A stretch of 64,000 nucleotides of DNA from Alphaproteobacteria bacterium (GTDB taxonomy: Bacteria > Pseudomonadota > Alphaproteobacteria > UBA828). The stretch covers positions 224,001 to 288,000 of the forward strand of contig CAXXVO010000007.1 in assembly GCA_963422645.2 (NCBI GenBank), in the 5' to 3' direction. The notes beneath the pieces are model-generated. The model saw only the letters and a list, made by a program, of their open reading frames with translations. It searched no databases and was not told where the DNA came from. Of the stretch, positions 1 through 64,000 are shown in pieces. Position numbers and translations under genes: made by a program. Each line of letters begins with the position of its first letter. Positions within the stretch are counted from its first letter, which is position 1.

Positions 1-160
1 CTTCGGTCTCCGGGTGAATCAGGCGAATCCAGTCCCGGTCCTGCACAGCCGCCGCGGCGACGCCGCGCACCAACGATTCGACCTCATGGATTGGCGTGTC
101 GACTCCGGCCTCGGCGAGGGCCTGCGCCAGCACGCCCGTTATCGCAGTTTTCTCGGACAT
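1..160 (-). CDS. 5' part of a gene running off the window edge, possibly Xaa-Pro aminopeptidase (aminopeptidase P family)
   Basis: ATG at 160 opens MSEKTAITGVLAQALAEAGVDTPIHEVESLVRGVAAA... to the edge; product guessed only from the common alphaproteobacterial prmA-aminopeptidase P order. Confidence 0.4.
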   Translation of the reverse strand, partial: MSEKTAITGVLAQALAEAGVDTPIHEVESLVRGVAAAAVQDRDWIRLIHPETE

Positions 161-185
161 GGTGGCGTTTGTGCCAGTGCGCCGC

Positions 186-1091
186 TCACCGCGTCAATAT
201 CAACGTGACCCAGGCGCCGAGCCGTATGCGCCGCCGGAGCCGGAGCCCGGCCGAGCGGAAGGCCGCCAGTACCAGCCGCTCCTCGGTGTCGAGAAGGCCG
301 GAGAGCACCGCGACGCCCCCCAGCCGCACGCGCCGGGAGAAGTCTGGTGCCATCGCGGCGATGGGCTTTGCCCTGATGTTGGCGACGATCAGGTCCGCCC
401 GGCCAAACCGCCTCACGACACCCGCGCGAAAACCCCCAGCCCGCACCACCGCCACTCGGTGAGAGAGCCCGTTCCGCCGCACCGTCTCCCGTGCCGTGGC
501 AACCGCCATGGGGTCGCTATCCAGGGCGAGCAGCCGTGCCGGCCAGAGCCGCGCCGCCGCCACCGCGAGGATGCCGGAGCCCGTACCGATGTCCAGCGCA
601 CGGCGAATTCGACGGCGTCGGGCGAGCCAGTCCAGCGCGAGCAGGCAGCCTTGGGTCGATTCGTGGCGGCCGGAGCCGAAGGCGGGGCCGGCATCGACGC
701 AGAGGGTGAAGCGTCGGCGGGGAAGGGCTTGGTGTGCGCCCACGATCGTAAAGTGTCCGACCGAGACGGGCGGAAAGGAGGCTAGGGACTGCGCCTTCCA
801 GTCGGTGGGGTGGATCGGCTCGAACGCCGTCTCGTCTGGCTCGACCCCGGCCTCGCTCAGCAACGAGCGCAACTGGTTCGGCCTTGGATCGTCGCCTGCC
901 GAGTCGGCGCCGAACACGGTTACGCGCAGAAGGTCCGCCGGGGCTTCCTGTATCGGGTGTGTCGCCTCGACCGTCTCCGCCAACACAGCGTCAGCTTGTT
1001 CGCTGAGCGTCTCCTCGAGCCCCTCGAAGACGGCACGGCTGAGCGTCACCTGGAGCCGCCAGCCTTGGGCACCGGGGCGATTTCCGCTCAC
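186..1091 (-). CDS. prmA: 50S ribosomal protein L11 methyltransferase
   Basis: AFGSGRHEST, LDIGTGSGILA (SAM-binding), DLIVANI and VLSGLL motifs. Confidence 0.9.
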   Translation of the reverse strand: MSGNRPGAQGWRLQVTLSRAVFEGLEETLSEQADAVLAETVEATHPIQEAPADLLRVTVFGADSAGDDPRPNQLRSLLSEAGVEPDETAFEPIHPTDWKAQSLASFPPVSVGHFTIVGAHQALPRRRFTLCVDAGPAFGSGRHESTQGCLLALDWLARRRRIRRALDIGTGSGILAVAAARLWPARLLALDSDPMAVATARETVRRNGLSHRVAVVRAGGFRAGVVRRFGRADLIVANIRAKPIAAMAPDFSRRVRLGGVAVLSGLLDTEERLVLAAFRSAGLRLRRRIRLGAWVTLILTR

Positions 1092-1159
1092 TGCCGCCCC
1101 CAGCGCGGCCCAATTCCGGCTAAGATGGGTCCCCCGGAACGCACGGTCGGAGGCCCGCG

Positions 1160-1864
1160 ATGCCTGAGATGCCGGACTGGCAACGCTTCCTGAGCGCGGA
1201 TGACAGAGAGACCATCGAGCGCGGCCGCTGGGCCAAGCGCGTCGGATTCGGCGCTCGCCCAGCCGTCATCCTCATTGACGTGCAGAGCTACATGGTGGGG
1301 GAGGAGGACAACCACGACCTTGCCGCCTATCCCTATAGCTGCGCCACCGGCTGGGCTGCCGTTTGGCAGACCAAGCGTATCATCGGTGCGGCCCGCGCCG
1401 CCCAGGCACCGGTGATCTACACCCGTTTCGCCATCGATCGCGCTGTCGGCGATGCCGGGCTCTTCGACGCCAAGATCGGCGCGGAAGCAGGCGAGAACGT
1501 CTACTTCGAAGGCACCCACGGCAGCGCGATCGTGGACGTGGTGGCGCCCGAGCCCGGCGACCTGGTCTTCACCAAGAAGAAGCCGAGCTCCTTCCACGGC
1601 ACGCCCCTCCTGCCCTATCTGATCGACCGCGCCATCGATACGCTGATCGTCACCGGCGGCGCCACCTGCAACTGCGTCCGCGCCACGGTCTTCGACGCGT
1701 TCTCGTACAATTACCGTACCATCGTACCGGCGGACGCGGTGTTCGACCGCCTGCCGATCAGCCATGCGATAAACCTGTTCGACATGAATCGCTGCTCGGC
1801 CGACGTGACCGACACCGAGGCCGTGCTCGCCTATTTCGCCGAGCAGGCCCAGCGTGCGGCCTAA
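1160..1864 (+). CDS. Isochorismatase-family cysteine hydrolase (N-carbamoylsarcosine/maleamate amidohydrolase-like)
   Basis: ILIDVQ (Asp), KKKPSSFHGT (Lys), GGATCNCVRATVFDA (Cys). Confidence 0.85.
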   Translation: MPEMPDWQRFLSADDRETIERGRWAKRVGFGARPAVILIDVQSYMVGEEDNHDLAAYPYSCATGWAAVWQTKRIIGAARAAQAPVIYTRFAIDRAVGDAGLFDAKIGAEAGENVYFEGTHGSAIVDVVAPEPGDLVFTKKKPSSFHGTPLLPYLIDRAIDTLIVTGGATCNCVRATVFDAFSYNYRTIVPADAVFDRLPISHAINLFDMNRCSADVTDTEAVLAYFAEQAQRAA

Positions 1865-1881
1865 ACGCTGCCGGTGGCACC

Positions 1882-1890
1882 TGCTATAGT
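1882..1890 (+). promoter_or_regulatory. Extended -10 promoter element of the SRP RNA gene
   Basis: TGCTATAGT (TGn-TATAGT) a few nt upstream of the SRP RNA 5' end. Confidence 0.55.
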
Positions 1891-1896
1891 GAGTGC

Positions 1897-1993
1897 GGGA
1901 GATCGGCGGCGGACGGCTAACTCGCGAACCCGGTCAGGTCCGGAAGGAAGCAGCCGTAACGAGCTTCAAGCCGGGTCGTCTGCCGGTCTCCTG
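1897..1993 (+). ncRNA. ffs: Signal recognition particle 4.5S RNA
   Basis: Conserved TCAGGTCCGGAAGGAAGCAGC core; ends GGAGATCGGC...GCCGGTCTCC pair; typical position upstream of dnaX. Confidence 0.95.
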
Positions 1994-2049
1994 CCGCCAA
2001 CCCCACGCGCCGCCCCCGCAAGACGCGGATCGAAGGACGCCATGCACCG

Positions 2050-3777
2050 ATGAGCGAGGACGCCGCCGCCTATCGCGTGCTCGCGCGCAAGTACAGGCCG
2101 GCGAGCTTTGCCGGGCTGATCGGCCAGGACGCCCTGGTGCGCACGCTGAGCAACGCGATCGCGATGGATCGCCTGGCCCATGCCTACCTTCTGACGGGCG
2201 TACGCGGGGTGGGCAAGACCTCGACCGCACGGATTATCGCGCGCGCCCTCAACTGCATCGGTGAGGACGGGACCGGCGGCCCGACGCCGGAGCCGTGCGG
2301 GGCGTGCGATCACTGCATCTCCATCGCCGAGGATCGCCATGTCGATGTGATCGAGATGGATGCCGCCTCGCGCACCGGCATCGACGACGTGCGCGAGCTG
2401 ATCGAGAGCGTGCGCTACCGCCCGGTCTCGGCGCGCTACAAGGTCTACATCATCGACGAAGTGCACATGCTCTCTAAGCAGGCCTTCAACGCCCTGCTCA
2501 AGACGCTCGAAGAGCCTCCGCCCCACGTCAAATTCGTGTTCGCGACGACCGAGGTGCGGCGCCTGCCGGTGACGGTGCTCTCGCGCTGCCAGCGCTTCGA
2601 CCTGCGCCGGGTCGATATGGAAGTGCTGATCGAGCACTTCTCGGGCATTGCCGCCAAAGAAGGGGCGGAGGTAGAGCCGGCCGCGCTCGCACTCATAGCC
2701 CGGGCCGCCGACGGCTCTGTGCGCGACGGGCTTTCCGTGCTCGACCAGGCGATGGCGCACGAGGGCACGCGCATCACCGAAGAGGCGGTGCGTGCCATGC
2801 TGGGCCTCGCCGACCGGACCCGGCTCTTCGACCTCTTCGATATGCTGATGAAGGGCGCGATCAAGGACGCGCTGGACTGCTTCTCCGAGCTTCACGACGC
2901 AGGCGCGGAGCCACAGGCGCTATTGCAGGACCTGCTGGAGCTCTGCCATTGGCTCACGAGGCTGAAGCATGTTCCCGCCGCTGCGGAGGATCCCGCGGTG
3001 CCCGAGGCCGAGCGCACGCGCGGGCGCGCCATGGCCGAGGCGCTGGCGGTGCCGTCGCTCACACAGACCTGGCAAATGCTGCTGAAAGGGCTGGAGGAGG
3101 CTAACCGGGCGGCGCGGCCTGCGCTTGCGGCCGAGATGACCCTGGTGAGAATCGCCTATGCCGCCGATCTGCCGAGCCCGGCCGATGCGCTTCGGGCCAT
3201 CGGTGCTGGCGGTGCGAGCGCACAGCCGAAAGAAGCGCCCGCGGCGACGCCCGCCCCAGCCCCGGCGTCCCCGCCAAGCGGTGCCGCGAGCGCCGGAGCT
3301 GCGGCGGAGCCTGCATTGGTGCCTGAAGCGGCGCCTGAGCCGGCGCCGCAGCCAGTGCCGGTGGCCACATCCGCCCCGCATGTGCAGCCGACATCGTTGC
3401 GCGAGATCGCCGCGCTCGCGGAGGAGCGGCGGGAGCCGATTCTAAGCGCGTGGCTCAGGACCGAGGTTCGACCTATCCGAGTCGGCACCGGCGCCGTCGA
3501 GATCAACTGCGGGCACTCGCCGGACAGCAAGATGCTTACCCTGCTCCAGGAACGGCTCGAGCAATGGACCGGCGACCGCTGGATGATTGCGCTGAGCGAG
3601 GAGGGCGGCGAGCCCACCCTCGATGAGCAGGACCGGGCCGCGCAGGAAGCGGCCGACCGGGCGGCGGTGGAGCATCCCCTGGTGCAGCAGGTTCTCGATG
3701 CCTTCCCCGGCTCGCGCGTGCGCAAGGTGCACCGGCCCGCGCCGGATAACGGAAACGACGGAGATGCTTCCCCATGA
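2050..3777 (+). CDS. dnaX: DNA polymerase III subunit gamma/tau
   Basis: YRVLARKYRP, GVRGVGKT Walker A, Cys cluster, IIDEVHML, SRCQRF; Pro/Ala linker. Confidence 0.97.
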   Translation: MSEDAAAYRVLARKYRPASFAGLIGQDALVRTLSNAIAMDRLAHAYLLTGVRGVGKTSTARIIARALNCIGEDGTGGPTPEPCGACDHCISIAEDRHVDVIEMDAASRTGIDDVRELIESVRYRPVSARYKVYIIDEVHMLSKQAFNALLKTLEEPPPHVKFVFATTEVRRLPVTVLSRCQRFDLRRVDMEVLIEHFSGIAAKEGAEVEPAALALIARAADGSVRDGLSVLDQAMAHEGTRITEEAVRAMLGLADRTRLFDLFDMLMKGAIKDALDCFSELHDAGAEPQALLQDLLELCHWLTRLKHVPAAAEDPAVPEAERTRGRAMAEALAVPSLTQTWQMLLKGLEEANRAARPALAAEMTLVRIAYAADLPSPADALRAIGAGGASAQPKEAPAATPAPAPASPPSGAASAGAAAEPALVPEAAPEPAPQPVPVATSAPHVQPTSLREIAALAEERREPILSAWLRTEVRPIRVGTGAVEINCGHSPDSKMLTLLQERLEQWTGDRWMIALSEEGGEPTLDEQDRAAQEAADRAAVEHPLVQQVLDAFPGSRVRKVHRPAPDNGNDGDASP

Positions 3778-4097
3778 AGAACATCGGCAAGATGCTGAAG
3801 CAGGCGCAGGAAATGCAGACCAGGATGGCCGAGCTGCAGGAGAGCCTCGGCGCGCTCGAGGTCGAGGGAACGGCGGGCGGCGGCCTGGTGCGGGTAACGC
3901 TCACGGGCAAGGGCGAGATGCGCCGCCTCTCCATCGACCCGGCGCTGGTGAGCGGCGACGAGGTGGAGGTTCTGGAAGACCTGATCGTCGCCGCCTTCAA
4001 TGACGGCAAGGCCAGGGTCGAGCAGCTCGTCCAGGAGCGGATGGCCGAGGTCACCGGCGGGCTCAAGTTGCCGCCGGGCCTCGACCTCGGCCTGTGA
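3774..4097 (+). CDS. ybaB: YbaB/EbfC nucleoid-associated protein
   Basis: [28 protein letters not shown]; between dnaX and recR. Confidence 0.95.
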
Positions 4098-4134
4098 GGG
4101 CCTGCCGCAACCTATCCTTTACTGGCGACAGGCG

Positions 4135-4731
4135 ATGACGAGCCCTGCGATCGAGCGGTTGGTCGGGCGTCTCGGCAAGCTTCCCGGTCTCGGGCCGCGC
4201 TCAGCCCGCCGCGCCGCTCTGCATCTGCTGGAGCGGCGCGAGTCGCACCTGGAGCCGCTGCTCGCCGCGCTGCGCACGGCGGCCGAGAGCGTCCGCCCCT
4301 GCGCCACCTGCGGCAATCTCGACGCCCAGGACCCCTGCGCGATCTGCGCCGATCCCGAGCGCGATCCGACGGCCATCTGCGTCGTCGAGCAGGTGGCGGA
4401 TCTCTGGGCGCTGGAGCGCACGCTGATGTTCCGCGGCCGCTATCACGTGCTGGGCGGGCTCCTCTCGGCGCTCGACGGGATCGGACCGGAGGATCTCGCC
4501 ATCGCCGGCCTCGTCGCCCGTGCCGGCGTGCCCGAGGTCCGCGAGATCATTCTCGCCACCAGCGCCACCGTGGACGGGCAGACCACGGCGCATTATCTGG
4601 CCGACCGGCTCGCCGAGAGCGGCGTCACGATCTCCCGCCTCGCCCACGGTCTGCCGGTCGGCGGCGAGCTCGACTATCTCGACGACGGCACCCTCGGCAC
4701 CGCACTCAAGGCACGTCAGCGCCTCCTCTAA
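4135..4731 (+). CDS. recR: Recombination mediator RecR
   Basis: [11 protein letters not shown] HhH, C4 zinc finger, Toprim [16 protein letters not shown]; start moved to ATG 4135. Confidence 0.96.
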
Positions 4732-4826
4732 GCCAACGCCACTGCGCGCTGGATTGTCAGGCCCGTGCCCTCTATGGTCGCGCCCGGCCGCCGGCGGGGC
4801 AGCCGACGTGAGCATTGGAGAGGGCC

Positions 4827-5756
4827 ATGGCAGACGAGGCGAAGAGCGCAGGCCGGTTGGAACGCGTCCTGCGAGCGGGTGAGTTCGCCATCACGGCAGA
4901 GATGGGGCCGCCCGACTCGGTGGATCCGGCCGACGTTCTGGCCCACGCCGGCTGCCTCAAGGGGCTCGCCGATGCCGTCAACGTGCTCGACGGTGCCGGC
5001 GCACGCGCGCATCTCTCGCCGCTCGCGACCGCCGCGATTTTGGTGCGCAAAGGCATCGAGCCGGTGCTCCAGTTCACCATGCGTGACCGCAACCGGCTCG
5101 CGCTGCAGGCCGACGTGCTGGGGGCGGCGGCGCTCGGTGTGCACAGCCTGCTCTGCCTCACCGGCGATTCGGTCGATGCCGGCGATCAGCCGGAGACCAA
5201 GCCGGTCTTCGACCTGAAGTCCAACGAGTTCATGGCGCTGGTGCGGACCATGCGGGACGAGGCCCAGCTCCCGGGCGGGCGTAGTCTCGCCTCGGCGCCC
5301 CGCCTGCTGATCGGGGGCGCGGATGCGCCCCGGGAGCCGAAGGCGGGCGAGGCACCCACCAGCCTCCAGGCCAAGGTCGAGGCGGGTGCGGACTTCTTCC
5401 AGACCCAGTTCTGCTTCGACACGGCGATGCTGAAGCGCTACCTCGCCTGGCTCGGGGATTTTGGAATCCCTGAGCGCACGTTCATCATCGTCGGCATTGG
5501 GCCGATAAGGTCGGCGCGCTCGGCGCGCTGGATGAACGAGAACCTCTTCGGCGTGCACATCCCGGATGCCGTCATCGCCCGGCTCGACGGCGCCAAGGAA
5601 CCGCAGGCCGAGGGAATCCGCATCTGCGTCGAGCTGATCGAAGAGCTGCAGGGAATCGAGGGCGTCGCCGGTGCGCACCTGATGGCGCCGCGCGGCGAAC
5701 AGGCGATCGCCGAGGTTATCGCCGAAACTGGGCTCCGCAGCACTGGCGGTGCTTGA
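4827..5756 (+). CDS. metF: Methylenetetrahydrofolate reductase family protein
   Basis: RDRNRLALQ, CLTGD, KVEAGADFFQTQ, GAHLM; GGAGAGG RBS. Confidence 0.85.
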   Translation: MADEAKSAGRLERVLRAGEFAITAEMGPPDSVDPADVLAHAGCLKGLADAVNVLDGAGARAHLSPLATAAILVRKGIEPVLQFTMRDRNRLALQADVLGAAALGVHSLLCLTGDSVDAGDQPETKPVFDLKSNEFMALVRTMRDEAQLPGGRSLASAPRLLIGGADAPREPKAGEAPTSLQAKVEAGADFFQTQFCFDTAMLKRYLAWLGDFGIPERTFIIVGIGPIRSARSARWMNENLFGVHIPDAVIARLDGAKEPQAEGIRICVELIEELQGIEGVAGAHLMAPRGEQAIAEVIAETGLRSTGGA

Positions 5757-5786
5757 GCGCGCCCTCGAGGGTGCGCTCTTGGTCTC

Positions 5787-6620
5787 CTAGAAACGGTATC
5801 GGATGCCGATCTCGAGGAAGTGAACCCGCAGGTCGGTCTCCGCCCGCGTCGACACACCGGGGCTTGTACCGCTGAATTCCAAGCCGTTCAGGGCTTGCAG
5901 GCGATAGCCGATATGGAGCGTAGCGCTTTCCGAGAGCGCGTAGCCGATGCCCGCACCGAATTGATAGGCGAACGCGGAATCGGTCGCTGAGAGCGTGGGC
6001 ACGTCTAGGTCTTGGAGGCCCTGGAGGGGGCCAAGAGCCTGTCCCAGCGCCGGGTTCTGTTGGGCCGCCGCCTGCACGGATCGGCTAACGGCATTCTTGA
6101 CCGCATTGGTGTTGTATCGAACGTCGCCCTGGTCGATGCGAATGAAGCCGAGGCCGCCGCCGATGTAGGGCGTCCAGTCGCTGCCAGTCTCGATGTCGTA
6201 CCAGAGGTTCACCATGGCGCCGAGCTGGTTTGCCGAGCCCGACACGGGGACGTCCACCTTCGTCGGAAGGACCTGCTGAGGCAGTCCCAGCCCCGGCAAG
6301 GCTATGCTCGTGTGGGTCAGCTTGCTGACCTCGGCCCTTGCGAGGAAGATTTCGCCCTCGAGGCGGAGACTGGAATCCAAGTGATGGCCGAGGACGGCTC
6401 CCAGCTTGTAGCCCGTGTCATGCTCCGATCTAACTGTTGAGCGTTGCGTCACCGACATCGGGCCCTGCCCGAAAGTCGTGGTGGCGGTCGAATCCGTGTC
6501 GTCGATGAACATGAGGGGCATGTTCGCGCCGATGTACCAGCTGCCCTCCTGCGCCTGAGCAGCGGACGCGGCGCCGAACGCGAGGCACGCGGCCAACGCC
6601 GCCGCAGAAATCCAGCGCAT
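5787..6620 (-). CDS. Outer-membrane beta-barrel protein (opacity/OmpA-like); native start (ATG 9160) cut off by an IS
   Basis: Signal peptide ending AQA; WTPYIGGGLG, FAYQFGAGIGY, C-terminal GIRYRF; removing IS 6633-9146 restores MSRSLFGMRWIS behind a GGAGG RBS. Confidence 0.85.
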   Translation of the reverse strand: MRWISAAALAACLAFGAASAAQAQEGSWYIGANMPLMFIDDTDSTATTTFGQGPMSVTQRSTVRSEHDTGYKLGAVLGHHLDSSLRLEGEIFLARAEVSKLTHTSIALPGLGLPQQVLPTKVDVPVSGSANQLGAMVNLWYDIETGSDWTPYIGGGLGFIRIDQGDVRYNTNAVKNAVSRSVQAAAQQNPALGQALGPLQGLQDLDVPTLSATDSAFAYQFGAGIGYALSESATLHIGYRLQALNGLEFSGTSPGVSTRAETDLRVHFLEIGIRYRF

Positions 6621-6632
6621 TCCGAATAGGCT

Positions 6633-9146
6633 CAGACTTCCTGACCTCGTGATGCTGGCTGTTCTGGGCAGCGTGCCGGGAACTCCTTGAATTCTGATAC
6701 ATTTCGGTTGTTTCAGGCGGTTTTTCGCTGGGTGTCGCGCCCGAGGTCTGATATTATAATTTGATACCAATTGCACGGGGTCTCAACCATGCCCAGTACC
6801 CTCCCAATGTGCCCTCCAGAGGCGGTCTCGATCGGCAACAGCTGCTTCGCCGTCCTGATCTCGGACGACACCTTCACCTACTTTTCCAACCTCATTCCCT
6901 TTGACAGCCACGCCGCCGATGACCGCACGGCCATGCTCTTGCGGATCGGCCGCCTCGCGGCGATCAGCGCGGTCTCGCCGCAGGAACTGGCTGACGCTTT
7001 CGCTGTCTCGCGCGCGACGGTGCAGCGCGCACGACGGCGCTACCTGGCCGAGGGCGAAGCGGGGTTCATGAAGCCCCGGCGCGGTCGCGGGCCGTCGGTG
7101 TTCACTCCGGAGTTGGCGGAGAAGGCGACGGCGTTGCTGGCATCGGGCCTGAGCGGCTCTGCGGCGGCCCGGGTTCTCGGCGTGTCAGCGCCATCGGTCA
7201 ACAAGTGGCGCCGTCAGGGACTGATCGGCAACACGGAGGCGGATGGGGAGCCCGGACGCTCAGCGCTGGCTGCGCCGCCTGACGCGGGTGCGGCTCCTGA
7301 AGGCCGTGTCGATGAAGAGAGTACCGGTGCCCCGGGGCCGGAGACGGCGCCGGGGCTGGAAGCGCAGCCGCAAACGGATCGCAGCGCGCGCGATCGGCGG
7401 GACCGGCAGGCGCCGATGGGGCGTGCGACTTGCGATGTTCCGGCTCGGGTTCTGGCCAGTTGTGGACAGGCGGGGCCGGTCGAACCGCAGTTCGCCGCCG
7501 CCGCCCGCGGTGTCCGCTTCGGCGGCGTGCTCGCCGCCCTGCCGGCCCTGCTGAAGGAAGGTCTTCTCTCCGAGACCGGTCTCCTGCCATTGCTGCCGAA
7601 GGGCTATTACGGCTTGCCTACGATCCTGCTCTTCCTGGCCTTCATGACCTTGGCGCGGGTGCGCAACCCCGAGAGCCTGCGCTACCAGGCGCCGGGCGAA
7701 TGGGGCGCCATTCTCGGCCTCGATCGCTGCCCCGAGGTCAAGACGCTGCGCCGCAAGATCGCTCTCATCGCCGACGACGAGGCCGGCGTGCGGGCGTGGC
7801 AGCTCGCCCTTGCCAGGCGCTGGCAAGGCCGACGAGCCGGAGCTCTGGGCGACGCTGGCCATCGACGGGCACGTCAAGGTCTACTCCGGCCGCAAGGGGC
7901 GCTTGCCCAAGCACTTCGTCTCGCGCGAGAAGCTGTGCCTGCCGGCGAGCGCCAGCTACTGGATCAACGCTCTGGGCGGCAAGCCGCTGCTCTGTCTGCA
8001 CAAGCCGCTGGACCCGAAGATGGTCGCGGCCATCGAAGCCGACGTGGTGCCGGCGCTGCAGGAGCTTGGGATCGTTGGCGCCGGGGCGCCGGACCTGACC
8101 GCCGAGCATCCCGGCCAGCCGGCGCTCACCCTGGTCTTCGACCGCGAGGGCTGGAGCCCGGATCTGTTCCGCCGGCTGGCGAGGCGCGGCGTCGCCTGCC
8201 TGACCTGGCACAAGAACTTCAGGGGCGAGGACTGGCCGGCCGAGGACTTCGGCGCGATGACCGTTCCCATTCACGGACCGGCGGCGGACGGCAGCGCCAC
8301 CATGCGGCTGGCTGAGAAGCCGGTGACGTTGCCGAACGGCTTCAGGGTGCGCCAGATCCGCCGCCTGCTCGACAACGGCCGTCAGGTGCCGCTGATCACC
8401 ACCGATCCGCACAAGCCGATGGCTGAGGTTGCGGGCGCCATGTTCTCGCGCTGGTCGCAGGAGAACTTCTTCAAGTACATGCGTGACGAGTTCAATCTCG
8501 ACGCCCTGCCGACCCACGAGCTCGAGCCTCTCGATCCCGCCGCCATGGTCGTCAACCCGCTGCGGCGGGCCTATGACAAGGCAATCCATCGCCTCGACCG
8601 CCAGCTTGGCCGCCTGCGCAACCGCATCGCCGACACGGCCCGGAAGAAGCAGCCGACGGCGGAACTCAGGAGGGAAGTCAGGGACCTCCAGGATGTCCGC
8701 GACATCGTCAGGGCCAGCCGCAGGGAGACGCCCAAGCACTGCCGGGCCGGCGACCTCGACGAAGCCGAGCAGCTCGATGCCTTGCCCGCGCGCGAGCGCC
8801 TCCTCCTCGACGTCATCCGGATGATCGCCTACCGCGCCGAAACCCGCATGATGCTTCCCGTCATGCAGGCGCAGGGCCACAAGCCCCATCCCCGGAAACT
8901 GCTTCAAGCGCTGCTCACCGCCGATGCCGACATCCTGCCGGATCCTGGCAATGGCCTCCTGCGGGTCCACATTCTTGGCCTCGCAAACGACGCCTGCGAC
9001 CGTTGGATCGATGCGGTTCTGAGCGACCTGAACGCCACCGAAACGGTCTTCCCCGGCACCCGTCTGCGCATAGTCTACGACATCGACGGGGCCTCGGAAT
9101 CCGCGCGGCTCGTGTCACCTAAAATCAGCAGAGGTCAGGAAGTCTG
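6633..9146 (+). mobile_element. Insertion sequence (~2.5 kb, family not assigned) with 16-bp TIRs and 5-bp target duplication
   Basis: TIR CAGACTTCCTGACCTC at 6633-6648 and its reverse complement at 9131-9146; AGGCT at 6628-6632 and 9147-9151. Confidence 0.92.
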
Positions 9147-9147
9147 A
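6789..9147 (+). pseudogene. DDE-type transposase with N-terminal HTHs, frameshifted near 7825
   Basis: Frame 1 ...LALARRWQ continues in frame 2 as ADEPELWATLAIDGH; acidic motifs IDGH, VFDRE, RWSQENFF; one extra base in CAAGGCC. Confidence 0.8.
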
Positions 9148-9331
9148 GGCTTCGACTCATTCCCTGTCCTCCCCGTTGCAGTGCCCCACCTGCGTTTCCA
9201 GCGTAAGGAGACGGGAAACGCTGCGCAAACCCCGTCGATGCTGCACCCATCGGAGACCGTACAGCGCGACGTAGAGTGTGCCGCATCTGTGCCGGGCGCG
9301 CCCTCTCCTCACGCGTGTTCCAGGGGCAGAC

Positions 9332-9361
9332 AAAAAAAGGGGAGCGCCGGAGCGCTCCCCC
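9332..9361 (-). terminator. Rho-independent terminator of porin 1
   Basis: GGGGAGCG/CGCTCCCC hairpin followed by T7 on the minus strand. Confidence 0.85.
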
Positions 9362-9385
9362 AATACGGGTATCGGCGAAGGCCGA

Positions 9386-10432
9386 TCAGAAGTTGACGGC
9401 AGTACCGATCATGAACTGGACCCACTCGTCCGAGCCGTCATCGCCGAAGTCGAGCTGCATATCGAGCTGCACGCCCTCGCCCAGCGGATAAGCGGCACCG
9501 AGTGCGTACATGTCGGCGGTATCCGTGCTGCCCCAGCCGGCGCTGACTGAGAGAGCGCCCATTGCGGCGACGGCGCCGATGTCAGTTCGCATCGACTCCA
9601 TGCCGTTGCCGTCAGAGGAATCTCTCATGCCGCCGCTGACGGTAATGTCACCGACAGAAACCGACGCCCCGGCATTCAAATCGGTCGGTGACGCACCGCC
9701 CTCGTCCGCGGTCTCGTAGCCGACGTTGATGCTGACGCTGGCGTCGCCGAGCCCTTGCGTGAACGTGAGGGCGGCTGCGATCTGATCGTTCACCGCGGGA
9801 GTACCGTCATCCGGTACCGCGCCATCAGGCGCGTAGCTCACCCCGACCTGAATGCCGCCGACGGCCGGAGACGTGTAAAGGATCTTGTCGTCCCGGGTCC
9901 CGGCACCGAATCCGGTGCCGTCGGTAGCGACGGTCGCGGCGATGCCGCCGTAGTAAGGCCCGTTGATGCCGAAACTGCTAGTGGCACCCGCCGAAGCCTT
10001 CCTCGATCCCGCGCGCGCACCCTTGATCGCGCCAACAGCGATCTCGCCGAACGCACCGCTGATGGTGATACGGCGGTCGTACGCGACCCCGGGATCAAAC
10101 CAAGTCCCTGATGCGTCGATATAGGCGGCGACACCGAAGGTCAGGCCGTTGTCCATGGTCGCGGATCCGGAGATCACGGGTTCCAGGTGTTCAAACAAGT
10201 CTGGCGAACCATCATCGGTCGAAGTGCTAGCGGCGACCCGCATGCTGCCGCTGATGCCGACCGAGACGGGCTCGGCCATCATCGCTTCTTCCATCATCTC
10301 TTCTTCGGCCATCATCTCTTCTTCGGCCATCATCTCTTCTTCGGCCATTTCCTCGTCCTGAGCGTAGGCCACGCTGGTGACGAGCAGGCCAGCGGCGACA
10401 ATCGCCGTCGTGCTCAACAGTACCTTCTTCAT
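9386..10432 (-). CDS. Gram-negative porin, paralog 1, with Glu/Met-rich N-terminal repeats
   Basis: MKKVLLSTTA signal, SATMDNGLTFGV, SGAFGEIAVG, YTSPAVGGIQVGVSYAP, C-terminal Phe. Confidence 0.88.
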   Translation of the reverse strand: MKKVLLSTTAIVAAGLLVTSVAYAQDEEMAEEEMMAEEEMMAEEEMMEEAMMAEPVSVGISGSMRVAASTSTDDGSPDLFEHLEPVISGSATMDNGLTFGVAAYIDASGTWFDPGVAYDRRITISGAFGEIAVGAIKGARAGSRKASAGATSSFGINGPYYGGIAATVATDGTGFGAGTRDDKILYTSPAVGGIQVGVSYAPDGAVPDDGTPAVNDQIAAALTFTQGLGDASVSINVGYETADEGGASPTDLNAGASVSVGDITVSGGMRDSSDGNGMESMRTDIGAVAAMGALSVSAGWGSTDTADMYALGAAYPLGEGVQLDMQLDFGDDGSDEWVQFMIGTAVNF

Positions 10433-10456
10433 CCTTCGCGAGTGAAATTTTGGGAG

Positions 10457-10496
10457 CAGCGCTGTACAGCGCTGATATCACGTTATAATATGTGAT
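10457..10496. promoter_or_regulatory. Adjacent palindromes just upstream of porin 1 (candidate operator/promoter)
   Basis: Perfect CAGCGCTG-TA-CAGCGCTG followed by ATCAC-N10-GTGAT enclosing TATAAT. Confidence 0.35.
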
Positions 10497-10933
10497 TCTG
10501 AGGCCCTGACGCAGTCCGTCCGATAATTTCCGTAAGCGCTGGGGAAGCGGATTGATTCCAACGTAAGCGTAGTCATGCGTACCCTTGTCGCCCAAATCCT
10601 ACATGTCGACGGCGGGAGCGGCTCGCGATGGGGAGCCGCATCCCATAGGCGGCATCGCATCTTGCCGGGCTAGAACGGGGAAGGAGAGCGAGGTCGGGTC
10701 AGGACCTGTGGGCCGGATTGGTGGTACAGGCATGGCGGAAAGGTGCGAGCGTGGCATTTCGGTCACAGTCTTGGAGGAAAACGACCGACCGTTAGAATTC
10801 CGCCACGCAATTTGGTTGCGCGAGGCGGGTGCGTGCCTCATTCTCCGGCGGCAGTGGGTTGGGACCGGTCCGGAGATAGGGGCGGTATGAGACCCCACAG
10901 CTTTGGACCCAATGAAACAGAGGGGATAGAAGG

Positions 10934-11944
10934 ATGAAGCGAGTTCTTCTGAGCACCACGTCACTCGTCGCCGCCAGCTTGTTGGTCACCAGCGTCGCCT
11001 ACGCCGGCGACGAAGAAATGGCCGAAGGCGAGATGATGGCCGAAGAAGAGATGATGGAAGAGATGATGATGGCCGAGCCCATCTCGGTCGGCATCAGCGG
11101 GACCGCCTTTGCTGCCATGAGCGTTTCGGGCGAGGATGACTCACCAACGATGTGGCAGCACTTCGAGCCCGTGATCTCCGGATCTGCGACCATGGACAAC
11201 GGCCTGACCTTTGGCGTCTCCATGGTGATCGATATAGGAAGTACTTGGTCTAATTCCGGAATCGCCTACGACCGCCATATTAGCGTCGGTGGTGCCTTCG
11301 GCGACATCGAACTTGGCAGACGCAAGAGCGCGAGATCGCAAATGAAGATTGGCTCTGCGGGTGCAACCACCAACTTCGGCGTCAACGGGCCTTACTGGGG
11401 CGGCGTCGCCGCGACCGTCGACACCTCCGGCGGTCGGGTTGACACGATCGTGTACAAGTCTCCCTCCGTCGGCGGCATCCAGCTCGGGTTGAGCTACGCT
11501 CCGGATGCCGGCACTGCGGATGACCAGGCCTCAGCAGCCGCTACGTTCACGCAGGATCTTGGGGACGCCAGCGTCAGCATCAACGTCGGCTACGAGACCC
11601 GAGATGCGGGTGGCGCGTCGCCGAGCGATTTGAATGCCGGGGCGTCAATTTCGGTCGGCGACGTCACCCTCAGCGGTGGCATGAAAGATACCGATGACGG
11701 CGCAGGCGGCGGAGGGATGCTGATGGACGTCGGAGCCAGCGTCGCCATGGGCTCGCTCACCCTCAGTGCCGGATGGGCCAACTCGGATACGACCGACATG
11801 TTCGCGTTCGCCGCCGCCTATCCGCTGGGCGAAGGCGTGCAACTCGGTATGCAGGTCGACTTCGGCGAGGAACCGATGGACCCGGACGGCAACGCAGACG
11901 GCGAATGGGTGCAGTTCATGATCGGTACGGCTGTCAGCTTCTGA
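10934..11944 (+). CDS. Gram-negative porin, paralog 2
   Basis: Same motifs as paralog 1 (EPVISGSATMDNGLTFGV, WVQFMIGTAVSF). Confidence 0.88.
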   Translation: MKRVLLSTTSLVAASLLVTSVAYAGDEEMAEGEMMAEEEMMEEMMMAEPISVGISGTAFAAMSVSGEDDSPTMWQHFEPVISGSATMDNGLTFGVSMVIDIGSTWSNSGIAYDRHISVGGAFGDIELGRRKSARSQMKIGSAGATTNFGVNGPYWGGVAATVDTSGGRVDTIVYKSPSVGGIQLGLSYAPDAGTADDQASAAATFTQDLGDASVSINVGYETRDAGGASPSDLNAGASISVGDVTLSGGMKDTDDGAGGGGMLMDVGASVAMGSLTLSAGWANSDTTDMFAFAAAYPLGEGVQLGMQVDFGEEPMDPDGNADGEWVQFMIGTAVSF

Positions 11945-11966
11945 TCGGCCTTACCGACATAACCAT

Positions 11967-11996
11967 TGGGGGAGCGCTCCGGCGCTCCCCCAGTTT
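11967..11996 (+). terminator. Terminator hairpin of porin 2 (copy of the porin 1 terminator)
   Basis: GGGGGAGCGCTCCGGCGCTCCCCC with a weak T tail. Confidence 0.7.
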
Positions 11997-12041
11997 CGTG
12001 CTGGCAGGATCGAAGGGCTGGAGATTCAAGTCCGTTATGGC

Positions 12042-12077
12042 GCACCCGCTGAAAGAGAGCGCCTTTCCACGGCGCAC
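12042..12077 (-). repeat. 36-bp copy of the group II intron 5' end
   Basis: Identical to 12935-12970 (GTGCGCCGTGGAAAGGCGCTCTCTTTCAGCGGGTGC on the minus strand). Confidence 0.9.
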
Positions 12078-12970
12078 GTAGAGTCGAGGACTGGCGCGCC
12101 TGCTGTAGGGTCCGGTGGCGGTTCCGCCGCTTTCGCAGCGGGCCTCAGTCCGGCTCCCTTGGCCGCGTTTCCAGTCCCCGCTCTCCGAACCCGGCGTGCC
12201 CATTTCGAGCACCGGGCTCTCCAGCGGGATCATGCATCTCGCACACAGGCAAAGCTCACGGCGATTTCGCGCGTGATCGGAACCTCCGATCCGGTCGCAA
12301 GGGTGCGCATCCCCTCAGTCATCGCGTTCCATCCATCATCAGCCTTGACCGCCGGGCCTGTCGACGCCCCGACGGTACCGCGCAGATCTGCTCCGGGCGG
12401 CCCCTTCGCTTGCACTTGCATGTGATGCTGCCGGGATCTCCGGCCATTCTCGGGGTTACAGGCTTAGCCACTCCCTGGCCCTTCTCCCTTCAAGGCATCC
12501 CTCCTCACCTGAGGCCCCTTTCCTCGGCCGGCATTACCCGGCGTCCTCGGTCTTACGGGCCTCTCCGCCACCCTGACGGCCCGGCCTGTCCCTCGCGGGC
12601 TTCCGGTTGATGTGCGCGCACCACCGTCAGGGCTTCCCGTGTTGCTACTCTCTTCCTCTTCCGTGCGTGCCGACGCCACTACCCCGGCGAGCCGCGATCG
12701 GTGCACATATCGCTCTCTTCCCGACCGGCAACGGTCTTCCCCTTTTGGCAGGAGGGTCGACACTCGCATTACCCGATTCGAGGCCTGCTCGGCGTTCACT
12801 CACGTTCCGGCCCGCACGGTCGCTGAGCCACCCAACGGCGGCCCTCTTCCACCAAGGTGCTTCAGCCCATGTCGTCACCTCCATGAACCGCCCTGGCTGC
12901 TACCAACCGGAGCGACAGTTATTGGGCGGGATTTGCACCCGCTGAAAGAGAGCGCCTTTCCACGGCGCAC
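12078..12970 (-). mobile_element. ORF-less group II intron (IIB-like, 893 nt)
   Basis: 5' GTGCG; domain V at 12219-12187 (AGC triad, GAAA loop, AC bulge); 3' end CTCGACTCTAC; EBS1 TGCCAA and EBS2 TCGGGT complement the 5' exon; no RT ORF. Confidence 0.9.
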
Positions 12971-13050
12971 TGCCAACTCGGGTTAGGACCAAGCTCTGGC
13001 GAGCCCGCTCAATCCTTAAGATTGAAAACCGCCGAGATTCCCTCTGGGCC

Positions 13051-13485
13051 TCACCCGAAAGGGTCGCGTGTCACCAACTCCGGGAAGAGGGAGAAATCTC
13101 GGTCGTGCGTGAGCAATGCGTCAACGCCATGCGCAATGCAAACCGCAGCGATGCGGGCATCGTGGACAACCCCGCCCACTATATTCGGGCGGTTCACAAT
13201 CCGCTCCAAAATGCCAATGAAGTCGTCGGTTTCGCTGATCATTTGCTGCGAGGGCGACCCTGCCCAAGCCATGAATTGGCGCCAGGCGTGATCGGGCGCG
13301 GTCGCCTCATCCTTCCAGACGCGGCGGTTGGTCACGACGCTCAGGAACTCGTAGCAGCAGGGCCACGGTATCGCCCAAGCCCGATCACTTTCGGCGAGTC
13401 CAACCATGACAGAATGAGCCGCCTCGCCCAGACGCGACTCTCGTCGGTGCGCGTAAACCAGAATGTTGGTATCCACCGCGATCAA
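13051..13485 (-). CDS. vapC: VapC PIN-domain ribonuclease toxin
   Basis: IAVDTNILVYA, YEFLSVVT, HDARIAA, LTHDRDF; TTG start overlaps the antitoxin stop. Confidence 0.9.
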   Translation of the reverse strand: MIAVDTNILVYAHRRESRLGEAAHSVMVGLAESDRAWAIPWPCCYEFLSVVTNRRVWKDEATAPDHAWRQFMAWAGSPSQQMISETDDFIGILERIVNRPNIVGGVVHDARIAAVCIAHGVDALLTHDRDFSLFPELVTRDPFG

Positions 13486-13549
13486 CGGATGCTGCCTGGA
13501 TCGCTGTAGATTAGCTCGCGCAACTCCGGCCAGGAATAGCGACCCATAG

Positions 13550-13800
13550 CGTTCACCGCTGCGGTGCCGCGGCTTTGTCGCGGAAGTAACCATGGGTTGA
13601 GTCTGCGACAGCGAAGGGCTGAAGTGGCGGCGGGTGGGGTGGCCGAGGCCGTAGATCCACTGGCGTGCGAGAGCACCCGTCCCATAGCTTGGCCCGAACC
13701 GCGATCGACTTCTGTCACTGATGGCGCGGGGGTCCCCGCGACCTCGTTCGAGAGATTGAGACTTCGATGCGGTTCCGCCCTACCCGCAGTTCAAGGAAAA
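13550..13800 (+). ncRNA. Putative IS110 bridge RNA in the non-coding left end (boundaries approximate)
   Basis: Segments match left target (13679-13687), right-target reverse complement (13692-13700) and left donor (13748-13754), interspersed with GC-rich hairpins. Confidence 0.65.
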
Positions 13801-13814
13801 CGGGAGGGCTTCCA

Positions 13815-15233
13815 ATGCCGAGCAAGAGGAAACGGACGCAGCGTCTAAAGGTGGTGAACCCGGATTGCGCGGGGATCGACATCGGAAAGGACCGGCACTT
13901 CGTGGCGGTCGATCCGGCTCGGTCCTCGGACCCGGTGCGGGAATTCGGGGCCTTCACCCGTGATCTGCAGGCGATGGCAAGGTGGCTTGCGTCCTGCGGG
14001 GTGACGAAGGTGGCAATGGAATCGACCTCGGTCTACTGGATCCCTGTCTACGAGGTTCTGGAACGGGCCGGCTTCCAGGTGATGCTTGTGCCACCCCGGA
14101 TGACGAAGCAGATCGGCGGACGCAAGAGCGACGTCCTGGATTGCCAGTGGATCTGGCAGCTCATGTCCTACGGCCTTCTACGGGGTGCCTTCCGCCCCGG
14201 TGATGCGATCTGCCCGCTGCGCTCCTACGTGCGCCAGGCGAAGCGGCTGATCGAGGATCGATCCCGCTGCGTGCAGCAAATGCAGAAGGCCCTTACCGAG
14301 ATGAACGTCCGGTTGGACTCGGTGATATCCGACATCACGGGCAAGACCGGTGAGCGCATTCTGCGGGCGATTGTTGCCGGTGAGCACGACCCGGAGCGGT
14401 TGGCGTCGTTGCGGGATTCGCGGATCAAGGCGAGTGCGGACACGCTTGCCGCAAGCCTGCAGGGCACGTGGCGTGATGAGCACCTGTTCGCCCTTGAGCA
14501 GACGATGCAGCGCTACGACTTTCTCGAACTGCAGATCGAGGACTGCGAAGCGCAGATCATGGCGGAGATCGAGCAGTTGACGCCGATGGACGATCCGCCG
14601 GACGGCGGCACGCCCGACGACGCCCCCCAAGGCTCCGGTACGGGGGCAAAGACCTCCCCGAACACCGCAGGCAAGACGCTCCCCGCACGGGAGAAGGCGA
14701 TGGCGCAGGCGCTAAGAGAGATGATGTGCGTCGACCTCACTGCAATCCCGACCATCGGCGTCACCACCGCTCTGGTGATCGCCTCGGAGATCGGCCCGGA
14801 CTTCTCCGCCTTTCCCTCGGCTCAACACTTCTGCTCGTGGCTGGGGGTGGCGCCGGGGACCAGGATCAGCGGCGGCAAACCCTTGCCGGGCCGGTCGCAC
14901 AAGGCGGTCAATCGGGTTGGACAAGCTCTGCGCATGTCAGCCATGTCGGCACGCAACAGCCAGACCTTCATCGGCACCAAGCACCGGGCGCTTCTCGCCC
15001 GAATGGATACAGCGATCGCGATCACTGCCACCGCACGGGAACTTGCTTGCCTGATCTACCTGATGGTCACTCAGGGCGAGGAATATGTGGAGAAGGGCAT
15101 GGAAGCCTACGAGCAGCGGCGCCAAAACCGACGTTACTCACGCCTCGACCGGCAGGCTCAGAGACTCGGCTACAAGCTGGTTCGGCTGAACAACAGCGAC
15201 GAAGAAACAAGAGTGACGCAATCAGCGGCTTAG
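13815..15233 (+). CDS. IS110-family DEDD recombinase/transposase
   Basis: AGIDIGK, VAMESTSVYW, RKSDVLD, IPTIG, SWLGVAPGTRISGGK (catalytic Ser region); GGGAGG RBS. Confidence 0.95.
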   Translation: MPSKRKRTQRLKVVNPDCAGIDIGKDRHFVAVDPARSSDPVREFGAFTRDLQAMARWLASCGVTKVAMESTSVYWIPVYEVLERAGFQVMLVPPRMTKQIGGRKSDVLDCQWIWQLMSYGLLRGAFRPGDAICPLRSYVRQAKRLIEDRSRCVQQMQKALTEMNVRLDSVISDITGKTGERILRAIVAGEHDPERLASLRDSRIKASADTLAASLQGTWRDEHLFALEQTMQRYDFLELQIEDCEAQIMAEIEQLTPMDDPPDGGTPDDAPQGSGTGAKTSPNTAGKTLPAREKAMAQALREMMCVDLTAIPTIGVTTALVIASEIGPDFSAFPSAQHFCSWLGVAPGTRISGGKPLPGRSHKAVNRVGQALRMSAMSARNSQTFIGTKHRALLARMDTAIAITATARELACLIYLMVTQGEEYVEKGMEAYEQRRQNRRYSRLDRQAQRLGYKLVRLNNSDEETRVTQSAA

Positions 15234-15651
15234 GCTTGTGTTACTCGAGAGGATCGGGCGCATCTGGGTCGCCTGCCGTTAGATCAGGAAGCGTGTACGT
15301 GCGGCGACGGCATCTTGGCTGGAGTACATGGCGAAGTCCGTCCTCTACCACGGCGCGCAGCGGTCGCCCCGTCGCCCTGGCATGCCGCTTGGCACGCGCC
15401 AGCAGTTCGTCGTGGATGTCTAATGTCGTTTTCATGGCCCCACATTCTCCAATTGCACCCGAATCCCGATCAAGAGACTTGCGCCTGGTCGGCTGCCCTC
15501 GATCGCCTATAGGCTTCACGGAAGTCCTTCATCTTGGCCGCACCGTTCGGAGATCTTCCTATTCGTTCTGTTGATGGAGTTGGGGAAGAGGCACTCCACG
15601 TAAGGGACCGACGCGATGACCATACGGTACGTCCTTGTATTACTTCACAGT

Positions 15652-18417
15652 TCAGGCCTTCGGCCAGCTTACCGTCTCCATCGAAATCTTCTTCGTCACG
15701 TGATTCAGTAAGAAAGTCGCGGTCTCGACAGGGTCCCGTTCACTTGTATCGCCGGAGAGCACCCGCACGGCGTCAAGCGCGACACCATCAGCTTCGCCGC
15801 CGGGCTCCAGGGTAGCGAGAAACTCAGCCGCTTGCTCCACATCCCCGGGTTCGGTACCCGATGTCACAACTGCCAGGGAGCCGGCGGCAAGGCGGATTGC
15901 GTCGACGACCGGCACGCGTGCCTCCTCGGCGAAGCCTCCGCCGGCCAGAAGCTTTGCCGCCTTGAGCTTGTGGTCGGCACGATCCGCAAGCGCCCGCGCA
16001 CGGAGCAGGTGTAAGCGCCCGTCCTCCTTCTCCTGCTCTCCGGGTAAGGGGAATATCTCTTCCATCGTCTCGGTTGGAGAGGGGATCAGCCCCGATTGAG
16101 CCAGCCGCATCATCGATTCATGCGTCGCGGGATCGATCACCGTGACCGCGAGCTCCGTGAGCCCGGCCAGTCGTTTCTCTTCCTCACCGATCCTGTCGGC
16201 CGGAAGGTCGATCACAGCCAGGATCGCCGTTCCGTTCTCATGGCCGAATATGCGGTTCAACGCACTTCCATGATCGGCGATCAGCCTGTCCCGCAGAGCT
16301 TCTGCCGGGGAAACCGACGGTGCGGCGGCTTCATCGGGTTCCGCAGTCGGGTCGGCGCCCAGCACGGCCTTCAAGCGTTCCATGAAGGCCGTCCTGCTGG
16401 TCGGCAGCGGAATGTTGGCGAGGTCGCCGCGCCGGTCGAGAACACCCTCGGCCAAAGTCCGCTTCGCATCCAGCAGCCCCAGCATCCGGTGCTCGATGGT
16501 GTCCTCGCTCACCAGGTTGAAAACCCTGACCGTGCGATGCTGATGCTTGCGCCAAGCCCGCGCGATCCGCTGATCGAGCTTGGCAGGGTTCCAGGGCTGG
16601 TCCATGTTGATCACCGTGTCGGCGACCTGGAGGTTGAGACCGACACCGCCGGCCTCGGAGGACAGGAACAGGCGGCAGTCCGGGTCCTCCCGGAACCTCT
16701 TCAGCTCCTCGCGCCGCCTGGCCTGGGGCACGCTTCCTGTGTGCCAGGCAAACTCGATGCCGGCCTCGGTCGCGAAGGAGCGGACCAACTCCAGCATCCG
16801 CACCCATTCGGAGAAGACGATGATCTTGCATTCCGGATCGTCGAGCAGGTCGGGGACCAGCTTCTCGATCTCGTCCATCTTGGGACAGGCATCGTCCTCC
16901 CCGCCGAGGATGTGGAGCGTGTCGCAGACCATGCGCATGCAGGCGAGATACCTTTGCAGCATCTCGAACTCATCGGCCGTCAGAGGCCGCCTCTCCGCGA
17001 GCGCCGCGAGCCTCCTGGCCAGATACTCGTAATCCTCGTAGACCTTGGTCTGCGCGTCGGTCATGGGAACGAAGAAGGTCTTGGATGAGAGAGGGGGAAG
17101 CTCGGTCTCCACCTCATCCTTGCGGCGGCGAAGCATGACCGTGGATATGCGGTCCGCGAGACCCTCGAGATTCCGGAACCCTTCCGGGCGTCCCCTGCCG
17201 TCGAGCTCGTAGTACTCTCGGTTGAACCGGAACAGCGGACCCAGCAGTTCCGGGTCGAGGAATTGAACGATCGAATAGATCTCGTCTATGCGGTTCTCGA
17301 TCGGGGTGCCGGTAAGTACAAATGCGTACCTGCTCTCCATTTTCTTGATCGCCGTCGCGGTCTTGGTCTGCCAGTTCTTGATGCGCTGCGCTTCGTCGAG
17401 GATCACCACATCGGGCGCCACGGCATCGATCATCGCGCGCCCGTCCGCAACCACCTGCTCGTAGTTGCAGAGGGTGAAGAACGAACCCTTCGCATAGGCG
17501 GCGCTCCGCGACAGGAAGTTACCGTAGACTGCGGTGGCTGGCAGGTCGGAGAAGCGGGCGATCTGCTCCTTCCATTCGGCCTTGAGCGAGGCGGGCGAGA
17601 CCACGAGCACCCGTTCGACCCCGCGCAACTCGCGCAAGAGCGTGCAGGCCGCAATCGCCTGCACGGTCTTGCCGAGGCCCATGTCGTCGGCCAAGAGCGC
17701 GCGCTCGCCGAAGGCCAGATGCAGCGCCCCCTCGATCTGGTAAGGCAGGAGCGGGAGCTTGAGCATGTCCATCGAGCGCCGGCTCGCCTTGAGGTCTTCC
17801 TCGAAGCGGGCGCGCTCAAGCCGGCGCTCGCTTGCGGACCGCAGGGCGGCGACCCAGTTCTCCAGTCTGTGCGAGACGCGCAAGGAGTGGGCGTTCTCCC
17901 GCGCGATATCTCTCAAGGTCGCAAGAGCCTCGCTCGATCCCTGATGCAGCTCATCGAAGTGGCGCTCCACGTCTGCAACGAGAACGGGGTTGTCGCGCGC
18001 GAGGTTCTCGGGCACCGACAGGCGCAGGTTTCGTCTGTCGCGCTCGTCGAGAAAGACCTCAATGCGGCTGCTCTCCTCGCGCGAACGGACGCGCCTGGTC
18101 AGGCGCCGCAGCGCGCCTTCGATATGCTTGCACGTGCCGAGGCGGCTGGTCCTGTGATCCGGGCACCCGCAGGAGTTGATGCGCTCCCGGATGCTGCGGA
18201 TTTCCACGGTGTAGGAATTACCGGTGGAGGACGTCACCGTGTAATCGCAGAAGGGGCCGTTCGCCTCATCCACGGGCCGGACTTCGGCGGTCTCGGTTCG
18301 ACCGCGCCACTGCCGCCGCTTGATCTCCTCTTCGTCAGTCGAATGCCAGCCCTGAAAGGTGGGGGCGGTCGCCCGCTTTCGACGCCGCTTTCCCTGGTCT
18401 GCACGTTTCCCGGACAT
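15652..18417 (-). CDS. SWIM zinc-finger + SNF2-family helicase with HEPN-like C-terminal region
   Basis: CGCPD...CKH (SWIM); LADDMGLGKT, LDEAQRIKN, LTGTPIEN, GGVGLNLQ, QRIARAWR. Confidence 0.9.
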   Translation of the reverse strand: MSGKRADQGKRRRKRATAPTFQGWHSTDEEEIKRRQWRGRTETAEVRPVDEANGPFCDYTVTSSTGNSYTVEIRSIRERINSCGCPDHRTSRLGTCKHIEGALRRLTRRVRSREESSRIEVFLDERDRRNLRLSVPENLARDNPVLVADVERHFDELHQGSSEALATLRDIARENAHSLRVSHRLENWVAALRSASERRLERARFEEDLKASRRSMDMLKLPLLPYQIEGALHLAFGERALLADDMGLGKTVQAIAACTLLRELRGVERVLVVSPASLKAEWKEQIARFSDLPATAVYGNFLSRSAAYAKGSFFTLCNYEQVVADGRAMIDAVAPDVVILDEAQRIKNWQTKTATAIKKMESRYAFVLTGTPIENRIDEIYSIVQFLDPELLGPLFRFNREYYELDGRGRPEGFRNLEGLADRISTVMLRRRKDEVETELPPLSSKTFFVPMTDAQTKVYEDYEYLARRLAALAERRPLTADEFEMLQRYLACMRMVCDTLHILGGEDDACPKMDEIEKLVPDLLDDPECKIIVFSEWVRMLELVRSFATEAGIEFAWHTGSVPQARRREELKRFREDPDCRLFLSSEAGGVGLNLQVADTVINMDQPWNPAKLDQRIARAWRKHQHRTVRVFNLVSEDTIEHRMLGLLDAKRTLAEGVLDRRGDLANIPLPTSRTAFMERLKAVLGADPTAEPDEAAAPSVSPAEALRDRLIADHGSALNRIFGHENGTAILAVIDLPADRIGEEEKRLAGLTELAVTVIDPATHESMMRLAQSGLIPSPTETMEEIFPLPGEQEKEDGRLHLLRARALADRADHKLKAAKLLAGGGFAEEARVPVVDAIRLAAGSLAVVTSGTEPGDVEQAAEFLATLEPGGEADGVALDAVRVLSGDTSERDPVETATFLLNHVTKKISMETVSWPKA

Positions 18418-18785
18418 GGCTGCGCTCTTACCCCGAATATGCAGTCGCTCTCCGCACCGGCGCGACGGCGCCAAGCATAGCCTGTGTCCGCTGATGCGTC
18501 AGGCTGAGCCCCCACGGATTGCCTGCGGCAACGCCGCACGCGCCACGTTCGACTGCATGTACAACGACATCGTCATGAAGACGATGATGGTGGCCAAGCG
18601 CCGGGTGCGCCCGAACTCGGCGAAGCCGGTGACGAACATGGAGGGGCGTTGGGTCGAGAGGCGGACGCGCCGAGCAAAGCGAGCCAACGTTCACCCCGCC
18701 CGCACTTGCCGAAGAAGGAGCGTGTGGGCCATTGGCCGGATGCGATCCATGCCGGCGGCTGATCGTGGCGGCGGCGCACTCGTCG

Positions 18786-21230
18786 TCACGCATCGCCTGA
18801 AGAATCTCGCTCGGTGCTCAAGGCGTCGGGCGCCTCGACCGTGTAGCCGAGGTTCTCGTATCCGCGAACGCGCTTTGCCGCCATGCGCCGAAGCGCCGGC
18901 ACGGCGTCGTCGAGATAGTCGTAGACCAGCACCTCGCGCTTCTCCGGATGAATGCGATGAAGGCGGCCGACATACTGAGCCAGCGTCCCTCTCCACGATA
19001 TCGGCATCGTCAGGAACAGCGTATCGAGGCGGGCGTCGTCGAAGCCCTCGCCGATATAGCGGCCGGTCGCGACCAGAACACGCTCTTCGTGATCGGGGAT
19101 CCCTTCGAGCCGCTGCATGATCTCGCGGCGCTGCTTCACGCCCATGCCGCCGCGCAGAAGGATCACGTTGCGCGCGAAGCGGCCGAGCCTCTCCGCAAAG
19201 CGGTTGGCGTGCTCCTTGCGCTCGGTCAGAAGGATCGGCGAGCGGCCTCCCTCCAGCGCGGTCAGCACGTCGTCGAAAATCAGCGCGTTGCGACTCTCAT
19301 CGTCAGCCAGCGTGGCGTAAATCCGCTGGATCGGAGGACGATCTTCATGGTCGCTGTCGGGCAGCCTGAACGAAGTCGGACGCAGGATCGCCCGATGCCT
19401 GAACGGGTGACGGCGCGCCTCCGCCTTGGCGCTCGCCCGGAACCGGACCGGGCCGCACTGCATGAAGACGATGGGATGATGGCCGTCCCGGCGTGTGACC
19501 GTCGCCGACAGCCCGAGGACGTAACGAGCCTTGGCACGCCGCGCCACCATCTCGAACCTGGTTGCCGAGAGATGGTGGCACTCGTCGACCACGAGATGTC
19601 CGTAGTCCGCGACGATGTCGTCCACCACGTTGTCGCGCTCAAGACTCTGCAGCATGCCGACGTCGACAACGCCGCCCGCCTTGCGATTGCCTCCGCCGAT
19701 ACGCCCGATCGCGCCCTCCGGGAGATCCAGGAACGTCCCCAAACGCGCGACCCACTGATCCATCAACTGGTTGCGGTGAACGAGTATGAGCGTGTTCACC
19801 TTGCGCGCGGCGATCACGGAGGCGGCGACGACCGTCTTGCCGAATCCCGTCGCCGCCGCGAGCACACCGGTCTCGTGTGCGAGCAGGGCCTCGGCCGCCG
19901 CCTTCTGCTCCGGGATCAACTCGCCGAGAAAGGCGGTATCGAGAGGGCGGCCTGTGTTGCGTTCATCACGCACGCGGCAGGCAATACCGAGTTCGTCGAG
20001 CAACTGCTCCATCGCCGCGCGGCAGCCGCGCGGCAGAGCAATGTGGTGGGACAGGAGTTCGGCGCTGGCCACGATGCGGGGGATGCCGAAGGTCGAGCGC
20101 TTCATCGCCTGTGCGCGATAGAATTCCGGGTTCTGGAATGCCGCGAGGCGGACCAGCCGGTTGACCAACCCCGGCGGCAAGCCCTCGCGCGGAACGTAGA
20201 GCTGGTCGCCTAAAATCGCATCGACCCGCTCGGGGAGCGCACCCACGATCGCCGGCGGAGGCCGACGTCGCGATGGAGGTGCCGCCCAGGGCTCCTGGTC
20301 CTCTTCTTCAATTAGCAGACGGAGGCCGACCACCCGGCCTTGCCGGCTGGCTTCGTCGACGATGGCCGTGGCCTCTGCCAGGCTCAGGCGGCCAACCGAG
20401 GCCAGAAAGGCCCACTGGTCGGCATAGGGCTCGCACTCGTCGTCGAGAAAAAGGCTGTTGCCGCTCTCGCGCGGGCCGCCCTGCAGGGGCAGCGCGATCA
20501 GGTTGCCGAATCCGCCATCCGGAAGAGTGTCCTGGCTCGGGAAGAACCGGTCGTAGGAAGTGAAGCCGATGTCCGGGTTGTTCTCCATGGCTTCGGTGAG
20601 AAGGTGGGCGCCAAGGCGGCGGGCGAGTATCGCCGGCACCGCCTCGGCGAAGAAAATCCAGACATGGCCGCCATTGCCCGAGCGCGATCGTTCCAGGACC
20701 GCCGGAATGTTCTTCGAACGGCACGCAACGAGGAAGGCTCCGGCATCCGTCCGCCACGTCTCCTTGTCGAAGTCGGCGGCCAGGAAGTGGCACGAGCTGT
20801 CCGTCATCATGGGATAGACCCCCACTGTGTGGCGGCCGCGCAGGTGGTCCACGATCGTCTCGTCGGTGACGGCAAGGAAGGCCTGGTTGGTGCAGGAGCC
20901 GCACTTGACCCTGGGCTTGCCGCATACCTGCGGCTTCCACTCGTTGCCGCAGGCGAGCGCGTATCCCGACTTTCCGGTCCGGGCGTTCTCCCAGCGCTTG
21001 GGATAGACGTCGTCGCGGCCGCGGAAGAGCGATCGAAACAGCGCGATCTTCTGATGCGCGGGCGAGCGCTCGGTTACCTGCTCGTTCCGCGAGACGCCGT
21101 TGGGCACGATCCGATCCTGGACTTCAAGCTCGGCAAGCCGTGCCTTCAGGACATCGCGCTCGGCCTCGAGCCGAGCGAGGCAGTCGCGAATGCGGGCTGC
21201 TTCTTCGCAATCAGGGTTCCTGTATGCCAA
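18786..21230 (-). CDS. Archaeo-eukaryotic primase-like (TOTE-type) domain fused to an SF2 DExH helicase
   Basis: FLAADFD, ERSRSGNGGHVW, GNLIALPLQ; AATGFGKT, VVDECHH, GLSAT, GEGFD, QYVGRLHR. Confidence 0.85.
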   Translation of the reverse strand: MAYRNPDCEEAARIRDCLARLEAERDVLKARLAELEVQDRIVPNGVSRNEQVTERSPAHQKIALFRSLFRGRDDVYPKRWENARTGKSGYALACGNEWKPQVCGKPRVKCGSCTNQAFLAVTDETIVDHLRGRHTVGVYPMMTDSSCHFLAADFDKETWRTDAGAFLVACRSKNIPAVLERSRSGNGGHVWIFFAEAVPAILARRLGAHLLTEAMENNPDIGFTSYDRFFPSQDTLPDGGFGNLIALPLQGGPRESGNSLFLDDECEPYADQWAFLASVGRLSLAEATAIVDEASRQGRVVGLRLLIEEEDQEPWAAPPSRRRPPPAIVGALPERVDAILGDQLYVPREGLPPGLVNRLVRLAAFQNPEFYRAQAMKRSTFGIPRIVASAELLSHHIALPRGCRAAMEQLLDELGIACRVRDERNTGRPLDTAFLGELIPEQKAAAEALLAHETGVLAAATGFGKTVVAASVIAARKVNTLILVHRNQLMDQWVARLGTFLDLPEGAIGRIGGGNRKAGGVVDVGMLQSLERDNVVDDIVADYGHLVVDECHHLSATRFEMVARRAKARYVLGLSATVTRRDGHHPIVFMQCGPVRFRASAKAEARRHPFRHRAILRPTSFRLPDSDHEDRPPIQRIYATLADDESRNALIFDDVLTALEGGRSPILLTERKEHANRFAERLGRFARNVILLRGGMGVKQRREIMQRLEGIPDHEERVLVATGRYIGEGFDDARLDTLFLTMPISWRGTLAQYVGRLHRIHPEKREVLVYDYLDDAVPALRRMAAKRVRGYENLGYTVEAPDALSTERDSSGDA

Positions 21231-21628
21231 CTTGCTCTCCCAGCATCCAGCAACTCGACATTGTCAGCCTGGCGGGTCGGTGCGGCTTGATTCGCGGGGA
21301 ACATGCCGGACTCCGCATAGCAACACCATACTGTGCGGCTTTTCTGGGATCACCGTTGTCATCAAGAGCCGTTGCCGAGTGGATCGACAGTTCATGATCG
21401 GCTCGAATTGGAGGAGGGTGCGTATTTCGCGGGAGAAATCAGCCTCGCCATGTCGATCTCGGCGAATGCAATCGTGCTGAAAAGGAGGGGTGCGAGCGTC
21501 GCGACGGCAACACCAGTTGTGACTGTGGTTCGTGTAGCGAATGCGAATCAGCCGGGGCGTGAGAACTCACGGCGATCGCCGTTTGCGCCGCTCCGGTCGC
21601 TAACGGCGACGAGACTGCGAATTCCCCC

Positions 21629-22642
21629 TCAGGCCCCGCAAATTGTGGCGGCATGGAGCCAGGGCAATACCGTTTGGCCATACTGATCGATGCGCTCGAC
21701 GACGATCTCCTCCGACAGCGCATCGTCGATCCGGCCTATTGCGGCGCCTTGAGTCCGCGACAGGAACACGCGCCGTGCGGCGTCGCGCTCCCACAGCGCC
21801 TCTTCGTCGTAGCGGAGGATGTCCGCTCGTTCCGCCATCACCCGGGGGTGGGTATGAAGCCACCGCAGGAAGGCGATCGCGCCCGGCGTCTCGCGCCACA
21901 AGCGGCCGTACTCGGAAACATAGTCCTTCGCCGTCCGCGGCATCCCGTCACCGTGGCCGTGCCATATGCCCATGGGCAGGGGATCCGGGCTGCCGCTAAG
22001 GATTTCCGCGATGTAGCCGTTCTCGACGAAACCCAGCCGCAGCGATGTCGCGGCGGCCACGTAGTGTTCCCTGTGAAACCGTAGCAGGGCCAGCTCGTAT
22101 CGGCAGGGCGGATACTGCGGTGCCTCGGTCTCGATGAACGAAAGCGCGTTCCCGTCCAGCCCGGCACGCAGATACTCCGAGCCGATGATGAAGCGGATCC
22201 CCTGGTTGTCGCCAGGATTCCACACCAGCATGCGCTCCAACATCGACAATCCATCATCGGTGCGGCCGAGCTTCAGCTGGCAAAGCGCCAGTCCATGGGC
22301 CGTGCGCAGGAAGGGGCGGTTCTCAAGATGGCGCCACTCGATGAGGGCCTTGAATTCCGAAGGGAGAGCCTTCGTGCAGAGCGAGAAGCCTCGTCCATAG
22401 GATTCCAGCGCTTGCTCGAAGCGGCCCTCCTCGTAGAGCCTGTTGCCGAGATGGGCGTGACCGTCGACGTACCACGGATGGCGCGCGACGAGCTCTTCGA
22501 GGGCACGGCGATAGCGCATATTCGAGAGGGCGCCCGAGTTCCGCCGCTCCAGAAGATGGTCGAGTTGATCCACAGCCTCGTCGTACTCCGGCGGATGGGC
22601 GAAGACGCAAACGTCGTCGTGCATCTTGAGGGCGATCGTCAT
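21629..22642 (-). CDS. Tetratricopeptide-repeat protein
   Basis: HAHLGNRLYEEGRFEQALESY; LENRPFLR; NPGDNQGIR. Confidence 0.75.
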   Translation of the reverse strand: MTIALKMHDDVCVFAHPPEYDEAVDQLDHLLERRNSGALSNMRYRRALEELVARHPWYVDGHAHLGNRLYEEGRFEQALESYGRGFSLCTKALPSEFKALIEWRHLENRPFLRTAHGLALCQLKLGRTDDGLSMLERMLVWNPGDNQGIRFIIGSEYLRAGLDGNALSFIETEAPQYPPCRYELALLRFHREHYVAAATSLRLGFVENGYIAEILSGSPDPLPMGIWHGHGDGMPRTAKDYVSEYGRLWRETPGAIAFLRWLHTHPRVMAERADILRYDEEALWERDAARRVFLSRTQGAAIGRIDDALSEEIVVERIDQYGQTVLPWLHAATICGA

Positions 22643-22704
22643 GGGGTGCTCTCCACCATTCCATCGTATCGGTCTTGTGCCGGCGAAGCGGTGGCGCCCG
22701 GAAG

Positions 22705-22968
22705 TCAGGGTCCCGGTCTGGCAGCCAGCACCTCGTCGAGGCTGGCCGCGACCAGCACCGCCATCGCCCAGGCTTCGAGTTCGGAGGCAGACGCGCCGCG
22801 AACCCGCCCGCGAACCGCCTCCGACAATTCACCGAAACGCAGTTCAAGCTGGCGAAGAAGAAGCCCAGCTTGGCCCGAGGCGATACCTTGGGCCATGCCC
22901 TCGGTCCGACCGCGTTCAACCCCCTCTACTCTTCCCTGCTCGATCCAGGCTTCCGCCACCGTGCCCAT
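22705..22968 (-). CDS. Small in-frame C-terminal Rpn product (RpnS/DUF4351-like)
   Basis: GAGG 5 nt before ATG; MGTVAEAWIEQGRVEG repeats, LLLRQLELRFGEL. Confidence 0.6.
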   Translation of the reverse strand: MGTVAEAWIEQGRVEGVERGRTEGMAQGIASGQAGLLLRQLELRFGELSEAVRGRVRGASASELEAWAMAVLVAASLDEVLAARPGP

Positions 22969-23267
22969 CAGCGCCTCTCAGCGGTCCGGCTTCGTCCGGC
23001 GCAACGACGCCTCCAGCAAGGGTGGCGTCAGGTTCATGCGCTCCGCGATGTAGCGAATAATATGGCGCTCGAACTCGCTCCCCGCAACCGGACCGCCGGT
23101 CATCTGATCGAGAATGTCGGGCGGGATGGCGTCTGCGTGGACCACCTTGAACGCCAGCAGCCCGGCCCGCACCTCGGGCGTTCGGGAAAGCCGGAGCGGC
23201 GCGATCTCCCCAAGGTCGTGCAGCACGTAGGTGAACTCCCGCAGGAAGGGTGCCAGATCGTCGGGCG

Positions 23268-23479
23268 CCTCGATCATCTCCGCCACCGAGCGGGCCGCCG
23301 TCCATCGACCCTGCCCATGATAGAAAACGAGCGGGATGATCGGCGGCAGCCTGTTCCTGGCGGTACCGCCCTCGATCATCTCCGCCACCGAGCGGGCCGC
23401 CGTCCATCGACCCTGCCCATGATAGAAAACGAGCGGGATGATCGGCGGCAGCCTGTTCCTGGCGGTACCGCCCTCGATC
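23268..23479. repeat. Perfect 102-bp tandem duplication
   Basis: Two identical units; CCTCGATC at 23268, 23370 and 23472. Confidence 0.95.
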
Positions 23480-24200
23480 TCGCGGAGCCAGATGTTGGCC
23501 ATGTACTTCAGAATCTGAAGCGGCGTGCCGGCGTCGACGCTGCTCTTGTGCTCGAGGAGGACGTATATGCGGGCCTGGTGCCCGGTCTTGAGTTTGACCC
23601 TGAAGAGGGCGTCGCACTGTGTCCTAGCGGCGTCCGCGTCGACGAAGCTTCCCTCGACCGCCTCGGGCTGAGTGCCGGGATCGAGCAGATCGGCGACTTC
23701 TTGGGGAAGGTACTCCGCGAGCAGTGCGCCGGCGCGGGCCGGGTTGGCGACCAGCGCCCGGAACAGCGCGTCGTGCGGCGTCGAGGGAAGGCTCACCGGC
23801 CCGGCTTCCCCTCAGTGGCACCTGGCAGGGGATTTCCAACATGTGTGCGACGGCGATCAATTCCGGCATGCCGCCAGCCTACGCCGAACCGGCAGTCGCG
23901 GTCGACCGGGATGCGCGGGCTTGGCAGGTCGGGTCTTTCGTCTCCCCGATCGCGATTCGCAGGGGCAGGGCGGCGGCCTCCGAGCACGGCACAACGCTGG
24001 CGGCCGCGGCCAGGCGGTGCATACCGACGATATCCTCCTCGTATTATGGCAAGCGCGATCTCGCGCCTGGAAGGATCTTGCCGACATCACGAAAAGTTGA
24101 TCGCCGTACTGGATCGTGCTCCTGCGTACTCCTGACCAGACCGCGGCCGCCGCCATAATCACCGTCCTCAACTCAGGATTGGGGTACCTGGGTAGTTACG

Positions 24201-24317
24201 ATCTGGAAGCAACTGCTCGCCGACTACGAGGCTCCGCCGCTCGACCCCGCGATCGGCGAGGAGCTCGACGAGTTCGTCGCGCGACGCGTCGCGGAGGGTG
24301 GCGTCCCGGAACGCTGA
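24201..24317 (+). pseudogene. C-terminal remnant of a trimethylamine methyltransferase (MttB-family) gene
   Basis: IWKQLLADYEAPPLDPAIGEELDEFVARR, typical MttB-family C-terminus; no upstream part. Confidence 0.65.
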
Positions 24318-24379
24318 TCCAACGAGGACCCGGTGCACGAGATCCGGCCATCGGTTCCACTCCGGAGGATTTCTCGCCG

Positions 24380-24991
24380 CAGCACGTACCCGTGCCGCCC
24401 CTCGTGTTCGTGTCCCGGGCCATGTTCAATTCGCCATTCGACTATGTCGTGAACGACGACCATGAATCGGGTCGGCTGGCGACGGAGCGCTTGCTGCCCC
24501 TGGGGCACCGCCGCATTGCGATGGTTGGCGGCGATCCCAGTACAAGTCCCTTCGGCGAACGCTTGCGCGGTCATCGGGCGGCCCTTGAGCGGGCGCATGT
24601 CGCGTTTGACAGCGCGCTCGTCTGGACCTCAGTTCCGACACGCGTCGAAGGCTTCCGAGCTGCGCGCTGGATCGCAGGGCTCGAGCCCCGGCCGACGGCC
24701 GCGATTTGCTATAACGATTCGATCGCGCTCGGGCTGTTCCATGGCTTGGTGCGGGAAGGCCTTCACTCCGGGAAAAACTTCGCGCTAATCGGCCATGAAG
24801 ACGTGGAGGAGGCGAGCCTCGTGAGCCCTTCGCTGAGCGTCACGAAGGTTTCGCGCGACGAGATTGGCCGGCAGGCCGCCGCGGCGCTGCTGGAGCGAAT
24901 CGACAATCCCGGCGCCCCGCCCCAGCGCATCGTCCTGAAGACGGAACTCATCGTCAGGGAAACCTGCGGGACCGTGCCGCCGGCATCCTGA
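24380..24991 (+). pseudogene. LacI-family regulator, effector domain only (no HTH)
   Basis: LGHRRIAMVGG, PTAAICYNDSIALG, ALIGHED, PSLSV, LIVRETCG. Confidence 0.75.
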
Positions 24992-25118
24992 CGAGCCGGG
25001 TGGACCCGCCGAGTCCCGGCGCCCCTCTTCTAGATTATTCGTTTTCGTCGGCTACACCGGCGGAACTCGCGTCAGCGGCGCTTCGGAGTCGCCATGAAGC
25101 CGAGCGAACCGTCCGGCC

Positions 25119-25880
25119 TTAGAGAAAGACCGTGCCGCCGTCCACCATCAGGGTCTGGCCCGTGACCAGCTTGCTCGCGTCGGACGAGAGGTAGAGCACG
25201 GTGCCGACCAGATCGTCGGTCTCGAGGTTCTTCTGCAGGCTTTGACCGGTGGCGACGGCCTGAAGCAGCTTGTCCTTCTTGGCCCCGAAGAACTCGTCTG
25301 TCCCCTCGGTCAGCACCGCGCTCGGCGCGATCGCGTTGACCCTGATCCAGTCGCGCCCGAGCTCGCGGGCAAGCGCGCGGGTCATGCCGATGACCGCCGC
25401 TTTCGAGGTCGCGTAGTGGAGCCCGAAGGGCATGCCGTAGACCGCGGCCAGCGAGGCGATGTTGACGATGGAGCCGCCGCCCGCCTCGCGCATGGCCGGC
25501 ACGCACGCCTTGGTGCATTGCCAGACGCCGCGCACGTTGACGGCCATGGTCTTGTCCCACTCGTCCTGCGCGATCTTGTCGAAGTGCCCGCCCTGGATGT
25601 CGCCATAGAGTGCGGCGTTGTTGATGAGCACGTCGATGCGCCCGAACTCGGCGACGGTGTGCTTGGCCATGGTCTCGCAGCTCGCCATGTCGGCGACATC
25701 CAGCGCGATGCCGGTAACGCGCCCGTTGGTCTTGCCGATGGCCTCCACCGTCTCGGCCGTATCTCGGATGTCAGCGGCCACCACCGTCGCGCCCTCGCGC
25801 GCCAGCGCCTCGCAATAGGCGCGGCCCAAGCCCCGCCCGCCGCCGGTGACGACGGCGACCCTCCCTTCAAGCTGTGCCAT
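25119..25880 (-). CDS. Short-chain dehydrogenase/reductase
   Basis: TGGGRGLG, NNAA, YATSK. Confidence 0.93.
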   Translation of the reverse strand: MAQLEGRVAVVTGGGRGLGRAYCEALAREGATVVAADIRDTAETVEAIGKTNGRVTGIALDVADMASCETMAKHTVAEFGRIDVLINNAALYGDIQGGHFDKIAQDEWDKTMAVNVRGVWQCTKACVPAMREAGGGSIVNIASLAAVYGMPFGLHYATSKAAVIGMTRALARELGRDWIRVNAIAPSAVLTEGTDEFFGAKKDKLLQAVATGQSLQKNLETDDLVGTVLYLSSDASKLVTGQTLMVDGGTVFL

Positions 25881-25992
25881 GGGATCTCCCGCTTCTCTCG
25901 GATGCACGCGCGCCAGCCCGGCCGCGACGGCACCGGCGGGCCACGAAATAGGCCACATCGCGCGCCGCCGCAAGCAGGTGAGCCTTATTCGT

Positions 25993-26024
25993 ATCCCTCA
26001 GTCGCCGAGCGCTCGCTCCGCTCG
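25993..26024 (+). repeat. Dispersed 32-bp intergenic repeat (inverted copy at 39796-39827)
   Basis: ATCCCTCAGTCGCCGAGCGCTCGCTCCGCTCG, 29/32 identical to the second copy. Confidence 0.6.
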
Positions 26025-26103
26025 CTTGGCTCCGCGCTTACGCGCGCGGCGCAGTCGCGCCGTCCGGGCCTGCGGCCGGCGGGACAAAGGGGTCGTCCGT
26101 TCT

Positions 26104-26147
26104 CCCTCTCCGCCCCTGGGGGCGGAGAGGGCTGGGGTGAGGTGGGG
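26104..26147 (+). repeat. Alphaproteobacterial REP/RIME-like palindrome
   Basis: CCCTCTCCGCCCC-T-GGGGGCGGAGAGGG followed by CTGGGGTGAGG. Confidence 0.65.
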
Positions 26148-26233
26148 GCGTTTTCTCCCCGGGATCCCAACGCCTGCGCTTTCCGTGCTGCGGAGTGCTA
26201 GTATGCCGCCCGCAAGCCGGAGAGCCGGAGGGA

Positions 26234-27049
26234 ATGATGGCGACCGAGATCGTGGAACTGCCCGAGGGGATCGCGCGCACGCTGCGCCGCAAGGACGACG
26301 ACGGCGTGACGACGCTCACGCTGAACCGGCCCAAGTCGGGCAACAGCCTCTCCCACCAGCTGGTGCACGAGTTGCAGGACACCCTCGACGAGATCAGGGA
26401 CGATCGCTCGGTGCGGGTGGTGATCCTGGCGGCGGCCGGGCGGCTCTTCTGCACCGGCCACGACCTCAACGAATCGGTCGAGGCCATGAAAGCGCCGGAG
26501 ACCAAGCGCGACGCCACCGCGACCTGCTCGCGCATGATGCAAAGCCTGATCGGCCTGCCCCAGCCGGTGATCGCCAAGGTCCACAGCATCGCCACAGCCG
26601 CCGGCTGCGAGCTGGTCGCGAGCTGCGATCTGGTCTACGCCTCGTCTGAGGCCAAATTCGCCACCCCCGGCGTGAACATCGGCTTCTGGTGCCATTCGCC
26701 GCAGGTGGCGGTGAGCCGCGCCGTCGCGCCCAAGCACGCGATGCAGATGCTGCTCACCGGCAAGATGGTGGATGCCGAGACCGCGTTCCGCATGGGGCTG
26801 GTCAGCGAGGTCGTGGAGTCCGACAAGCTGAACGAGCGGGTGGACGAAGTGGCGCGGCATATCGCGTCGAAGTCGGCCTACGCCATCGCCCAGGGCAAGC
26901 GGTCCTTCTACCGCCAGCTGGAGATGGACCGGGGCGATGCCTACGACTACGCCGGCGAGGTGATCTACCGCACCATCCAGGCCGACGACGCGCGCGAAGG
27001 CATCACCGCCTTCCTGGAGAAGCGGGACCCGGTCTGGCAGGACAGCTGA
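26234..27049 (+). CDS. Enoyl-CoA hydratase/isomerase family protein
   Basis: LNRP, FCTGHDL, ATAAGCELVASCD, FATPGVNIG. Confidence 0.92.
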   Translation: MMATEIVELPEGIARTLRRKDDDGVTTLTLNRPKSGNSLSHQLVHELQDTLDEIRDDRSVRVVILAAAGRLFCTGHDLNESVEAMKAPETKRDATATCSRMMQSLIGLPQPVIAKVHSIATAAGCELVASCDLVYASSEAKFATPGVNIGFWCHSPQVAVSRAVAPKHAMQMLLTGKMVDAETAFRMGLVSEVVESDKLNERVDEVARHIASKSAYAIAQGKRSFYRQLEMDRGDAYDYAGEVIYRTIQADDAREGITAFLEKRDPVWQDS

Positions 27050-27073
27050 CGCCGCACGCCTTCGACCGGCCGG

Positions 27074-27271
27074 TCAGAGCTTCTCGTCGATACCCGCCTG
27101 CTTGAGAATATGGTTGGCCGTATGCCGGCTCTTGATCTTGCTTGGGACGGTTATGACTATCCCGGTCCGGCCCTCACTCTGCCATTGTTCGTGACTTGAC
27201 CTGCCCTGGCGGATTTTGACCCAGCCGGCCACCTTCAGAAGGCTCTTCACCTTCCGTTCGTATGTCGCCAC
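27074..27271 (-). CDS. hicA: HicA-family toxin
   Basis: GWVKIRQGRSSHEQW, ITVP, ILKQAG. Confidence 0.85.
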   Translation of the reverse strand: MATYERKVKSLLKVAGWVKIRQGRSSHEQWQSEGRTGIVITVPSKIKSRHTANHILKQAGIDEKL

Positions 27272-27284
27272 CGCGATACCCGTG

Positions 27285-27605
27285 CTAGGCGTGTGACGGG
27301 ATCAGCGTTTCCTCGACGACATAGCGCGGCGTTCGTGCATTGACCCGGGACCGGGGACACCGGCGGCGCCCTTGTTGCGGGGCCGGTTGCTCTGGCTGCT
27401 GAAGCCGTACGGTCACCTGGACTTCTGCATCGCGGGGCACGTCCAGATTGCGCTCGAGCAGTTGCGGCACCATCTCCATGACGGCCTCGAGCATGCCGCC
27501 GAGCGTGTCTGCTTCGAGGGTCAGACCCGGTATGTCGTCGCTCGTCGCAACGAATACGTCGGTTTCCTCGCAGCGGCAAACATCGACGCTGTATGAGTTG
27601 GCCAT
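27285..27605 (-). CDS. DUF1902/HicB-like antitoxin
   Basis: VFVATSDDIPGLTLEADT; directly upstream of hicA. Confidence 0.8.
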   Translation of the reverse strand: MANSYSVDVCRCEETDVFVATSDDIPGLTLEADTLGGMLEAVMEMVPQLLERNLDVPRDAEVQVTVRLQQPEQPAPQQGRRRCPRSRVNARTPRYVVEETLIPSHA

Positions 27606-27647
27606 CGCATCCCGCTCCAACGCGTTCATGCCTCAGCAAGCACCCGG

Positions 27648-27665
27648 TTGCGCATATTAGCGCAA
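27648..27665 (-). promoter_or_regulatory. Palindromic operator over the probable -10 of the hicB-like/hicA operon
   Basis: TTGCGC-ATATTA-GCGCAA; the spacer reads TAATAT on the minus strand. Confidence 0.5.
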
Positions 27666-28007
27666 TGTAAGCGCGCTACGCATGACGAGCAAAGCTGGCA
27701 TCAATGCCCGTGTGGGCACGCGATCCGTCTGGCGGGCTGTAGGGGGACGAAAGTCATTGCGAATCCGGAAGATGCCGGGAAGAAGGCGGAAGAAGGCGGA
27801 CGGTCAAGGGGTTGGCGGCGTTTCCGGGGTCTGGCGGGCCGGACGAAAGTCTTTGCGAATCCGGCCCGGAAAGGGCCGTGAATTGGCTGGAAACGGTGAT
27901 TTTCGGGGCGTTTCAGGGGTGCTGAAAGGCCTGTAAATCGGCGCGGTTCCGGGGGTGCGGATTCGCCGGTAAATCCCGGTGCGGCGCGGTGCTTCGCCTC
28001 GCCCGGT

Positions 28008-28946
28008 CTACGATGCCGGCGTTGTCCCCGCGCCGGCCTCCTTCCCTTCGAGATCGGCGCGCCGCGGGTCGCGTGCGATCTCCTCGTCGGAGAAGGGCTT
28101 TCGCCCGGGGTTCTCGACCTCCCAGCTTTCCATCCATGGCAGCGACTGGCATCCGCAGTTGATCGTCTCGGCGGCGGGTCCGGCGGGATCGCGGGGGTAC
28201 ATGAGCGAAGCGCCGCCGACGTCGAAGGGCCTGGCGGCTTCCCTGATCTGTCCGTCGACGGCGTCGTGGGCGATGCGGCTTCTGAGCTTTCCGGAGCGTC
28301 GCCACTGCTTCTTCAGCCCCGGCAGGACCTCGGCGGCCTGCTCCATGCGCTGCTGTCCGGCCATGGAGTATGCGCGGCCGAGCTCGGTCCGCACGATTGT
28401 CAGGGCGCGGGACCTGCCGCCGGTCTTGAGGATGGCGGCGACGCGTCCGGTGGTCTCGCCGACGGGGACCGAGCCGGTCATGGCGAGGCCGAGCTGGGTG
28501 TTGACGCGGTCTGCGAGGGCGGCGGTGACGCCCTTCATCCTGTCGGTGAGGAAGGATCGCATGGCGAGGAGCTGGCGGGTGTCGACCTCGGGCAGGACGG
28601 CGGCGATGCGGAAGTCGGGGGCATCGAGGCGCATGGCGGCGTCGACGGGGGCGTCCACGGTATCGATGCCGGCGTCCCAGGCGCGGGTTGCGCCCTCGGC
28701 CATGGCCTGCCCGGCGTCTGCGCCGAGGCTGTCGAGGGCGTCCCGGACGGAGGCCTGGAGGGATGGCAGCGCCCATGCCTGGTAATCGGAGGGCGCGCCG
28801 GCGAGGGTGGCCCGGATGTCGCGCTCGGCGCGCCCGAGGATGCGGCCGACCTCGGCGGCGGTGTCCTTCTGGATGCGGGGCAGGGCGCGGGCGCGGCGGG
28901 ATCGCTCGCCCTTGAGCCTGCGCTCGCGCTGACGGTCGGTAGCCAC
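28008..28946 (-). CDS. Phage head morphogenesis protein (Mu gpF/SPP1 gp7-like)
   Basis: RALTIVRTE, KKQW, HDAVDGQ, YPRDP...ETINCGC. Confidence 0.85.
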   Translation of the reverse strand: MATDRQRERRLKGERSRRARALPRIQKDTAAEVGRILGRAERDIRATLAGAPSDYQAWALPSLQASVRDALDSLGADAGQAMAEGATRAWDAGIDTVDAPVDAAMRLDAPDFRIAAVLPEVDTRQLLAMRSFLTDRMKGVTAALADRVNTQLGLAMTGSVPVGETTGRVAAILKTGGRSRALTIVRTELGRAYSMAGQQRMEQAAEVLPGLKKQWRRSGKLRSRIAHDAVDGQIREAARPFDVGGASLMYPRDPAGPAAETINCGCQSLPWMESWEVENPGRKPFSDEEIARDPRRADLEGKEAGAGTTPAS

Positions 28947-28949
28947 GTG

Positions 28950-29280
28950 CTACGCCTCGCCGTCGTCGGCGTCCTCGTCCTGCGGGGGCTCGCGGAAGGC
29001 GTCTTCTTCGGCCCGTCCGGCGGCGTCTTCGCGCGCCGCCTCGAGTTCGGCGTCGGCGTCGATCTCGACGCCGAGGCGCCCGGCGACAGCGGCGATGACG
29101 CGGAGCGCGGTGGCGTCCGAGAGCAGGCCGCGCTCGATGGCCAGCGCCGCGGCGCCTGCGGTCTGGGCGAGCGCGGCGGCGTGTCGGGAGGCGTCGGCGA
29201 CCACCATCTCGGGCCATTCGACGGAGACGGCGAGGGCGGGGTCTGCGGGATCGGGCCATGATGCGCCGGTGAGCGCGCGC
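28950..29280 (-). pseudogene. C-terminal fragment of probable portal protein
   Basis: VSVEWPEM...GLLSDATA; directly upstream of the gpF-like gene; cut by foreign sequence near 29281. Confidence 0.55.
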
Positions 29281-29419
29281 GGTCTTTCAGCGGGGATCGG
29301 GGCCTGATCCGCTCGGATTTGTTGAGGTTTTGGGGCGGGTGCCCCTCGGCGAACTTGCAAGAAGTTCGCCGGGGGGCTTTGTCTCGTGGTGACGGTCACA
29401 ATCGCCAGAGACGGCCCCA

Positions 29420-30037
29420 ATGTCGCACAACATTTTCCGCCACTCCATGCTTTGCAACGCCCTGGTCTGGGCCTGGCTGCGCGAGGTCGATGAGGCCGAG
29501 GCGGCGCGCTGCCGCGAGGCGGGCTGCCGACACTGCCCCGGCAAGCTGCACAGCGCGACGTATCCGCGCAAGCCGTACGGTCTGGCAGCCGAGTTGAGGG
29601 AAGAGGGCACGCGGCGGTTCAGCTTCTGCTGCGCGGATTGCCGCCTGCGAGCGACCCCACCATCGGTACGATTCTTCGGGCGCCGCTTTTATCTGGGCGC
29701 CCTGTTCGTTCTGTTGAGTGCACTGGTTCTGAGAGGCGGGGTGCGGTTGCAGACGATCAAGCGGAAGTGGGGGGTCTCGGTCGCCACACTGCGCCGCTGG
29801 CGGAAGTGGTGGCTGGAGGCGTTCCCGGCGACGGAGCCCTGGGGAGCGAAGCGTGGCGAACTGGTGATGCCACCCGAGGAGGTGCCGCTGCTCTTCGTGC
29901 TGCGGCAGATGCGGGGCGGACGCTTCGGTGAGCGTCTGTTCCTGAGCCTGATCTGGTTCAAGCCGTGGACGGGCTATTGCGGGCTCGGCGATGGCTCGGC
30001 GCCGCCCGCAGAAAGTGTTCCTGTCACGCCCGGATAG
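29420..30037 (+). CDS. Cys-rich HTH accessory protein of a DDE-integrase mobile element
   Basis: CRHC...FCCADC, TPPSVRFFGRR, TLRRWRKWW; precedes an rve-type transposase. Confidence 0.65.
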   Translation: MSHNIFRHSMLCNALVWAWLREVDEAEAARCREAGCRHCPGKLHSATYPRKPYGLAAELREEGTRRFSFCCADCRLRATPPSVRFFGRRFYLGALFVLLSALVLRGGVRLQTIKRKWGVSVATLRRWRKWWLEAFPATEPWGAKRGELVMPPEEVPLLFVLRQMRGGRFGERLFLSLIWFKPWTGYCGLGDGSAPPAESVPVTPG

Positions 30038-30086
30038 GGCGTTCTACATGGGCATCTCTCCGATGCGGCGAGGGAGGGATGCCGGA

Positions 30087-30776
30087 ATGGACAAGGACGA
30101 CGCAGGCGCCAGGCGCGAGAAGTGGGCCCGGCTGCGCTTTGCGGTGGTGGGGCCGCTTCTGGCTTCACCGCCGCCTGCAGGCCAGCTGGGGGCCGAGTTC
30201 GAGCGTCTGTCGCAGCGCGACTGGGAGCACCCGTCGGGCAAGGGGCCGGTGCGCTTTGCGGCCTCGACGATCGAGCGCTGGTACTACCGGGCGCGGGCAG
30301 AGGAGCAGGACCCGGTCAAGGCGCTGCGCCGGAAGCCTCGGACCGACGTCGGCCGCGAGCGGTCCATGTCGGCGGGGCTGATCGCGGCGCTGCGCGAGCA
30401 GTACCGGGTCCATCCCTCGTGGGCGGCGCAGCTCCACTACGAGACCCTCAAGGCTCATGTTGCGACCCATCCCGAGCTCGGCCCGATGCCGTCCTACGCG
30501 ACGCTGACGCGGGCGATGCGCAATCGCGGCCTGGTGCGCGAGCGCCCCAGGAAGTGGCACGAGGGTGAGGACAAGCCGGCGGTCGAAGCCCGCGAGGTCC
30601 TTAGCTACGAGGTGTCTCGCAGTCACGCGCTGTGGCACGGGGACTTCCACCACGGCAAGCGCCGCGTGCTGACGGCGTCGGGCGAATGGCAGACGCCCAT
30701 CCTGCTCGGCTTCCTCGACGACCACTCCAGGCTTGGCTGCCACCTGCAGTGGTACCTGGAGGAGACCGCCGAGGTC
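30087..30776 (+). pseudogene. DDE (rve-type) integrase/transposase truncated by IS21
   Basis: HTH ASTIERWYY; LWHGDFHH, FLDDHSR; sequence stops at the IS21 left end. Confidence 0.8.
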
Positions 30777-30895
30777 TGTTGTTAAGCGTGGAAAAGTGAC
30801 CCCCTATTGGGGGTGATCGGCGTCCAAAATTGACCCCCTTGGATTTGTGTCCATGAACACACCTCGTCGTTTGGACGGACGGGGTGGTGGGGGAG

Positions 30896-32410
30896 ATGCT
30901 GGTTGTGGAAACGATCGCGAAGATCCGTCGGGATCATCTGGTGAAGGGCGTTCCGATCAAGAAGCTCGCCCGGGATTTGAGGGTTTCCAAGAACACGATA
31001 CGCAAGGTGGTGCGGGGCGATGCGACCTCGCACAGCTACGAGCGCAAGATCCAGCCGATGCCGAAGCTTGGGCTGTGGGTGGAGGAGCTTGAGCGCCAGC
31101 TGAAGGCCAACGAGAAGAAGGCACGCAAGGATCGGCTGTCTCTTCTGCGGATTCATGAAGACCTTGTGTCGCTGGGCTACAAGGGCGGCTATGACGCGGT
31201 TCGCCGCTATGCCAGGGCCTGGCGGCGCCGGTGGCGGCTGTTGTCGCCGGCGCAGGCCTATGTGCCGCTGATCTTCGATCCCGGCGAGGCCTACCAGTTC
31301 GACTGGAGCCACGAGTACGCGCGTCTGTCGGGCGCGACGACCAGGGTGAAGGCGGCGCACATGCGGCTGTGCCACAGCCGGATGTATCTGGTCCAGATCT
31401 TTCCCCGCGAGAGCCAGGAGATGGTCTTCGAGGCGCACGAGCGTGCCTTCCGCTTCTTCGGCGGGGTCTGCCGGCGGGGCATCTACGACAACATGAAGAC
31501 GGCGGTGAGCACGATCTTCGTGGGCAAGAAGCGGGACTACAACCGCCGCTTCCAGGAGCTGTGCTCGCACCATCTGGTGGAGCCTGTGGCGTGCACGCCA
31601 GGGGCTGGCTGGGAGAAGGGGCAGGTCGAGAAGCAGGTGGGTGACCTTCGCGGCCGCCTGTTCGTGCCCATCCCGCGGGGCCGCTCCTACGCCGAGATCA
31701 ACGAGTGGCTGATGGATCGGTGCATCGAGGACGCCAAGAAGCATCCGCATCCGACAATCCCGGGCAAGACGGTGTGGCAGGTGTTCGAGGAGGAGCAGCC
31801 CTTCCTGATGGCGTATCGCGGCCCCTTCGACGGCTTCCATGCCAGCGAGGTGTCGGTCTCGAAGACCTGTCTGGTGCGCTTCGACAACAACCAGTACAGC
31901 GTCGCGGCCCGCGCCGTCGGCCGGCCGGTGGACGTGCGGGCCTATGCCGATCGGATCGTCATCCGCCAGGACGGCGAGACCGTTGCCGAGCACCCCCGCA
32001 GCTTCGGGCGCGGCCGGTTCGTCTACGATCCGTGGCATTACGTGCCGATCCTGACGCGGAAGCCCGGCGCGCTACGCAATGGCGCGCCCTTCAAGGACTG
32101 GCAGTTGCCCAACGCGCTCGGCCGCCTGCGAACCCGGCTCGCGGGCCACGACGACGGCGACCGGCAGTTCGTCAAGGTGCTCGCGGCGGTGCTGGAGGAC
32201 GGACTGGAGGCGGTTGAGGCGGCCTGTGCCGAGACGCTCGACTGCGGTGCCTGCAGCGCCGACGTGGTGCTCAACATCCTCGCCCGGCAGCGCCAGCCGG
32301 CACCGCCGGCAATCATCCCGACGCCCGAGGGCCTGCAGCTTCGCCACAAGCCGGTAGCCGACTGTCAGCGCTACGACAGCCTGAGGGAGGCCGGTCATGG
32401 AGCGTCATGA
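30896..32410 (+). CDS. istA: IS21 transposase
   Basis: [25 protein letters not shown]. Confidence 0.95.
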
Positions 32411-33125
32411 TGTGCTGGAGATGATGACCCAGCTGAAGCTCGCAGGTATGCGCGCCGCTTACGACGACATCCTTGCCGACGGGCTCAAGCGCCGCCATCC
32501 GGTGCAACAGATCATCGGTACGCTGCTGCAGGTCGAGATCGCCGACAAGAGGGCCCGCTCGATCAAGTACCAGATGGCCTCCGCCAAGCTGCCGACGGTC
32601 AAGGAGCTGGCCGACTTCGACTTCGCCGCCTCGCCGGTCAACGAGCCCCTGATCCAGGAGCTCGCCGGCGGCGGCTTCCTCGAGGGCAAACGCAACATCG
32701 TGCTGGTCGGCGGCACCGGTACCGGCAAGACCCATCTCGCCGTCGCCATCGCGCGGTCCTGCATCCGCAAGGGCGCGCGCGGCCGGTGCTACAACGTCGT
32801 CGACCTGGTCAACCTCCTCGAGGCCGAGCTTCGCGCCGGACGCCAGGGCCGCACTGCAGACCAGCTCGTCCGCCGCGACTTCGTCATCCTCGACGAGCTC
32901 GGCTACCTGCCCTTCGCCCAGGCCGGTGGGCAGCTGCTCTTCCATCTGATGAGCCGGCTCTACGAGCGCACCTCGATCGTCATCACCACAAACCTCGCCT
33001 TCGGCGAATGGCCATCCGTCTTCGGCGACCCCAAGATGACCACAGCGCTGCTCGATCGCCTCACCCATCATTGCGAGATCATCGAGACCGGCAACGAGAG
33101 CTGGCGCTTCAAGAACCGCTCCTGA
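32397..33125 (+). CDS. istB: IS21 helper ATPase
   Basis: [23 protein letters not shown]. Confidence 0.96.
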
Positions 33126-33327
33126 CCCGCCGCCGGCCTCCCTTGCGGCCCGGTTGCCCCGGTGGGCCAACAGGGACCCCCCACGCGGCTTCGCTCCGCG
33201 TAGCGCAGGGCGCCACACGAAGCCGCGCGGGTCCCCCCTATTGGCTACCGGGACAACCTCCGCCGTGCCACTCAGGGGGGTCAATTTTGCACGCCGATCG
33301 GGGGTCAGTATTGAAAGCCGATTGACA

Positions 33328-33616
33328 GCCCGCGCGCGCGGCCGGCCTGGCGGCGCGCGAATCGCAGGTCGCCGCACTCGGGGGAGAGCACGCCCGGCCT
33401 CTCGCGCCCGCCGAGACGCCCCGCGAGGGCGACGGCGTGCTGATGCACGCGGCCGGGCGGCGGCGGCGCATCGGCCACCATATCGGCCTCTGGTGCCGCA
33501 TCGCGGGCGAGCCCTGCGTGCTGCACTGCGCGGAGGGCGCGGGCACGATCGTGCACCCGATCCGCGAGCTGCCGCTGCGCGGCCTCGCGCTCGAGGGGGT
33601 CTACCGGTGGCTGTGA
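33328..33616 (+). pseudogene. C-terminal fragment of NlpC/P60-like tail assembly protein
   Basis: EGDGVLM...GHHIGLW...VLHC...LEGVYRWL*; not in the ORF track because its start is deleted. Confidence 0.7.
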
Positions 33617-36600
33617 CCCCGCCGGCGAGGGAACAGGGAAGAACCCCGCTCACCCTCTCCGCGTGGCCGCACCCGCTGACCGCCGAGGGCTGCGAGACCC
33701 GCCGCGTCGCGGTGCGCCCCGGCCAGACCCTCGAGGGCCTGGCGCGGGAGGAGGCGCGCCGCCTCGGCCTCGACATCGACCGTGTCGAGATCGCGCTCAA
33801 CGGCCTGTCCGTCGCCCGCGCGGCCTGGGCCGCGACGCCGCTCGGCGCCGGCGACCTCGTCATCCTCCGCGCGGTGGCGGGCAACTCCGGCCTCCTGCGC
33901 ATCCTCGGCACCATCCTGATCGTCGCCGCCGCCGCCTATATTCCGGGCGCGCTCGGCCTCACGGGCTGGGCCGCGACAGCCGCCAGCGCGGGCATCTATC
34001 TCGTCGGCGGCCTCGTGCTCAACGCTCTCGTACCCCCCGAGCTGCCGGGCGCGGAGGGCGGGGAGCAGCCCACGCCGGTCTACTCGCTCGGCGGCGGGGC
34101 GAACCGGGCCAGGCTCTACGAGCCGTTGCCGCTGGTGCTCGGCCGGCACCGCATGTTCCCCGACCTCGGCGCGGCGGAGCACACCGAGTACAGGGGCGGC
34201 GATCAGTATCTCGCCTCTCTCTTCAACTTCGGCCTCGGCGACCTGGAGGTCTCCGACCTGCGCATCGGGCCGACGCCGCTCTCGAGCTACGAGGGCGCGG
34301 GCGCGGACGGCGCGGTCGAAACCGAGTGGGCGGGCGCGGACGGCGCGATCGGCCTGGTGCCGGGCAACGTCGATACCGTCCACGGCGCCGCACTGGAGGG
34401 CACCGGCTGGGTCGAGCGCGTGGCGAAGGACACCGGCCGCATCGCCATCGACATCACCGGCAGGATTTTCCGGCTGCGCAAGGGCAGGACGGTCGAGCAC
34501 TCGGTCGACATCGAGATCGAGTGGCGCCTGCCCGGCCAGCCCGCTGCCGCCACATCGACCGTGACGCTGGCCAACGACAGCCAGACGCCGTTGCGCGAGA
34601 CCCTGGTCCGCGACCTGCCCTCCCGTGACGACTGGACGGTCCGCGTCCGCCGCACCACCGAGCCCGATGGCGACGAGTACGTCTACGACGACGTGACCTG
34701 GGGCGCGCTCCGCGCCTACCAGGCGGACGACGCCGACTACGCCGGCCAGACCAGGCTGGGCGCCCGCATCCGCGCCTCCGGCCAGCTCTTCGGCCGCCTC
34801 TCGGCCCTGGTGCAGCAGCGCGTCCCCGTCTACGCGGCGGGCGAGTGGGGAAGCGCGAACCTGCCGACCTCCAACCCCGCCGCAATCCTGCGCTGGTTCG
34901 CGCGCGGCATCCGCGTCGGCGGCCGTCTGCGCGCAGGCCTCGGCCTGCCCGACGAGCGCATCGACCACGAGGCGCTCGCCGCCTGGCACGACTGGTGCCA
35001 GGCGCAGAAGCTGCGCTGCGACTATGTCGTCCAGGGCTCCGACACGGCGCAGCGGGTCCTCGCGCTCATCGCCCGCTGCGGCCGCGCCGCCCCGACCTGG
35101 GCCACGGGCAAGCTCGGCGTCGTCTGGGAGGATGCCGACCGGCCGCCCACCGGCATGGTCACCCCCGGCAACGTCGTCGCCGGCTCCATGCGCGTCGTCT
35201 ACACGCCGGGCAAAATCGCCGACGAGATCGCCGTGCGCTACGTCGAGCCGGCCATGGACTGGCAGTGGAACACGGTGCGGCGCTCGCGGCCGGGGCTCGC
35301 CGGCACGCCGACCTCCACGGCGACGCTGACCCTGAAGGGCGTCACGACTGCGGACCGGGCGGCCGTCATGTGCAATCTCCATGCCGCCCGGCAGGAATAC
35401 CATCGACGCACGATCTCCTGGGAGATGGGGCCCGAGGGCCGCTACTACCCGCGCGGCAGCGTGGTGTGGATCACCCACGGGCTGATCGACGGCGGCATCG
35501 CCGGCCGGCTGGTCGCGGGCACGGCGGACCGGATCGTCCTCGACCGGCCGGTCGAGGTCGGCGACGACGCCTGGGTGCTGCTGCGCGCCGCCACCGGCGC
35601 GCTCGGCCAGTCGCCCGTGAGCGCGCCGGCCGGCGCCGCGGGGCAGACGCGCGAGCTCGTGCTCGACGCGGCGCTCGAAGATCCGCCGGCAGACGGCGGC
35701 TCGCCCTCCGACGTGCTCTGGCGCCTCTACGACGCGACCGAGCCGCCGCGCCGCGTGCGGATAATCGCCCACGCGCCGACCATGGAGGGGCGCTACCGGC
35801 TCACCGCCATCGACGAGGTCGCGGCCTACCACACGCTTGCGACCTCCGACCTCACAGCCCCCTTCCCCGCCGCCCGGCCCCGCACGCCGCGCGTGCTCCA
35901 GGCCGTCTTCATGCCCGAGCGCATCCGCATCGGGCAGGGCGACATGATCCGCCTGCACATCGCGCTGACCGTCGACGGCCCGTGGGAGGGCGGCATCGTC
36001 CGCGCCGGCCCCTCCTGGGACCGCCTCGAGCTGGTCGCCACGCTCACGGGCGGCGCCACGGAGACCTCCTGGATCGTGCCCCCGGGCCAGGGGCAGGCGG
36101 TCGAGATCGTGCCCGGCGCCGCCGACCGCGCCGCCGGCCCGCGCTGGCGCGGAACCTGGGGCTGGGAGACCGGACCCCTGCCGCCGCCGCCGACGCAGGC
36201 CGCGGTCTCCGAACGCCCCGACGGCATCCGGCTCTACACCTGGATACCGCCCGACATCCCCGACCTCGCCGGCATCCTGATCCGCCATACGGCCGGCGCA
36301 GGCTCGCAGGTGCCCTGGGCCGACATGACCCCGCTGCACGCCGGCTACCTCACGTCGTCGCCCTACGCCTCGGCCGACCCGCCCGGGGGGACGTACACCC
36401 TCGCCTTCCGCGCGCTCTCCACCGCCGGCGAGATGTCGGCGATCGTCCGCGTCGACGCCGCACTCGGCGAGCCCCACAGGCTCGTCGCGAACGTCTTCGA
36501 GGACGTGCGTGAGCAAGTCCTCAAGGCGATCCGCGACAATCCCGCGCTCGCCGGCCTCGACGCCGAGATCGCCAGGGCCCGCGCGCTGGCCGAGATCGCC

Positions 36601-37354
36601 TCGACCAAGGCCACCGAGGCGGCAACGTCCGCGAGCGCCGCCGCAGTCTCCGGGACCCATGCCGAGACCGCCTCGGCCGCAGCGAAGACGGAGTCGGTGC
36701 GGGCATCGGCGGCGCGGACCGCCGCACAGAACGCCGCCAGCGCTGCGAGGTTGTCGCAGACGGCTGCCGCCACGCTGGCCGACGATGCCCGCGAGGCGGT
36801 GGCAGGGCTGGAAGCGACGGTTACGGCCGAGGTCGACAAGGACCTCAGAAGCCGCTTCGCCGCCATAGTGGCGCTCCGCGCGCAGGCCGGATCGTCCGAC
36901 GCCGCGCTCGAGCTCGTCGCGCTCTCCGACGCATCCGGCGACAGGGCGGAGGGCATCATCAACGCCTCCCTCCGATCCGACCGCTACGTCCCGGGCGCCG
37001 CCGGATGGATCATCCGCCGCGACGGCAGAGCGGAGTTCGACGCCGCAGCCATCCGGGGAAGGCTGCAGGCGGCTCAAATCTCTTCGAACGTATTCAACGT
37101 CCGGCGCATTTTTTCCGGCTCGGCTGTATTTACCCGCGCGGGCACCCCCATAGTGACGAGCCCGCCGATCGATAATTTCGATACCTTGCTCCTGGGAGGC
37201 TCAGGGCACGGTGGACGGTTCTTGTGGTCGGTATCGGTGCGGGTGGCCGCGCTGAGCACAGCGCGGAAGCAGCTGCAGGGTGTCACCGGCGCCGATGCAA
37301 ACTGGTCGCCCACGCTTGGCCGGGCAAGCTTCAGCCGAGGGGTGCTCTCGCTTG

Positions 37355-37826
<472 letters not shown>

Positions 37827-37840
37827 GAGATTCGACGGCG

Positions 37841-38464
37841 GTGCCCGGCGTGAGAGACCCCCGCGAATCAACCCCGGTCGAGCCCGGAGAGGGTTCCACC
37901 CCCCCCATTCGCGTCGTCCGCGCAGCCATCGGCCCTCGAGCAATGGCCGAGGTCGAGCGAGCCGTCAACGGGCTCGCGCTCGCGCGCCGGGGCCCCGGCG
38001 CGGACGACTGCTACGAGGCATGGCTGCCCGACGGGATGCTCCCGGCAGACTGCACCGACGCCCTGGACGCCCTCGCCCGCAACTACGCCCGCGAGGTGCT
38101 GAACGCATGCGCGGACACGCCCTCGCCCGCCGTCTGCAACTGTTACTTCGCAGGACAGGCCTGCCTCTGGCACGTCGACCAGTACGCAGGGCGGGGAGTT
38201 CCCGACACCCTCGACCGGACCGTCTCCGCAAGCCTCATCGTCGAACGCGCCGCAGCCGGCGGCGACATGGTCTTCCAGGACCCGGGCCGGAAACGCCGCC
38301 CCGTACGGATCGACCCGCCGCCGGGATCGCTCGTCCTCTTCCCCGCAGACTGGTGGCACAGGGTCGCACCCGCCACCGCCGGCATCCGCCGCTCGCTCGT
38401 GCGATGGTGGGCGCAGTCGAACGGAGAGAGGTTCTCGTCCCTCGCCCGGCCCGACGGAGGATGA
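37841..38464 (+). CDS. 2OG-Fe(II) oxygenase (prolyl-hydroxylase-like)
   Basis: WHVD, GGDMVF, GSLVLFP, HRVAP...GIRRSLV (HxD...H...R); start uncertain. Confidence 0.8.
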   Translation: MPGVRDPRESTPVEPGEGSTPPIRVVRAAIGPRAMAEVERAVNGLALARRGPGADDCYEAWLPDGMLPADCTDALDALARNYAREVLNACADTPSPAVCNCYFAGQACLWHVDQYAGRGVPDTLDRTVSASLIVERAAAGGDMVFQDPGRKRRPVRIDPPPGSLVLFPADWWHRVAPATAGIRRSLVRWWAQSNGERFSSLARPDGG

Positions 38465-38468
38465 CACG

Positions 38469-38989
38469 GTGATCGACATCCAGGACGCGATCCGCCGGCT
38501 CATGCCCACGGCTTCCTGCCGGGCTCCTTCCCCGGCGGCATCGACACGATGTTCGACGAGGCGACATGGAAGGCCTACGGCTGGAACCCGATCCCCGGCC
38601 TGCCGGACTACGGCCCCGACCCGGACGCCAGCCCCAAGCCGGCATGGGCCATGATCGCCGAAGCGGGCGAGCGCGCCGCCGCCGAAGACCTCCGGCAAGA
38701 AAGGGCGCAAGGGGTCGACCGGGAGGCAACCCGCCGCATCCGGAAGGCCTACGGGGCGAGGAGCTGGGAGCACGAGGCCAGACGGCGGCTGCGCGGCGCC
38801 GCCACCGAGGAGCAGGACGCCGAACGCGACCGCCTGCGCCGGCTCTGCCGCGCGCTCCGCAAGCGCATCGAAACCATGGACGCGGGCGCGCTCGAGCGCT
38901 TCGACGCAGCCGACGACAGACACTGGCGCCCGCCCGAAGCCGGGCCCGCCCAGCCCCCCGCGCCCGAGGCGGAGGAGAAGGCGGAATAG
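38469..38989 (+). pseudogene. Phage protein, possibly tail-fibre assembly; frameshift near 38507
   Basis: MIDIQDAIRRLMP continues in another frame as GFLPGSFPGGIDTMFDEATW...DDRHW. Confidence 0.5.
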
Positions 38990-39186
38990 AACCCTTGCAG
39001 GGGCCGTGCACACCGAATTCCGCGCCCCTGAACGGCCCGTGCATGGCCGATGCAGAGGCCGTTTTTCCAGCCCGAATCAGCCCCGAAAATCAGCCTGTTT
39101 TCCAGGCCATTCGCAAAGACTTCTGGCCGCGATTCGCAAAGACTTCTGGCCGGCTACACGGGCCAACATCGTTTGAGCTGCAGGAG

Positions 39187-39726
39187 CTAGTCCCGGGCCG
39201 GATACCAGTAGATCGGGTCCGGGCGCTGGTAGCCGTCGGGGCGGTAGATCAGCTCCAGCGTGGTCTTGAGCGCGTCCTCGGTCTGGAAGTAGCAGAAGCG
39301 CACGCCGCGCCAACCGCCGCTCATCACCCGCTGGAAGCCACGCGCCTCCATGTCGGCGATGCAGCCCTCCCAATCGAGCCCTGTATCCTGCAGCAGGAAG
39401 CCCACGTGCTGCAGCCCCTCGCCGTGCTCCTCGAGAAACTCGTGGTAGATGCTGGGCCCCTCCAGAGGCTCGATCACCTCCCAGTTGAGATCGCCGGTCC
39501 AGGCGAGCGCGAGGCGCATGGAGAACTGACCGGGGCCGCCGCGAAAGTGCCTCTCGTTCAGGTCCGGCGGCGCGTACTCTTGGACCCACCAGGGGCCGAT
39601 CCCCATGCGGTCTGCATAGTTGCGGATGCAGGCGTCGAGATCGCGGGTGACGATGCAGATCTGCCGGCTCTGGCCGATGAGGCTGTTGGGCAGGTCTGTG
39701 AAGACGTGGTCGAGCGAAACGGTCAT
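39187..39726 (-). CDS. VOC/glyoxalase family protein (methylmalonyl-CoA epimerase-like)
   Basis: QICIVTRD, EVIEPLEGPSIY, GEGLQHVGF, LELI. Confidence 0.85.
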   Translation of the reverse strand: MTVSLDHVFTDLPNSLIGQSRQICIVTRDLDACIRNYADRMGIGPWWVQEYAPPDLNERHFRGGPGQFSMRLALAWTGDLNWEVIEPLEGPSIYHEFLEEHGEGLQHVGFLLQDTGLDWEGCIADMEARGFQRVMSGGWRGVRFCYFQTEDALKTTLELIYRPDGYQRPDPIYWYPARD

Positions 39727-39832
39727 GGACGATACTCCCGTCGCGGTTGGATGCAGGTGCCGGTCGGCCGCTACCGGCCGGCCGGAGCGCGCGATCGAGC
39801 GGAGCGAGCGCCCGGCGCTTGAGGGATCAAGA

Positions 39833-42163
39833 TTAAACCGCTACGAGCGCGCGCCAGACGCGCTCCGGGGTGAGCGGCATGTCGATGTCGGTGACGCCGC
39901 GCTCCTTGAGCGCATCGAGCACGGCGTTCACCACGGCCGCAGGCGCGGGGATTGCCCCCGCCTCGCCGCAGCCCTTGATGCCGAGCGGGTTCTGGCTGGT
40001 CGGCACGCCCTTGGCGGCGAGCGCGAAGGGGGGCATGTCGTCGGCGCGCGGCATGCAGTAGTCCATGAAGGAGCCGGAGAGCAGCTGGCCGGATGCCTCG
40101 TCGTAGACGCAGTTCTCGAACACCGCCTGTCCCAGCCCCTGCGCCACGCCGCCGTGCACCTGGCCGTCGACCAGCACGGGATTGACGATGCGCCCAAAAT
40201 CGTTGACCGCGGCGTAGTTGACCAGATCCAGTGCGCCGGTCTCGGGGTCGACCTCGACCTCGCAGATGTGGCAGCCGTTGGGGAAGGTACCCTCAAGCGT
40301 CTCCGTCTTGCCGCTCGCGTCCAGCCCCGGCTCCATGCCCTCCGGCAGGTTGGCCGGTTCTTTCGCCTGCGCCGCCAGAGTCATGATGTCGATGGCGCGG
40401 TCGGTGCCGGCGATGGAAAAGTCGCCGTCGGCGAAGCGGATGTCCGCCGGCGCCACCTCCAGGATGTTGGCGGCGATCTGGGTGCCCTTGTCGATCACCT
40501 TGGCGGCGCCGTCATCGATCGCGAGCGCCACCATGTAGGTGGAGCGTGAGCCACCGCTGCCGCCGCCTCCGGGGAGGTCGTCGCTGTCCCCCTCGATGAG
40601 ATCGATGGCCTCGAAGGGTATGCCCAGGCTCTCGCTGAGCAGCTGGGCATAGGTGGTGACGTGACCCTGACCGGAGGCTTGGGTGCCGGCGCTCAGGCTG
40701 ACCCCGCCGTCGTCGCGGAAGCGGATGGCGACGTACTCGGCAGGATCGCCCACGGTCGATTCGACGTAGACCGCGATGCCGATGCCGCGCAGCTTGCCCC
40801 GCGCCGCCGCCTCCGCGCGCCGTCCGGCGAAGCCTGACCAGCCGGCGAGCGCCAAGCTGTCGTCGAGGATGCGGGCGTAGTCGCCCGAGTCATAGGTGAT
40901 GTCGAGCGGCGCCTGATAGGGCATCGCCGCCGCCGGAATCAGGTTGCGCCGGCGGATCTCGTCGGGCGCAAGGCCGAGCGTGGCCGCAGCCTTGTCCACC
41001 AGGCGCTCGACCACGTAGTTCGATTCCGGAATGCCGGCGCCGCGGTAGGCATCGGTGAAGACGGTGTTGGTGAGCACGCCTTCGACCTCGGCATGGATCG
41101 CGGGCGTGCGGTAGGCATTCGCGAGCATGCGCGTGTAGAGCAGGGTCGGCGAGATCGGCCCGAGGTTGGAGACGTAGGCGCCGAGGTTGGCCAGCGTGCG
41201 CACGCGCAGGCCCAGGAACTGCCCGTCCGCATCGAGCGCCAGCGCCGCCCGCGTGATGTGGTCGCGCGCCTGGGTGTCGCTCTGAAACCCCTCGATGCGC
41301 CCGCACAGCCAGCGCACCGGCCGCCCCAGCTTGCGCGCGGCCCAGCCCACGAGCACGTGCTCGTGATAGGTGAAGTACTTCATACCGAAGCCGCCGCCGA
41401 GGTCGTGGGAGAGGATGCGCAGGCGGTCTTCCTCGATGCCCAGGATGCCGGCGATGACGGCGCGCGCGCCGTGCACGTGCTGGCTGTTGATGTGGAGGGT
41501 GTAGCGCTCGCTCGCCGGGTCGTAGACGCCGAGCGCGCCGCGCGGCTCGATGGTGTTCACCACCACGCGGTTGTTGATCAGCTCGATTTCCACGGTGTGG
41601 GCCGCGGCCCGGAAGGCGGCCTCGGTGGCGGCTGCATCGCCCTGCGCCCAGACGCAGGAGAGGTTGCCGGGCGCCTCCGGCCAGATTTGCGGCGCGTCCG
41701 CCTCGCGCGCACGCCCGGCATCGACCACCGCCGGCAGCGGTTCGTAGTCCACGCTCACGAGCTCTGCCGCATCCTGCGCAGCAGCGAGGGTCTCGGCCAC
41801 GACCATGACCACCGCCTCGCCGACGTGGCGCACGCGATCCTCCGGCAGCATCGGGTTGGGCGGATAGCAGGCGGGGCTTCCGTCCGGACGCGTGAGCGGC
41901 ACGAAGGCATCGGCGATGCAGGGCAGCGTGCCGATGCCGGCCGCCGTCACGTCCGCGCCGGTGTAGACGGCGAGCACGCCATCGGCGGCCGCGGCCGCTG
42001 CTGTGTCGACCGCCCTTATGTCGGCATGGGCGAGGGGCGAGCGCACGAAGCAGGCATGCACCTCGCCCTCGAGCGAAACGTCGTCCTGGAACCGCCCGAG
42101 GCCTTTGAGCAGTACGTCGTCTTCCTTGCGCGGTGCCGATTGGCCGACGCCGAACCGTGCCAT
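39833..42163 (-). CDS. Xanthine dehydrogenase-family molybdopterin-binding subunit (CoxL-like)
   Basis: RSPLAHA, GGGFGMK, AYRGAG, GQGHVT, GQVHGG, KGCGEAG. Confidence 0.92.
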   Translation of the reverse strand: MARFGVGQSAPRKEDDVLLKGLGRFQDDVSLEGEVHACFVRSPLAHADIRAVDTAAAAAADGVLAVYTGADVTAAGIGTLPCIADAFVPLTRPDGSPACYPPNPMLPEDRVRHVGEAVVMVVAETLAAAQDAAELVSVDYEPLPAVVDAGRAREADAPQIWPEAPGNLSCVWAQGDAAATEAAFRAAAHTVEIELINNRVVVNTIEPRGALGVYDPASERYTLHINSQHVHGARAVIAGILGIEEDRLRILSHDLGGGFGMKYFTYHEHVLVGWAARKLGRPVRWLCGRIEGFQSDTQARDHITRAALALDADGQFLGLRVRTLANLGAYVSNLGPISPTLLYTRMLANAYRTPAIHAEVEGVLTNTVFTDAYRGAGIPESNYVVERLVDKAAATLGLAPDEIRRRNLIPAAAMPYQAPLDITYDSGDYARILDDSLALAGWSGFAGRRAEAAARGKLRGIGIAVYVESTVGDPAEYVAIRFRDDGGVSLSAGTQASGQGHVTTYAQLLSESLGIPFEAIDLIEGDSDDLPGGGGSGGSRSTYMVALAIDDGAAKVIDKGTQIAANILEVAPADIRFADGDFSIAGTDRAIDIMTLAAQAKEPANLPEGMEPGLDASGKTETLEGTFPNGCHICEVEVDPETGALDLVNYAAVNDFGRIVNPVLVDGQVHGGVAQGLGQAVFENCVYDEASGQLLSGSFMDYCMPRADDMPPFALAAKGVPTSQNPLGIKGCGEAGAIPAPAAVVNAVLDALKERGVTDIDMPLTPERVWRALVAV

Positions 42164-42294
42164 CGCTCCCTCCCACTATCTGGTGCGGGCATGATAGGGA
42201 ACTCGGCCGCGGGCGTCATCCGGAGCGGTCAGCGAGGCGCCGCCAGCGCACAGAAGCCCTCGGCCTCTGCCCGAATCGGCCGCCTTTGTGCTAC

Positions 42295-42444
42295 CTAGAG
42301 CGTATCCGCTTTACGCGGAAACGCTCTAGCGTCTTGTCGCTCACGGCAGCCGGCCTGCGGCCGGCGCCTCCGCGAGGGCGCCGCTAACGCGGCGGGCCGC
42401 GGTCGCGGCCTGTCGCGCGTCCGTCAAAGACGGACGCGCTCTAG
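42295..42444. repeat. 150-bp palindromic MITE-like element, copy 1
   Basis: CTAGAGCG...CGCTCTAG termini with internal hairpins; near-identical to copy 2. Confidence 0.85.
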
Positions 42445-42500
42445 CCGGAAGGGTCGGGGCGCCGGTGCGGGCGCCCGCGAGCGAGTCAGAGGAGGAAGCG

Positions 42501-42959
42501 ATGACGTTTGAGGAGAAGGTCGAGCGGCTCAACGCGATCGAGGACATCAAGCAGCTCAAGGCGCGCTACTGCCAGCTCTGCGACGCGGGCTACGACCCCG
42601 ACGGCATCGCGGCGATGTTCGTGGAAGACGGTGTGTGGGACGGGGGCGAAAACTTCGGCTGCCATGTCGGGCGCGAGGCGATCCACGGCTTCTTCTCAGG
42701 CATCTCCAACGACATCGTCTTCGCCGCCCACCTGGTGCTCAACCCGATCATCACGGTGGATGGGGATGCCGCCAACGGCAAGTGGTGGCTGATCATGCCC
42801 TGCACCACGGAGCTCGGCGGCGGGCCCAAGGAGGCGCGCTGGCTGCTCGCGGAATACGACGACGACTACGTGCGGGTCGACGGCACCTGGTACTACAAGC
42901 ACCTGCGCATCGACCTGAAGTTCTTCACCCCGCACAAGGACGGCTGGGTGGAGACTTAG
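42501..42959 (+). CDS. SnoaL/NTF2-like protein
   Basis: IEDIKQLKARYCQLCD, HLVLNPII, YDDDYVRVDGTW. Confidence 0.85.
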   Translation: MTFEEKVERLNAIEDIKQLKARYCQLCDAGYDPDGIAAMFVEDGVWDGGENFGCHVGREAIHGFFSGISNDIVFAAHLVLNPIITVDGDAANGKWWLIMPCTTELGGGPKEARWLLAEYDDDYVRVDGTWYYKHLRIDLKFFTPHKDGWVET

Positions 42960-43105
42960 AGCGTTTCCGCCCTTCACGGAAACACTCTGGCTGTTTGTCG
43001 CTCACGGCAGCCGGCCTGCGGCCGGCGCTTCCGCGATGGCGCCGCTAACGCGGCGGGCCGCGGTCGCGGCCTGTCGCGCGTCCGTCAAAGACGGACGCGC
43101 TCTAG
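42956..43105. repeat. MITE-like element, copy 2
   Basis: TTAGAGCG...CGCTCTAG; supplies stop codons to both convergent neighbours. Confidence 0.85.
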
Positions 43106-43494
43106 AACTTGCGGTACGCCCCGTTGAGGTCGGCCATGGGGTGGCGGGGGGACATCTGGAACTTCACCAGCAGCTCGCGGGCGAGCATGTCGCGCTCCTG
43201 CTGGTTGTCGGGCAGCTCCAGGTCCTCTGGCACCGAGACCCAGCCGTTGATGTTGCGGTCGAACACCGCGGGCCGGCCTTCCTCGTAGCCCATGTGGACG
43301 TCTTCCAGCCAGTTCAGGTCGGTCCAGCCCATGGTATCGATGTAGCGCTTGAGGAAGGGCGTCAGCCGCTCGTAATCGGGCACCAGGTTCACATCGTAGC
43401 GATAGCCGATGTGCTGGCCGATCTCCTTCTCGCGCTCGCTGTCGAGGCCGCTCTGGCTCAGGTAGTAGTCGACGTCGCCGGTCTTGTCGCTCAT
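43102..43494 (-). CDS. Hypothetical protein (130 aa), last gene of the GS-like operon
   Basis: Strong codon bias; GGAG RBS; follows the FMN subunit gene. Confidence 0.75.
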   Translation of the reverse strand: MSDKTGDVDYYLSQSGLDSEREKEIGQHIGYRYDVNLVPDYERLTPFLKRYIDTMGWTDLNWLEDVHMGYEEGRPAVFDRNINGWVSVPEDLELPDNQQERDMLARELLVKFQMSPRHPMADLNGAYRKF

Positions 43495-43517
43495 GGCGCT
43501 TCTCCGGTCCTGATCGC

Positions 43518-44885
43518 TTAGTAGCGGTTCATGTCGGGGCGGCCGACGGTGTGCTGGGAGCCTGCGAGCGGCACCTGGGCCATGGCCGAAGCCTCCATGG
43601 TGAGCGCGGCGAGGTCCTCGGGCTCCAGGCTGTGCACGTCGGTCTTGCCGCAGGCGCGCGCCATCATCTGGCATTCCAGCGTCAGCGTGTGGAGGAAGTT
43701 GTAGACCCGCTCCGCCGCCTCGTCCGGGTCGAGCCGCTTGCGCAGCTCCGGGTCCTGGGTGGCGACGCCCACGGGGCAGCGCCCGGTATGGCAGTGATAG
43801 CAGTAGCCGGCCTCGACCCCGATCTCGGACTCGTAGTCGGCTTCCGGGATGTCCTTGTTGCAGTTGAGCGCCATCATCACCGAATGCCCGATGGCGACCG
43901 CGTCGGCACCCAGCGCGAGCGCCTTGGCGATGTCGCCGCCGTTGCGGACGCCGCCGGCGTAGACGAGGCTGATGCTGCCGGTGGCGCCGAGGTCGTCGAG
44001 GGCCTTCCGAGCCTGGCGGATCGCCGCGATGCCGGGCACGCCGGTCTCCTCGGTCGCGAGGTGGGGGCCGGCGCCGGTGGAGCCCTCCATCCCGTCGATG
44101 TAGATGCTGTCCGGGCCGGTCTTGATCGCCATGCGCACGTCGTCGTAGACGCGGGCGGCGCCGAGCTTGAGCTGAATCGGGATCTCGGCGTTGGTGGCCT
44201 CGCGGATCTCGTTGATCTTGAGGGCGAGGTCGTCGGGCCCGAGCCAGTCGGGATGGCGCGCGGGCGAGCGCTGGTCGATGCCGGCGGGCAGCGAGCGCAT
44301 CTCAGCCACCTGGTCGGTGACCTTCTGCCCCATCAGGTGGCCGCCGAGCCCGACCTTGCAGCCTTGGCCGATGAAGAACTCGCAGGCATCCGCCAGCCTC
44401 AGGTGGTGGGGGTTGAAGCCGTAGCGGGACTGGATGCACTGGTAGAGCCACTTCTCCGAATAGCGGCGCTCGTCAGGGATCATGCCGCCTTCGCCGGAGC
44501 AGGTGGCGGTGCCGGCCATGGTGGCGCCGCGGGCGAGCGCGGTCTTGGCCTCGTAGGAGAGCGCGCCGAAGCTCATGCCGGTGACGTAGACGGGGATGTC
44601 GAGCACCAACGGGCGCTTGGCCTTGGGCCCGATCACCGTGGTGGTCGTGCACTTCTCGCGGTAGCCCTCGATGACGAAGCGGGTGAGCGTGCCCGGCAGG
44701 AAGGTGAGGTCGTCGAAGGTCGGGATGTTCTTGAAGAGCGAGAAGCCCCGCATCCGATAGCGGCCGAGCTCCGCCTTGATGTGGATGTCGTCGATCACCT
44801 CCGGCGAAAAGATACTGCTCCGCCCCAGGATGTGACGGTTGCGGCTGGGCCGGTTGGCGACGGCTTCGCGTCTGTCGCTGGCCAT
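43518..44885 (-). CDS. FMN-binding glutamate-synthase-family subunit (MgsC/GlxD-like)
   Basis: GMSFGALS, SGEGG, GQGCKVGLGGHL, SPARHPD, CHTGRCPVGVATQDPELR. Confidence 0.9.
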   Translation of the reverse strand: MASDRREAVANRPSRNRHILGRSSIFSPEVIDDIHIKAELGRYRMRGFSLFKNIPTFDDLTFLPGTLTRFVIEGYREKCTTTTVIGPKAKRPLVLDIPVYVTGMSFGALSYEAKTALARGATMAGTATCSGEGGMIPDERRYSEKWLYQCIQSRYGFNPHHLRLADACEFFIGQGCKVGLGGHLMGQKVTDQVAEMRSLPAGIDQRSPARHPDWLGPDDLALKINEIREATNAEIPIQLKLGAARVYDDVRMAIKTGPDSIYIDGMEGSTGAGPHLATEETGVPGIAAIRQARKALDDLGATGSISLVYAGGVRNGGDIAKALALGADAVAIGHSVMMALNCNKDIPEADYESEIGVEAGYCYHCHTGRCPVGVATQDPELRKRLDPDEAAERVYNFLHTLTLECQMMARACGKTDVHSLEPEDLAALTMEASAMAQVPLAGSQHTVGRPDMNRY

Positions 44886-44923
44886 GACGGGCTCCTTACT
44901 GGGTCGCGAGAGGCCGCGCTCGC

Positions 44924-45775
44924 TCAGAGCGCGATCTTCTTCTCGGTCGGCTCGAGGTTGTCGTAGTTCCAAAGCTGCTTGCCAGCCACGATCTTGGTCA
45001 GGTTCGCGACGCCCTTGGGCGCCTCCATCCCATAGGTCGCGAGCTTCCTCTCGAGCCAGCGCGCCTCGACGTCGGTGATCTCGCCGGGCACGGCATCGAC
45101 GCCGAGGGAAGCGATGGTGCCGCCCACGAAGATCGTGCCGTCATAGAGCGAATCCCCGAGGTTGGGGCCCGCGTCGCCGAGGATGACGATACGCCCGCGC
45201 TGCATCATGAAGCCGGTGAAGGCGCCGGCGCGGCCGCCGATGATGATGGTGCCGCCCTTCATGTCGATACCGGTGCGGGAGCCGACATCGCCCTTGCAGA
45301 CGAGATCGCCGCCCCGCAGCGCGGCGCCGAAGGTGGATCCCGCGTTCTTCTCGATCACCACGACGCCTGCCATCATGTTCTCGGCGCAGGACCAGCCGAC
45401 GCGGCCCTTGATGTGGACGTTGGGGCCGTCGATCAGGCCGCAGCCGAAGTAGCCGAGGCTGCCCTCGAAATCGAGCTTGAGGCGGTTGAGGATGCCGACG
45501 CCGAGGGAGTGCTTGGCCAGCGGATTCTGCACCACGATGTGGCCGTAGCCCTCTTCCATCAGCTCACGGATGCGGAGATTGAGGGCGGGCCCCTCCATCT
45601 CCGCCGCGTCGATCGTCGCCTTCTTGGTGAAATCGACGTCGAAGCCTTCGGGATAGGTGTAGTTGTCGCCTTCCTCCGGGTAGAAGAAGACCTGCTGGGT
45701 GCGGCCGGCGAGCTGCTCCGCGTGCAGCCCCATGTCATGGGACTTGTGCCGGTCGGCAGGGCTCAGTTCTGCCAT
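44924..45775 (-). CDS. GXGXG-domain subunit (MgsB/GlxC-like)
   Basis: Repeated Gly motifs, AENMMAG, GIDMKGG, GFMMQRG. Confidence 0.88.
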   Translation of the reverse strand: MAELSPADRHKSHDMGLHAEQLAGRTQQVFFYPEEGDNYTYPEGFDVDFTKKATIDAAEMEGPALNLRIRELMEEGYGHIVVQNPLAKHSLGVGILNRLKLDFEGSLGYFGCGLIDGPNVHIKGRVGWSCAENMMAGVVVIEKNAGSTFGAALRGGDLVCKGDVGSRTGIDMKGGTIIIGGRAGAFTGFMMQRGRIVILGDAGPNLGDSLYDGTIFVGGTIASLGVDAVPGEITDVEARWLERKLATYGMEAPKGVANLTKIVAGKQLWNYDNLEPTEKKIAL

Positions 45776-46719
45776 ACCATGACCTCCCCTTCGTAGGGAT
45801 CCCAGGTGTCGATCTCGTCGGGCATGATGCCGCGGATCGCGACCTCCTCGGAGGCGAGGCCGACGAAATCGTCGCTTTCGTAGAGCACCATGGGCTTGGC
45901 CGCCATCGTGTCCTTGGCCATGCCCAGGCTGTCCGCCGTCGCCACCAGATAGGTGAAGACGCCGTCAAGCTCGCCCACCGAACGATCCATCGCGTCCTTG
46001 AGCGCGTCGCCCCGTTCGATGCGGTCGGCGAGGTAGACGGCGATCAGCTCCGAATCGCAGTTCGACATGAAGCGATGGCCCCGGTGCTCCAGCGCCCGGC
46101 GGAACTTCCAGTAGTTGGTGAGCTGACCGTTGTGGACCACGGCGACGTCGTTGAAGGGATAGGCCCAGTAGGGGTGGGCCGAGCGGATGTCGACGTCCGA
46201 TTCCGTCGCCATCCGGGTGTGGCCGATGGCGTGGGTGCCCTGGAAGCCGGCGAGGCTGTACTGCTCACTCACGATGCCGGCGTCGCCCAGGTCCTTGATC
46301 AGCTCCAGCGCGCGGCCGAGGGAGAGAATCTCCGCACCTTCGACATCTTCGATATAGTCGGCGAAGCGCTTGAGCCGCTGCTGGCCGCCGTCGTCGCCAG
46401 CGGGGAAGCGCAGGCCGTAGCGGAACGCATACTCGGTTGCCGCTTCCTCGCCGACGATCTCGACATCCATGCTGCGGATGCGCGAATCGACCTCGGCCTT
46501 GCGGTCCTTGATCTGCTGATGGATTTCGAAGCCTTTGCCGATGTCCTCCTGTTCCGCCACCTTGAAGCGCATCACGAGGTCGCTCTCGACCGGAATGCCG
46601 TAGATGGCGAAGCCGGTGGAATCCGGCCCGCGGTGCTTGAGCGCCTGGAGCATCGTGGTCATCTCCGCCCCGATGTCGCCGCTCGATCCGCGATGGATCA
46701 GTCCTGCTATCCCGCACAT
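45763..46719 (-). CDS. Class II glutamine amidotransferase subunit (MgsA/GlxB-like)
   Basis: MCGIAG, HRGPDSTG, GHTRMATES, HNGQLTN, DSE. Confidence 0.9.
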   Translation of the reverse strand: MCGIAGLIHRGSSGDIGAEMTTMLQALKHRGPDSTGFAIYGIPVESDLVMRFKVAEQEDIGKGFEIHQQIKDRKAEVDSRIRSMDVEIVGEEAATEYAFRYGLRFPAGDDGGQQRLKRFADYIEDVEGAEILSLGRALELIKDLGDAGIVSEQYSLAGFQGTHAIGHTRMATESDVDIRSAHPYWAYPFNDVAVVHNGQLTNYWKFRRALEHRGHRFMSNCDSELIAVYLADRIERGDALKDAMDRSVGELDGVFTYLVATADSLGMAKDTMAAKPMVLYESDDFVGLASEEVAIRGIMPDEIDTWDPYEGEVMVWQN

Positions 46720-46742
46720 GGGCGCCTCGTCTTTCCAATTCG

Positions 46743-48212
46743 TTAGGGCAGGCAGTCGAGATAGGTCTCGACATCCCACTCGGTGACCGTGGACATGAAG
46801 CGCTCCCACTCGTCGCGCTTGTAGTGCAAGAAGACGCGGAGCATCTCGTCCGGCAGCGCGGACTTGATCACCTCGTCGCGCTCCAGCGCGTCGAGCGCGT
46901 CGCCCAGGGACATCGGCAACTTCTTCACCAGCTTGCCGGCCTCCATGGCCTGGTAGATGTTGCGCTCCTCTGGCTCGCCGGGGTCGAGGTCCCGCGAAAT
47001 GCCGTCGTCGAAGGCCTTGAGAATCGCGCTGGCCATCAGGTAGGGATTGACCATCGAATCCACCGAGCGGTATTCGAAACGGCCCGGCGCCGAGACACGC
47101 AGGCCGCAGGTCCGGTTCTGGTAACCCCAGTCGGCGAAAACCGGCGCCCAGAAGCCGGTGTCCCAGAGACGCCGGTACGAGTTGACCGTGGACGAGCCGA
47201 GGGCCGTGAGCGCGTCGAGATGCTCCATCACGCCGCCAATGCACTTGAGTCCGACCGGGCCAGGCTTGTGGGCGTCGATCGCGGGGTCCGGCATGAACAG
47301 GTTTTCGCCACCCTTCCAATAGCTGAAGGTGTCGTCCATGCCGGCGATCGGGTCCTGATGCAGCGTGTTGACTTGCTGCGCGCCGCCGCTCCAGAGCGAG
47401 ACGTTGTGATGGCAACCGCTCGCCGAGACCCCCATGAAGGGCTTCGACATGAAGCAGGCGATAACGCCGTGCTCGCGCGCGACCTGCGCGCAGATCTGAC
47501 GATAGGTGGTGAGCCGGTCGGCGGTTCTGAGCGCATCGTCGAAGTTGAAGTTGAGTTCCAGCTGGCCGGGCGCGTCCTCATGGTCGCCCTGGATCATGTC
47601 GAGCCCCATCGCCTGGGAATACTCGATCACCCGCATGAAGATCGGCCGGAGCTCCTCGAACTGGTCGATGTGGTAGCAGTTGGGCTTGGTCACGCCGCCG
47701 TCGGTCCCGCCGTCCGCGCCGCGCTTGAGCCACATCATCTCGGGCTCGGTTCCGTGGCGCATCTGCATCCCGTGCTTGGCCTGAAACTCGTCGTGCGCGA
47801 TCCGCAGGTTGCCTCGGCAGTCCGAGGTCAGATGGCCGCCCGGATTCTCACGCTCCTCCCGGTTGCGGAAGCAGGTGCAGAAGACGCGCGCGACGCGCTT
47901 GTCCCAGGGCAGCTGGGCGAAGGTCTCGGGGTCGGGGATGCCGACCAGTTCCGACGCTTCCGGCCCGTAGCCGATGTAGTTGGAGTGGCGGTCGGTGAAG
48001 AGGTTGGCGGTCGAGCCGTAGACCAGCTGGAAGCCGCGCGCGGCGATCTGTTCCCAGTGATCGGCCGGGATGCCCTTGCCAACGATCCGCCCGGTGACGG
48101 AGACGAACTGATAGTAGATGTAGGTCACGCCGAGCTCGTCGATCTTGGCGCGCACCTGCCGCACCAGCTCTTCGCGACCCTCCCGGTTCACATGGGCTTC
48201 AAGATCGGTCAT
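46743..48212 (-). CDS. Glutamine synthetase-like gamma-glutamyl-amine ligase
   Basis: EPE, HEDAPGQLE, KPF, SGCHHN, NSYRRL, GFWAP, RFEYR. Confidence 0.88.
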   Translation of the reverse strand: MTDLEAHVNREGREELVRQVRAKIDELGVTYIYYQFVSVTGRIVGKGIPADHWEQIAARGFQLVYGSTANLFTDRHSNYIGYGPEASELVGIPDPETFAQLPWDKRVARVFCTCFRNREERENPGGHLTSDCRGNLRIAHDEFQAKHGMQMRHGTEPEMMWLKRGADGGTDGGVTKPNCYHIDQFEELRPIFMRVIEYSQAMGLDMIQGDHEDAPGQLELNFNFDDALRTADRLTTYRQICAQVAREHGVIACFMSKPFMGVSASGCHHNVSLWSGGAQQVNTLHQDPIAGMDDTFSYWKGGENLFMPDPAIDAHKPGPVGLKCIGGVMEHLDALTALGSSTVNSYRRLWDTGFWAPVFADWGYQNRTCGLRVSAPGRFEYRSVDSMVNPYLMASAILKAFDDGISRDLDPGEPEERNIYQAMEAGKLVKKLPMSLGDALDALERDEVIKSALPDEMLRVFLHYKRDEWERFMSTVTEWDVETYLDCLP

Positions 48213-48245
48213 CTCCGGTTCCTCCCTGGCAATCGGCCGGTCTCG

Positions 48246-49589
48246 TCAGCTCCACGGGAAGGGGCTGTTGGAGACCGGGTGAAGGCGGCCCTCCGCAAAG
48301 CGTGAGAAGCGGAACGGCGCGAGCAGCGCACTCTCGCGGCCCATCAGCTCGTCCGCAACCAGCTTGCCGACGGCGAGCATCTTGTAGCCGTGGTTCGAGT
48401 CGGCGATCACGTAGCAGTTTTCGCGGAAGCGATCGAAGACGGGGAAGCTGTCGGCGGCAAAGGCGCCGATTCCGCCGGACGGCTCATCGAGCCAGCGGCC
48501 GATCTGGCCCTTGTAGCGGCCCTGGCAGAAGGCGAGCGCCGAGCACCACATCTCCCTGAACGCCTCGTCGACGACGAATTCCGGCGATTCCGGCCCGTAG
48601 GGATCGATCGCGACGTCGGGTACCGCAGTCTCCACCTTGTAGGGGGCGGCACCGCCCTGGACGCCGCCGAAGTTGAAGTCCGGCTTGTAGTAGATACCCC
48701 ACATCTCGTCTGTGATGAGCCTGCCGTCCACGTCGGAATAGAGCGGCTCGTCGGAATCGACGTGGATCACCGGCGGCATCGAGCCGTCGTCCGCCATGCC
48801 GTAGGAGGGCTCGACGGCGATCGTCCCTTCCTGGAGGCACCAGAAGCGCCACATCGCAACGTCGCGGTGCACCCTGCCTTCCAGATCCTTCACGTCGATG
48901 CGATCCGGCAAGTCGAGCATGTCCCAGATGCGCGGCACCCAGGGCCCGACCGCGACGATGACCTGGTCGACGCCGATGGAACCCTGATCGGTCTCGACCG
49001 ACGTCACCGCCTTGGAGTTGGCGCCGAAGCCGAAGCCCTTGACCTCGACCCCGGTGAGGATGCGCACGCCGGCACCCCTCGCCTTGTCCGCAAGCCCGTG
49101 GATGGAGGCCTTGTTGTGCGCGTATCCGCCCTTTTTCTCGTGCAGGACGGAGGTAACGCCCGGCGCCTGCCAGTCACTGAAGAGGCCCTGCATGTAGCGC
49201 GCACACTCGGCCTCGCCCTCGATGAACTCGGACTCGTAGCCGATCGCCCGCTGCTGATCGGCGATCTCGGCGATCTGGCTGCGCATGCTCTCGGGGCTGA
49301 TCTGCATATAGCCCACGGGATGGTAGTGGTAGGCCTCGGGGTCGCTCTCCCACTCCTCCACGCAGGCCGCCATCAGCTCGCGCATCGCCGGCTGATAGTA
49401 GTTGTTGCGGACCACGCCGCAGGCAATGCCCGAGGCGCCGGCGGCGATGTCGGTCTTGTCCACCACCAGAATGTCGGCAGCGGCGCCGTTGCCCTTTGCC
49501 TTGAGAGCGGATGCGAGATGATAGGCGGTGGCGAGGCCGTGGATTCCGGCCCCGATGATCAGATACTTGACGTGACCCGGAAGCGCCAT
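48246..49589 (-). CDS. FAD-dependent oxidoreductase (DAO/sarcosine oxidase beta-like)
   Basis: IIGAGIHG, GASGIACGVVRNNY, HGYKM. Confidence 0.88.
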   Translation of the reverse strand: MALPGHVKYLIIGAGIHGLATAYHLASALKAKGNGAAADILVVDKTDIAAGASGIACGVVRNNYYQPAMRELMAACVEEWESDPEAYHYHPVGYMQISPESMRSQIAEIADQQRAIGYESEFIEGEAECARYMQGLFSDWQAPGVTSVLHEKKGGYAHNKASIHGLADKARGAGVRILTGVEVKGFGFGANSKAVTSVETDQGSIGVDQVIVAVGPWVPRIWDMLDLPDRIDVKDLEGRVHRDVAMWRFWCLQEGTIAVEPSYGMADDGSMPPVIHVDSDEPLYSDVDGRLITDEMWGIYYKPDFNFGGVQGGAAPYKVETAVPDVAIDPYGPESPEFVVDEAFREMWCSALAFCQGRYKGQIGRWLDEPSGGIGAFAADSFPVFDRFRENCYVIADSNHGYKMLAVGKLVADELMGRESALLAPFRFSRFAEGRLHPVSNSPFPWS

Positions 49590-49662
49590 CTGCCCTCTCT
49601 CCTGGCGTCGCTCGGCCCTTGTTCGGGGGCGGACTCAAGCCGGGAGGTCCACATTTGTCAAG

Positions 49663-49736
49663 CCAATTGTGGCCCAATCGGAACGACCAATTATGAACCA
49701 ATATGAATGAATGGTTGTAAGATTGGTCAAAATTGA
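49663..49736. promoter_or_regulatory. Phased CCAAT/ATTGG array in the divergent promoter (candidate GntR/FadR operators)
   Basis: CCAAT at 49663, 49674, 49687, 49698; AATGG/ATTGG/ATTGA at 49710, 49722, 49732. Confidence 0.5.
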
Positions 49737-49844
49737 TTAAAGCAAAGAGGCCCGCATACGGTCTGCGCCGTGACTTACGGCGTTTTGGGAGGCGACGGGG
49801 GCACGGACCGGCGGGCGGCGCGCAACAAAAAATGGGCGGGCGCC

Positions 49845-50564
49845 ATGGCGATCGAGGGCACACAGGTCGGTAACCAGAACGGTGGAATTCCGAGGCCGGC
49901 CGATTCGGCGGCCGATGTGATCGCGGCGCAGCTCTCGCGGCAAATCCTCGACGGGTCGCTCGCGATGGGCGACCGGCTGCCGCCGGAACGCAGTCTCGCC
50001 GAATCCTTCTCGGCCTCGCGCGGCACGGTGCGCGAGGCCCTGCGCTCGCTCTCGGCGCGCGGCCTGGTGGCGCGCCGGGTGGGCAGCGGCACCTTCGTCA
50101 TCTACGAGCCCGACGCCGGCGAGACCGATGTCTCCGAGATCACCTCGCCGCTGGAGCTGGTCGAGGTCCGCGCCGCCGTCGAGCCGCAGATGGCCCGGCT
50201 CGCGGTGCGCAACGCTACGGCGCGCGACATGGCCGCGCTGCAGCGTGCGGTCGCCGAGATGGAAGGGGTGCAGGACGCCGAGGGCTTTTCACTGGCCGAC
50301 GAGATGTTTCACCTGAGGCTGGCCGAGGCCACCCACAATCCCCTGATCGTCGAGATCTATCACCGGATCAACCACGTCCGAGCCCACCAGCAATGGGACT
50401 CGATCAAGAACAAGATCCTGACCCCGGAGCAGATCAGCGCCTACAACGCCGAGCACCGTGCGCTGCTCGCGGCGCTCTCCCGCCGCGATGCGGATCGCGC
50501 CGTCGAAGTGATCTCCCGTCACATGGACCGCGCCCGCGCCGACCTGCTGACCAGCGCCGCCTGA
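49845..50564 (+). CDS. GntR/FadR-family regulator
   Basis: RLPPERSLAE, SRGTVREAL, GSGTFV; FCD domain FHLRLAEATHN. Confidence 0.93.
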   Translation: MAIEGTQVGNQNGGIPRPADSAADVIAAQLSRQILDGSLAMGDRLPPERSLAESFSASRGTVREALRSLSARGLVARRVGSGTFVIYEPDAGETDVSEITSPLELVEVRAAVEPQMARLAVRNATARDMAALQRAVAEMEGVQDAEGFSLADEMFHLRLAEATHNPLIVEIYHRINHVRAHQQWDSIKNKILTPEQISAYNAEHRALLAALSRRDADRAVEVISRHMDRARADLLTSAA

Positions 50565-50759
50565 ATCGACCGCTCCGCGAGGGGCGAATCTCCGCTCTCC
50601 GCGAATTCGGGGTGAGGCAGCGCCCCGATTGTGCTTAGATTGTCGTGATCGTCGCCTCCGCAATCCTGCGGAGAGCGGCCGGCGCGTCACGACCGATCGA
50701 TGCCGCCTTCGCGGGGCTGGACGCGGGCCTCGGCGCGCGGCGCCACAGGGGAGAAGACC

Positions 50760-51953
50760 ATGAACGAGGACAAACTTCTCAAGCAGATGATGAAGCGCGA
50801 CCCGGTGCGCGGCGCCTCCGCCACCAGGCGTCAGGTGCTTCAGGGTATCGGCGCGGGCGCGCTCGCGCTGGGTGCGGGCAGCGCCCTCGCGGGCCGGGCC
50901 CGAGCCGCTGACGAACTGACGATGCTGACGTGGGACGGCTACGTGGACCCGCGCGTGCTCGACGGCTTCACCGACCAGTACGACACGGGTATCAAGTACG
51001 AGCTGCACACCTCGGACCCGGACTCGGTCAACAAGCTCCGCGCCGGCGAGACCGCGATCTGGGACATCATCAACCTAAACAACCCGTGGGCGCGTGAGAT
51101 GATGTGGCCGGAGGGGCTCATCGTCGAGCTCGACCGGGCCCGTTTCGAGCCCTACTTCGATGCGATGCTGCCGATGTTCAAACCGCCCTACAAGTGGGCG
51201 ATGAGCCTCGACAACGAGCATCTGCTGGGGGTGTGCCAGCGGGTCGACACCTTCGACTTCGTGGTCAACACCGACGTCGTCTCGGCCGACATGGCGAAGG
51301 ACGAAGGCTGGGATCTCTTCAACAATCCCGACATGGCCGGCCGCTACGGCATCCTCGCCTACGACAACTGGAACATCATGCACATCTGCATGGCCGCCGG
51401 CCTGCACCCCTTCAAGGAGAAGACCGACGACCAGGTCGCGACCTTCGAGGAAGCCGCGCGGCGGCTCATCAACGGCGCGAAGATGGTCTCGGACGACTTC
51501 GTCGCGGTGAACCTCGCCGTGGTCAACGGCGAGATCGACTTGTACTTCGGCGGCGGCACCTACTCGATCTCGGCGGCGCGCCTCGACGGGCTCACCAACC
51601 TCTATCACGTGGTGCCGAAGAGCGGGCCTGCCGACGGCAAGGGCGGGATCAACTGGATCGAGCTCAGCTCGGTGGTCAACAATCCCGACCTCCACCCGAA
51701 GGCCTTCGACTGGATGGAATACATCCTCCAGCCCGACACCTCCTACGCGGTGGCGACCGCCGGCGGCTTCCTGCTCCCCGTGGGGCAGATGGCGCAGCCG
51801 GAGCTGCTCGACAAGTTCTCGGCGGAAGAGCTCGACTCCTTCCAGTGGGACGAGTTCGACTACCGCATCTCGCACTCCGTCGAGTACGACGTGGTGCCGG
51901 AATACAACCGGCTCTACGACATCTACACGGCGGCGCGCCGCGAGAAGACGTAA
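50760..51953 (+). CDS. PotD/PotF-like ABC substrate-binding protein with Tat signal
   Basis: TRRQVL twin-arginine motif, LTWDGY; heads the ABC operon. Confidence 0.85.
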   Translation: MNEDKLLKQMMKRDPVRGASATRRQVLQGIGAGALALGAGSALAGRARAADELTMLTWDGYVDPRVLDGFTDQYDTGIKYELHTSDPDSVNKLRAGETAIWDIINLNNPWAREMMWPEGLIVELDRARFEPYFDAMLPMFKPPYKWAMSLDNEHLLGVCQRVDTFDFVVNTDVVSADMAKDEGWDLFNNPDMAGRYGILAYDNWNIMHICMAAGLHPFKEKTDDQVATFEEAARRLINGAKMVSDDFVAVNLAVVNGEIDLYFGGGTYSISAARLDGLTNLYHVVPKSGPADGKGGINWIELSSVVNNPDLHPKAFDWMEYILQPDTSYAVATAGGFLLPVGQMAQPELLDKFSAEELDSFQWDEFDYRISHSVEYDVVPEYNRLYDIYTAARREKT

Positions 51954-52076
51954 ATCCGGCCGGATGAAGTGGGGGCGCGCGGCGACCGAAGCGGCGCGCC
52001 CCTACCATGACCGCTCGCCCGGCCGGACCCGGCCGGGCGGCGGCGCATTTGCGGAGAGAGGATCGAGACGAACGCC

Positions 52077-53144
52077 ATGGTGGATGCCGCGCCACTCCTG
52101 CGCATGGTCAACCTGACCAAGCAGTTCGGTCGACTGGTCGCCGTGAACGACGTCAGCCTCGACATCCAGGAGGGCGAGTTCTTCACCATCGTCGGGCCCT
52201 CGGGCAGCGGCAAGACCACGCTGCTGCGCATGCTGGGCGGGCTGGAGAAGCCGACGGCCGGCGACATCTTCCTCCGCGAGGAGCGGGTCAACCAGGTGCC
52301 CGCCAACCGGCGCCCGACCTGCATGGTCTTTCAGTCGCTCGCGCTCTTCAATCACAAGACGGTCGGCCAGAACATCGAATTCTCGTTGAAGATGCGGGGC
52401 GAGAGCCGCCGCGCCCGCCGCGAGCGCGGCCTCTCGCTCATGAACGTGGTCCAGCTGCCCGAGGACTACTACGACAAGTCCGTCACCAAGTGCTCGGGCG
52501 GTGAGCGCCAGCGCGTGGCGCTGGCCCGCGCCTTGGCCTCCGACCCGGAAATCCTCTTCTTCGACGAGCCGCTGTCGGCCATCGACTATCGCCTGCGCAA
52601 GCTGCTCGAGGTCGAGCTCAAGGACCTCCACCGCACCACCGGCAAGACCTTCGTCTACATCACCCACAGCCTCGAGGAGGCGATGGTGATGAGCGACCGC
52701 ATCGGGATCATGCAGGAGGGGCGCCTGATTCAGATCGGCTCGCCCAACGAGATCTATCTCCGCCCCCGCAACAAGTTCGTCTCCGAGTTCATGGGCGAGG
52801 TGAACATCTTTTCGGTGCAGGCCGGCGCGGACGGCGCCATCGACTGCCCCGCCTTCGAGCGCCGCTTCACCAGCCCGGCCCGGCCGGAGGGCTTCAGCCA
52901 GGGCTATCTCGTGATCCGGCCCGAATCGATGCGTTTCCTCAACGATCCCTCGGAGGCGGAGAACCATCTGGAGGGATCGCTCTTCAACGAGTACGCACTG
53001 GGCTCCCGGGTGCAGTACCACGTGAGCGCCGGCGGCTCGATGTTCGTCGTCGAGAAGCTCCGCGAGCAGGCCTATCGGGGCGCGCTCAACGACGACGTCA
53101 TGATCGGCTGGGACGCCAAAGACAGCGTGCTCGTGACCGACTGA
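52077..53144 (+). CDS. PotA-like ABC ATPase
   Basis: GPSGSGKT, CSGGERQRVALAR, FFDEPL, TOBE-like tail. Confidence 0.93.
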   Translation: MVDAAPLLRMVNLTKQFGRLVAVNDVSLDIQEGEFFTIVGPSGSGKTTLLRMLGGLEKPTAGDIFLREERVNQVPANRRPTCMVFQSLALFNHKTVGQNIEFSLKMRGESRRARRERGLSLMNVVQLPEDYYDKSVTKCSGGERQRVALARALASDPEILFFDEPLSAIDYRLRKLLEVELKDLHRTTGKTFVYITHSLEEAMVMSDRIGIMQEGRLIQIGSPNEIYLRPRNKFVSEFMGEVNIFSVQAGADGAIDCPAFERRFTSPARPEGFSQGYLVIRPESMRFLNDPSEAENHLEGSLFNEYALGSRVQYHVSAGGSMFVVEKLREQAYRGALNDDVMIGWDAKDSVLVTD

Positions 53145-54058
53145 TGGTTGACCGCGCAGAGGCGCCGACACCGTTGATCCGGCAGCCCGGGGTCGGGTCG
53201 CTCCTGCTCGGCTGGCTGGGCTCGCCCGGCGTGCTCAGTGCCACGCCCGTTCTGATCTTCTTCCTGATCGGCTTCGTCGGCCCCCTGGTGATCGTGCTGG
53301 CCTTCAGCTTCACGCCTGAGCGCACCTTCGACCTCGGCGCCGGCTTCACCACCGAGAACTACGAGCACATCTTCACGGAGAGCTACTACATCTCCTTCAT
53401 CTGGTCGTTCGCGCTGGCAGCGCTCACCGTCGCCTGCAACCTGCTGATCGGCTACCCGATCGCCTACGGCCTCGCCAAGCTCTTCGGCCGCTGGGCGGCG
53501 CCGGTCATGCTGGTGCTCGTCATTCCCCTCTTCGTCTCCGAGAACGTGCGCCTCTTCGGCTGGTATCTCTTCCTGATCAAGGGCGGCGGCATCCTCGCGG
53601 GCGGCCTCAAGGTCGCCTTCGGCATCGACACCGGCACGATGCTCTACATGCCCGGCACCACACTGATGGGCATGATCTACGTCTATCTGCCCTTCACCCT
53701 CTTCCCCATCGTGCTCGGGCTCTCCATGGTGCCGCGCGATCAGGTCGAGGCCTCGCGCGACCTCGGCGCGAGCCGCTTCCAGATTTTCCGCGAGGTCGAG
53801 CTGCCGATCGCCATGCCGGGCATCCTGATCGGCGCGCTGCTGACCTTCGTGCTGGCGGTGGGTGCAATCTCGGAGGCCAAGCTGCTCGGTGGCCAGAATA
53901 CGCCGGTGATCGCCCAGGACATCCAGCACGAGTTCACCTATGCCCAGAACTGGCCGCTGGGATCGGCGATCTCGGTGCTGGCCATCGTGGTCACCGGTAT
54001 CCTTGTGGTGGTGGTGATGCGCCGGCTCGACCTCGACCGGCTGCTGGGCCGACGATGA
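53144..54058 (+). CDS. PotB-like ABC permease
   Basis: Transmembrane segments; EASRDLGA. Confidence 0.9.
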   Translation: MVDRAEAPTPLIRQPGVGSLLLGWLGSPGVLSATPVLIFFLIGFVGPLVIVLAFSFTPERTFDLGAGFTTENYEHIFTESYYISFIWSFALAALTVACNLLIGYPIAYGLAKLFGRWAAPVMLVLVIPLFVSENVRLFGWYLFLIKGGGILAGGLKVAFGIDTGTMLYMPGTTLMGMIYVYLPFTLFPIVLGLSMVPRDQVEASRDLGASRFQIFREVELPIAMPGILIGALLTFVLAVGAISEAKLLGGQNTPVIAQDIQHEFTYAQNWPLGSAISVLAIVVTGILVVVVMRRLDLDRLLGRR

Positions 54059-54103
54059 TGCGCGCGCGCACGGCGGCACTCCTCAGCGGCGGGGGGCGCT
54101 GAG

Positions 54104-54910
54104 ATGGAAAACAAGCGCTGGGTCATATGCCTGATCGCGGTCTGGACCGGCGCGATCGCGCTCTTCCTCTACATCCCGATCTTCTCGGTCATCACGAGTT
54201 CGTTCGGCAAGTCGCGTTACTTCCGCTTTCCGGTGAAGGCGTGGAGCGACAAGTGGTACGACCAGACGCTGGGCGCCAACCTGACCACGGATCTGCACCT
54301 CACCTCGTTCTATGTCGCGGGCTGCGTCGCGCTGATCGCGGTCGTGCTCGGCTTCTTCGGCGCTCTGGCTTTCGCCCGCTACAACTGGCGCGGGCGCCAG
54401 TTCTACCAGCGCCTCATCATGCTGCCGATCTTCTTCCCCCAAGCCGTGCTCGGCCTGGCGCTCCTGCTCTGGTTCACCTTTGTCGGCGTGCTGCCGAGCT
54501 GGGAGGCAGCGGTCTTCGCGCATCTGGTCTGGATCGTGCCGATCGTGACGCTGGTGATCTCGATCCAGGTCTACGGCTTCGACGCAGCCCAGGAGGAAGC
54601 CGCCTACGACCTCGGCGCCAGCCGCTGGCAGGCCTTCCGCGAGATCACGCTGCCGGCGCTCGCCCCCGGCCTCTTCTCCGGCGCACTCTTCGCCTTCCTG
54701 CTCTCCTGGGGCAACTTCCCGCTCTCGACCTTCACCACGGGCGCCGACAGCACCGTGACCGAGTGGCTCTATACCAAGATGGGTTCGGGCTACACGCCGA
54801 TGATTCCGACCATGGGTGCGCTCTCGGTGTTCGGCGCCATCGTCATTCTCTTCGGCGGCTACATGTTCCTGATCGTCCAACGGCGGCGGCGGCTGGAGCG
54901 CACCGAATAG
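54104..54910 (+). CDS. PotC-like ABC permease
   Basis: Transmembrane segments; EEAAYDLGA. Confidence 0.9.
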   Translation: MENKRWVICLIAVWTGAIALFLYIPIFSVITSSFGKSRYFRFPVKAWSDKWYDQTLGANLTTDLHLTSFYVAGCVALIAVVLGFFGALAFARYNWRGRQFYQRLIMLPIFFPQAVLGLALLLWFTFVGVLPSWEAAVFAHLVWIVPIVTLVISIQVYGFDAAQEEAAYDLGASRWQAFREITLPALAPGLFSGALFAFLLSWGNFPLSTFTTGADSTVTEWLYTKMGSGYTPMIPTMGALSVFGAIVILFGGYMFLIVQRRRRLERTE

Positions 54911-55013
54911 GCCCGGGCACGGCGGCAACGGGGGTGTTGTCTCTCCCGGTGCTTCGCGTTCTAATCCCAGCGCTTTTGGGAACGCGCGGGCAGCGCGCGA
55001 CAGGGAGTAGCCG

Positions 55014-55316
55014 ATGGCCTACCAAGTCACGGAAAAGGACCTTTACGTCGTCGACGAGTTCATGGCCAAGCCGATTGGCCACCACAGCCCCGACCTGCAG
55101 CGGGTGCTCAACACGCTGAGGGGTGCCGACGTGAAGGGCAAGCATTGCCTGGTCTGCACCAAGCCCGGCCGCGAATGGCGCCTGGCCCAGCTCTCCGGCG
55201 TGCGCGGCAAGCCCGTCAAGCTGCTCGACAAGACCTTCGACAATATCGACGACGCCGAGCGCTACGTCTTTCGCCTGCGCTGGAAGCAGCACACCGGCAA
55301 GGCGCTGCCTGAGTAA
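55014..55316 (+). CDS. N,N-dimethylformamidase small-subunit-like protein
   Basis: EF..KPIGHHSPDLQRVL, AERYVFRLRW; precedes the large subunit. Confidence 0.75.
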   Translation: MAYQVTEKDLYVVDEFMAKPIGHHSPDLQRVLNTLRGADVKGKHCLVCTKPGREWRLAQLSGVRGKPVKLLDKTFDNIDDAERYVFRLRWKQHTGKALPE

Positions 55317-55379
55317 CCGCCGCGCGAGCGGCCTTCACGACGATCGAGAACCCGCCGTCCGGCGGTGAGGGAGCCTTAC

Positions 55380-57632
55380 ATGAACAGAATCGCGGGCTAT
55401 GCCGACCGCGTCAGCGTGACGCCGGGGGAGACCATCAACTTCATGGTGAGTTCCGAAGCCCCCTCCTACAAGTGCGACATCGTCCGCCTCATCTGCGGTG
55501 ACGAAAACGCCGACGGACCGGGCGTGAAGGAAGAGGTCGTCCGGACCAGCGCGAGCGGCACCTACAAGGGGCGCCGGCAGGTCTGCTACGACGGCTCCTT
55601 CATGGAGGTGCCGGCGCATCCTGCGATCCAGGGGCTGGAGAGCTTCACCTTTCAGGCTTTCATCTGGCCGACGACGCCCGATCGCGGAACCCAGGCGCTG
55701 ATCGCCAACTGGCGCGACCGCGACAAGGCGGGCGCTGCCCTCATCATCACCAAGCAGGACGGCTCGCTCGCGCTCTGCCTCGGCGACGGCGAGGGCAATA
55801 TCGAGGTGACCGCCACCAACCGTCCGCTGATTCCGCACCAGTGGTACTTCGTCGCAGCCTCCTACGACGCCGGCTCCAAGCAGATCACGCTGGTGCAGCA
55901 GCCGCTTAACGACTACCCCAACGTCAACCACGCCCGCGTCCTGAAGAAGAAGTCCGCCCTGAGCGGGCCGGGCAAGCACGATGCGCCGCTCACCATGGGT
56001 GCCTACTTCAAGCGCGTCGACAAGGGCCGGACCGTCTGCAGCGGCTTCTACAACGGACGCATCGACAGCCCGCGTGTCGCCAACCGCGTGCTGACCCCGG
56101 CGGAGCTGGAGCTGGCCAAGACCCGCCCGGTGGACGGCACGCTCGCCACCTCCATCGTCGGCGCCTGGGACTTCTCCCAAGGCATCAAGACGACGACGGC
56201 CACCGATCTAAGCGCCAACGCACTGCACGGCAGCCTGGTCAACCTGCCGACCCGCGCCGTCACCGGCTGGTGCTGGGACGGCAGCGAGATGAACTGGCAG
56301 AACGCGCCGGAGCAATACGGCGCGATCCACTTCCACGAGGACGACGTCTACGACGCGCGCTGGGAGGTCGACTTCTCGCTCACCTGCCCGAAGCGGCTGA
56401 AGAGCGGCGTCTACGCCGCGAGGCTCCGCGGCGAAGGTGGCGGCGAGGATTACATCCCCTTCGCGGTGCGCGCCCCGCGCGGCGCGCCCACCGCGAAGAT
56501 CTGCTTCCTGCTGCCCACCGCGAGCTACATGGCTTACGCCAACACCAACATGTCCACCAACATGGGCGCAGCACAAATTCTCACGGGCCGGCTCACGGTG
56601 CTGAACGAGAAGAACCTGCAGCGCAGCGAGCACCGCGAGTACGGCACCTCGCTCTACGACAGCCACATCGACGGCAGCGGGATCTGCTACTCCTCCCGCC
56701 TGCGCCCCGTCCTGAACTTCCGCCCGAAGGCGCTGGAGTGGATCGGCGGCACCGAATCCACGCTCTGGCAGTTCAACGCCGACACGCATCTCACCGAATG
56801 GCTGGAGGCGAAGGGCTTCGAGTACGACGTCGTCACCGACGAGGACCTGCACTACGAGGGCCTGGCGGCGATCCAGGACTACACGGTCGTGCTCTCCGGC
56901 TCGCACCCCGAATACCACTCGAAGGCGATGTGGGATGCGATGTACGCCTACCAGCAGCGCGGCGGGCGGCTCATGTACATGGGCGCCAACGGCTGGTACT
57001 GGCGCATCGCCTACCACACCGAAGTGCCGGGCTGCATCGAGGTGCGCCGCGCCGAGGACGGCATCCGCACCTGGATCGCGCGCCCCGGCGAGTACTATCA
57101 CAGCTTCACCGGCGAGTACGGCGGCCTCTGGCGGCGCAACGGCCGGCCGCCGCAGATCATCGTCGGCACCGGCTTCACCGCTCAGGGCTTCGACATCTCG
57201 TCCCACTACGTGCGCGAGCCGGACAGCTTCAAGAAAGAGGTCGCCTGGATCTTCGAAGGCATCGGCGAGGACGAGAAGATCGGCGATTTCGGGTTGATCG
57301 GCGGCGGTGCGGCGGGGCTGGAGCTCGACCGGGCCGACCCGCTGCTGGGCACGCCGCCCAACACCTACGTGCTCGCCTCCTCCAAGGAGCACACGGATCT
57401 CTACCTCGTGGTCTGCGAAGAGCTCGACGTCAATCGGCCCAATGCCGACGGCACGCAGGACCCGCTGGTGCGCGCCGACATCGTGTTCTACGAGACCGCG
57501 AAGGGCGGCGCCGTGTTCTCCACCAGCTCGATCGCCTGGTGTGGCAGCCTCGCCCACAACGACCACGACAACAACGTCTCGCGCATGACCGAGAACGTCC
57601 TGCGCCGCTTCGCCGATCCGACCCCGTTCTGA
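55380..57632 (+). CDS. N,N-dimethylformamidase large-subunit-like protein
   Basis: GYADRVSV, LamG-like domain, AIHFHEDD, PTASYMAYAN, SLYDSH, SHPEY, GLELDR. Confidence 0.88.
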   Translation: MNRIAGYADRVSVTPGETINFMVSSEAPSYKCDIVRLICGDENADGPGVKEEVVRTSASGTYKGRRQVCYDGSFMEVPAHPAIQGLESFTFQAFIWPTTPDRGTQALIANWRDRDKAGAALIITKQDGSLALCLGDGEGNIEVTATNRPLIPHQWYFVAASYDAGSKQITLVQQPLNDYPNVNHARVLKKKSALSGPGKHDAPLTMGAYFKRVDKGRTVCSGFYNGRIDSPRVANRVLTPAELELAKTRPVDGTLATSIVGAWDFSQGIKTTTATDLSANALHGSLVNLPTRAVTGWCWDGSEMNWQNAPEQYGAIHFHEDDVYDARWEVDFSLTCPKRLKSGVYAARLRGEGGGEDYIPFAVRAPRGAPTAKICFLLPTASYMAYANTNMSTNMGAAQILTGRLTVLNEKNLQRSEHREYGTSLYDSHIDGSGICYSSRLRPVLNFRPKALEWIGGTESTLWQFNADTHLTEWLEAKGFEYDVVTDEDLHYEGLAAIQDYTVVLSGSHPEYHSKAMWDAMYAYQQRGGRLMYMGANGWYWRIAYHTEVPGCIEVRRAEDGIRTWIARPGEYYHSFTGEYGGLWRRNGRPPQIIVGTGFTAQGFDISSHYVREPDSFKKEVAWIFEGIGEDEKIGDFGLIGGGAAGLELDRADPLLGTPPNTYVLASSKEHTDLYLVVCEELDVNRPNADGTQDPLVRADIVFYETAKGGAVFSTSSIAWCGSLAHNDHDNNVSRMTENVLRRFADPTPF

Positions 57633-57666
57633 GCGAGAACCGGACCGGACATCACCGGGGGCCGCA

Positions 57667-58419
57667 ATGAGCGGCCCCGTTCTCGAGGTCGAGGCCCTCA
57701 CCAAGCGATTCGGCAAGTTCACTGCGGTCGATGCGGTGAGCTTCTCGGTCGCGCGCGGGGCAACCGCCGCCCTGCTCGGCGCCAACGGCGCCGGCAAGAC
57801 CACCACCATTGCGATGATCCTGGGCCTCCTGCTGCCGAGCACAGGCTCGGTGCGCATCTTCGGCAGCGATCTGGCGGCCGAGCGCTACGCGCTGCTGCCG
57901 CGCATGAACTTCTCCTCGCCCTACACCGACCTTCCGCACCGGCTCACGGTGCGTGAGAATCTGACCGTCTACGCCCGGCTCTACAGCCTTGACGGCGTCC
58001 GCCGGCGGATCGAGCGGATGGCCGAGATCCTCGATCTCGGCGACTTCCTCAAGCGGCCCACGGGCAAGCTCTCGGCCGGGCAACGCACCAGGGTCGCGCT
58101 CGCGAAGGCGCTGCTCAACGATCCGGAGCTCCTGCTGCTCGACGAGCCCTCGGCCTCGCTCGATCCCGATACCGCCGACTGGGTGCGGGGTGTGATCGAG
58201 CGCTACCGGGCCGAGACCGGCGCCACGATCCTGCTCGCCTCCCACAACATGGCCGAGGTCGAGCGCCTCTGCGACGACGTGTTGGTGATGGCGGGCGGGC
58301 GCATCGTCGAGAGCGGCACGCCCGAGGCCATGATCGAACGCCACGGCCGCAGCACGCTGGAAGAGGTCTTCCTCGAAATCGTGCGGGGCACCGGCAGCGT
58401 CGGGGAAGCGGCGCAATGA
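57667..58419 (+). CDS. ABC exporter ATP-binding protein
   Basis: GANGAGKT, LSAGQ, LLDEP. Confidence 0.92.
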   Translation: MSGPVLEVEALTKRFGKFTAVDAVSFSVARGATAALLGANGAGKTTTIAMILGLLLPSTGSVRIFGSDLAAERYALLPRMNFSSPYTDLPHRLTVRENLTVYARLYSLDGVRRRIERMAEILDLGDFLKRPTGKLSAGQRTRVALAKALLNDPELLLLDEPSASLDPDTADWVRGVIERYRAETGATILLASHNMAEVERLCDDVLVMAGGRIVESGTPEAMIERHGRSTLEEVFLEIVRGTGSVGEAAQ

Positions 58420-59246
58420 TGGGGAAGGGCGCCGCACGGGCCCTGCCGTGGCACGGTCCTGCGCAGCGGATCGGCGCACTCGTGCTGCGCCACACCTATC
58501 TGCTGCGGCGCTCCTGGCCGCGTCTGCTGGAGCTTACGTACTGGCCCACTGTGCAGATGATCATCTGGGGCCTGGTCACCATGTACCTCGTCACCAACAG
58601 CTCGTGGTTCGCACAGACGGCCGGGGTTCTGCTCGCCGGGGTGATCCTGTGGGACGTCATGTTCCGCGGGCAGATCGGGCTCTCTCTGGTGTTCATCGAG
58701 GAAATGTGGTCGCGCAATCTCGGGCACATCTTCGTGAGCCCCTTGCGCCCGTGGGAGCTGATCTGCGGGCTCATGCTGATCAGCCTGATCCGGACGCTCA
58801 TCGGGATGACAGGCGCGGTGGGCTTCGCCTTCCTGCTCTACGCCTTCTCGATCTTCGATCTCGGCTTCGCGCTGATCGGCTTCTTCGTGAACCTGATCGT
58901 GATGGGCTGGGCCGTCGGTTTCTTCGTGAGCGGCCTGGTGCTGCGCTACGGCCTCGGCGCCGAGAGCTTGGCCTGGTTCCTGATCTTCGCGCTGGCGCCC
59001 TTCAGCTGCGTCTACTATCCGCTTTCGATCCTGCCGGACTGGCTGGAGCCGGTGGCCGCCATCCTGCCGTCTGCCCATGTCTTCGAGGGGATGCGCGCGC
59101 TCCTGGTCGACGGTAGCTTCAGCGGCGATCACATGATGCGCGCGAGCCTGCTCAACATCGGCTGGTTGGCGGCGGGCATCGCGACCTTTCTCGCCTTCCT
59201 GCGCAGCGCCCGCGTTCGCGGCCTGCTGCATCAGATCGGCGAGTAA
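58416..59246 (+). CDS. ABC-2 type permease
   Basis: Six hydrophobic segments; YYPLSILPDWL. Confidence 0.88.
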   Translation: MMGKGAARALPWHGPAQRIGALVLRHTYLLRRSWPRLLELTYWPTVQMIIWGLVTMYLVTNSSWFAQTAGVLLAGVILWDVMFRGQIGLSLVFIEEMWSRNLGHIFVSPLRPWELICGLMLISLIRTLIGMTGAVGFAFLLYAFSIFDLGFALIGFFVNLIVMGWAVGFFVSGLVLRYGLGAESLAWFLIFALAPFSCVYYPLSILPDWLEPVAAILPSAHVFEGMRALLVDGSFSGDHMMRASLLNIGWLAAGIATFLAFLRSARVRGLLHQIGE

Positions 59247-59249
59247 CCC

Positions 59250-59384
59250 TTGGAGCGTTTCCGACTTAGACGGAAACGCTCTCGCATTTTGTCGCTCACG
59301 GCAGCCGGCCTGCGGCCTGCGCCGCAAAGCGGCGGGCCGCAGTCGCGGCCTGACGCGCGCTCGTCAGAGACGAACCCGCTCTAG
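59250..59384. repeat. MITE-like element, copy 3 (diverged, 135 bp)
   Basis: Shares TTGTCGCTCACGGCAGCCGGCCTGCGGCC and the CGCTCTAG end; supplies the cobT stop. Confidence 0.8.
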
Positions 59385-60409
59385 TCTGCGGGCCCGCTGA
59401 CCCCGGCTGATTCGAAGGTCGCCATGCCCTTGTGCGCCGCCACTGCCATGCGCACGAGCGCGGCGGCGAGCGCGGCGCCCGATGCCTCGCCAAGGCGCAA
59501 GCCGAGATCGAGCAGCGGCACGAGCGAGAGCGCCTCCAGCAAGCGCCGATGCCCCGGCTCGGCCGAGCGGTGTGCCACCTGGGTGTGATCGAGGCCGTCA
59601 TCCCGTAGCTTCGCCATCACCGCCGCCGCAGCGGTGCAGGCGAAGCCGTCGAGCAGCACGGGCACACGGTGGTGCCGCGCCTGGACGACGGCGCCCGCGA
59701 TCGCCGCCAACTCCCGCCCGCCGACGCAGTTGAGCGCGACCAGAGGATCGCGGCGTGCTTCGGCGTGCCGCGCGAGCGCCGCATCGACCGCCGCGGCCTT
59801 GCGCGCGAGCCCGTCGGAATCCACCCCGGTGCCGGGGCCCACCCAGGAGGCGCCGTCGCCGCCAAAGAGTGCGGCCGCCATCGCGGCTGCGGCGGTGGTG
59901 TTGCCGATCCCCATCTCGCCCAGGCAGAGCAGGTCGGCGCCCTGGTCCACCGCCGCGATACCGGCCTCCAGCGCCGCGACGCACGCAGTCTCGCCGAGCG
60001 CGGGCGCTTCTGTCATGTCTTCGGTGGGCGTGTCGAGTTCGAGGGGCACGACCGTCAACGCCGCGCCCAGCACGTCGCAGAGCTGGTTGATCGCGGCCCC
60101 GCCCGCCTCGAAGTTGGCCACCATCTGCGCCGTGACCGCCGCGGGATAGGCGGAGACTCCGCGCGCCGCGACCCCGTGATTGCCGGCGAAGACGACGACC
60201 TGGATGCGCTCTGCGCGCGGCGGGTGGCGCCCCTGCCATGCCGCCGCCCAGGCGGCGAGCGATTCGAGCCGGCCGAGGGCGCCGGCAGGCTTGGTGAGCT
60301 GCGCATCGTGCGCCCTCGCCCGCTCCGCCGCTGCCTCGTCCGGCCCCGGCATGGCTGCAACGCGCGCGCGAAAGGCACTCAACGAGTCGAGTCGGACATC
60401 ATCGTGCAT
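59381..60409 (-). CDS. cobT: Nicotinate-nucleotide--dimethylbenzimidazole phosphoribosyltransferase
   Basis: LTKPAGALGRLE, GEMGIGNTT, LRLGEASGA. Confidence 0.95.
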   Translation of the reverse strand: MHDDVRLDSLSAFRARVAAMPGPDEAAAERARAHDAQLTKPAGALGRLESLAAWAAAWQGRHPPRAERIQVVVFAGNHGVAARGVSAYPAAVTAQMVANFEAGGAAINQLCDVLGAALTVVPLELDTPTEDMTEAPALGETACVAALEAGIAAVDQGADLLCLGEMGIGNTTAAAAMAAALFGGDGASWVGPGTGVDSDGLARKAAAVDAALARHAEARRDPLVALNCVGGRELAAIAGAVVQARHHRVPVLLDGFACTAAAAVMAKLRDDGLDHTQVAHRSAEPGHRRLLEALSLVPLLDLGLRLGEASGAALAAALVRMAVAAHKGMATFESAGVSGPAD

Positions 60410-60529
60410 GGCGGTTCCGCATGCCGGTTGCTGCAGGAGGGAAAACGAGGGGTTTCTTGGCGTCGGCAGTGCACTGGCTTATAAGGCCGAAGGAGGATGC
60501 CGGGCCGGGGCAGCCCGGGCAAGAGGCAC

Positions 60530-61336
60530 ATGCGCTACGACGACGGCGACGAGGCTCCCCTCCAACAGAAGGCTTACCGCGCGGTGCGGGTCTGGCGGAG
60601 CGACCTTCGCACTGCCCTACTTTTCCTGACGCGGGTGCCGTTGAAGGCGGCGCGGCCGGAGGGCGACAGCCCGCCGCTCGGCCGCGCGGTTCGCGCCTTC
60701 CCCATCGTCGGCGCGCTGATCGGCCTCTTTGCCGGGATCGTCTACGCGATCGCCGCAGGAATCGGCCTGCCCGATATCGTGGCGGCGGTGCTCGCCGTGG
60801 GCGCAAGCGCGCTCGCCGCCGGCGCGCTGCACGAGGACGGCCTCGCCGACATGGCGGACGGCTTCGGCGGCGGGAGCACGCGGGAGCGCAAGCTCGCGAT
60901 CATGCGGGACAGCCGCATCGGCGCCTATGGCGTGATCGTGCTGGTGGTGGTGCTGGCGGCGAAGGTGGGCGCGATCGCCGACCTGGGCGGGACCGGCCTC
61001 GTGATCGCCGCCATGGTCGCCGCCGCAGGGGTCTCGCGCGCGGCGATGCCGGCGGTCATGCTCTGGCTGGATCCGGCACGGGCCGACGGCCTTGCTGCCG
61101 ACGCCGGGCGACCGCCGTCGACCCATGTATGGACCGGGGTCGCCCTGGCGGCGGTGCTCGCCGTCGGACTGCTCACCTGGAGCGGGTTGGTCGCCTTCCT
61201 CATCGCCGGTATCGGCGCCGCCGCAGCCGCCTGGCTTGCCGAACGCCAGGTCGGCGGTCACACTGGGGACGTGCTCGGCGGCGTCCAGCAGTTCGCCGAA
61301 GTCCTCTTCCTCCTTACGCTCGCGGCGGTGAGATGA
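60530..61336 (+). CDS. cobS: Adenosylcobinamide-GDP ribazoletransferase
   Basis: GALHEDGLADMADG, IMRDSRIGAYG, GGHTGDVLG. Confidence 0.95.
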   Translation: MRYDDGDEAPLQQKAYRAVRVWRSDLRTALLFLTRVPLKAARPEGDSPPLGRAVRAFPIVGALIGLFAGIVYAIAAGIGLPDIVAAVLAVGASALAAGALHEDGLADMADGFGGGSTRERKLAIMRDSRIGAYGVIVLVVVLAAKVGAIADLGGTGLVIAAMVAAAGVSRAAMPAVMLWLDPARADGLAADAGRPPSTHVWTGVALAAVLAVGLLTWSGLVAFLIAGIGAAAAAWLAERQVGGHTGDVLGGVQQFAEVLFLLTLAAVR

Positions 61337-61965
61337 CGACGAACACCATCGTGACCCGATGGTGGTGGGTGCGCCACGCGCCCGTCACCGACCATGGCGG
61401 CCGGCTTTACGGCCGCACCGACGTGCCCGCCAACACCAGCGAGCGGCCGCGCTTCGAGGCGCTGGCCCGCGCGTTGCCAGACGATGCCGTCTGGCTCACC
61501 AGCAACCTGCTGCGCACCCATCAGACCGCCGACGCGATTGCCGAGGCGGGCCACGCGGTGCCGGCTCGGTCCATTGAGGCGGATCTGGACGAGCAGGATT
61601 TCGGCGCCTGGCACGGCCTGACCTGGAGCGAGGTCGCCTCCGAGCGGGGCAGCAGCCTCGCCCACAAGTATTGGGTCGCGCCCGCGCACGTCACGCCGCC
61701 GGAGGGCGAGAGCTTCGTCCAGGTGGTCGAGCGGGTCACCGACGCCGTCACCCGCAGGACGGCGCAACACGCCGGCCAGGATATCGTGGCCGTGGCCCAC
61801 GGCGGCTCGATCCGCGCTGCGCTGGCGCTCGCGCTCGGCCTCGACGCGGAGCGTGCGCTCGCCTTCAGCATCGACAATCTCTCGATCACCTGCATCGACC
61901 ACGTTAACGGCCCCGCCAAGGGCCAAGCCTGGCGCGTCGCCGCCGTCAACCTGCCGCCGGTCTGA
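61333..61965 (+). CDS. Histidine phosphatase (CobC/alpha-ribazole phosphatase-like)
   Basis: VRHA, EQDFGAW, GES, VAHGG; overlaps the cobS stop. Confidence 0.85.
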
Positions 61966-62024
61966 GCGCCGCTCGATACGCGACCGCGGCTGCACGGCGC
62001 GGGCGGAGCGCGTAGACTCGGGCC

Positions 62025-63380
62025 ATGAAGCCCCAGGACGCGCCGAGTCTCTTCGAGGACTCAGCACCTCGCCCGCTCGCGGACCGGCTGCGGCCGCGCA
62101 CGCTCGACGAAGTGGTGGGCCAGGACCACCTGCTGCGCCCCGACGGCCCGCTCGGGCGAATGGTGGCGAGCGGCGGCGCGCTGGCCTCGACCGTCCTCTG
62201 GGGGCCGCCAGGCTGCGGCAAGACCACCATCGCCCGCCTGCTCGCCGATCACACGGACATGCTCTTCGCGCCGCTGAGCGCGGTCTTCTCCGGCGTCGCC
62301 GACCTGCGCAAGATCTTCGACGAGGCGCGCTCGCGCCGCGCCGGGGGCAAGGGCACGCTGCTCTTCGTCGACGAGATCCACCGCTTCAACCGGGCGCAGC
62401 AGGACGCCTTCCTGCCCGTGGTCGAGGACGGCACCGTGATTCTCGTGGGCGCCACCACCGAGAACCCCTCCTTCGAGCTGAACGGCGCCCTGCTTTCACG
62501 CTGCGCAGTGCTGGTGCTCAACCGGCTCGACGACAACGCGCTGGAAACCCTGCTCACCCGCGCGGAGGAGGCGGAGGGCCGCACGCTGCTGCTTGAGCCC
62601 GATGCGCGGCCCATGCTGCGCGCCATGGCCGATGGCGACGGCCGCGCGCTCATCAACCTGGCGGAGGCGTTGTTTGCGGCCGGCGCCGCCGCACCGCTGG
62701 GTGACGAGGCGAGCGTACCGCTCGACGTGCCGCAGTTGATGGAGACCGTGCAGCGCCGCGCGCCGCTCTACGACAAGTCGCAGGAGGGCCACTACAACCT
62801 GATCTCGGCGCTGCACAAGTCGCTGCGCGGCTCGGACACGGACGCGGCGCTCTACTGGCTCGCGCGCATGCTGGCCGGCGGCGAGGACCCGCGCTACATC
62901 GCGCGGCGCCTGGTGCGTTTCGCGGTGGAGGACGTGGGGCTCGCCGACCCGGACGCGCTGCCGCAGGCACTCGCCGGCTGGGAGGCGTACGAGCGGCTGG
63001 GATCGCCCGAAGGCGAGCTCGCCATCGCCCAGACCGTGATCTATCTCGGCACCGCCGCCAAGTCGAACGCGAGCTACCGCGCGCACGGGCGGGCCATGCA
63101 GGCCGCGAAGGAGACAGGCTCGCTGATGCCGCCTAAGCACATCCTCAACGCGCCGACGCGGCTGATGAAGGAGCTCGGCTACAGCGAGGGCTACGTCTAC
63201 GACCACGACACCGAGGAAGGGTTTTCGGGCCAGAACTACTTCCCGGAAGAATTGCCGCGCCGCAGCTTCTACGAACCCAGGGAGCGGGGCTTCGAGCGGG
63301 AGGTGCGCAAGCGCCTCGCCTACTGGCAGAAGCTGCGCGAAGAGGCCGCGGCCGACGCGGGGACGGAGGACGACACGTGA
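62025..63380 (+). CDS. rarA: Replication-associated recombination protein A
   Basis: [36 protein letters not shown]. Confidence 0.95.
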
Positions 63381-63766
63381 AGGTCGCGCTCGCCATTGCG
63401 CTCGGCGGCGCATTGGGCTCGGTCGGGCGCTACTACGTCATGGGCGCGGCCGAGCGCTGGCTCACGGCGCTGATCGGCGGGGGCTTCCCCTACGGCACGC
63501 TCACGGTGAACGTCGCGGGCTCCTTTATCCTCGGCGCTCTGGTCCACGGCCTCGCGGTCGCATTCGACGCGGGCGAGGTGGTGCAGCGTTTCCTCTTCGT
63601 GGGCCTGCTCGGCGGCTTCACCACCTTCTCCGCCTTCTCCGCCGACAGTATCGGCCTGCTGGAGCGGGGCGAGGTCGGCCGGGCGCTGCTCTACATCGTG
63701 CTCTCGGTGGTGCTCTCGGTCGGCGGCTTCTATTGCGGGCTCAGGCTGGTGCGGGCCATCGTCTGA
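63377..63766 (+). CDS. crcB: Fluoride efflux channel
   Basis: GGALGSVGRY, FPYGTLTVN, GGFTTFSAF. Confidence 0.95.
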   Translation: MKVALAIALGGALGSVGRYYVMGAAERWLTALIGGGFPYGTLTVNVAGSFILGALVHGLAVAFDAGEVVQRFLFVGLLGGFTTFSAFSADSIGLLERGEVGRALLYIVLSVVLSVGGFYCGLRLVRAIV

Positions 63767-64000
63767 TGGCAGGCGTCGCTACGCTCGAGATCGCGCCCGA
63801 GGACGGCGACCAGCGGCTCGACCGCTGGTTCAGGCGGCACTACCCCGCCCTCGGCCACGGCCGCCTGGAGAAGCTGCTGCGTACCGGCCAGATCCGGGTG
63901 AACGGCAAGCGCGCCCGCGCCGGCACACGCCTTGCGCCCGGCGACCGGGTGCGCGTGCCGCCGCTCGGCGATGACGGAGAGAAGCGCGCATGGCGCCGAT
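63766..64000 (+). CDS. RluA-family pseudouridine synthase (RluC-like), truncated by the window end
   Basis: S4 domain QRLDRWF...LRTGQIRVNGKR. Confidence 0.85.
   Translation, partial: MAGVATLEIAPEDGDQRLDRWFRRHYPALGHGRLEKLLRTGQIRVNGKRARAGTRLAPGDRVRVPPLGDDGEKRAWRR

Follow-up and report, generated by a model that had tools for sequence, protein, structure and literature searches.

Why does a group II intron without a reading frame of its own lie between two genes of an alphaproteobacterial genome, and is it a working element or a leftover? We addressed this question for a window of 64,000 nt, the whole stretch of DNA that was analyzed, taken from an assembly of 5.9 Mb and 23 contigs, for which marker counts give 8.5% contamination (here, the window genome or G000). 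A sequence-only reading of the window had proposed a complete, non-autonomous ribozyme that sits in its cognate site and is either mobilized in trans or self-splicing. Our results identify the element as an intron ribozyme of a known kind without its own mobility gene. With a probability of roughly 0.78 for the reading as a whole, we regard it as an ORF-less derivative of an endonuclease-less, IIB-like group II lineage that homes to the tips of an insertion sequence (IS), formed a tandem at this site, lost most of the second copy by deletion, and is now stranded in its genome.

Boundaries and ribozyme structure

The intron had been placed at 12078..12985. The 12078 end stands; the 12985 end does not, as it takes in 15 nt of 5' exon (TAACCCGAGTTGGCA). 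We place the ORF-less intron on the minus strand at 12970-12078 (893 nt), with GTGCG beginning at 12970 and ...CGACTCTAC ending at 12078. On that strand, with a slash at the splice site, the 5' junction (12985-12960) reads ...TAACCCGAGTTGGCA/GTGCGCCGTGG... and the 3' junction (12089-12071) reads ...CCTCGACTCTAC/GTGCGCC.... The GUGCG start and CUCUAC end had been noticed before; they agree with the expected 5' GUGYG and 3' AY boundaries and are identical in every sister copy, including three in G011, a genome of the same genus.

An Infernal-type check with group II models bore out the identification of a complete intron. In Rfam, group-II-D1D4-4 (RF02003) matches part of domain I (12800..12944, minus strand) with 76.6 bits and an E value of 5e-15, above the gathering score of 49. 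Domains V and VI were recovered only in a permissive scan, in which RF00029 covers 12221-12078 with 37.1 bits (E 2e-5), slightly below the gathering score of 40; on relatives, the model scores 45.9 and 42.5 bits. We attribute the low score to an insertion of ~70 nt within domain VI. This point matters for annotation: because domain VI is ~70 nt longer than usual, Rfam scans at the gathering score miss domains V and VI in this lineage.

Domain V, which the sequence-only reading had called intact, lies at 12219-12187 on the minus strand according to RF00029 and the alignment of relatives. It has the AGC triad and a GAAAU loop, and 5 of its 13 pairs have changed on both sides between the ORF-less and ORF-bearing lineages. 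The extended domain VI, located by the same two means at 12184-12081 (minus strand), measures ~104 nt and contains an internal branched insertion; the extension is conserved in nine of nine aligned relatives. The predicted fold has a basal stem of 14 bp from which an unpaired A bulges at 12084; this A lies 7 nt from the 3' end, where a branch point would be expected (7 to 8 nt from the end). An alternative 3' end at 12148, taken from an RF00029 alignment of 32.1 bits, was rejected, given that the 12078 end scores 37.1 bits, has the 14-bp stem with its bulged A, and is common to all copies.

For domains I to III and the base of domain IV, we used a consensus fold of seven sequences with 136 pairs. 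Among the seven relatives, 97.2% of cells are paired in domains I to III, and 33 of the 136 pairs changed on both sides, compared to 19.9 ± 2.6 in shuffled alignments (0 of 500 reach 33) and 1 to 9 in slid controls. Failure of domains I to III to fold had been named as grounds for giving up the intron; both the fold and its covariation hold. The window copy keeps 134 of the 136 pairs, and 44 of 45 in domains V and VI, so that two pairs are broken in the first set, compared to 0 to 12 in ORF-bearing sequences. Between G000 and G011, divergence is 2.9% in domains I to III (12/410 sites), 6.3% in domain IV (21/335 sites), and 4.7% in domains V and VI. Given the retention of pairs and the lower divergence outside domain IV, the ribozyme looks intact and somewhat constrained. 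On this evidence, the element is a real, ORF-less group II intron with a ribozyme that appears structurally intact.

Derivation from an ORF-bearing lineage

Domain IV had been estimated at ~230 nt. From the consensus fold and comparison with relatives, we correct this to ~335 nt (12226..12560, minus strand, with approximate bounds). The proposal of a decayed start of an intron-encoded protein (IEP) is borne out by the reading frame at 12571-12464 (minus strand), where a GTG at 12571 opens a run of 35 codons in all, followed by TAA at 12466-12464. By eye, this putative remnant resembles the N terminus of the relatives' IEP, with the likeness centered on a PGNAG stretch that the relatives have in common. 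A tblastn comparison of the IEP with the intron gave no significant match; its best hit had an E value of 0.48 and was rejected as nonsignificant. Intron nt 494-711, the middle of domain IV, likewise have no detectable match to the relatives' ORF.

Intron nt 1-458 and 736-893, on the other side of this comparison, are ~80% identical to introns that carry a 477-aa RT/maturase, and the earlier description of the element as non-autonomous is upheld in the sense that it is a derivative of this ORF-bearing lineage. The ORF-bearing relative in G005 is 1,983 nt long and encodes an intact 477-aa protein with RVT_1 and GIIM domains (TIGR04416, 329 bits), in which the domain search detected no endonuclease (En) domain. 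Several relatives are interrupted by IS elements or other introns. In a search of the genome_contigs collection for exact matches, a 22-mer from domain IV of the ORF-less form occurred in one G011 record only.

Exon recognition and the IS tip as a homing site

Two exon-binding sites (EBS) had been proposed, and both hold. The 5' exon on the minus strand (12983-12971) consists of IBS2 (ACCCGA, 12983-12978), a G, and IBS1 (UUGGCA, 12976-12971). EBS1 (UGCCAA, 12750-12745) and EBS2 (UCGGGU, 12776-12771) each lie in a hairpin loop of the fold on the same strand and pair 6/6 with IBS1 and IBS2, respectively. The chance of 12 Watson-Crick pairs at fixed positions is ~4^-12, and the EBS1 and EBS2 loops, both hypervariable, are the most variable parts of domain I among relatives. 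As counted by eye, EBS1 and EBS2 form 7 and 5 pairs with the exon in G004c, 5 and 5 in G004b, and 7 (three of them G-U) and 5 in G009; EBS1 forms 6 in G047, and the G005:C2 intron matches its own exon at EBS1 only.

Comparison of the few relatives with a known 3' exon points to a candidate EBS3, the G at 12679 (minus strand), in an internal loop between two domain I helices. This base is G where the first base of the 3' exon (+1) is C (G011, G004a, and G009; few sequences), A in G005:C2, where +1 is T, and C or T in some tandem arrays. In the window, the candidate faces a G at +1, which is a mismatch; the C at +1 of an IS tip would pair.

The IS in question is ~2.16 kb long, with 18-bp terminal inverted repeats, a 4-bp target duplication in the two copies that we checked, and a 613-aa transposase of the IS1634 family (258 bits). 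In G011, each full intron copy is preceded by CCCAAGTTGGCA and followed by CTTTT, in contexts that differ further upstream. An IS body follows copies b and c, and copy a, the third full copy checked, has no IS match. There are 125 tip 12-mers in G011, six of which directly precede an intron copy or 5' fragment by their coordinates. Together, these flanks and the IS tips indicate that the family inserts between nt 12 and 13 of the inverted repeat, at ...TTGGCA/CTTTTT. Because such an insertion cuts the IS off from the outermost 12 bp of its inverted repeat, the intron would be a parasite, and possibly a disabler, of the IS. The use of an inverted-repeat tip as a landing site would make this a case of nested parasitism, with one mobile element living on another.

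The window site resembles this target on one side. The exon at 12982-12971 (CCCGAGTTGGCA, minus strand) differs by a single mismatch from the 12 nt that begin the IS1634-family inverted repeat. The window genome contains the tip 12-mer followed by CTTTTT 14 times and its CCCAGG variant 13 times, in all 27 empty tips, which are paired ~2.16 kb apart in inverted orientation. Apart from the window site, the pattern CCC[AG]AGTTGGCA occurs in this genome only at IS tips (14/14). The earlier claim of a cognate site therefore stands for the 5' exon; it does not stand for the 3' exon, which is a 36-nt piece of intron rather than CTTTT as in the sister copies and which mismatches the candidate EBS3.

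From these observations, we propose that the ribozyme would recognize DNA by pairing, EBS1 with UUGGCA, EBS2 with ACCC(GA), and probably EBS3 (G) with C at +1; that its target would be the outermost part of the IS1634-family inverted repeat, cut between nt 12 and 13; and that it would move by reverse splicing and reverse transcription, with the RT/maturase supplied in trans by an ORF-bearing relative, as the G011 copies suggest.

Copies and helper enzymes across genomes

We searched for copies in 61 genomes, consisting of G000 and 60 relatives, and found matches in 11, G000 counted. The earlier suggestion to look for sister copies and a related RT was productive in G011, which has three full ORF-less copies with 95 to 96% identity to the window intron, three 5' fragments (nt 1-524, 1-179, and 1-106), and one 3' fragment. 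Pairwise comparison of these full copies over 893 positions gives 0, 4, and 4 differences; compared to the window intron, they have 40 to 44. Several near-identical copies at distinct sites were not found in G000, which holds a single intron copy, the stub described below, and a 75-nt fragment (77% identity) on another contig.

The distribution of helper enzymes follows the same division. As had been noted, there is no RT within the 64-kb window (RVT_1 search). An RVT_1 and tblastn search of the 23-contig G000 assembly found no intact IEP, only broken RT genes: RVT_1 matches are confined to C8:633-636 kb and C8:733-741 kb, and the IEP fragments are of a different type, with 32 to 35% identity to the cognate protein and with stops or interruptions of ~2 kb. 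A helper may reside on an unassembled G000 replicon. G011 has 61 IEP matches, including one open and related frame of 478 codons with 83% identity to the G005 IEP and a YADD motif; this frame sits in a copy that is without the first ~560 nt of its intron.

The proposal of mobilization in trans thus divides between the two genomes. In G011, the three near-identical copies at IS tips and the open RT frame support it; in G000, with its single copy, empty tips, and broken RT genes, it finds no support. Because no intact IEP was found in G000, the window intron is probably immobile now, despite 27 empty tips, and we consider it a stranded leftover of a known kind of mobile element. G000 (one copy, no intact helper, 27 unused tips) and G011 (three copies, an open helper frame) would then form a natural before-and-after pair that bears on how non-autonomous introns spread and then die.

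A stranded intron could nevertheless be a working one, transcribed with vapBC, spliced without an IEP (by itself or with host assistance), and kept because its RNA is useful or because unspliced transcripts, or a lost structure, would do harm. As the sequence-only reading had stated, the intron is co-oriented with vapC and lies 80 nt downstream of it, with the vapC stop at 13051 and the intron start at 12970. The vapC-like gene (13051..13593, minus strand) encodes a PIN domain and matches TIGR00028 with an E value of 1e-18 and 67.8 bits, compared to a curated cutoff of 73.6, and a simple scan of the 80-nt spacer found no terminator-like site. If read-through from vapBC transcribes the intron, any splicing would have to be self-catalyzed or host-assisted, given that no intact IEP was found in G000, and would proceed with a mismatched EBS3-IBS3.

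Several further features agree with a working intron. Its ribozyme is as intact as those of ORF-bearing relatives, and domains I to III are more conserved than domain IV between G000 and G011 (12/410 compared to 21/335). EBS2 pairs with IBS2 at 6/6 positions in the window, compared to 4/6 in G011; the gain from 4 to 6 pairs stems from two derived changes in the window, an A replaced by U in the EBS2 loop and an A replaced by G in the exon. These changes could mean selection for splicing at the window site, which would argue against a dead relic. There is also a precedent in C.te.I1, described as an ORF-less intron in a genome without an IEP (PMC4424553, PMC3919590). Set against these features, no gene is interrupted here that splicing could restore; a G opens the 3' exon and faces the candidate EBS3 G; and the split from G011, at 4.5% divergence, may not be old enough for decay to be visible. 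Overall, we regard a working intron as a rather unlikely account of this locus.

Of the four runs used, two were of RNA; their tables are identical, apparently one data set, with contigs confined to the interior of the intron and DNA carry-over possible. One such contig of 196 nt covers 12418-12613 with 1 difference; none reaches either exon, and no joint links 12970 to 12078. Joints in run X7, with unknown content between their two sides and probably derived from ORF-bearing relatives, were not used.

A probable stub of a second copy at the 3' splice site

The 3' exon holds a feature that is absent from the sequence-only reading. Directly abutting the 3' splice site, in place of a 3' exon, is a 36-nt stub (12042..12077, minus strand) that is identical to intron nt 1-36 at 36 of 36 positions. 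It is probably the remnant of a second, head-to-tail intron copy. The base after the stub is G, and intron nt 37 is G in all relatives and A in the full copy of the window; the stub may be 37 nt of an older allele, though a single base may also match by chance. After the stub come 51 nt that are unique in G000, then the terminator region of a convergent porin gene, with no IS body or recognizable IS remnant. No convincing microhomology was apparent by eye between the end of the stub and the right end of the IS.

In our preferred reading, that of a tandem followed by deletion, the locus would have formed in three steps. A copy would have entered an IS tip or tip-like site 68 nt past vapC; the IBS2-IBS1 junction, left intact by this insertion, would then have taken up a second copy, so that two copies lay head to tail; and a deletion would have removed the downstream copy from nt 37 on, along with what followed it (the IS body, if any). 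This is one of several histories that yield the same sequence. The order of events is tentative, given that no empty orthologous site was found in 20 genomes of the same genus; in these and G000, the downstream flank matched only porin paralogues.

Because no IS body follows the stub, the case for a former IS at this site comes down to the one-mismatch 12-mer, and the site may be read differently: the intron could have retrotransposed into a chance tip-like sequence, with the stub arising in that event or by local duplication. The likeness to the tip is indeed limited to 12 nt (11/12 identical), neither an IS body nor a target-site duplication is recognizable at the locus, and by our arithmetic chance alone would yield ~26 12-mers with one mismatch or none on the two strands of a 5.9-Mb genome. 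Yet the tip 12-mer precedes all six of the six G011 copies or 5' fragments (four by their flanks, two from adjacent coordinates), an IS body follows two of the three full G011 copies (the third has no IS match), and the 14/14 association of the tip pattern with IS tips in G000 leaves the window site as its sole occurrence elsewhere. Furthermore, it is hard to see by what mechanism a local duplication would take just nt 1-36 and set them precisely at the 3' splice site. We therefore judge it improbable that the site was never an IS.

That the stub or the single-copy state is an assembly artefact, from collapsed tandem copies or another phasing across the 36-nt repeat, is very unlikely: run X6 contigs break inside the repeat and so provide no independent phasing, and full tandem copies do occur in other genomes, but X6 contigs hold both junctions (from the intron 3' end into the stub, and from the stub into unique DNA) with 0 differences, alternative phasing would need free circular DNA given that the assembly has no other intron flank, and an array collapsed in assembly would have this stub at its end all the same.

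Head-to-tail junctions in the lineage

The stub led to many head-to-tail junctions in unrelated bacteria. The motif that joins an intron 3' end to an intron 5' start was found at 22 genome_contigs loci and 15 metagenome loci, and for 27 of these 37 loci blastn detected intron homology flanking the junction on either side. These loci include pairs of full units, pairs or arrays of independent ORF-less derivatives, and mixed arrays. The ORF-less arrays have periods of 719 and ~895 nt, and some arrays end in an apparent 5' stub of 58 to 151 nt. In one Paracoccaceae MAG, 6 contigs together contain 17 junctions, with periods of 1,999 and 719 nt. In tandem pairs with known flanks, the cognate 5' exon is present at the upstream unit only. 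In one array, a C occupies the candidate EBS3 position and would pair with the initial G of the resident (next) intron.

The junctions fit a process in which introns reverse splice again and again into an occupied site, at the IBS2-IBS1 junction that survives there. Re-entry would be permitted because the 5' exon pairing survives insertion and only one base of the 3' exon is read. We tentatively extend this to the lineage: its endonuclease-less members might habitually re-enter occupied sites and so build mixed arrays of full-length and ORF-less units, of which the window stub would be a vestige, while parasitizing IS tips. If confirmed, re-homing into occupied sites would be a mode of proliferation worth standard mobility assays. 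Full-text searches of the main text of openly accessible articles turned up no account of tandem group II intron arrays. IS-tip homing, the recurrent head-to-tail junctions, and the long domain VI are worth follow-up in their own right.

Comparison with known systems

RmInt1 of Sinorhizobium meliloti has its site within an IS rather than at the tip. It resembles the window lineage in having an IEP without D and En domains, an alphaproteobacterial host, and homing in an IS, with a natural homing site described as lying inside ISRm2011-2 (PMC1802570). Unlike the window intron, RmInt1 is described as carrying its own IEP (PMC1802570).

The extended domain VI recalls B.c.I4 of Bacillus cereus, which is also reported to have unusual extra RNA at the 3' end of the ribozyme (PMC1865049, PMC4424553). 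According to these sources, the extra segment of B.c.I4 comes after domain VI, and the splice site is moved 56 nt downstream by it (PMC1865049, PMC4424553). The ~70 extra nt of the window intron differ in lying inside domain VI, and its predicted end keeps the bulged A 7 nt from ...AC. Bacterial group II introns have been described as decaying by loss of the 3' terminus (PMC4496777).

Given that no intact IEP was found in the 23-contig assembly of its genome, the window intron resembles C.te.I1 of Clostridium tetani, described as an ORF-less intron in a genome without a usable IEP (PMC3919590, PMC4424553). A 2015 review names C.te.I1 as the sole known exception of this kind among ORF-less bacterial introns (PMC4424553). 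C.te.I1 is reported to lie in a surface-layer protein gene, to splice alternatively, and to self-splice in vitro (PMC3919590, PMC4424553). The window intron, unlike C.te.I1, is intergenic and has close ORF-bearing relatives in sister species, and G000, unlike the genome in that case, retains broken IEP genes of another intron type.

The closest precedent for the window element, by analogy, is the TeI3 family of Thermosynechococcus elongatus, in which, as described, the ORF is mostly deleted from domain IV with remnants of its ends still visible (PMC2882425). To be mobilized, the ORF-less TeI3 introns are reported to need IEPs that related introns encode elsewhere in their genome (Mohr et al. 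2010, PMC2882425); for the window family, mobilization in trans is deduced from sequence comparison, in contrast to TeI3 as described there (PMC2882425). The window intron further differs from TeI3 in belonging to a separate lineage with an endonuclease-less 477-aa IEP and an alphaproteobacterial host, in occurring as a single copy in a genome with no intact IEP, in targeting the tip of an IS inverted repeat, and in carrying a head-to-tail stub.

Targeting of an IS1634-family element

The ORF-less intron family homes to the tips of an IS1634-family insertion sequence (IS). This element is approximately 2.16 kb long and multicopy in the window's own genome (G000), where one copy lies at G000:C5:533249-535407 (L144). 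The inverted repeats of the element are 18 bp long (CCCAAGTTGGCACTTTTT and CCCAGGTTGGCACTTTTT), and 4-bp target duplications flank both copies that were checked. Across the whole G000 genome, we counted 14 + 13 IS1634-family tips, and the tip 12-mer, the outermost 12 nt of the inverted repeat, was found 125 times in the congeneric genome G011.

Genes for the intron-encoded protein (IEP) of this intron lineage in turn harbor IS elements. One such insertion lies at 837-1802 of a locus in a relative's genome (L042, G004:C1:5560161-5563602), which has a 321-aa ORF that is, by appearance, a putative transposase. A second insertion, at G011:C1:25479-27638, is a copy of the very IS1634-family element whose tips serve as the target of the ORF-less intron; insertion between IS and intron is therefore reciprocal.

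Surroundings of the intron in the window

The intron lies in a mobile-element-rich region. An IS110-family transposase (13767-15233, + strand, 281.7 bits) adjoins the vapBC-like pair. Upstream lies a gene for a Transposase_29 (PF21804) protein (7810-9147, + strand). Two putative porin/outer-membrane protein genes, assigned by appearance (9386-10432, - strand, 348 aa; 10934-11944, + strand, 336 aa), are paralogues that diverge from a common 0.5-kb spacer. Both proteins begin with a segment resembling a signal peptide, after which comes an acidic Glu/Met repeat (EEMMAEEEMM...), and the 3' ends and terminators of the genes share about 87% identity across 92 nt. A bacterial small SRP RNA is located at 1900-1992 (+ strand; RF00169, 61.9 bits).

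The intron's first hairpin (GCGCC-GUGGAAA-GGCGC, then UCUCUUUC) was flagged as terminator-like. It occurs twice on the - strand (12968-12952 and 12075-12059), because the 36-nt stub repeats the intron 5' end.

Arrays, disrupted copies, and nested introns

Among the junction loci (L077-L098 from genome_contigs, L099-L113 from metagenome_contigs; also G061:C46:77316-108583 and C58:9583-11759), introns of this lineage were found in head-to-tail tandem in MAGs that bear the titles Paracoccaceae, Versatilivoraceae, Longimicrobiales, Amylibacter, and Terriglobales. A single MAG contains 17 such junctions, with array periods of 1999 nt, representing full-length units, and 719 nt, representing an independent ORF-less derivative; at times both unit types share one array. 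At loci in Chthonomonas- and Comamonadaceae-titled MAGs, the junction motif was present, and blastn detected no homology to the ORF-bearing G005 intron.

G000 carries two disrupted IEP copies from a different group II intron, one split by about 2.2 kb and the other in three pieces with an intervening transposase gene (C8:633016-636454 and C8:733145-741587). These are 60 to 75% identical to a 495-aa IEP in L049 (G013:C2:2311281-2320903), one of four loci, with L047 (G011:C3:601000-604668), L048, and L050, at which intron relatives are broken by other group II introns. The nested introns are inserted at nt 161 (IEP 28% identical) or at about nt 417 to 420 (IEP 35% identical) of the relatives, and L049 holds two such composites, mutually inverted. 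These intron-in-intron arrangements in L047 to L050 are twintron-like.

What the first reader, a model, noticed from the sequence alone, without database searches (positions are those of the whole stretch)
13541..15260. IS110 element whose non-coding end spells out its own target and donor sites (readable bridge RNA, compact guide layout)
Seen: the reconstructed target is GACCCAT-AG-GATCGGGC and the circle junction is ACTCGAG-AG-CGTTCAC. The ~265-nt left end contains GTCCCATAG (13679-13687, 8/9 to the left target including the core), then 4 nt later GCCCGAACC (13692-13700, 8/9 to the reverse complement of the right target), and TCGAGAG (13748-13754, 7/7 to the left donor including the core). 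Established: IS110 elements such as IS621 encode a bridge RNA with left guides identical to the top strand and right guides reverse-complementary. Inference: this is a programmable bridge recombinase with an AG core, and its target guides are separated by only CTTG rather than by a hairpin, which would be a different loop architecture. I could not find a clean right-donor guide.
Basis: partly seen in the sequence, partly recalled or inferred. Interest (0 to 1): 0.85.

Follow-up and report, generated by a model that had tools for sequence, protein, structure and literature searches.

The report
Bridge-RNA insertion sequence, guides in reverse order
This is an intact RNA-guided IS110-family jumping gene whose leader spells out its own target and its own end, but the supposed compact guide layout is wrong: its two target guides lie on either side of a hairpin, in the opposite order to the textbook element IS621.

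Summary
The element is real: a 1702-bp IS110-family insertion sequence (13550-15251) with AG at both junctions, inserted in a vapB antitoxin gene. Empty sites in five related genomes and one metagenome contig confirm the ends.

Across 74 distinct relatives, the left target guide (13681-13687) and left donor guide (13748-13754) change together with each element's left flank and right end.

It is conserved among relatives with unrelated right flanks (mean 2.12 of 9 matches; this window's 8 of 9 is an outlier). It forms the strands of two covarying stems.

A short right target guide lies upstream at 13654-13658. It is 56% complementary to right flanks, against 21-28% in shifted registers.

The RNA therefore has the usual two internal loops, but with the order right guide, hairpin, left guide. 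That is the reverse of IS621 and matches IS1111 seekRNAs, although the RNA sits upstream of the transposase.

Pseudomonas relatives match published features of ISPpu9 (AG core). No right donor guide was found, and expression was not shown.

The parts
13550..15251 (+). IS110-family insertion sequence, 1702 bp. It can equally be written 13548-15249, because one AG belongs to the target and one to the element.
   Evidence: Empty sites in L167-L171. An X6 contig joins 13547 to 15250. Similarity to paralogues starts at 13548.
13548..13549 (+). Core dinucleotide AG at the left junction.
   Evidence: AG stands next to the left end at 105 of 125 related left-end matches.
15250..15251 (+). Core dinucleotide AG at the right junction.
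13586..13590 (+). Left-end motif GTAAC, the reverse complement of the right-end subterminal GTTAC. It works like a short subterminal inverted repeat, and is asymmetric: about +37 from the left end, but 7 nt from the right end.
   Evidence: Five variant pairs change together across relatives: GTTAC, GTTTG, GTTTC, GTTCT and GTTAG.
13633..13641 (+). P1, 5' strand of the stem that encloses both loops. It pairs with 13776-13784.
   Evidence: Duplex folding of 74 relatives gives a mean of -13.8 kcal/mol against -8.7 for shuffled 3' strands, with different sequences pairing in different clades.
13647..13650 (+). H1, 5' strand of the stem closing the target-binding loop. It pairs with 13691-13694.
   Evidence: 4 pairs, 100% paired, 3 with compensatory changes.
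13654..13658 (+). Proposed right target guide: GATC is complementary to right flank +1..+4, and C13658 pairs with the G of the core. It lies on the 5' side of the target loop.
   Evidence: 165 of 296 positions are Watson-Crick against 21-28% in shifted registers, and 0 of 10000 shuffles reach this value. It gives the top signals in an unbiased column scan. It matches 4/4 in this window.
13661..13679 (+). H2, the inner hairpin of the target loop.
   Evidence: 5 pairs, 99.5% paired; the U-G pair is present in 73 of 74.
13681..13687 (+). Left target guide: CCCAT plus AG, identical to the left flank plus core. It lies on the 3' side of the target loop. T13680 does not match the flank.
   Evidence: Eight different guide sequences each match their own left flank when the left end is located independently of the guide. 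105 of 125 have exactly one upstream match, at family-typical distances.
13691..13694 (+). H1, 3' strand.
13696..13702 (+). H3, 5' strand of the stem closing the donor-binding loop.
   Evidence: 7 pairs, 98.4% paired, 6 with compensatory changes.
13720..13745 (+). H4, the inner hairpin of the donor loop.
   Evidence: 10 pairs, 95.7% paired, 7 with compensatory changes.
13748..13754 (+). Left donor guide: TCGAG plus AG, identical to the right end 15245-15251. It lies on the 3' side of the donor loop.
   Evidence: The right-end termini of relatives change with their own guide, in at least 9 variants such as CAAG, CGAG, CGGG, TGAG, ATGAG, ATAAG, ATGGG, ATGAA and ATAGG.
13769..13784 (+). 3' strands of H3 (13769-13775) and P1 (13776-13784).
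13815..15233 (+). Transposase/recombinase gene, 472 aa, intact.
   Evidence: Pfam DEDD_Tnp_IS110 and Transposase_20. NCBIfam NF033542 at 281.9 bits. IS621 structure 8wt6 at E = 8e-6.
15240..15249 (+). Right-end terminus: subterminal GTTAC (15240-15244) followed by the left donor TCGAG (15245-15249).
15252..15435 (-). The interrupted host gene, a vapB antitoxin. It loses its C-terminal tail to the insertion.
   Evidence: Pfam VapB_antitoxin. Uninterrupted orthologous sites.
13051..13488 (-). The vapC (PIN domain) toxin gene, downstream of the insertion.
   Evidence: Pfam PIN. The start codon is my own reading.

Best explanation
The region 13550-15251 is an intact member of the IS110 family of RNA-guided insertion sequences. 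It belongs to the long-transposase clade that includes Pseudomonas ISPpu9-like elements and uses an AG core.

Its 265-nt left end encodes, on the + strand, a bridge RNA of about 150 nt (roughly 13633-13784). An outer stem (P1) encloses two stem-loops, each with an internal loop.

In the first loop, the 3' side (CCCAT-AG, 13681-13687) has the sequence of the left target plus core, so it would pair with the bottom strand. The 5' side (GATC-C, 13654-13658) is complementary to the core G plus the first four bases of the right target.

In the second loop, the 3' side (TCGAG-AG, 13748-13754) has the sequence of the element's right end plus core.

By analogy with IS621, the recombinase-RNA complex would bring the excised circle (right end, AG, left end) and the target (CCCAT-AG-GATC) together and exchange strands at AG. 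That would have inserted the element into vapB.

Shown here: the ends and the empty site, the stems, and the covariation of three guides with DNA. Inferred: that the RNA is made, is bound by the protein, and directs recombination.

Relative to IS621, the guides in both loops are in reverse order (right guide, hairpin, left guide) and the core is AG rather than CT. In other words, the recombination module is flipped with respect to the element's genes.

Recognition looks dominated by the left half-site. Right-flank matching is statistical and can be lax.
For: Protein: Pfam and NCBIfam hits over the full length.

Ends: empty sites in L167-L171 and the X6 contig that skips exactly 1702 bases, AG..AG.

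A second copy about 97% identical sits elsewhere in X6. Its contigs match the window from 13545 and up to 15255, that is 3 nt plus AG on the left and 4 nt (GATC) on the right beyond the element.

LTG: eight different guide sequences each match their own flank when the left end is located by a terminal motif and not by the guide. 105 of 125 left-end hits have exactly one upstream match, 17 have none and 3 have several.

LDG: each relative's right-end terminus follows its own guide.

RTG: 165 of 296 Watson-Crick positions over 74 combinations. 0 of 10000 shuffles reach this (z = 9.6; one value per element type, 48 types, z = 8.4). The register control gives 56% at shift 0 against 21-28% at shifts of -3 to +3, and the signal holds within both clades at positions +1 and +3. 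Unbiased scans place the three best signals at 13657, 13655 and 13656 in antiparallel register.

Structure: 26 pairs are 97.8% paired against 34-44% when slid. 18 pairs have compensatory changes, and 0 of 500 shuffles reach any measure.

Strand: the many G-U pairs fit the + strand only. Examples are U-G in 73 of 74 and G-U in 48 of 74.

Literature for the mechanism and order: IS621 TBL is stem, LTG A50-U58, stem loop, RTG G77-G80, with a CT core (PMC11208158, sections 7-8 passages). In IS1111 seekRNAs the top-strand complement comes first (PMC11187229 passages). ISPpu9 has an AG direct repeat, a mapped tnp 5'-UTR of 244 nt starting 84 nt into the element, and a GCCC-N4-GGGC palindrome in its left end (PMC8450116 and PMC12288879 passages). 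The Pseudomonas loci in my alignment have AG, 328 nt from core to ATG, and that palindrome.
Against: No right donor guide was found. No alignment column covaries with the first bases of the left end, and no consistent complementary 5-mer appears.

Right-flank matching is weak for several elements. The multi-copy element of G011/L007-L010 (guide block CCTT) has 12 copies with a readable right flank, in 11 distinct sites with no right-flank consensus. Position +4 is not significant on its own.

Relatives share ancestry and often share targets, so shuffles overstate significance.

Expression is not shown. Only short contigs of relatives lie on the left end in an RNA library, and DNA can be present in such libraries.

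No sigma-70-like promoter was found. The single-sequence fold is not exceptional (z = -1.75). No Rfam family matched.

The element is single-copy in its own genome.

Whether the X6 second copy carries the same guide letters could not be read from the output.
Confidence: 0.75

Rival explanations
1. The target guides are GTCCCATAG and GCCCGAACC, separated only by CTTG, which would be a compact loop without an intervening hairpin.
For: In this window the block is complementary to core G plus right flank at 8 of 9 positions. By my arithmetic such a match is expected only about 0.03 times in 265 nt.
Against: The same or nearly the same block occurs in relatives with unrelated right flanks. GCCCGAACC occurs in 14 and GTCCGAACC in 10 of the 74 combinations. 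The mean match is 2.12 of 9, for example 3, 1, 3 and 2 in L002, L004, L007 and L044.

Its bases pair in stems H1 and H3 with compensatory changes: GGCC/GGCC becomes GATC/GATC, GGTC/GACC or AGCC/GGCT, and GAACCGC/GCGGTTC becomes GCACGGT/ACCGTGT.

No right-flank covariation falls in 13692-13699. The only listed signal in the block is 13700 with right-flank position +5, a weak one (excess 0.14).
Confidence: 0.03
2. Only the left half-sites are read by RNA (LTG and LDG). The apparent right target guide is a by-product of shared ancestry and shared repeat targets. The right side would be chosen by protein, by DNA structure, or not at all.
For: There is no right-flank consensus among the 11 distinct sites of the G011/L007-L010 element. 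Copies insert into the guide-encoding DNA of other copies, although the right flank there does not fit the guide. No right donor guide was found. Half-match recombination is reported for IS110 elements (abstract of 10.64898/2026.08.31.748434 in the listing; passages of 10.64898/2026.08.14.744561).
Against: The register-specific excess (56% against 21-28%) appears in both clades. Ten perfect 4/4 matches carry nine different sequences: GATC, CACG, AGAG, TAGG, TGAG, ACAC and TCTG twice, plus CGCG and one further AGAG row (L196, a tandem-array copy that does not enter the set). The second X6 copy shares GATC.
Confidence: 0.15
3. The functional guide RNA is an antisense transcript of the left end, like the abundant and stable Asr9 of ISPpu9, and not the sense leader.
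For: In ISPpu9 the antisense sRNA is far more abundant and stable than the tnp mRNA, and raising its level increases transposition about threefold (PMC8450116 passages).
Against: The conserved stems contain many G-U pairs, which would be A-C mismatches on the other strand. A-C cells are few, 6 and 8 in two pairs. The authors themselves place the bridge RNA in the sense 5'-UTR (PMC12288879 discussion).
Confidence: 0.04

Closest known systems
IS621 bridge RNA system (IS110 group; Durrant et al. 2024 PMC11208160; Hiraizumi et al. 2024 PMC11208158)
   Same: Both have a DEDD recombinase with a Transposase_20 domain. Both have a long non-coding left end upstream of the gene and a 2-nt core at both junctions without real duplication. 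Both RNAs have two stem-loops with internal loops. In both, one guide is identical to left flank plus core, one is complementary to the right flank, and a donor guide is identical to right end plus core.
   Different: The core is AG, not CT. In both loops the left guide is on the 3' side and the right guide on the 5' side, whereas IS621 runs stem, LTG, stem loop, RTG. The left guide is 5+2 nt and the right guide about 4+1 nt. The recombinase is 472 aa against 326 aa and only distantly alike (E = 8e-6). An outer stem encloses both loops. No right donor guide was recognised. No junction promoter is evident.
ISPpu9 of Pseudomonas putida KT2440 (PMC8450116, PMC12288879)
   Same: Both have an AG dinucleotide at both ends and are classed in the IS110 group. 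Both have a long structured leader upstream of tnp. The Pseudomonas loci in my alignment (L160, L163, L165 and others, 52-57% protein identity to the window) show AG, 328 nt from core to ATG, and the GCCC-N4-GGGC palindrome at the left end. All three match the published description. They share the same RNA stems as the window.
   Different: The targets differ: REP sequences in Pseudomonas, a vapB gene here. The left end is 265 nt here against 328 nt. [quoted passage not shown] In the passages and sections I read, those papers do not map the guides. I did not have the ISPpu9 sequence itself, so the identification rests on described features.
IS1111-family seekRNAs (Siddiquee et al. 2024 PMC11187229)
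   Same: The guide order is the same: the segment pairing with the top strand lies 5' of the segment matching the top strand.
   Different: There the RNA is downstream of tnp, the transposases are 330-350 aa, and 11-13-bp subterminal inverted repeats lie 7 and 3 bp from the ends. Here the RNA is upstream, the protein is 472 aa, and only a 5-6-bp complementarity exists, with its left partner about 37 nt inside the element.

Membership tests
IS110 family (DEDD recombinase insertion sequences) | A recombinase with a DEDD/RuvC-like N-terminal domain and a Transposase_20 C-terminal domain. | tested here: met
   PF01548 at E = 2.7e-23 and PF02371 at E = 4.2e-13. NF033542 at 281.9 bits against a cut-off of 140.
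IS110 family (DEDD recombinase insertion sequences) | Site-specific insertion with a shared core dinucleotide at both junctions and a single copy in the empty site. | tested here: met
   Empty sites in L167-L171. An X6 contig skips 1702 bases, AG..AG.
IS110 family (DEDD recombinase insertion sequences) | A circular excision intermediate with abutted ends. | not testable with these tools
   No circle-junction contig was seen in the four runs laid. Contigs cannot show absence.
IS110 group (as opposed to the IS1111 group) | The long non-coding region lies upstream of tnp, with no long subterminal inverted repeats. | tested here: met
   265 nt lie upstream and 18 nt downstream of the gene. There is only a 5-6-bp complementarity between the right end and the left end.
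IS1111 group | 11-13-bp subterminal inverted repeats a few bp from both ends, with the non-coding RNA downstream of tnp. | tested here: not met
   The criteria come from PMC11187229 passages.
Bridge RNA, IS621 type | A structured RNA with two stem-loops bearing internal loops, supported by covariation. | tested here: met
   26 pairs, 97.8% paired, 18 with compensatory changes. P1 is supported separately.
Bridge RNA, IS621 type | Loop segments that covary with left target plus core and with left donor plus core. | tested here: met
Bridge RNA, IS621 type | A loop segment complementary to the right target. | tested here: met
   The support is statistical across 74 combinations. It matches 4/4 in the window. 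It is weak for some elements.
Bridge RNA, IS621 type | A loop segment complementary to the right donor. | tested here: inconclusive
   No covarying column and no consistent 5-mer were found.
Bridge RNA, IS621 type | Order stem, left guide, stem loop, right guide, with a CT core. | tested here: not met
   The right guide is at 13654-13658, the hairpin at 13661-13679 and the left guide at 13681-13687. The core is AG. The IS621 order comes from PMC11208158.
Bridge RNA, IS621 type | The RNA is expressed and bound by the recombinase. | not testable with these tools
   Only short contigs of relatives in one RNA library lie on the left end.
ISPpu9-like clade | An AG core, a long transposase, and a structured leader holding the guide RNA. 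| tested here: met
   AG is present here and family-wide. The Pseudomonas members of the alignment match three published ISPpu9 features. The ISPpu9 sequence itself was not compared.

The most novel reading that the evidence does not exclude
The ISPpu9-like long-transposase clade represents a third configuration of RNA-guided IS110 recombination. The guide RNA sits upstream of the gene, as in IS621, but both loops carry their guides in the IS1111 order and the core is AG. The whole recombination module is therefore inverted relative to the element's genes, and the first strand exchange would fall on the strand antisense to the transposase.

Targeting is dominated by a 5+2-nt left half-site, with a short and forgiving right guide. 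One consequence is that elements insert into the guide-encoding DNA of their own copies and build nested and tandem arrays.
Probability: 0.5. Interest if true: 0.55.

Novelty: new variant of a known kind. Interest (0 to 1): 0.45.

Why it matters
Bridge recombinases are being developed as programmable genome-writing tools, and nearly all mechanistic work rests on IS621 and its close relatives.

A clade with the guides permuted within each loop, a different core and very short guides bears on two questions. One is which features of the RNA scaffold are essential. The other is how the polarity of strand exchange relates to the element.

The analysis also gives the experimentally tractable ISPpu9 a testable guide map.

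For this genome the practical meaning is modest: an ordinary, probably recently mobile insertion sequence has split a vapBC toxin-antitoxin operon.

Tried and rejected
Rfam 15 scan of 13300-15500 at E up to 10: only four chance-level hits and no bridge RNA family. I do not know whether Rfam holds such a family.

Sigma-70 promoter and terminator scan of 13400-15400: 0 sites of either kind.

Single-sequence fold of the whole left end: z = -1.75, with 11 of 200 shuffles as good, and the minimum-energy fold differs from the covariation-supported one. I did not use it.

Search for a right donor guide. The column scan against the first 8 bases of the left end gave only clade-level signals. Reverse-complement 5-mers showed no consistent place. 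Comparing by eye the 5' side of the donor loop with the left-end starts of 17 alpha-clade elements showed no covariation.

A handshake-like position: the base after the LTG core (13688) equals the first base of the left end in 65% of 63 elements against 35% expected. Clade structure could explain this, so I leave it as a hint.

nhmmer with my left-end profile on a Citrobacter plasmid relative at 42.7% protein identity (L175) gave no hit.

ISPpu10 was considered as a relative and rejected. It is 1.3 kb with a CT core (10.64898/2026.03.19.712850, section 5 and passages).

Sequencing runs: RNA run X19 has no contig on 13450-14025, and X20 has only short contigs of 90-95% relatives on the left end. 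This says nothing about expression of this element. No circle-junction contig was seen.

Rows dropped before the right-guide count:
- 131 full-length left-end hits were the starting set.
- 125 of them had recognisable guide frames; the 6 dropped were L104 and five hits in L051-L054.
- 101 of those had exactly one right-end candidate and at least 8 nt of flank.
- Duplicates and flanks that are the left end of a tandem copy were removed, leaving 74.

Supplementary files and figures of all papers were not visible. Extended Data Fig. 10c of PMC11208160 (ISPpu10, ISAar29, ISHne5) and Fig. S12 of 10.64898/2026.10.21.760802 (86 covariance models) may already show this layout.

My statement that the reversed order is not in print for left-end bridge RNAs rests on searches and on the passages read.

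Full report
WHAT IS THERE. The + strand of 13815-15233 encodes a 472-aa protein with the two Pfam domains of IS110-family recombinases (PF01548 and PF02371). It also gives a full-length match to NCBIfam NF033542, 'IS110 family RNA-guided transposase', at 281.9 bits. It is only distantly like the solved IS621 recombinase (8wt6, E = 8e-6). On the minus strand the flanks encode a VapB antitoxin (right flank) and a PIN-domain VapC (left flank).

ENDS. In five genomes of the same genus the orthologous vapBC locus is uninterrupted. The sequence homologous to 13300-13545 runs straight into the sequence homologous to 15251 onward, with room for one dinucleotide only. In DNA run X6 a contig with 3 differences over about 200 bases joins 13547 to 15250. 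It skips 1702 bases whose ends are AG..AG.

In its own genome the element is single-copy. There are three full-length copies of a paralogue at 76-77% identity (one of them frameshifted) and two fragments.

RELATIVES. Scans of genome and metagenome collections with a two-protein alignment gave 79 and 80 loci. A profile of the left-end core found 172 hits. Of these, 131 were full-length and 74 were distinct. They fall into an alpha-proteobacterial clade (68-77% protein identity) and a gamma-proteobacterial clade (52-60%).

LEFT TARGET GUIDE: CONFIRMED. All relatives share a fixed frame..CCCG, then six variable bases, then AG, then C.TGG.CCG. When the left end is located by its own conserved terminal motif, the five bases before AG in the frame equal the five bases of the left flank for eight different guides: CCCAT, TGTTA, TTGGA, ATGAC, CTTGA, TCATG and others. 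Over all hits, 105 of 125 have exactly one such match upstream, at clade-typical distances and followed by the conserved left-end start. 17 have none and 3 have several.

The base before the five (T13680 here) matches the flank in only 13% of 70 cases. G13679 pairs within the hairpin. The working guide is therefore 13681-13687.

LEFT DONOR GUIDE: CONFIRMED. The segment aligned with 13748-13754 changes in step with each element's right-end terminus, in at least nine variants.

GCCCGAACC or a near-identical block is present in relatives whose right flanks are unrelated. The mean complementarity to core G plus eight flank bases is 2.12 of 9 over 74 combinations, and the window's 8 of 9 is the outlier.

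RNAalifold on the 74-sequence alignment pairs 13647-13650 with 13691-13694 and 13696-13702 with 13769-13775. Pair counting agrees. Overall, 26 pairs are 97.8% paired against 34-44% when the partners are slid. 18 pairs have changes on both sides, and 0 of 500 shuffles reach any of the five measures. The block is therefore two stem strands.

THE RIGHT TARGET GUIDE I PROPOSE. The only other hypervariable block in the core lies just 5' of a conserved CA.TGG. Its four bases (GATC, 13654-13657) are the reverse complement of the right flank here, and C13658 can pair with the G of the core.

Over 74 distinct combinations of guide and flank, 165 of 296 positions are Watson-Crick. No shuffle out of 10000 reaches that (z = 9.6; 48 element types taken once each, z = 8.4). 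Sliding the register by 1-3 bases either way drops the figure to 21-28%. Blind scans of every column against every flank position put the three strongest signals at 13657/+1, 13655/+3 and 13656/+2.

Ten matches are perfect, carrying nine different sequences; one of them (L196) is a tandem-array copy outside the set. In X6, contigs of a second copy about 97% identical, sitting elsewhere, agree with the window from 13545 and up to 15255. That is three bases plus AG on the left and GATC on the right. I could not read whether its guides are unchanged.

Against this: position +4 alone is not significant. The G011/L007-L010 element has 12 copies with a readable right flank, in 11 distinct sites, and shows no right-flank consensus. 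Relatedness among the elements also inflates shuffle statistics.

ARCHITECTURE. An outer stem (13633-13641 with 13776-13784) encloses two loops.

The target loop runs: stem H1; 5' side containing the right guide; hairpin H2; 3' side containing the left guide; stem H1.

The donor loop runs: stem H3; 5' side 13703-13719; hairpin H4; 3' side containing the left donor guide; stem H3.

The many G-U pairs fit the + strand only.

In IS621 the order is stem, LTG (A50-U58), stem loop, RTG (G77-G80), and the core is CT (PMC11208158, passages of sections 7-8; PMC11208160, passages). Here both loops are reversed and the core is AG. These two facts are one inversion. Read on the other strand, the core is CT and the guide order is that of IS621, but the genes then point the other way.

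Siddiquee et al. report this order (top-strand complement first) for IS1111 seekRNAs, which lie downstream of tnp. They report the opposite order for the upstream RNA of ISEc21 (PMC11187229, passages).

CLOSEST CHARACTERISED RELATIVE. ISPpu9 is described as an IS110-group element with an invariant AG at both ends. It has a tnp 5'-UTR of 244 nt starting 84 nt into the element, and a GCCC-N4-GGGC palindrome near the left end (PMC8450116 passages; PMC12288879 passages and discussion). The Pseudomonas loci in my alignment have AG, 328 nt from core to ATG, and that palindrome. I infer they are ISPpu9 or close kin. In what I read, those papers do not map the guides.

A 2026 preprint reports 86 covariance models of bridge RNAs, many of which deviate from IS621. 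Its text does not mention guide order (10.64898/2026.10.21.760802, section 2.4).

UNRESOLVED. There is no right donor guide. No promoter was found. No evidence of expression was obtained.

A 5-nt motif of the right end (15240-15244) has its reverse complement about 37 nt inside the left end (13586-13590), and five variant pairs change together. In ISPpu9 this place lies upstream of the mapped transcription start. It is therefore more likely a DNA-level subterminal repeat than an RNA helix. Its role is unknown.

VERDICT. The element is an ordinary, intact bridge-RNA insertion sequence. The claimed compact layout is an artefact of one chance match to a stem. The real departure from IS621 is the reversed order of guides together with the AG core, and it is shared by a whole clade.

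Noticed in passing
window 13051-13540 and 15252-15435 (minus strand): The insertion splits a vapBC toxin-antitoxin operon. vapB loses its C-terminal tail, about 21 codons by my reading of the flanks. vapC is separated from vapB by 1.7 kb.
   Followed up: partly
L002, L003, L004 (own genome, contigs C5, C18, C3); L005 and L006 are fragments: A paralogous element at 76-77% identity with a different guide (TGTTA-AG) sits three times at sites reading TGTTGTTA-AG followed by C[GA][TC]G...TTGACCCC. The L002 copy has a frameshifted recombinase gene. In L002 the next gene downstream looks like an IS21-type istA by its translation; that name is recalled and was not tested.
   Followed up: partly
L018, L022, L025, L029, L040 and more than 14 other loci of record OZ253557.1: Copies of one element are inserted into the guide-encoding DNA of other copies. 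The junctions read ..CCCGATGTTA-AG|left end, and right end-AG|CCTGGTCCGAACC. Many copies also stand head to tail with a single AG between them. The DNA that encodes the left target guide is itself a target.
   Followed up: partly
window 13586-13590 and 15240-15244; relatives: A right-end subterminal 5-mer and a left-end motif about 37 nt inside the element are reverse complements. They covary in five variants.
   Followed up: partly
window 13680 against flank position -6: The base just 5' of the five-base left guide equals the flank in only 13% of 70 cases, which is below chance. It looks as if pairing there were avoided.
   Followed up: no
L007-L010, L178-L205 (genome G011): A multi-copy element with guide TTGGA-AG has 12 copies with a readable right flank, in 11 distinct sites. 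They have a conserved left half-site and no right-flank consensus, which suggests half-site insertion.
   Followed up: partly
window 15652-18474 (minus strand): A 940-aa ORF next to the TA locus. By eye, its translation carries a SWIM-like zinc-finger motif and SNF2-type helicase motifs. These names are recalled and were not tested.
   Followed up: no
L175 (plasmid NZ_CP150625.1, Citrobacter freundii) and other Enterobacterales plasmids: An IS110-family gene at 42.7% protein identity is widespread on plasmids (537 records matched at under 60% identity). Its upstream region shows a similar frame, CCCCG, A-rich block, CATGGTTC, but it is not detected by my profile.
   Followed up: no
run X20, contigs on 13545-13922, 13661-13730 and 13713-13776: Short contigs of 90-95% relatives of the left end occur in a size-fractionated metatranscriptome library. 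The short ones have higher depth than the long one. This is a weak hint that related leaders are transcribed.
   Followed up: no
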